Shown in pieces: positions 1 to 32,000 of a stretch of 32,000 bases of DNA. Positions within the stretch are counted from its first letter, which is position 1. Each line of letters opens with the position of its first letter. The position numbers were made by a program, and so were the translations under genes. The stretch comes from Saccharolobus solfataricus (lineage in GTDB: Archaea; Thermoproteota; Thermoprotei_A; Sulfolobales; Sulfolobaceae), in NCBI RefSeq assembly GCF_900079115.1, contig NZ_LT549890.1, positions 1,680,001 through 1,712,000 of the forward strand. The letters are read 5' to 3'. The notes under the pieces are model-generated. The model ran no database searches. It saw only the letters and a list, made by a program, of their open reading frames with translations, and was not told where the DNA came from.

Positions 1-657
1 GCGATAGTTTCACTCCAAGAAGAGGTGAAGAGACAAGGTGAAGCCATTGTATCACTCCAGAAGACTGTTGAAAAACAAGGTGAAGCCATTGTATCACTCC
101 AAGAAGAGGTGAAGAGACATGGGGATGCGATAGTTTCACTCCAAGAGGCTGTAAAGTCCTTACAAGAAGAGGTGAAGAGACAAGGTGAAGCCATTGTATC
201 ACTCCAAGAAGAGGTGAAAAAGCATTCTAAAGCTATTCTTAGGCTTGCTAAGAGTCAAAAAAGACTTTCGATTGAGTTGGGTAGTTTCACTTCGAGGGCT
301 GGTAAGGGGTTGGAAAGAGCCATGCTAAAACTTTATAAAAAGTCTTTAGAATTGCACGGTGTAGATCCCAAGAGAGTTAAACATGGCAATATTGTCGATA
401 CTGTTGGTATCATAGAGAAGGGTAGGTCCTTTGAGGTTGACTTTTACGAAACTAACGACTACATCTACGTTTTCGAGATAAAGAACTTCTCTGATAAGGA
501 CGTTATTGACCAAGTTTTCGTAAGGAAGAAGTTGTTCTCGGTCTTGTATAACAAGCCTCTAAAAGTATTTGTTGTTACTAATTACATAGAGAGGGATGTT
601 AAGGAGAAGCTTGAAAAGGAGGGAGTAGAGATTATTGCCTCCCACGTTATTGACTAA
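1..657 (+). CDS. Coiled-coil repeat protein with C-terminal PD-(D/E)XK-like domain; the 5' end runs off the window
   Basis: The frame is open from base 1, so the listed start at 25 is internal. The N-part is heptad repeats (GEAIVSLQEEVKRQ). The C-part has an EVDFYE...YVFEIK (D...E-x-K) pattern with alternating strands and helices. Paralogues lie at 5045-5744 and 5926-6343. Confidence 0.7.
   Translation, partial: AIVSLQEEVKRQGEAIVSLQKTVEKQGEAIVSLQEEVKRHGDAIVSLQEAVKSLQEEVKRQGEAIVSLQEEVKKHSKAILRLAKSQKRLSIELGSFTSRAGKGLERAMLKLYKKSLELHGVDPKRVKHGNIVDTVGIIEKGRSFEVDFYETNDYIYVFEIKNFSDKDVIDQVFVRKKLFSVLYNKPLKVFVVTNYIERDVKEKLEKEGVEIIASHVID
17..205 (+). repeat. In-frame 42-bp (14-aa) tandem repeats inside the coiled-coil gene
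   Basis: Units caagaagaggtgaagagacaaggtgaagccattgtatcactc start at 17, 59, 101 and about 164. They have a few substitutions and one unit carries a 21-bp extension. The array continues upstream of the window. Confidence 0.85.
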
Positions 658-1135
658 TTTTTGTTGTAAATTATGAGGGAGAATGTTAATACTAAAGATT
701 TAAAGAATAGGTCGAATTACTATTTCCATTAAGTTTATAGTCTAGTATTACTATGTAAAAACAATATGAAAATTACGTCTATTGCAATGACCTAATAAAG
801 CATATGGATCCTACAACTAATCATTCAATTTTCTTTTTAATCTAAGCTTATAAGTAACTTATTGATGGATGATGAGGTATAATAATTTTCTGGAAACACT
901 ACGGTCTCCCTTAAGTAATACTCTCCAGTTTTACTTCAAGAGAAAATTCAAAATTTCTTGGTATCTTATCTTTTTTAATTTTTGAATAATTTTCTATAGA
1001 CTCGTCCATAGATTCATTCAATTATTTGCACTTGGAACACTCTTTCTAGTGAAGAAGTGCATGAGGGATTTGAGCAAATACTATGAGAACTCAATAGCGG
1101 GATATGAGTTAATGTTTGTTTCTACGTCATATTTA

Positions 1136-1159
1136 TAGTATACTATCCATAGTATACTA
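1136..1159. promoter_or_regulatory. Twin 10-bp palindromes TAGTATACTA-N4-TAGTATACTA abutting the RHH gene start; candidate operator overlapping a TATA-like box
   Basis: TAGTATACTA is its own reverse complement and occurs at 1136-1145 and 1150-1159. The ATG is at 1161. A TTTATA lies at 1132-1137, about 24-29 nt upstream of the ATG, which is leaderless-transcript geometry. Confidence 0.5.
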
Positions 1160-1160
1160 C

Positions 1161-1289
1161 ATGAGTGAACTAATCTCCGTTAGGTTAAAAAAGGAAATAG
1201 TAAAGGAAATTGATGAGATAGTATCTAGAGGGATTTTTCCATCCAGAAATGAAGCGCTAAACTTTCTAATGATACTAAGGTTTAAATGA
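1161..1289 (+). CDS. Small ribbon-helix-helix (CopG/Arc-like) DNA-binding protein, 42 aa
   Basis: Translation by hand gives MSELISVRLKKEIVKEIDEIVSRGIFPSRNEALNFLMILRFK*. The pattern is a beta-strand (ISVRL) followed by two helices. It falls below the ORF-track size cutoff. Confidence 0.55.
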   Translation: MSELISVRLKKEIVKEIDEIVSRGIFPSRNEALNFLMILRFK

Positions 1290-1503
1290 AGTTAATAAAT
1301 GGAAAAACGTTGTAAAAAATCTAAGGAGGTTAAATTCCCAACAATTGAAAAAAGCTTGGAAGACTTCCTTTCAGAAAGGGATAGGTATTGAAATATAGGG
1401 AAAACTTGATGTAATTTTACTATATGACATCGAATAAGATGACTGCATGAGAACACTCCCCACTCTTTAACTGAGAAATTTGAATCAGAACACAAATGAG
1501 TTG

Positions 1504-1582
1504 GGGGCAACATTTTCATTCATTTGAAACCTAGTTTAAATCCCCTTATATCGCTTTCGCCAAATATTTTAATTGTGTAGTG
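1504..1582 (+). repeat. Partial (left about 80 bp) copy of the roughly 200-bp MITE-like element seen at 4061-4255 and 30679-30878
   Basis: ggggcaacattttcattcatttgaaacctagtttaaatcc...aattgtgtag aligns with 30679 onwards (gggaacaatttcatgcatttgaaatttagtttaaattcc...aattgtgtag). Confidence 0.5.
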
Positions 1583-1595
1583 TTGATATATATTA

Positions 1596-2294
1596 TTATA
1601 TCCCTATATTGAAACTTGGACCACCTTGTTGACCTTGAGGTAAGTATGGCCTTAATGACGCTGCCAACTGTTCAACTGTCAATGTGTGTAACCATACTTT
1701 CCCTGGCCCTTCGATATCTACGAAGAACAGGCCTTCTCCAGAGAATAATATGGACTTTATTCCTCCAACCCGCTGAATGCCATATCTCATACCTTCTTCA
1801 AATGCCATTAAATGAGCAGCTTCAACTTGCAACCTCTCTCCGGGGTCAAGGTATCTCTCAATTAAGCCTCCGTAGGCGTGTAGGAATACATTCCCAGTTC
1901 CCCTAAACTTGGCCAAAAATATACCTTCTCCTCCCAACCATCCTACACTTAGCTTATTTAAGGTAGCATCATAATTTACACCGTTTTCCGCACATAAGAA
2001 AGAATGGGACTCCGCTAAAATTCCATTACCTTGTAGTTGTATTTGGACTATTGGGCCCGGGAAGACACCAGATAAGTATACTTCTCCTGGACCATAAAGT
2101 TCAGTTACAAAGAACGATCCGCCAGTTATCTCCCTCTTTAACGCACCGAAAAATCCGCCTCTCATAGTCGTCTTCATTGTTACTGAACTTTGTTTTGCGA
2201 TCATGTGCCCAGCATCCACGTAAATTGCTTCACCTTCACCTAACATTACTTTTAAGTACTGTAAATCTTTTCCAAGAATTTCATACTGTGGCAT
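1596..2294 (-). CDS. AIM24 / TIGR00266 (DUF124) family protein
   Basis: 232 aa with family-typical segments: YLKVMLGEGEAIYVDAGHM, GGFFGALKREITGGSFF, GPG.V.L, GGEGIFLAKFRGTGNVFL and GEGLFFVDIEGPGKVWL. Confidence 0.75.
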   Translation of the reverse strand: MPQYEILGKDLQYLKVMLGEGEAIYVDAGHMIAKQSSVTMKTTMRGGFFGALKREITGGSFFVTELYGPGEVYLSGVFPGPIVQIQLQGNGILAESHSFLCAENGVNYDATLNKLSVGWLGGEGIFLAKFRGTGNVFLHAYGGLIERYLDPGERLQVEAAHLMAFEEGMRYGIQRVGGIKSILFSGEGLFFVDIEGPGKVWLHTLTVEQLAASLRPYLPQGQQGGPSFNIGI

Positions 2295-2461
2295 GATCTC
2301 TACTCATATTAATAGTATATAAATTTTGATGAATCAACGATTTTTATCTCCTATTTTAGAAGTGAATAAACTCTTTAAACTACTTACATATAGTAAGTCT
2401 TATTTTTCCCGGTAATACCGAAGATCTTAAAAATTATTACTATAATTCCATTCTCCAGGAG

Positions 2462-2616
2462 GATTCAGACATCCATTGCGAATTCACTTTATTTCAAAAA
2501 TTTCTACGAAATTAACTAAATGAAGACAACTAATTAGTAGAGAAACACGATTATCAATACTAACATTTTTACAACGTATTATTTACAAATTACAATTCTC
2601 AAAGGAGACTTGAATC
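2462..2616. mobile_element. MITE-like element of about 155 bp, copy A
   Basis: Imperfect terminal inverted repeats gattcagacatccattgcgaattc and gaattgtaatt..caaaggagacttgaatc. It is about 85% similar over its full length to 31691-31846 and shares termini with 17350-17505. Confidence 0.65.
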
Positions 2617-2904
2617 GCCCTTTCTCCAAGAGTTTGGGTAAAATCAAGTATTACAGTATTTTGAAAAGATGTGGGAAGAAAGCTGAATGGAAATTTGAAG
2701 TTCCTCTTATGTAGTGTTAATCGTAATCACAAGCTGCTTAGTTGGTCTATTGAATTTTTTTCACTCAACAACTATATTATCTTTATTTCAGTTAATGTTA
2801 AATGTTTAAGTTGGGTTTGTAAAGAGTCTTAAAACCCGCAAAAATTCAGTAAGTTTAGGAAACAATCATAAACTAAAAACCTATAAGTTACTAAAAATGA
2901 AGAA

Positions 2905-3915
2905 TCATTCCAACAGTTCCTTTACCTCTCGAAATGTAGAGGGATTTCCTAAAACTACTAGTTGCTCTCCAATATTTAACTCTGTTTCCTTAGTGAAGAA
3001 TGGATCTATCCTATTTCCTCTTATTATGGCTAAGGGTACTACGCCATCTGGTAAGTCCTTAATTCTCCTCTTTTTCGTAACGTGGAATATCCCTATAATC
3101 ATGTCTCCAGATCTTTCTGGAAATATCAAACCTGCTATGTTTGTAGAGACTGCTGCACTTGCAGCTATTCTCCCAATTATATCTTCTCTGGATATTACTA
3201 AATCAGCCCCTGCCGTATTAAACAAATCCCTTAACGAGTCATCCCTAATTGCGACAATAACTTGCAATGGTGGATTAAGTTTTTGTAATTTAAGCGTAAC
3301 CAATAACGCTTCCATATCGTCTTCTAGCATGACTATTGCATTCTTAGCTTCTTTTACACCAGCACTTAGTAGGGTATTATCATCCTTGGGATCCCCTAAT
3401 ATTACGTTATCCCCTTTAATTTTATCTGCAATATCTTTAGACGTGGTCAAAACGATGTAATCTATACTTAATCTATTTAATCTTCTTACGGCACTTAATA
3501 ATTCACTGCCATTCCCTATTAGAATTGTATGCCCTTTCATATGTTTTCCCCTCCATCTTGCTTTTACATCATTCCATGTGGATCTGCTTATAAGTGTAGC
3601 TATTATACTTTGAACAATACTAGTATATAATCCCACGGCTAGAATAATCGTTAACGTTAGTATTATCTTCTCGTTTGAGGGCATTTGATATATATTTGGA
3701 GAGTATAGTCCTACAGTAGTTACAACGTTAACACCAGCGTAAATTGCTGAAATCCAATCTAAATGTTGATAAGTTATGAAAACTACAGCATTTATGAGGA
3801 CTGCAACCCCTAAAAGGATGATTTGAACGTAAATCCTTCTAACAACAGAATACGGTGCGACTAAATTTTCTAAAAGGGGTATTATAATCCTATTCCAAAC
3901 TCTCTCCTTGTTCAT
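2905..3915 (-). CDS. 2-TM K+-channel-like protein with cytoplasmic RCK (TrkA-N plus TrkA-C) domains
   Basis: Two N-terminal TM helices flank a pore-like segment VNVVTTVGLYSP. A Rossmann motif ILIGNGSELL follows, and the C-terminal TrkA-C-like part reads IGEQLVVLGN. Confidence 0.75.
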   Translation of the reverse strand: MNKERVWNRIIIPLLENLVAPYSVVRRIYVQIILLGVAVLINAVVFITYQHLDWISAIYAGVNVVTTVGLYSPNIYQMPSNEKIILTLTIILAVGLYTSIVQSIIATLISRSTWNDVKARWRGKHMKGHTILIGNGSELLSAVRRLNRLSIDYIVLTTSKDIADKIKGDNVILGDPKDDNTLLSAGVKEAKNAIVMLEDDMEALLVTLKLQKLNPPLQVIVAIRDDSLRDLFNTAGADLVISREDIIGRIAASAAVSTNIAGLIFPERSGDMIIGIFHVTKKRRIKDLPDGVVPLAIIRGNRIDPFFTKETELNIGEQLVVLGNPSTFREVKELLE

Positions 3916-4060
3916 AGCATACTTCCTCTAGCAGAAAGTGATATGCAAGTAGGAAAGATTTTTGAGAAAGAGCGAGAACCACTCTTTTTATGCATAAAAC
4001 CTCTAAGGTATTCTAAACTAAAAAAATTTTAGGTACTAATCGTTTAAATGTCTAAGCGTA

Positions 4061-4255
4061 GATAACAAGTTCATTTATTTAAAATTAATTTAAACTCCTC
4101 TAGTATCGCCTTAGCTAAACGCATTAATTTTAATGAAATTTTGAAAAAGGATTTTAAAATTACTACATCTTCTCCTCGTTAAAGCTAACCTATCGTTTAA
4201 TTGAAAATTAACTAATACTTTATATGATTTATACTACATTAACAAAATTGTTGCC
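4061..4255 (+). mobile_element. MITE-like element of about 195-200 bp
   Basis: Colinear with 30679-30878, e.g. ttgaaaaaggattttaaaattactacatcttctcc versus tctgaaaaagggtttaaaaatcgtaacatcttctcc. The termini gataacaagtt and aacaaaattgttgcc form an imperfect TIR (G[GA]NAACAA[TG]TT). Confidence 0.6.
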
Positions 4256-4341
4256 CTCATCCTTTGCATTTATGGGTAATTATTACTACGTTCGGACTAT
4301 TAGGGGTGTTGTGACTATGATTATTCCTTTCTTCACGATAG

Positions 4342-4581
4342 CTTGAGGAATGGTTTTCACGTATTAATAGTCCTGTTAACACGAGCGGTGTTGAGGAGAT
4401 TGCGAGTAGGTACTTTAGAAGTAGGGTAGTTTATTTGCACGATGGTTTACCAGTTTACAATGCCTTTGACTGGTTTAATGTTTGGCATAAGAGGGTTACG
4501 TTTGGATATAACGCTGAACAAGGATTTAGGACCTTAAAGCTTAGGCTCACCTCAATGACCTTTCCTTTGGAGTTCCAATAG
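4342..4581 (+). pseudogene. C-terminal fragment of a DDE transposase, family undetermined
   Basis: A start-less 79-codon frame reads LEEWFSRINSPVNTSGVEEIASRYFRSRVVYLHDGLPVYNAFDWFNVWHKRVTFGYNAEQGFRTLKLRLTSM... It is followed by an IS-type terminal repeat at 4677-4705. The N..EGF...LK.RL-like tail is typical of transposase C-termini. Confidence 0.4.
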
Positions 4582-4676
4582 GTTAACCAATTTGCTCAGA
4601 CCTTCTTCCTAATCTACAACCTTCTTTACTCTCAAGTGTATTTAGTGGATAATGGAGTAATAATAAATAAAATATT

Positions 4677-4705
4677 TCAAATGAATGAAATTGTTGACTA
4701 CACTC
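4677..4705. repeat. Terminal inverted repeat shared with the 200-bp MITE family; probable right end of the parent IS
   Basis: tttcaaatgaatgaaattgttgac is the reverse complement of the MITE left end, which reads ggcaacattttcattcatttgaaa at 1507-1530. Confidence 0.45.
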
Positions 4706-5044
4706 CTGCATACTTTAAAATATTGAGGAACGAATCAATAAGGTGTGGGGAACATTAGAATGGCGTAGGGTTGCTGAAGTGTCCCCGTACTATCTACATA
4801 TCCTCGAGTTCTATAAAGGCGGGGGTGAGGAAATCACAGAGGGATAGGTAGGGGGGAATTGGACTGAAGATCAAGCCCGTGGTCTACTACTGGATGAATG
4901 GAGCGGAGTGGGTTAATCTCAATAGCTATGAAGTGATGAAGATGAAGGTAAACGCCAAACCTGTGACCCATCCTAAGGGAATCCTTTAGGGTGGGGAAGA
5001 AATCAATACAATGATAGACACTGAATACTTCTGTTAATAAGACG

Positions 5045-5744
5045 TTAATCGACAACATATGAGGCTATAATCTCAACTCCCTCCTTCTCAAGCTTCTCTT
5101 TAACTTCCCTTTCTATATAGTTAGTAACTACAAATACTTTTAAAGGTTTGCTGTAAAGTGCTGAGAATAACTTCTTCCTTATGAAAACTTGATCAATAAC
5201 GCCCTTATCTGAGAAGTTCTTTATCTCGAAGACGTAGATATAATCATCAGTCTCATAGAAGACGACCTCAAATGACCTGCCTTTCTCTATGATACCAACA
5301 GTATCAACGATCGTACCGTGTTCAACCCTCTTAGGATCTACACCATGAAGTTCTAAAGCTTTCCTATAAAGTTTTAACATTGTCCTTTCAAACCCTTTAC
5401 CGGCCCTAGAAGTAAAACTACCTAACTCAACTGAAAACTTCTTTTGACTCCTAACTAGTCTAAGAATGATCCTGGAATGTCTTTCAATTCCTTTTTGGGA
5501 GAGAGACTATTGCTTCTCCTTGCTTTTTGACTTCTTGCTGTAATGACGTAATAGCCTCACTGTGCCTCTTAACCTCTTCTTGCAAGGATCTTATTGTCTC
5601 TTGTAAAAGCTGAATGCTTTTAGTATTTTCTTCCAATCTCTTTATCACTATTTCATCCTTTAATTTTTCATAAACTTTATCAGCTATTGCAGAAATTAGA
5701 TGTGGGTTTCTAAGGATTTCATCAACGACCTTCTCACTACTCAT
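5045..5744 (-). pseudogene. Paralogue of the coiled-coil/PD-(D/E)XK-like protein, broken by a 1-nt frameshift
   Basis: ORFs 5484-5744 (N-part) and 5045-5380 (C-part, about 85% identical to the C-part of 25-657) rejoin if one C is removed from the ctctccc-aaaaa run near 5490-5500. The repaired reading is ...EAIVSLQKGIERHSRIILRLVRSQKKFSVELGSFTSRAGKGFERTMLKLY... Confidence 0.75.
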
Positions 5745-5925
5745 ATATTTTTGTATATGTAAAAGAGTTTAAAAATCAATCTTTGACAAATGAGTATTAC
5801 TAGTAGTTTCTTGAAAACAGTGCGTAACATATATACCATTTTTTATACTAGTCATCAGTGAGCTACCCTGCCCTCACGGAAGGGGACTTTCGCCCCCTTA
5901 ACCCCCATTAAGATAAAAGTATCTT

Positions 5926-6343
5926 ATGAGTAACGAAGAGATAATTGATACTATAATTAAGAGCCCCCAACTAATATCAGCGTTAGCTGAGAAAGTTTAT
6001 GAAAAACTTAAGGATGAAATAGTGATAAAAAGCTTGAAGAGAACACTCAAGCAATAAAACAATTACAAATAACAGTAGTTGAATCGCAAAAAATATTAAT
6101 GAACACAATAGGGTTTTAGGAGAATATTCGAAAGCTATACAAGAATTGCAGAAAGCGGTAAATGAGCATTCTGAGGCAATAAGAGGTTTACAGAATGCAG
6201 TTATTGAGCATTCGAAAGTAATACAAGAACTAGTTTACGAACATAGGAAGCTCTCGGTAGAAATAGGAGTTTTACTAATAGGGCTGGTAGAAATATGGAG
6301 AAGACTATACTAATGCTCTATAAGAAGGCTCTAGAACTACACT
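5926..6343 (+). pseudogene. Third, heavily decayed copy of the same family; the C-terminal domain is missing
   Basis: MSNEEIIDTIIKSPQLISALAEKVYEKLKDEIVIKSLKRTLKQ* matches the N-terminus of 5484-5744. Later segments (..HSEAIRGLQNAV.., ..LYKKALELH) are recognisable only across stops and frameshifts. Homology ends at about 6343. Confidence 0.6.
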
Positions 6344-6602
6344 ACTGTTTCCAGAAATTTGTTATACTTTATAATTCATCAATAAGTTTCTTATAAATAG
6401 TGATAACAAGGAATCAATTAATCAAGTTGATAAGCTTTATGTATTCATTAAGGCAAATACAATGGAATTATTTTCAATAATATTTTATAAAATAATACTA
6501 GACTATAGACTTACTAGAAGTAGTAACGCTAAACTCCGTTAAATAACTTCTCGTAAGGCTTATCTTAGCTAATCTTATTTCGAATGAAAAGTTTAATATC
6601 CT

Positions 6603-7742
6603 ATGAAGTTGGTAGTTGCGACAAATTTTGATGATTCCTTGTTAGAAGGATTAAAGAGGTACCCGGATGTTAAATATATTTTCGGTAGTTTTAAGAGGAC
6701 TATAACAGGACATGGTAGGGCTGGTTTTATTGTACCCCATATTAAGGAAGAACAATTCGAGACTCATATTAGTTTAGCGCACTCCTATGGTATAAAATTT
6801 CTTTACACAATGAATACTAACACGTTATTAGGCAAGGAATATGATACGGAATTTATTGGTAAAGTAATGAAAGAGGTTGACAAGTTAGTAAATTTCGGAG
6901 TTGATGGTTTTATAGTTGCATTGCCGTTTCTGATAAGACTTATAAGAACTGAATACCCTGACTTGGAAGTTTCTGCGTCTTCCTTTTCTAGAATTCGGAA
7001 CGTAAGGGAAGTTGAGGAGTATACGAATTTAGGCGTTAACACTATAATTATGCATGAGGATGCAAATAGGGATTTCAAATTACTGAAAGAAGTGGCTGCA
7101 TTATCAAGAGCTAATAGATTTGAAATAGAATTAATACTTAATAATTCTTGTCTTTATGGATGTCCATTTAGACTTACACATGATAATATTTCCTCAGTCA
7201 CTTCAATGGTAAACGGAGTAAATGACGTTTGGTTTGAGTACCCCGTACTGTTATGTGCAACCGATGTTTTAAACGACCCAGCGAATTTGATAAGGAGTAG
7301 GTGGATTAGACCAGAGGATATAAAATACTATGAGGAGATAGGGATAAATAGATTTAAAATTGCAGGTAGAAATAAAAAGACGGATTGGATATTAAGAGTA
7401 GTAAAAGCTTATGCTGAGAGGAAGTACGAAGGAGATCTCTTAGATCTCGTTAGCTATCCTCAAGGGAGAGCAGCTACTAAGGCAGTTCAGATGGTTAATG
7501 GACCTTCATCCTACTTTATACTGACTTCGGTAAGGATAGATAATACTAAGTTCCCTAAGGGATGGATAAAGTTCTTTTTCACTAACGATTGTGATACGAG
7601 AAGCTGTAAGGAATGTAAATATTGCGATATCGTAGCTGAAAGAGTAATGACTGTAAATGGAGAACCGTTTAAGAGCAGTGAATGGAGCATAAGGCAACCT
7701 TATCCGATCAATATAATACCGAAATTTAAAGAAAGAAAATAA
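6603..7742 (+). CDS. Peptidase U32 family protein (collagenase-like / O2-independent hydroxylase family) with an extra C-terminal Cys cluster
   Basis: TIM-barrel-like layout typical of U32: [44 protein letters not shown] and [26 protein letters not shown] lies at aa 330-341. Confidence 0.6.
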
Positions 7743-7796
7743 TAGTTTTTCCCTTTTAAATAAAAAAGAACAACAATAATTAGTTATCCTCTAAGA

Positions 7797-17522: not shown

Positions 17523-18677
17523 CTAGTTTTCTAATGAAGTATAAACAACTCTATTTACAATAAGACCTATTATACCTATTAAAGAAAGTAGAGTAAAGCT
17601 TACCTCATAGTCATGAATAGAAAACAGATAAGCTGTAACTGAAGTAGAAAAGGCTCTTCCAAGTCCTTCTGCCATCCTAGTAAATCCCATTGCCATACCT
17701 ATTTCTTTACTATGATATTTATATGATACTATATAAGAAATTGATAAAATTATTGGATTTAAAATAATTTCACCTAATGATATAAATATTATAAATAGTG
17801 TCAATCCAATTATATTTCCAAGATAGAAAATACTTAAATACGACATAGAAAAGACAAATGAACCTAAAATATACATGTACTTCAAATTTAATTTTATCAT
17901 ATATCTTCCTATGGGTTCTTGAAATAAAGCACTTAATAAACTATTTAAGGAAATAAAATAACCTATTAATAAACTAGGAATTTTAAGAATATTAGTAGAA
18001 TAAACCGTAAAGCCAAAGAGTATTTGTGAAGCTACAAACGCAAATATGAATTGAACTAGAATAATCTCCATTAAATATTTAGATGGTTTAATGAAGTATT
18101 TTCTATTAACTACGTTATTAACGCTTTTTCTATTATCTAATTTATAAACTATAGGTATAGAAATTAAATTTCCTAAACTACCTAAAAGAAGAATAAAATT
18201 CCATCCAAGATAGTAATATAATAAACCACCTATTATAGGTCCGATGACCCAACCTAAATTTATCCCTGCTCTAAATCTAGAAAAAGATAATAAAAGATCT
18301 TTTACAGAGGGAGAACTCAAATTACCAGTAGCTGTAGAAGATGAAGTAATGTATAGCGAATTAAGAAATGCCTGAATACTTAATATTATTATTCCGCATA
18401 CACCATTAGTTAAAAAGAAGCCTAAAAATAATACTATAGACGTTAAAAATAATGAGACTACAATAGTATTTTTTGTTCCTATACTGTCAGCTAGATAACC
18501 AGCTAAAATATAGGATATTACTAATATAGGATAACCAAGAGAATAATATATAATGACTAATAATGATGATAAGTGATAAAAATCATAAAGAGCTATACCA
18601 GTATAAGTCCATATTGCGGTTAATGATGAAAATCTTATAATATTTACAGAAAAAATAATTTTATCTTTCAGAAAAGT
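17523..18677 (-). CDS. MFS transporter (12-TM type); no canonical start codon at the 5' end of the open frame
   Basis: The frame is open from 18677. MFS motif A-like AGYLADSIGTKNTIVVSL lies upstream of the first ATG/GTG/TTG (TTG at 18320). Starting at 18320 would remove about 4 TM helices. Confidence 0.55.
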   Translation of the reverse strand, partial: TFLKDKIIFSVNIIRFSSLTAIWTYTGIALYDFYHLSSLLVIIYYSLGYPILVISYILAGYLADSIGTKNTIVVSLFLTSIVLFLGFFLTNGVCGIIILSIQAFLNSLYITSSSTATGNLSSPSVKDLLLSFSRFRAGINLGWVIGPIIGGLLYYYLGWNFILLLGSLGNLISIPIVYKLDNRKSVNNVVNRKYFIKPSKYLMEIILVQFIFAFVASQILFGFTVYSTNILKIPSLLIGYFISLNSLLSALFQEPIGRYMIKLNLKYMYILGSFVFSMSYLSIFYLGNIIGLTLFIIFISLGEIILNPIILSISYIVSYKYHSKEIGMAMGFTRMAEGLGRAFSTSVTAYLFSIHDYEVSFTLLSLIGIIGLIVNRVVYTSLEN

Positions 18678-19510
18678 TCACCCAATGGATGATGTATGAA
18701 TTTTCCAAAAAATATTTCGCAAAACTGTTTATATAATATAGTATGAAGAATAAACAGATGGAAATACATGTCTACTACACCACTTGGTGCTGCATAATTC
18801 AATTCCTTTCCACCATATGCTATATTTAGAGCCATCCATTTTTTAAATTCTAACTCTATTCTTTTTACTATATTATTATCTAGTTTACCAAAATGTGCTA
18901 TTAATGGAAATCTTTGTTCCGGCACAAATTTAAACTCATCAATAGTATGAAGTAAATTTTCTGATATAGGTGATAGGTCTAATCTTTCAAGCATGAGTAC
19001 TCGATCTAAAGTCTTATCATCCAACGATTCTAAAGCCTTTTTAGGTAATATAGTTATTTCGTTTACATTATCAGGTTTTAAATTAAATCTTAATCTGAAA
19101 CTATTATCATCATTATTTAATAATTTCTTTAATAAAACATTATCATATCTAGGTATTCCCCAAACACTTTTGCTAAATTTTTCGTATTCCTTTGTATGAA
19201 GAATAAGAAAGTGCCAATATAGATCCACAGCGCCACTTGCAGTAAATAACCTTTTAGGGAAAACAATCGTTAATGCTACAAATCGCCTAAATTCTTTTTC
19301 AATCTTTTCAGCTAATTCTCTATCCGCTTTCCCATAATAAATTTTTATAGGCCAAACTTGTTCTGGAGAAAATCTGCGTCCTTTCCATATGAAATTTGAT
19401 GTAATATATGATAGATCATATGTGTCTAAAATTTCTAGCCTCTCTTTTACTTTATCTAATCTTTCTTCTGGAACATATTTACGTAATTTCTCATCATTAA
19501 TAATACTCAC
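18668..19510 (-). CDS. Internally duplicated protein with two GRDP/DUF1399-like (...VD.Y.H..ILHT..Y..F....G) modules
   Basis: aa 27-117 and 173-269 align with each other: LD..DLS.I..N, F.PEQ, IE.EF, SG.VD.Y.H..ILHT..Y..F. Confidence 0.6.
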   Translation of the reverse strand: MSIINDEKLRKYVPEERLDKVKERLEILDTYDLSYITSNFIWKGRRFSPEQVWPIKIYYGKADRELAEKIEKEFRRFVALTIVFPKRLFTASGAVDLYWHFLILHTKEYEKFSKSVWGIPRYDNVLLKKLLNNDDNSFRLRFNLKPDNVNEITILPKKALESLDDKTLDRVLMLERLDLSPISENLLHTIDEFKFVPEQRFPLIAHFGKLDNNIVKRIELEFKKWMALNIAYGGKELNYAAPSGVVDMYFHLFILHTILYKQFCEIFFGKFIHHPLGELF

Positions 19511-19545
19511 AAAATCACCTCTAGAAAAAAATATTTCTCAAAAAA

Positions 19546-19815
19546 TTATTCAAATGGATCTTTATACTCTTCTTCTGGATATTTCTTTTCGTCATAATCC
19601 ACAAATGCACCGCTATACGAATCCCCACATGTCATTGGAGTTTCTGGCCATATGCTAGTATCAATATTTCCAAAAATCTTTATATATAGTTCCCTAGTCT
19701 CTTTATATGCATCCCTAGCTATTGATCTTGTTCTACTATTTGCCGGTATGTGTTCTATTATTTTATATTCTTCGACTTTACTCATTTTCCCTCTAAATAT
19801 AGCTTTGCTAGGCAT
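19546..19815 (-). CDS. Small hypothetical protein (79-89 aa) with an acidic C-terminal tail
   Basis: The ORF lies 35 bp upstream of the duplicated-domain gene on the same strand. The C-terminus reads ...CGDSYSGAFVDYDEKKYPEEEYKDPFE. An alternative start is at M11. Confidence 0.5.
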   Translation of the reverse strand: MPSKAIFRGKMSKVEEYKIIEHIPANSRTRSIARDAYKETRELYIKIFGNIDTSIWPETPMTCGDSYSGAFVDYDEKKYPEEEYKDPFE

Positions 19816-19919
19816 TTTTTTTTAACTATCATAATACATTGAAACTTTTTAGAATAGCATTTTACATCTTTTTCCTTCTCTTAAACAGTTTCTTAATCTC
19901 ACCCAAAGACTAACTAATA

Positions 19920-20165
19920 CTTTTTATCAGTCTAACCATCCTCTTGGCACCCAACCTCAAACCCAAGGAGTATTTAAACGAGAGAACCTATATAGGTTTT
20001 ATTAGCCAGGGAGAGTAATACTCCTCAGCTGGGAGTATGGTCGAGCCTTTGACTGAAGCGAAGTCTTCGGTAAGAGGCGTGACAACCCCTACAGTCGGAC
20101 TGAACATTGTGAAAATATTCACGAATATAGGTGTGACACAAGGGTAGGGGTAATTGGAATAGACG
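19920..20165 (+). mobile_element. 5' non-coding end plus first codons of a second IS110-family element, cut by the ISC1359-like insertion
   Basis: The GC-richer block ends in ...RVGVIGID (gtaattggaatagac), the conserved IS110 N-terminal IGIDV motif, directly at the ISC1359-like terminus. The left limit is a guess. Confidence 0.4.
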
Positions 20166-21526
20166 TCAGTATGGGAATCTCATTTTTTGCGTAAAAAATG
20201 AGATGAATGAAATACAGACAAAATCGAGAGGATGAGAATTTCTGTAGAAAAGTTTGTATATACGAGGGCGAACTTGAACATATGAAGCATGAGAATACAA
20301 CTAAACCGGCGAAGTTCAACCGGGACTTCGCCAGGTCCGCCCTCAAGATAATTTACTCGATCCTCACTAAAATACTTTTCCCTGAGGAACTCCTCAGTGC
20401 CTTGCTTAAGGCGAGTGGGAGCTACCTAAGCAGGTTGGGAAAAGATGGGAGAAGAGCGTTGAGAAAGTTGAACGCGGTTCAAGTTGAGGACGTGAGGGAT
20501 GCGTTGAAGAAAATGGGAAGGATGACGTTAAGGGGAGTCAGGAACAGGAGGGTAGCAGTGGACTTCCATGCCATACCTCAATACCACGCTGACAAGAGTT
20601 TCTTGAGTAGGATAAAGCCAACTAAGGGGACGTCGTGGGGACTGGTTCAAGCTGCGATCTTCCTCCTGGGGAGGACGAGGAGCTTCTTGGACGTGATCCC
20701 AGTGACCGTGAAGAACGTAGCTGAAGGTTTCAAGGCGGTGATGGAGGTAATCGTGAAGGAGTTGGAGGAGGACAAGCTGAGGCTCGTCATGGTCTTCGCG
20801 GACAGGGAGTTCGCGGTGAACGAAGTGATTAGATACCTCTTGGAGTTGGGCTTGGACTTCGTCATATCTGCCAAGGCCCAGATGTACAAGAAGTACAAGG
20901 GGATGTTGCAAGATGTGGATGTGAGTTTTGGCGGAGTTAGATATACTGGATTTCTCTGCGTGAGACATGGGAGCGGAGCTTATCTCATTATCCTGAGGAA
21001 GGAAGACGACAAGATTATTGCCTTCCTCGTGAGGAGGGAGATGGATCTTTATGATGCCATAGTCCTTGCCGAGATGTATAGGGAGAGGTGGGGGATTGAG
21101 AATGTTTTTCGCTCTCTTGAGGAGTTCAGGATCAGGACTAGGACTTGTGACGTGAGGAAGGAACTGGTTCTCGTTCTGCTTTCCTATCTTCTCTTGAATG
21201 TCTGGTTCCTGATCCGTTCTTGGAGGAAGGTAAAGTTGTGGGAGTTCTCGGTCTCCCTCTCGAATCTCCTCGATCGGGAGGTAAGAGTGGAACAAGAACG
21301 CGCGTTCCGTGAAGTGAAGACGTCATTCCCCTAGACTCCAGCTAACCCTATGCACCTCCTTCCAGCTACGTGAAATTAATTCTATATATTTATATTCTGC
21401 TATTGAAAACTGACTTATTAACTGTCATTTTCATAAAATATATGCAGTTATATTTGAATAAAACTGGTGCGGTTCAATCTTACATATATTATCATTTATA
21501 TCAGAAAAATGAGATTCCCATACTGA
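20166..21526 (+). mobile_element. IS4/ISH3-like insertion sequence, 1361 bp (ISC1359-like by size)
   Basis: Perfect 22-bp TIR TCAGTATGGGAATCTCATTTTT at 20166-20187, with its reverse complement at 21505-21526. One long transposase ORF. GC content is visibly above the surroundings. Confidence 0.85.
20207..21334 (+). CDS. DDE transposase (IS4/ISH3 type)
   Basis: 375 aa with VAVDFHAIPQY, VFADREF and the YRERWGIENVFRSLEEF (Y-R-E) signature. The true start may be the internal M26. Confidence 0.8.
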   Translation: MKYRQNREDENFCRKVCIYEGELEHMKHENTTKPAKFNRDFARSALKIIYSILTKILFPEELLSALLKASGSYLSRLGKDGRRALRKLNAVQVEDVRDALKKMGRMTLRGVRNRRVAVDFHAIPQYHADKSFLSRIKPTKGTSWGLVQAAIFLLGRTRSFLDVIPVTVKNVAEGFKAVMEVIVKELEEDKLRLVMVFADREFAVNEVIRYLLELGLDFVISAKAQMYKKYKGMLQDVDVSFGGVRYTGFLCVRHGSGAYLIILRKEDDKIIAFLVRREMDLYDAIVLAEMYRERWGIENVFRSLEEFRIRTRTCDVRKELVLVLLSYLLLNVWFLIRSWRKVKLWEFSVSLSNLLDREVRVEQERAFREVKTSFP

Positions 21527-21958
21527 AGTCAAACATCATCGTGATAGAACCCACCGGAGTATACTCAACGAGACCTTGCCAATACTTCAAAGAAAGAGGA
21601 GTGAAAGTCCTACTAGTCAGCCTTGCTATGGAAAGAAAAGGACATAAGGGGAAAGAAAACAGATTTTTACGACGCAGAAAAACTTGAAAACATGGTAAAT
21701 AATGCTAGAGAATACGTTAACAACCCCTTGAAAGAGTTAGTATCACTCTACCTCTTCATGAAGGATGTGCAAACGAAACAAGAGAACAGGTTAAGGAGAG
21801 CTCTCTTCCTCGTGAGCGACGAGGAGAAGTTGAGCGAGGAGAGATTGGAGAAGTTCTCTAAGGGAGACTTCTCTGACGTAAAACTGTATCAACTGGAATA
21901 CACTGGTACAGTACTACGTGAGATTCAAGTCCTAGCGAGGACACTACTTCAAACACGA
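21527..21958 (+). pseudogene. IS110-family transposase fragment (N-terminal domain), frameshifted and truncated by IS insertions on both sides
   Basis: The reading is ..IIVIEPTGVYS..KERGVKVLLV.. followed, after a frameshift, by GKKTDFYDAEKL... It ends at the IS5 copy 2 terminus (21959). Confidence 0.7.
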
Positions 21959-23167
21959 GACGTTGTCCGATTTGAGCAAAATTAAAAACCATTATAATTA
22001 CAACATCTCAGATTATACTATTCTTCATTATATTCAAGTATAAAAAATAATATAATATGTATTAATAAGGGAAAATACAGATAATTGTACAATTTTGCAA
22101 TAAAATTTATCATAACAACAAGTAAACACGTAAACGAACCTCGTTAATTAACGAGTACCTTCGTCCTAATCCTCGTCGAAAGAATTTCGAGATCACGATA
22201 GAGGTTAAGGAAGAATACCTCCATAACCACTCCCCTTAAGGTTGTAGACGAAGCCTTACCTTCCCTAATCTCAACACCACTACCCTCAACCGGAAGTCCA
22301 GCACTACCAACACCCTTAACTAAGACGTCCTCCCTAAAAATCCAAGCCCTATCGGCCATTAACTTAACGTTATCAAATGAAAAGGCTAGATCCCTCAAAT
22401 TAGCCAATCCAACCTTGAAGCCCCTAACGAAATTAGTCCTCCTTTCCACAAGGTTACAGACCTTAAACCCGAAGTAGGACTTACCGTGCTTCCTACCCCA
22501 ACCCTTATACTTCCTAAAGGCTGTGAAGCTCTTGAGCTTGGAAGTAGTATAACCCATGAGGAGAAAAACGTCATTGAACCCCATCTCCTTAAGGTCAAGT
22601 GAGATCTTCTCAAGACCGTTTTGAAGACTCCTCTTTCCTGGGTAGGCTTCACGGAAGAATGTGTCAATTATGTGGTAGTCCTCGAACCTATCGTTTTTTC
22701 TCTCCCAACTTCAAGTTCAAAGCCCTTTTCCCTATACTCGCTGATCGCCTTGTCCAAAGCCTTGTTTAACTCATCCATCAGTGTTGTTCTCATCGTCTCG
22801 CCCTCTTGAATAACTGTTTGTTGGAGTTTCTTGTAGAAGGAGAATACTGTGCTCTTTGGTGGAATTTTCCCGCCCAAGAAGTCCATAAACCTCTTACTGT
22901 CCCTAATTTCTCCCTCCAAGTTATTCCAAGAGATGTCGAAAATGAGCTTGATTAGGAGGACTTTGAGGAGTGAGATGACGTTCCACTTGGGCTTCTTGGA
23001 GTAAAGGGACTTAAGCTTACTCCTAAACGTTTCTCAAGGGAAGGATTTATCTACCTTGAGTAAGAGGTCCTTTTCAGTTGAAATTGCCTTTACCATAATA
23101 TTATCTCATCCTAATTTCTTATTAATATTACTCATGAATTGCCATTTTAATCAACTTGGATAACGTC
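21959..23167 (-). mobile_element. IS5-family insertion sequence, 1209 bp, copy 2
   Basis: Colinear with copy 1 with a few substitutions. Flanked by ACGA (21955-21958) and GCGA (23168-23171). Confidence 0.9.
22144..23096 (-). pseudogene. IS5-family transposase with the same TGA and frame change as copies 1 and 3
   Basis: TGA (tca on the plus strand) at 23034-23036. T6 run at 22694-22699. Confidence 0.75.
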
Positions 23168-23247
23168 GCGAGGCTTTCATTGGTGAAAGAGCGAACAAGA
23201 GAAGAAAAAGAATTTGAAATAACTCCCCAGTTTACTGAGAAAAAATT

Positions 23248-23475
23248 CTATTTAACCTTCTTTTCTAACTCCTCAACTCTCTTCTTTAACTCTTGAAGTT
23301 CTTTGTTGACTTCCTCTAAACTTATTTTATTTCCTTCTTTTTCCTTCATGTAACACTCAAAAGCGTCTTTTAGCACTTCATAAACGCTTACTTTCCTTTT
23401 CTCAGCTTCATCAACTATCTTCTTCCACAGTTCCTCATCTGGGAAATAAACAGATTTGTAACCAGGTCTTGGCAT
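23248..23475 (-). CDS. RHH-like DNA-binding protein with a C-terminal coiled coil (plasmid/virus-type small regulator)
   Basis: 75 aa. KSVYFPDE (strand) is followed by two helices (LWKKIVDEAEKRK, VYEVLKDAFECYM) and a heptad tail. GAGGT lies 5 nt upstream of the ATG. Confidence 0.55.
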   Translation of the reverse strand: MPRPGYKSVYFPDEELWKKIVDEAEKRKVSVYEVLKDAFECYMKEKEGNKISLEEVNKELQELKKRVEELEKKVK

Positions 23476-23572
23476 CTTACCTCAATATACTTTATTGTAC
23501 TTTAATATAAAAACTTTAATGTACCGCAAATTACCACAAAATTTATATATGTTAAAGTACAATATGGTACAT

Positions 23573-23639
23573 AGCGGGGTCAAATGATGAGCGACTGGCG
23601 GGCTGAATCCTGATGAACATGTTACGAACTGACCCCGCT
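23573..23639 (+). ncRNA. Archaeal C/D box sRNA (2'-O-methylation guide)
   Basis: C box ATGATGA at 23584-23590, 12-nt guide, D' CTGA at 23603-23606, C' TGATGA at 23611-23616, 12-nt guide, D CTGA at 23629-23632. A terminal 7-bp stem pairs AGCGGGG with CCCCGCT. TTTATATA lies at 23542-23549, about 24-31 nt upstream. Confidence 0.8.
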
Positions 23640-23718
23640 ATGTACTTCTTTGCGCTTTATAACTAATAACTTTAATCCTGTCTGGATCCCAAAAATTTTC
23701 GGTGAAAGAGCTGGCTCC

Positions 23719-24956
23719 CACGTGAGAGTGTCCGGAATGTAATTATCTGAACGAATAGATAAACAGAATGATAAATATTAATATTGCCAGAAGGATAGGA
23801 CCTGGATCACCGAGAAAAACTTTATAATGGAAAAATATCAAGACGAGAGGATTTACCTATCGCGCATAGCGTTGCCTGATCGCGAGGAGGCGCGTCTCAG
23901 AGCTGAACGGCTCTACGTCCTGGAGGAGTCCTCCGTTGGATCGCGAGGAACATCTTGATGTTGTAGATCACTCCCAGGACGTGAAGGAAGACGTCGTTCC
24001 TCCAGGTCGTGGTCCCGTAGGGCCTCCAGAACGCGTTCAGGTAGGTGCCGAAGAACTCCACGTGGACCCTCAGGGTAGTGAAGGGCTTCTCCCGCGCTAT
24101 GAGCTGTGTCGGGGAGGGAGAGAATCCCCTGTCCGTGATCTTAATCCCCTTGAGCGGTGACTTGAACCTCTTGTCCGAGAAGTTGGCCGGCTTCACCGTG
24201 ATGGACCTCACGAAGAGGGAGACGGAGATCACGGCCACTGCCTTGAGCCCGTAGTGCGAGACCCCTCTCTTCTTGGTCCACCTTCCCTCGAACCTCCTCT
24301 TGGTTCTCCCCAGGGAGAGCAGCTTCCTGGCCCTCTCCAGGTTACCTTCCCTCCTCTCCAGCTCCGCCTTCTCCCGAAAGGTCTCCACGCTCCTCTTCCC
24401 AGGAGGTAAGTCCAGTAGGAAGGAGTCCACTAGCCACGCCATGAAGTCCACGAGATGCGCGCTCGCAGGGAGGTAACTGGGTAGGCACTTCTCCTCAAGC
24501 TTGAAGGAAATCTCCAACAACTTCTTCCTCACCCCGTACAACCTGCCCACGAAGTCGTGCAGCGTGCTCTTCCCCACCTTCCTCCCCACGAACCAGGCCA
24601 CGACCACGTTCACGTTGACCATTTTCACCGCGTCCCTATAGGAGCAGGAGTAGAGCACCATGACGATTAACAACTTCAGGTAAACCAGCGCGCCCTCGCC
24701 AAGAACCCTCTCCAAATCCATAGCGTCCAGCACGGGCTTGATCTCCGTTAACCATTTTTCCCTCCACGGCATATCCTCTATTGGGGGAAGAGGGTAGTAC
24801 ATCAAGTTTGGTATGTGTCTTAATGTTCTTGCCATGGTACTACCCTCTACTCCCATAACTTAAGTGTTACTCCAATTTAATCCAAGATAATGCTAAAAAT
24901 CAATTTATTCTTGTCAATAAAAATTCAATTTTTTACATTCCGGACACTCTCACGTG
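23719..24956 (-). mobile_element. IS5-family insertion sequence, about 1234-1238 bp (ISC1234-like by size), GC-rich
   Basis: Perfect 24-bp TIR CACGTGAGAGTGTCCGGAATGTAA at 23719-23742, with its reverse complement at 24933-24956. The exact ends are ambiguous because the CACGTG tips are palindromic. Confidence 0.85.
23897..24856 (-). CDS. IS5-family DDE transposase
   Basis: 319 aa. DUF772-like N-domain (LKLLIVMVLYSCSYRDAVKMVNVNVVVAWFVG...STLHDFVGRL), HYGLKAVAV..ANFSD, ITDRGF and RVHVEFFGTYLN. Confidence 0.75.
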   Translation of the reverse strand: MGVEGSTMARTLRHIPNLMYYPLPPIEDMPWREKWLTEIKPVLDAMDLERVLGEGALVYLKLLIVMVLYSCSYRDAVKMVNVNVVVAWFVGRKVGKSTLHDFVGRLYGVRKKLLEISFKLEEKCLPSYLPASAHLVDFMAWLVDSFLLDLPPGKRSVETFREKAELERREGNLERARKLLSLGRTKRRFEGRWTKKRGVSHYGLKAVAVISVSLFVRSITVKPANFSDKRFKSPLKGIKITDRGFSPSPTQLIAREKPFTTLRVHVEFFGTYLNAFWRPYGTTTWRNDVFLHVLGVIYNIKMFLAIQRRTPPGRRAVQL

Positions 24957-25095
24957 AAAGTAAACAGGATTAACAAATATGTTAATCTTGAGGGGAGGGG
25001 TTAAGCAAAAGAATTTTTGATTGCGTTTAAGGATATGTACAGTTCTGTTAATCCTACCTAAGGTTTATTAATGAGATTTTTACGATAAAATAATT

Positions 25096-25317
25096 GTGCA
25101 AAAACTTCAAAATACTGAGAAAATATTGATAATATTATCTCATGGATGTGCTACTTTAGAGCGTTTAGAGGAAAAGACTGGAATACCAAGAGAAGAGCTA
25201 CTAGTTTACCTGACCAGACTGTATAATAGGGGGTTAATCTATAGAAAGTGGCAAAAATATGGAGGGAAAAAGTTCAGGGAATATTGTTTAAAAAACAGAG
25301 ATGAGATTTTACGTTAA
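25096..25317 (+). CDS. Small winged-helix DNA-binding protein
   Basis: 73 aa with a GTG start. The pattern ILIILSHGCATLERLEEKTGIPREELLVYLTRLYNRGLIYRK is helix-turn-helix plus wing. Confidence 0.5.
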   Translation: MQKLQNTEKILIILSHGCATLERLEEKTGIPREELLVYLTRLYNRGLIYRKWQKYGGKKFREYCLKNRDEILR

Positions 25318-25465
25318 CCGGGGAGTTAACGGAGAAACCCTCTTTCCTTTCAACTAGAACTTGAAATTCCATTTTACATTACTCATTTTTTGCATTATTA
25401 TAAACAAGTAAACCGGAAAACTTGACGAGTTTCCAAAACGTTTCTGAGAAAACAAAACAGCTCTC

Positions 25466-25503
25466 TCGAGCCCGTGACCTGGGTTCAAATCCCGGCCGCG
25501 GCA
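25466..25503 (+). other. tRNA 3'-half remnant (variable region, T-arm, acceptor 3' strand): att-like footprint of an integrative element
   Basis: The T-arm is CTGGG-TTCAAAT-CCCGG, followed by CCGCGGC-A. Upstream sequence cannot form anticodon or D arms, and no matching 5' half (GCCGCGG...) occurs in the window. Confidence 0.65.
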
Positions 25504-25815
25504 CTAATTCCTCATAAATAGACCGCCTACATAGCTAGGGAAGGTTAGCGTCAGTAAATGTTAAGAATAAGCGCAATTTAGCTATCCACCTTTCCTAAAA
25601 AATTGTTTAGATACAACGAAATGACGAGTATGAACTCTTGAATTTTGAATATGCTATTACGTTCTTACCTACTAGAACTTTTTACATTGATCAAGAGTAA
25701 AGGAAAAAAAAAGGTGTTTAAGATAAATCTAATTGAGGAAAATGGGGAAAAAGTTTAAAGTTAATATTATAGGATTGATTGTCATAGCAAGTTATTACGC
25801 GGATACGGGTAGTAG

Positions 25816-26238
25816 TTGTTAGAGGTGTTCGTAGTGTTTATTGACGACCCAACCTTCTATTATTGGTTGGTTTTACAATCGTTGATTAATTATATAAGTG
25901 GTACAATAGTTTTTGTACCAATATATTTTAAACTAATGCAGGAAAATTACCAGAGAAACTTAAGAATAGTAGCTTTAGGATGGTATGGTATAAATACGTT
26001 ATTAGGTATCTTTGGATTTTTAATATATAAATACTTCTATCACCAGATCGTGCCACTATACGTCCTATTCGGGATCACCCTAAGTACTATAGCATTTTTT
26101 GCTATTTTAGGTTTCATGTACTCTGGTATTAGTTTCGACTTCTTCAACAATCCCCACAAGTTAGAAACAAAAAGAGTTATAATCGGCATGATAATTTCTG
26201 TAATAGGGATAATATTAACTGTCATCCTATTTCTTTGA
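25816..26238 (+). CDS. Small membrane protein (4 TM), function unknown
   Basis: 140 aa with four hydrophobic segments. The start is TTG/GTG-type per the ORF track. Confidence 0.45.
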   Translation: MLEVFVVFIDDPTFYYWLVLQSLINYISGTIVFVPIYFKLMQENYQRNLRIVALGWYGINTLLGIFGFLIYKYFYHQIVPLYVLFGITLSTIAFFAILGFMYSGISFDFFNNPHKLETKRVIIGMIISVIGIILTVILFL

Positions 26239-26335
26239 CCAATATCATAGTTATTCAATTTTTAATTGGTTGGCTCTCTTTATCCAAATTAGTATTTTCC
26301 GTACACCACAAATTCATTATTCCGAAATTAACTAA

Positions 26336-26619
26336 AAGAATATTATATCAAGAGATCCAAAGTGTATAATTATAGAACTAGCATGGGGAGATGGAGCTAC
26401 TTCTAAGCCTAATGAGTGGATTGAACTGCTAAGACAGAAGGGATTTAAAATATTTTTATTCAGATTAACTGCTAATAGAAAAGATATTGAAGAAAGAGTT
26501 AGGGAAAGGTATGAAAAAACTCATGAAGGACCTACCGTTAATAGTGCTCTTGAAATTTATGATTGGTATATGAATAAAAAATGTTTTATCGATTTTCCTA
26601 AAAAATGTGGATTGAACGA
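26336..26619 (+). pseudogene. Start-less fragment resembling the C-terminal part of a P-loop kinase (AAA_33-like); 3' end at the IS junction
   Basis: The open frame reads ..CIIIELAWGDGATSKPNEWIELLRQKGFKIFLFRLTANRKDIEERVRERYEKTHEG...FPKKCGLN. There is no P-loop and no start codon after the stop at 26333-26335. Confidence 0.3.
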
Positions 26620-27993
<1,374 letters not shown>

Positions 27994-28055
27994 TTCCGAC
28001 ATAAGAAAATAGCAGTAATAGAAAATCTTTTTCTTTTTAATTTATTCTCTAGTTA

Positions 28056-28586
28056 TCAATTAGGTTTAGTTAGATACGTCTTTCTACCTATATTTATCAA
28101 TCCTACTATTCCAACTATTTTTATTACATCCCCTATTACCGCAACTATTCCCAAGTTAGTTAGATATAGAGGCAATCCGATGGTAAATAATAGTGCACCC
28201 CAAAAGAATAACGAGGAGTAGATTTTGGAAAAGCTTAACGTATTTAAATAAATCGATATTCCAGCAATAGGTTCAAATATATACCCTAACACTATAACTT
28301 CTATCCCCAGGAAATTTCCCATATAAGCTAAGATCATCCCTATAAGCGTTATTACTATCGCAGGAATTGCAAAATAGTTCAAGATCCATTGTTTTCTTAA
28401 CCCGCTTCTTCGATAGCTAAGATAAGATGGGATTGCCAAAATCCACACGAACGTAATTAGGATTAAGAATGTTTTGGACAAGGCAAAGTAGATACCATTT
28501 TCTAGAAGTAGAATTAGCCCATATAGTATGATTATTGAGGCGATAAAGCTAATTACATTCCCTTGGAGTAAGAATCTACCATTCAT
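28056..28586 (-). CDS. Membrane protein (5-6 TM), function unknown
   Basis: 176 aa, hydrophobic throughout. It lies downstream of and co-oriented with the acyl-CoA synthetase gene. Confidence 0.55.
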   Translation of the reverse strand: MNGRFLLQGNVISFIASIIILYGLILLLENGIYFALSKTFLILITFVWILAIPSYLSYRRSGLRKQWILNYFAIPAIVITLIGMILAYMGNFLGIEVIVLGYIFEPIAGISIYLNTLSFSKIYSSLFFWGALLFTIGLPLYLTNLGIVAVIGDVIKIVGIVGLINIGRKTYLTKPN

Positions 28587-28641
28587 ATTTATCTACTCGT
28601 TTTTGTCAAAATAAACTCTTGTTAAAAGGTTTTTATGAAAA

Positions 28642-30624
28642 TTACTCTAATACGATTCTCACATCTACAGCAAAGGCACCGTTCTCGTTGACGAACAGAG
28701 GATTGATATCCATTTCCTTTACGTTCAAATCAACTATCATTCTTGATACTCTAGTAATTGCCCTTATTATTGAGCTCTCATCATATCCTCTCTTTCTTGC
28801 ATTCAACATATCGTGAATCTTGCTCTCAACTAATAACTCTTGTGCCTCATCCTCGTATACTGGTGAAAGAGCATAAGCTACGTTCTTAAGCACTTCAACG
28901 TAAATTCCACCACTGCCTATTAATATTACATGACCAAATACTGGATCTTTCAAACCTCCTATAAATACTTCCAGTCCGTTTAATTGCTGTTGGATTAGTA
29001 CTCTGCTAGTTATCTTTGACAATTCGCTATAAACTTTCTTAACGTCCTCTTTCTCAACGTTAACTACTACTCCCTTAAGTTCAGTTTTATGTAGTGGGGT
29101 ATCTGGAGATATCTTCATCACTACCGGATAACCTATACTATCTGCAACGTTTTGTGCCTCATTCTCGTTATTGGCTAATCCCCATTTCGGAGTCCTAATC
29201 CCGTAAATTTCCATAAGTTTCAGAGCTTCAAAATCCTTGAGAGTCTTTTTCCCCTTAACTAATTCTAAAGCAGCCTCGATCGGCTGTACAGTCCTTATTT
29301 TCTTTCTGGGTGTTGGTCTAGAAGTGTAATATTTAATCGCTTTTACAGCATCCTCTGGAAAAGTATATCCTGGAATTCCGGTCGTTTCCAATATTTTTAA
29401 TGCCATATCCTCATCTAAGCCCATGGTTACGCCAATCACTCCTTTCCCTTTGAAATTGGATATAACCCTAGCAACGTCACTACAACTTACCATGGGTAAG
29501 GACTGTACTATCACCAATTTAGTACAATCTAGACTGCTAACGATTTTCAACGCATTGTGATATCTCTCCCTATCGGCGTCTCCAGTTAGATCAAGGGGAT
29601 TTTTAGGAAGGGATGTAGGTGGGAGTATTTTAGTTAGTTCTTTCTTCATCCATTCTGGGATTTCCACCAGTCTAAGCCCATTTTTGTCTATCTCATCAGA
29701 AACTAGTACACCATGTCCACCAGAGTTAGTTATAACTAAGAGTTCCTCACTTATCGGTTCAGAGTACATTAATATCTTAGCCAAGTTTAACATGTCGTGA
29801 AGGTTATCCACTAAGATCCCACCTATTGTATTAACAGCTGCTTTAAACACCTCAAATGATCCAGCTAAACTGCCAGTATGTGTTTTAGCAGCCGAAGCTC
29901 CGCTACTACTGACTCCTCCTTTCAAAAAGACCACAGGTTTTCTTCTAGTAGCCTCGGGTAGTTCTTCAAGGAAAGCATTTCCATCTGATACCCCTTCTAA
30001 ATAAACGAATATTGCTCTAGTCTCAGCGTCCTTTGATAGGTAATTGATGACTTCATATTCCTTCACATCAGCTTGATTGCCTAAACTCACCATATAGCTT
30101 ATCCCTATCCGATACTTCTGAGCCCAGTTCAACATATAAACTCCTAGCCCACCGCTTTGAACCACTAAACCTACATTTCCTCTCTTTACGTCGGTGTAAG
30201 TAAAGGTCGCATTAAATTCCGGTGTAATAATTCCAAAGGTGTTTGGTCCTAAAACCCTAATCCCTCCTTTTCGTGCGATACTTATTACCTCGTTTTCCAA
30301 TTTTTCCTCGCCAACTTCCCTAAATCCGGCAGTAATTACTATGGAAGCTTTCACTCCTTTTTCTACAAATTCTTCCATTGTTTGAGGAACAACTTCTCTG
30401 GGAACAGCAATTACGCCTAAATCAATATCATCAGGGATTTCCTTTACGCTTTTGTAAGCCTTTACTCCCTCAACGTCTTCCGCTTTGGTATTAATTGGAT
30501 ATAATTTACCTTGAAATGTAGAGAGCAAATTTCTAAATATAACGTTTCCAACTTTCTCCTTATGCCTTGAGGCACCAACAACTGCAATGCTCCTAGGCTT
30601 AAACAAGTAGTTTAATTCGTCCAT
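28642..30624 (-). CDS. ADP-forming (NDP-forming) acetyl/acyl-CoA synthetase, fused alpha-beta type
   Basis: 660 aa. N-terminal CoA-binding domain (KPRSIAVVGAS), succinyl-CoA-synthetase-like ligase domains (SGGLG, the phosphohistidine-loop-like GASAAKTHTGSLAG) and a C-terminal ATP-grasp (EALKLMEIYGIRTPKW...IGYPVVMKI). Confidence 0.85.
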   Translation of the reverse strand: MDELNYLFKPRSIAVVGASRHKEKVGNVIFRNLLSTFQGKLYPINTKAEDVEGVKAYKSVKEIPDDIDLGVIAVPREVVPQTMEEFVEKGVKASIVITAGFREVGEEKLENEVISIARKGGIRVLGPNTFGIITPEFNATFTYTDVKRGNVGLVVQSGGLGVYMLNWAQKYRIGISYMVSLGNQADVKEYEVINYLSKDAETRAIFVYLEGVSDGNAFLEELPEATRRKPVVFLKGGVSSSGASAAKTHTGSLAGSFEVFKAAVNTIGGILVDNLHDMLNLAKILMYSEPISEELLVITNSGGHGVLVSDEIDKNGLRLVEIPEWMKKELTKILPPTSLPKNPLDLTGDADRERYHNALKIVSSLDCTKLVIVQSLPMVSCSDVARVISNFKGKGVIGVTMGLDEDMALKILETTGIPGYTFPEDAVKAIKYYTSRPTPRKKIRTVQPIEAALELVKGKKTLKDFEALKLMEIYGIRTPKWGLANNENEAQNVADSIGYPVVMKISPDTPLHKTELKGVVVNVEKEDVKKVYSELSKITSRVLIQQQLNGLEVFIGGLKDPVFGHVILIGSGGIYVEVLKNVAYALSPVYEDEAQELLVESKIHDMLNARKRGYDESSIIRAITRVSRMIVDLNVKEMDINPLFVNENGAFAVDVRIVLE

Positions 30625-30678
30625 ACTATCCCTTTATCACCTCTTTTCTTATATATCTTTTTAGTATTTGCAAGTGTA

Positions 30679-30878
30679 GGGAACAATTTCATGCATTTGA
30701 AATTTAGTTTAAATTCCTCTAAACCTCTTTCGTCAAATGCTTCAATTGTGTAGCAAAGTTTCTGAAAAAGGGTTTAAAAATCGTAACATCTTCTCCTTAT
30801 CAACATCTAAATCATATGTTGAGTTGAAGATAAACGGATACTTTATACAATTTATGCTAAATAAACAAAACTGTTATC
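30679..30878 (+). mobile_element. MITE-like element of about 200 bp
   Basis: Colinear with 4061-4255 and, in its left part, with 1504-1582. Termini are gggaacaattt and aaacaaaactgttatc. Confidence 0.6.
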
Positions 30879-30970
30879 AATACTTGTATTTGTTGAATTG
30901 AAGCGATTCACTTGTTATAACTATCTCTCAAGTAAAAAGGGTAAAAATAGGAAAGAAAAAATATTATCTT

Positions 30971-31600
30971 TTATGGAGGATGTGCAAGATGAGCTGGGAT
31001 AGTCTCAACTGCAATGAACGCACCTATAATCCCTGCAATTATAACAAATATCCAGAATAGTATGAAGAATGCGTACATCCATCCTTCTAGCTTTGGATCC
31101 TTAACTCCTTGTTGATCTCTAAGTCTGTCCAACGCTAAGGTTACTGGGTATCCTAGAATACCAGCTATTCCATAAGTAGTGTATAGGGCTAATAGTGCTA
31201 ACGGTTCTTTAGTTAGTCCCAAGTTATAGCCTGAAGCACCATAGTATATAGTTATTAAGCCTACGAATAAGGCGAAAATTCCAGTACTCTGTAATCTCTT
31301 TCCCATGTATACGGTAACTGAATAGGAAAGGATCGTAATGCCCAGCAATAAGTACACGTCATAAAACAATATGTTATAGCTCCCTGGTAAAGTCCAAGAG
31401 AATTCCCCCCATAAGCTCAGTATTATAATTATCGTACCAAGAATTGCAGCCGGAAGTATTGAGTCATCAAGACTTCTCTTTATTGCCTCATAACCAGTCT
31501 TTCTAAATCCTATGAAAGCTTGAACTGTAGTATAAGCTATTAACACTGATACTAACGGTAATATAAATAACATTAAACCCAAGTTATCAATGAAAACCAT
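30971..31600 (-). CDS. Polytopic membrane protein (about 7 TM), possibly DUF981-like
   Basis: 209 aa, hydrophobic throughout. The family name is a weak recollection only. Confidence 0.5.
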   Translation of the reverse strand: MVFIDNLGLMLFILPLVSVLIAYTTVQAFIGFRKTGYEAIKRSLDDSILPAAILGTIIIILSLWGEFSWTLPGSYNILFYDVYLLLGITILSYSVTVYMGKRLQSTGIFALFVGLITIYYGASGYNLGLTKEPLALLALYTTYGIAGILGYPVTLALDRLRDQQGVKDPKLEGWMYAFFILFWIFVIIAGIIGAFIAVETIPAHLAHPP

Positions 31601-31690
31601 TTAATCACCAAATATATACTTATCATGGTAAATATATATAGATGATATGTCTAAACATAAACAAAAGTTAAAATTTTTACACACGAGGTA

Positions 31691-31846
31691 GATTCAGTTA
31701 TCCATTGCGAATTCACTTTATTTCAAAGGTTGTTACGAAATTAACTAAACGAAGACGACTAATTAGCAGAGAAACACGATTGCCAATATTAACATTTTTA
31801 CAACCGCATTATTTACAAATTACAATTCACAAAGGAGACCCGAATA
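31691..31846. mobile_element. MITE-like element of about 155 bp, copy C
   Basis: gattcagttatccattgcgaattcactttatttcaaa...aattacaattcacaaaggagacccgaat is colinear with 2462-2616. Confidence 0.65.
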
Positions 31847-32000
31847 GCTCTCTAGCCACCTCTATTCTTGCAAAATCTACTCCTTAGGAAATCCCACTAC
31901 GAAATAGAATAAATTTAACGCCCTTTCCTCATATACTTTGATGTCAATATATTTTTCGAAAATCCTTTTATGTTGAGAATTGGTGGGGACTCTCTCGTAA

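What the first reader, a model, noticed from the sequence alone, without database searches (positions are those of the whole stretch)
23573..23639. Textbook C/D box sRNA sitting inside transposon cargo, divergent from an RHH regulator gene
The sequence agcggggtcaa-ATGATGA-gcgactggcggg-CTGA-atcc-TGATGA-acatgttacgaa-CTGA-ccccgct has all four boxes in order. Both guide spacers are exactly 12 nt, the archaeal standard. A 7-bp terminal stem closes the RNA, and a TTTATATA box lies about 24-31 nt upstream. The ORF track cannot reveal it. Its location is unusual: it lies within a relic of an integrated element that is itself cargo of the composite transposon. A methylation guide could therefore be horizontally mobile here. 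The predicted target strands are 5'-CCCGCCAGUCGC-3' (D' guide) and 5'-UUCGUAACAUGU-3' (D guide).
Basis: partly seen in the sequence, partly recalled or inferred. Interest (0 to 1): 0.6.

Follow-up and report, generated by a model that had tools for sequence, protein, structure and literature searches.

The report
Plasmid-borne box C/D guide RNA gene
This is a real archaeal box C/D methylation-guide RNA gene from a family carried by conjugative plasmids of hot-spring archaea; its best-kept relatives match both strands of the host ribosome's decoding helix, but this copy, in a plasmid remnant between jumping genes, has drifted guides.

Summary
Window 23573-23639 (+) carries C, D', C' and D boxes in order, two 12-nt spacers, a 7-bp closing stem and a TATA box at -31 to -24. 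The box pattern occurs once in the window and in none of 100 shuffles.

It is one of 15 distinct sequences of a family found on conjugative plasmids (pKEF9, pB12E5), in chromosomes of five Sulfolobaceae genera and on metagenome contigs. It always lies divergent from the same 75-aa ribbon-helix-helix-like gene and usually upstream of plrA. C, C' and D boxes are invariant, and the closing stem covaries (6 of 7 pairs).

The pKEF9-type D' guide is a perfect 11-nt complement of 16S E. coli positions 1402-1412, predicting methylation of U1406. The best D guide pairs 10 nt with 1495-1504, predicting U1498. These are the two strands of the top of helix 44.

The window's own guides are weaker: 10 of 12 with a central mismatch, and 8 contiguous plus 1. 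Neither beats shuffled guides, so this copy is probably a weakened or orphan guide.

Here only about 1.1 kb of plasmid DNA survives, split by one IS and framed by two inverted IS copies. No expression data could be obtained. An earlier follow-up in this scan reached the same family-level reading on another genome. Rfam and the searched literature do not describe the family.

The parts
23573..23639 (+). Box C/D sRNA gene: stem arm 23573-79, C box 23584-90, D' guide 23591-602, D' box 23603-06, C' box 23611-16, D guide 23617-28, D box 23629-32, stem arm 23633-39.
   Evidence: Sequence. The pattern is unique against shuffles. It scores 80.6 bits against the family covariance model R1. Sub-threshold Rfam hits are to Sulfolobus sR3 and sR12.
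23542..23549 (+). TATA box TTTATATA for the sRNA (family consensus TTTAAATA). It ends 23 nt before the stem, which places the transcription start at about 23571-23574.
   Evidence: Sequence. The same spacing is kept in relatives whose intervening sequence is unrelated. The start site is inferred.
23640..23718 (+). Conserved 3' flank with T-rich tracts, the likely termination and trimming zone. The family's GTAC motif is mutated to GCGC at 23652-23655 in this copy.
   Evidence: Alignments. The function is inferred.
23476..23572 (.). Divergent promoter spacer with GTAC-containing direct and inverted repeats, probably operator sites.
   Evidence: Inverted repeats I2 and I5. The spacer is highly conserved in plasmids.
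23248..23475 (-). 75-aa gene for a ribbon-helix-helix-like protein with a C-terminal coiled-coil helix. It is the constant neighbour of the sRNA.
   Evidence: tblastn finds it beside every core-family copy whose flank is available, at 82-100% identity. In the AF2 model (pLDDT 74), most of the listed Foldseek matches are RHH proteins (CopG, pRN1 ORF56, MatP, ParG), with weak E-values.
23719..24956 (.). IS element inserted between the sRNA and plrA. It has 33-bp terminal inverted repeats and a 319-aa transposase ORF at 23897-24856 (-).
   Evidence: Repeat I3. Weak DUF772 hit. It interrupts the plasmid homology.
25096..25317 (+). plrA (Sulfolobus plasmid regulatory protein), with its own TATA box at about 25064-25071.
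   Evidence: PF05584, E 1.4e-45. Promoter alignment.
21953..23170 (.). IS copy 2 (1218 bp), left border of the plasmid relic.
   Evidence: 99% inverted repeat with 26617-27834.
26617..27834 (.). IS copy 3 (1218 bp, inverted), right border.
   Evidence: A third copy lies at 12150-13367.

Best explanation
Window 23573-23639 is a bona fide archaeal box C/D guide RNA gene. It belongs to a family that is part of the backbone of Sulfolobaceae conjugative plasmids, in the module RHH-like gene, then sRNA, then plrA. Inferred steps follow. It is transcribed from its own TATA promoter as an RNA of about 67 nt plus a 3' tail. The C/D and C'/D' motifs bind host L7Ae, and Nop5 and fibrillarin join them. 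The two 11-12-nt guides then pair with host stable RNA, so that the nucleotide opposite the fifth guide base upstream of D' or D is 2'-O-methylated. In the best-preserved relatives the guides pair with the two strands of the top of 16S helix 44, the decoding centre. Predicted sites there are U1406 and neighbours, and U1498 (E. coli numbering). This is the arrangement proposed for chaperone-type double guides. In this genome the gene survives in a plasmid remnant of about 1.1 kb, cut by one IS and framed by two others. Its guides have drifted. The D' guide pairs 10 of 12 with 1398-1409, with a C.U mismatch two positions from the predicted site C1402. The D guide pairs 8 contiguous plus 1 with 1494-1505. 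This copy is therefore most likely an expressed but weakened or orphan guide rather than an efficient methylation guide.
For: The anatomy is complete and non-random. There are 15 distinct family members. C, C' and D boxes are 100% identical among them, D' 93%, and the guides 74% and 84%. The closing stem is 95.6% paired, and 6 of 7 pairs show compensatory changes in 33 sequences; 0 of 500 shuffles reach this and slid controls collapse. The gene is on pKEF9, pB12E5 and pRT2. It is patchily present in five genera and on 11 metagenome contigs. Synteny with the RHH-like gene and plrA is constant. The pKEF9-type D' guide pairs 11 of 11 with 16S 1402-1412 (shuffle P about 0.001-0.004). The L025-type D guide has a 10-bp run on 1495-1504, and shuffled D guides put their best site there only about 0.5-1% of the time. 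The host 16S sequence at both sites is identical in the five Sulfolobaceae genomes where it could be read. Fibrillarin and Nop5 genes are present in the host. For this copy, the predicted D'/16S duplex is still -8.0 kcal/mol at 75 C, against -9.3 for a chromosomal host guide.
Against: The window's own guides are no better than shuffles (longest-run P 0.96 and 0.09; score P 0.62 and 0.50). The D' guide ties with an unrelated 23S site. At family level the case is moderate, not overwhelming. G-rich shuffles land in the GC-rich 1386-1414 stretch 5-8% of the time. The commonest D' variant fits tRNA-Val nt 4-13 better than 16S. The D-guide core also matches 23S around position 1246. The guides are not more conserved than the flanks. 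The kink-turn geometry is atypical, with 6 nt between stem and G.A pairs, and GUCA/UGAC pairing could compete with the D box.
Confidence: 0.6

Rival explanations
1. This copy is a fully active double guide that methylates 16S C1402 and U1498. The single internal mismatch would be tolerated because both guides bind adjacent strands cooperatively.
For: It forms ten G/C-rich pairs with a predicted -8.0 kcal/mol at 75 C. Dennis et al. 2015 (PMC4644070) relax the 9-bp rule for double guides by allowing one mismatch or G:U pairs. The T at 23596 restores a 12-nt spacer and the 1398-1409 register relative to its nearest relatives. Boxes and promoter are intact.
Against: The complementarity is not above chance. 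The mismatch lies two positions from the target nucleotide. The D duplex is weak (-3.0 kcal/mol at 75 C). The surrounding plasmid is destroyed, so selection is doubtful.
Confidence: 0.2
2. The guides have been retargeted to other sites: D' to 23S C703 (7 contiguous pairs, 10 of 12) and D to 23S U1248, or to an RNA not examined such as an mRNA or plasmid transcript.
For: The 23S sites score equally. Indel-driven target migration is documented in Pyrobaculum (PMC6009581).
Against: These matches are at chance level. No relative shares the 23S:699 complementarity. There is no perfect or one-mismatch target for D' anywhere in the genome, and the 13 one-mismatch D hits equal my rough estimate of the random expectation.
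Confidence: 0.08
3. It does not act as a methylation guide. Instead it is a kink-turn RNA that serves the plasmid in another way, for example as an L7Ae-binding regulatory element or decoy, or as a cis element of plasmid replication or regulation.
For: It is embedded between conserved GTAC operator-like repeats and regulators. L7Ae is reported to bind k-turns in mRNAs (PMC5539422, abstract seen). The guides are not more conserved than the flanks.
Against: plrA has its own promoter about 30 nt before its start, so the RNA is not its leader. The putative pKEF9 origin is near 14 kb, not at the sRNA at 26.5 kb. The full double-guide geometry and the perfect rRNA complementarity in some members are unexplained by this reading.
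Confidence: 0.07
4. It is a chance motif or a purely DNA-level inverted repeat, and not an RNA gene.
For: The window-specific 13-bp palindrome could suggest a DNA element.
Against: No shuffle matches the pattern (0 of 100). The boxes are conserved and the stem covaries across a family with unrelated flanks. A TATA box is kept at fixed spacing.
Confidence: 0.02

Closest known systems
Sulfolobus chromosomal box C/D sRNAs (Rfam sR3 RF01133, sR12 RF01147 and others)
   Same: The box order, 12-nt spacers, short D'-C' linker and size are the same. These families give the best Rfam hits, though sub-threshold.
   Different: No Rfam family reaches its gathering score. This family is plasmid-borne. It has a G/C-rich covarying closing stem, and 5-8 nt lie between the stem and the C box.
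S. acidocaldarius sR129 and its homologue in this genome (C1 about 775,160-775,225)
   Same: It is also predicted to methylate the top of 16S helix 44, at E. coli G1408 (PMC4644070).
   Different: It is chromosomal, uses the D guide only, is unrelated in sequence, and targets a different nucleotide.
Double-guide 'chaperone' sRNAs, e.g. Nanoarchaeum equitans sR15 and sR17 (Dennis et al. 2015, PMC4644070)
   Same: [quoted passage not shown]
   Different: Their targets are helices 28 and 30, and they are chromosomal. In the present family, the best D' and best D complementarities are found in different members.
MITE-like sRNA elements of Pyrobaculum calidifontis (Lui et al. 2018, PMC6009581)
   Same: They are C/D-like genes associated with mobile DNA, with orphan or drifting guides.
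   Different: Those are multicopy MITEs. This is a single gene in a conserved plasmid regulatory module.
Plasmid-borne 16S rRNA methyltransferases of bacteria (ArmA/Rmt at G1405, NpmA at A1408; from my own knowledge, not checked here)
   Same: A mobile element causes methylation of the helix-44 A site of the host ribosome.
   Different: Those are protein enzymes that methylate bases and have a proven resistance phenotype. Here an RNA would recruit the host's ribose methylase, and no phenotype is known.

Membership tests
Archaeal box C/D sRNA | C box (RUGAUGA) near the 5' end and D box (CUGA) near the 3' end | tested here: met
   AUGAUGA at 23584-90 and CUGA at 23629-32. Both are invariant in the 15 relatives.
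Archaeal box C/D sRNA | Internal D' and C' boxes with a short linker | tested here: met
   CUGA at 23603-06, a 4-nt linker, and UGAUGA at 23611-16.
Archaeal box C/D sRNA | Guide spacers of about 12 nt | tested here: met
   Both are 12 nt here. Relatives have 11 (D') and 12 (D).
Archaeal box C/D sRNA | Terminal helix and kink-turn geometry (stem, 3-nt bulge, tandem G.A pairs) | tested here: inconclusive
   A 7-bp stem with strong covariation is present. However, 6 nt (9 in some relatives) separate the stem from the G.A pairs, and GUCA/UGAC pairing may compete.
Archaeal box C/D sRNA | At least 9 bp of guide complementarity to rRNA or tRNA, with a Watson-Crick pair at position N+5 | tested here: not met
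   For this copy, D' pairs 5+5 around a mismatch and D pairs 8+1, which is not above shuffles. The feature is met by relatives: pKEF9 D' 11 of 11 and L025 D 10 bp. Orphan guides are nevertheless accepted members of the class.
Archaeal box C/D sRNA | Expressed as a stable RNA of about 50-70 nt bound by L7Ae, Nop5 and fibrillarin | not testable with these tools
The promoter is present. Host fibrillarin and Nop5 genes are present.
Backbone module of Sulfolobales conjugative plasmids | Homologous DNA on sequenced conjugative plasmids, in conserved synteny | tested here: met
   pKEF9 matches at 84.7% and pB12E5 at 88.5% over about 450 bp, between the RHH-like gene and plrA. It is absent from pNOB8 and from the 5.2-kb pSOG1 stretch searched.

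The most novel reading that the evidence does not exclude
Conjugative plasmids of Sulfolobales carry their own guide RNAs that hijack the host's fibrillarin machinery. These would ribose-methylate, or transiently hold open, the decoding-centre helix of the host 16S rRNA (U1406 and U1498). That would make them an RNA-guided counterpart of the plasmid-borne 16S methyltransferases of bacteria. The plasmid could benefit through altered translation, tolerance to A-site-directed toxins or antibiotics, or control of host growth after transfer.
Probability: 0.15. Interest if true: 0.85.

Novelty: new variant of a known kind. Interest (0 to 1): 0.6.

Why it matters
Box C/D guides are regarded as chromosomal housekeeping genes. 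[quoted passage not shown] A guide family that travels on conjugative plasmids, and whose best-kept members point at the ribosomal decoding centre, would mean that rRNA modification patterns can be transferred horizontally and can be manipulated by selfish elements. This is directly testable, because pKEF9 can be conjugated into laboratory Sulfolobus strains (PMC4872121). This particular copy also shows what becomes of such a guide once its plasmid has decayed in the chromosome.

Tried and rejected
Rfam gave no hit at gathering thresholds, only sub-threshold C/D hits.

A whole-genome search found no perfect target, and the one-mismatch hits are about what I estimate by chance.

In a tRNA scan, nothing significant was found for the window's guides.

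Literature checks were as follows. No held paper prints the guide sequences. No paper was retrieved that links C/D box sRNAs with Sulfolobus conjugative plasmids. The supplements of Dennis 2015 and Maertens 2015 lack the sequence. Greve 2004 and Wurtzel 2010 are not held, so earlier mention there cannot be excluded. The last paper search was badly designed and uninformative.

Three ideas were rejected:
- 'Part of the plasmid replication origin': the pKEF9 origin is placed near 14 kb.
- 'Leader of plrA': plrA has its own promoter.
- 'The long 13-17-bp stem is functional': it is specific to this copy and partly upstream of the inferred start.

The viral contigs pattern scan found nothing. Pfam and PDB sequence searches do not identify the 75-aa protein.

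Full report
OBSERVATION. It holds a C box AUGAUGA (23584-90), a 12-nt spacer, a D' box CUGA (23603-06), the 4-nt linker AUCC, a C' box UGAUGA (23611-16), a second 12-nt spacer and a D box CUGA (23629-32). It is closed by AGCGGGG/CCCCGCU. TTTATATA lies at 23542-23549. The four-box pattern occurs once in the window and in none of 100 dinucleotide shuffles. The stretch folds with z = -4.9. In the DNA the inverted repeat runs to 13 perfect base pairs, but relatives lack the extra pairs. With a TATA box centred about 27 nt upstream, transcription should start at about 23571-23574, so the RNA stem is the 7-bp one. One departure from the textbook form is that six nucleotides, not three, lie between the stem and the G.A pairs.

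WHAT IT BELONGS TO. Rfam gives no match at gathering scores. The only RNA-class signals are sub-threshold hits to Sulfolobus C/D families, with sR3 at 24 bits and E 3e-4. BLAST against plasmids finds the region on pB12E5 of Saccharolobus shibatae B12 (88.5%) and on the conjugative plasmid pKEF9 (84.7%). On both it lies between a small gene and plrA. A search of 325 Sulfolobales genomes finds full copies in five genera of one family, and on both the plasmid and the chromosome of one strain. A pattern scan of metagenome contigs adds 11 more. This gives fifteen distinct sequences (alignment A2). C, C' and D boxes are 100% identical among them and D' is 93%. The guides are 74% (D') and 84% (D) identical, the linker 59%, and the flanks 81-87%. 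A covariance model built from these (R1) finds a wider superfamily in 17 of 47 genomes of the family. These have unrelated flanks but the same layout: a TTTAAATA box 21-26 nt before a G/C-rich stem, the boxes, and a T-rich tail. Over 33 sequences the stem is 95.6% paired, and 6 of 7 pairs show compensatory changes. No shuffle out of 500 reaches this, and slid controls collapse. The alignment was fitted to the model, so this leans somewhat towards the structure. I conclude that this is a functional RNA family of the box C/D class.

CONTEXT IN THE WINDOW. Plasmid homology covers only 23221-25509. That stretch holds the 75-aa gene (23248-23475, -), the sRNA, an inserted IS (23719-24956, with 33-bp inverted repeats) and plrA (25096-25317; PF05584, E 1e-45). 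Two inverted 1218-bp IS copies (21953-23170 and 26617-27834, 99%) frame the segment, and a third copy lies at 12150-13367. The 'relic inside IS-bounded cargo' is therefore structurally real. Transposition of the unit was not tested here.

The 75-aa protein accompanies every core-family copy whose flank is available, at 82-100% identity. Sequence searches do not classify it. An AlphaFold model (pLDDT 74) shows an extended N-terminus, two helices and a long C-terminal helix. Most of its listed Foldseek matches are ribbon-helix-helix proteins (CopG, pRN1 ORF56, MatP, ParG, antitoxins), at weak E-values of 0.3-1 and target TM of about 0.7. GTAC-containing repeats bracket both divergent promoters.

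plrA has its own TATA box about 30 nt before its start, so the sRNA is not its leader. The putative pKEF9 origin is near 14 kb, not at the sRNA at 26.5 kb.

TARGETS. Neither 12-nt complement occurs elsewhere in the genome. The D' guide of this copy pairs 10 of 12 with 16S 1362-1373 (E. coli 1398-1409; predicted site C1402), with a C.U mismatch at guide position 7. It pairs equally well, 10 of 12, with 23S 699-710. The D guide pairs 8 contiguous plus 1 with 16S 1451-1462 (E. coli 1494-1505; predicted site U1498). Against shuffled guides these values are unremarkable (longest-run P 0.96 and 0.09; score P 0.62 and 0.50).

The relatives are more informative.
- The D' guide of pKEF9 and of two metagenome copies is a perfect 11-nt complement of E. 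coli 1402-1412, predicting U1406 (P 0.0013-0.0045). Other D' variants pair 10 of 11, or 9 plus a G:U, at the same place.
- More distant members pair with 1395-1406, 1405-1412 or 1406-1413. This is the picture expected from indel-driven target migration.
- D guides keep the core GUUACG. One member has a 10-bp run and several have 9-bp runs on 1495/6-1504, predicting U1498. Shuffled D guides put their best site there only 0.5-1% of the time.
- The two target stretches are the two strands of the top of helix 44. This is the arrangement Dennis et al. proposed for chaperone-type double guides (PMC4644070).
- The 16S sequence at both sites is identical in the five Sulfolobaceae genomes where it could be read, so host variation does not explain the mismatches.

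Several cautions apply.
- G-rich shuffles land in the GC-rich 1386-1414 stretch 5-8% of the time.
- The commonest D' variant pairs better with tRNA-Val nt 4-13 (9 Watson-Crick pairs plus 1 G:U, predicted site U8).
- The D core also matches 23S around position 1246.
- The best D' and the best D complementarities are not in the same molecule.

I put about 0.6-0.65 on helix 44 being the family's selected target.

MECHANISM. What is shown: the box architecture, the promoter motif, a covarying stem, conservation on plasmids, and the presence of host fibrillarin and Nop5 genes. What is inferred: transcription, RNP assembly, and guide-directed 2'-O-methylation or transient strand sequestration of 16S helix 44 by the better-kept members. 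For this copy the D'/16S duplex is still predicted at -8.0 kcal/mol at 75 C, against -9.3 for a chromosomal host guide. The D duplex is only -3.0. With the plasmid around it destroyed, a weakened or orphan guide is the most likely state.

COMPARISON AND NOVELTY. The RNA is a canonical box C/D sRNA in form, but no Rfam family covers it. The host has its own chromosomal guide aimed at helix 44: a homologue of Sac-sR129 at about 775.2 kb, predicting G1408. Dennis et al. call helix-44 predictions 'relatively sparse'. MITE-like sRNA elements are known in Pyrobaculum. [quoted passage not shown] I found no paper describing plasmid-borne C/D sRNAs, but several key older papers are not held. An earlier follow-up of this scan on another genome (e1-5640251) reports the same family-level conclusion. 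I read that note after my own analysis. It is an AI note and not independent evidence.

VERDICT. The gene is a new plasmid-borne variant of a known RNA class. This particular copy is probably a decaying representative. Interest 0.6.

Noticed in passing
G000 C1:667235-667298 (+) (L085:1501-1564); pB12E5 10731-10794 (-): A second, different plasmid-linked C/D box sRNA family (guides GGGTTCCAGAG and ATGGTTGACACG in this genome). It has the same promoter, stem and terminator layout. No convincing rRNA or tRNA target was found.
   Followed up: partly
G000 C1:666751-666881 (-) (L023, L085:984-1045): A second, truncated and decayed copy of the window's sRNA. Its C box is mutated to UGACGA and homology ends after the D' guide. 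It lies beside a second copy of the 75-aa RHH-like gene, and the family-B sRNA lies about 130 nt downstream of that gene.
   Followed up: partly
pTC1 NC_005969 about 19170-19238 (L097:2171-2239); pSOG1 (L005:2270-2340): Further C/D-box-like genes with the same TATA spacing and G/C stem but other guides. The pTC1 D' guide pairs 8 Watson-Crick plus 2 G:U plus 1 further Watson-Crick pair with the tRNA-Gly D-loop. The pSOG1 D' guide pairs 10 Watson-Crick plus 1 G:U with 16S 1026-1036. pNOB8 gave no hit.
   Followed up: partly
G000 C1: about 775,160-775,225 (+): A chromosomal host C/D sRNA whose D guide AGUGGAGCGACA is complementary to 16S E. coli 1405-1414, predicting Gm1408. It is the counterpart of S. 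acidocaldarius sR129.
   Followed up: partly
L079 (G282:C15:17743-17809, -): A related sRNA whose D' guide is an 11-nt perfect complement of the anticodon-loop region of tRNA-Ser(GCU).
   Followed up: no
window 23652-23655: The GTAC core of the conserved TTTGTACTTTA repeat just downstream of the sRNA is GCGC in this copy only. It may be a lost operator site.
   Followed up: no
window 24960-25075: Repeated TGTTAATC(C/T)T motifs lie upstream of plrA and are conserved in pB12E5 and G309. They are likely PlrA operator sites.
   Followed up: no
pB12E5 34569-34880 (L003:1570-1881): A RelE/ParE-family toxin gene lies about 620 nt from the RHH-like gene on pB12E5. RelE acts in the ribosomal A site, next to the predicted methylation sites. 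This is a coincidence worth a look.
   Followed up: no
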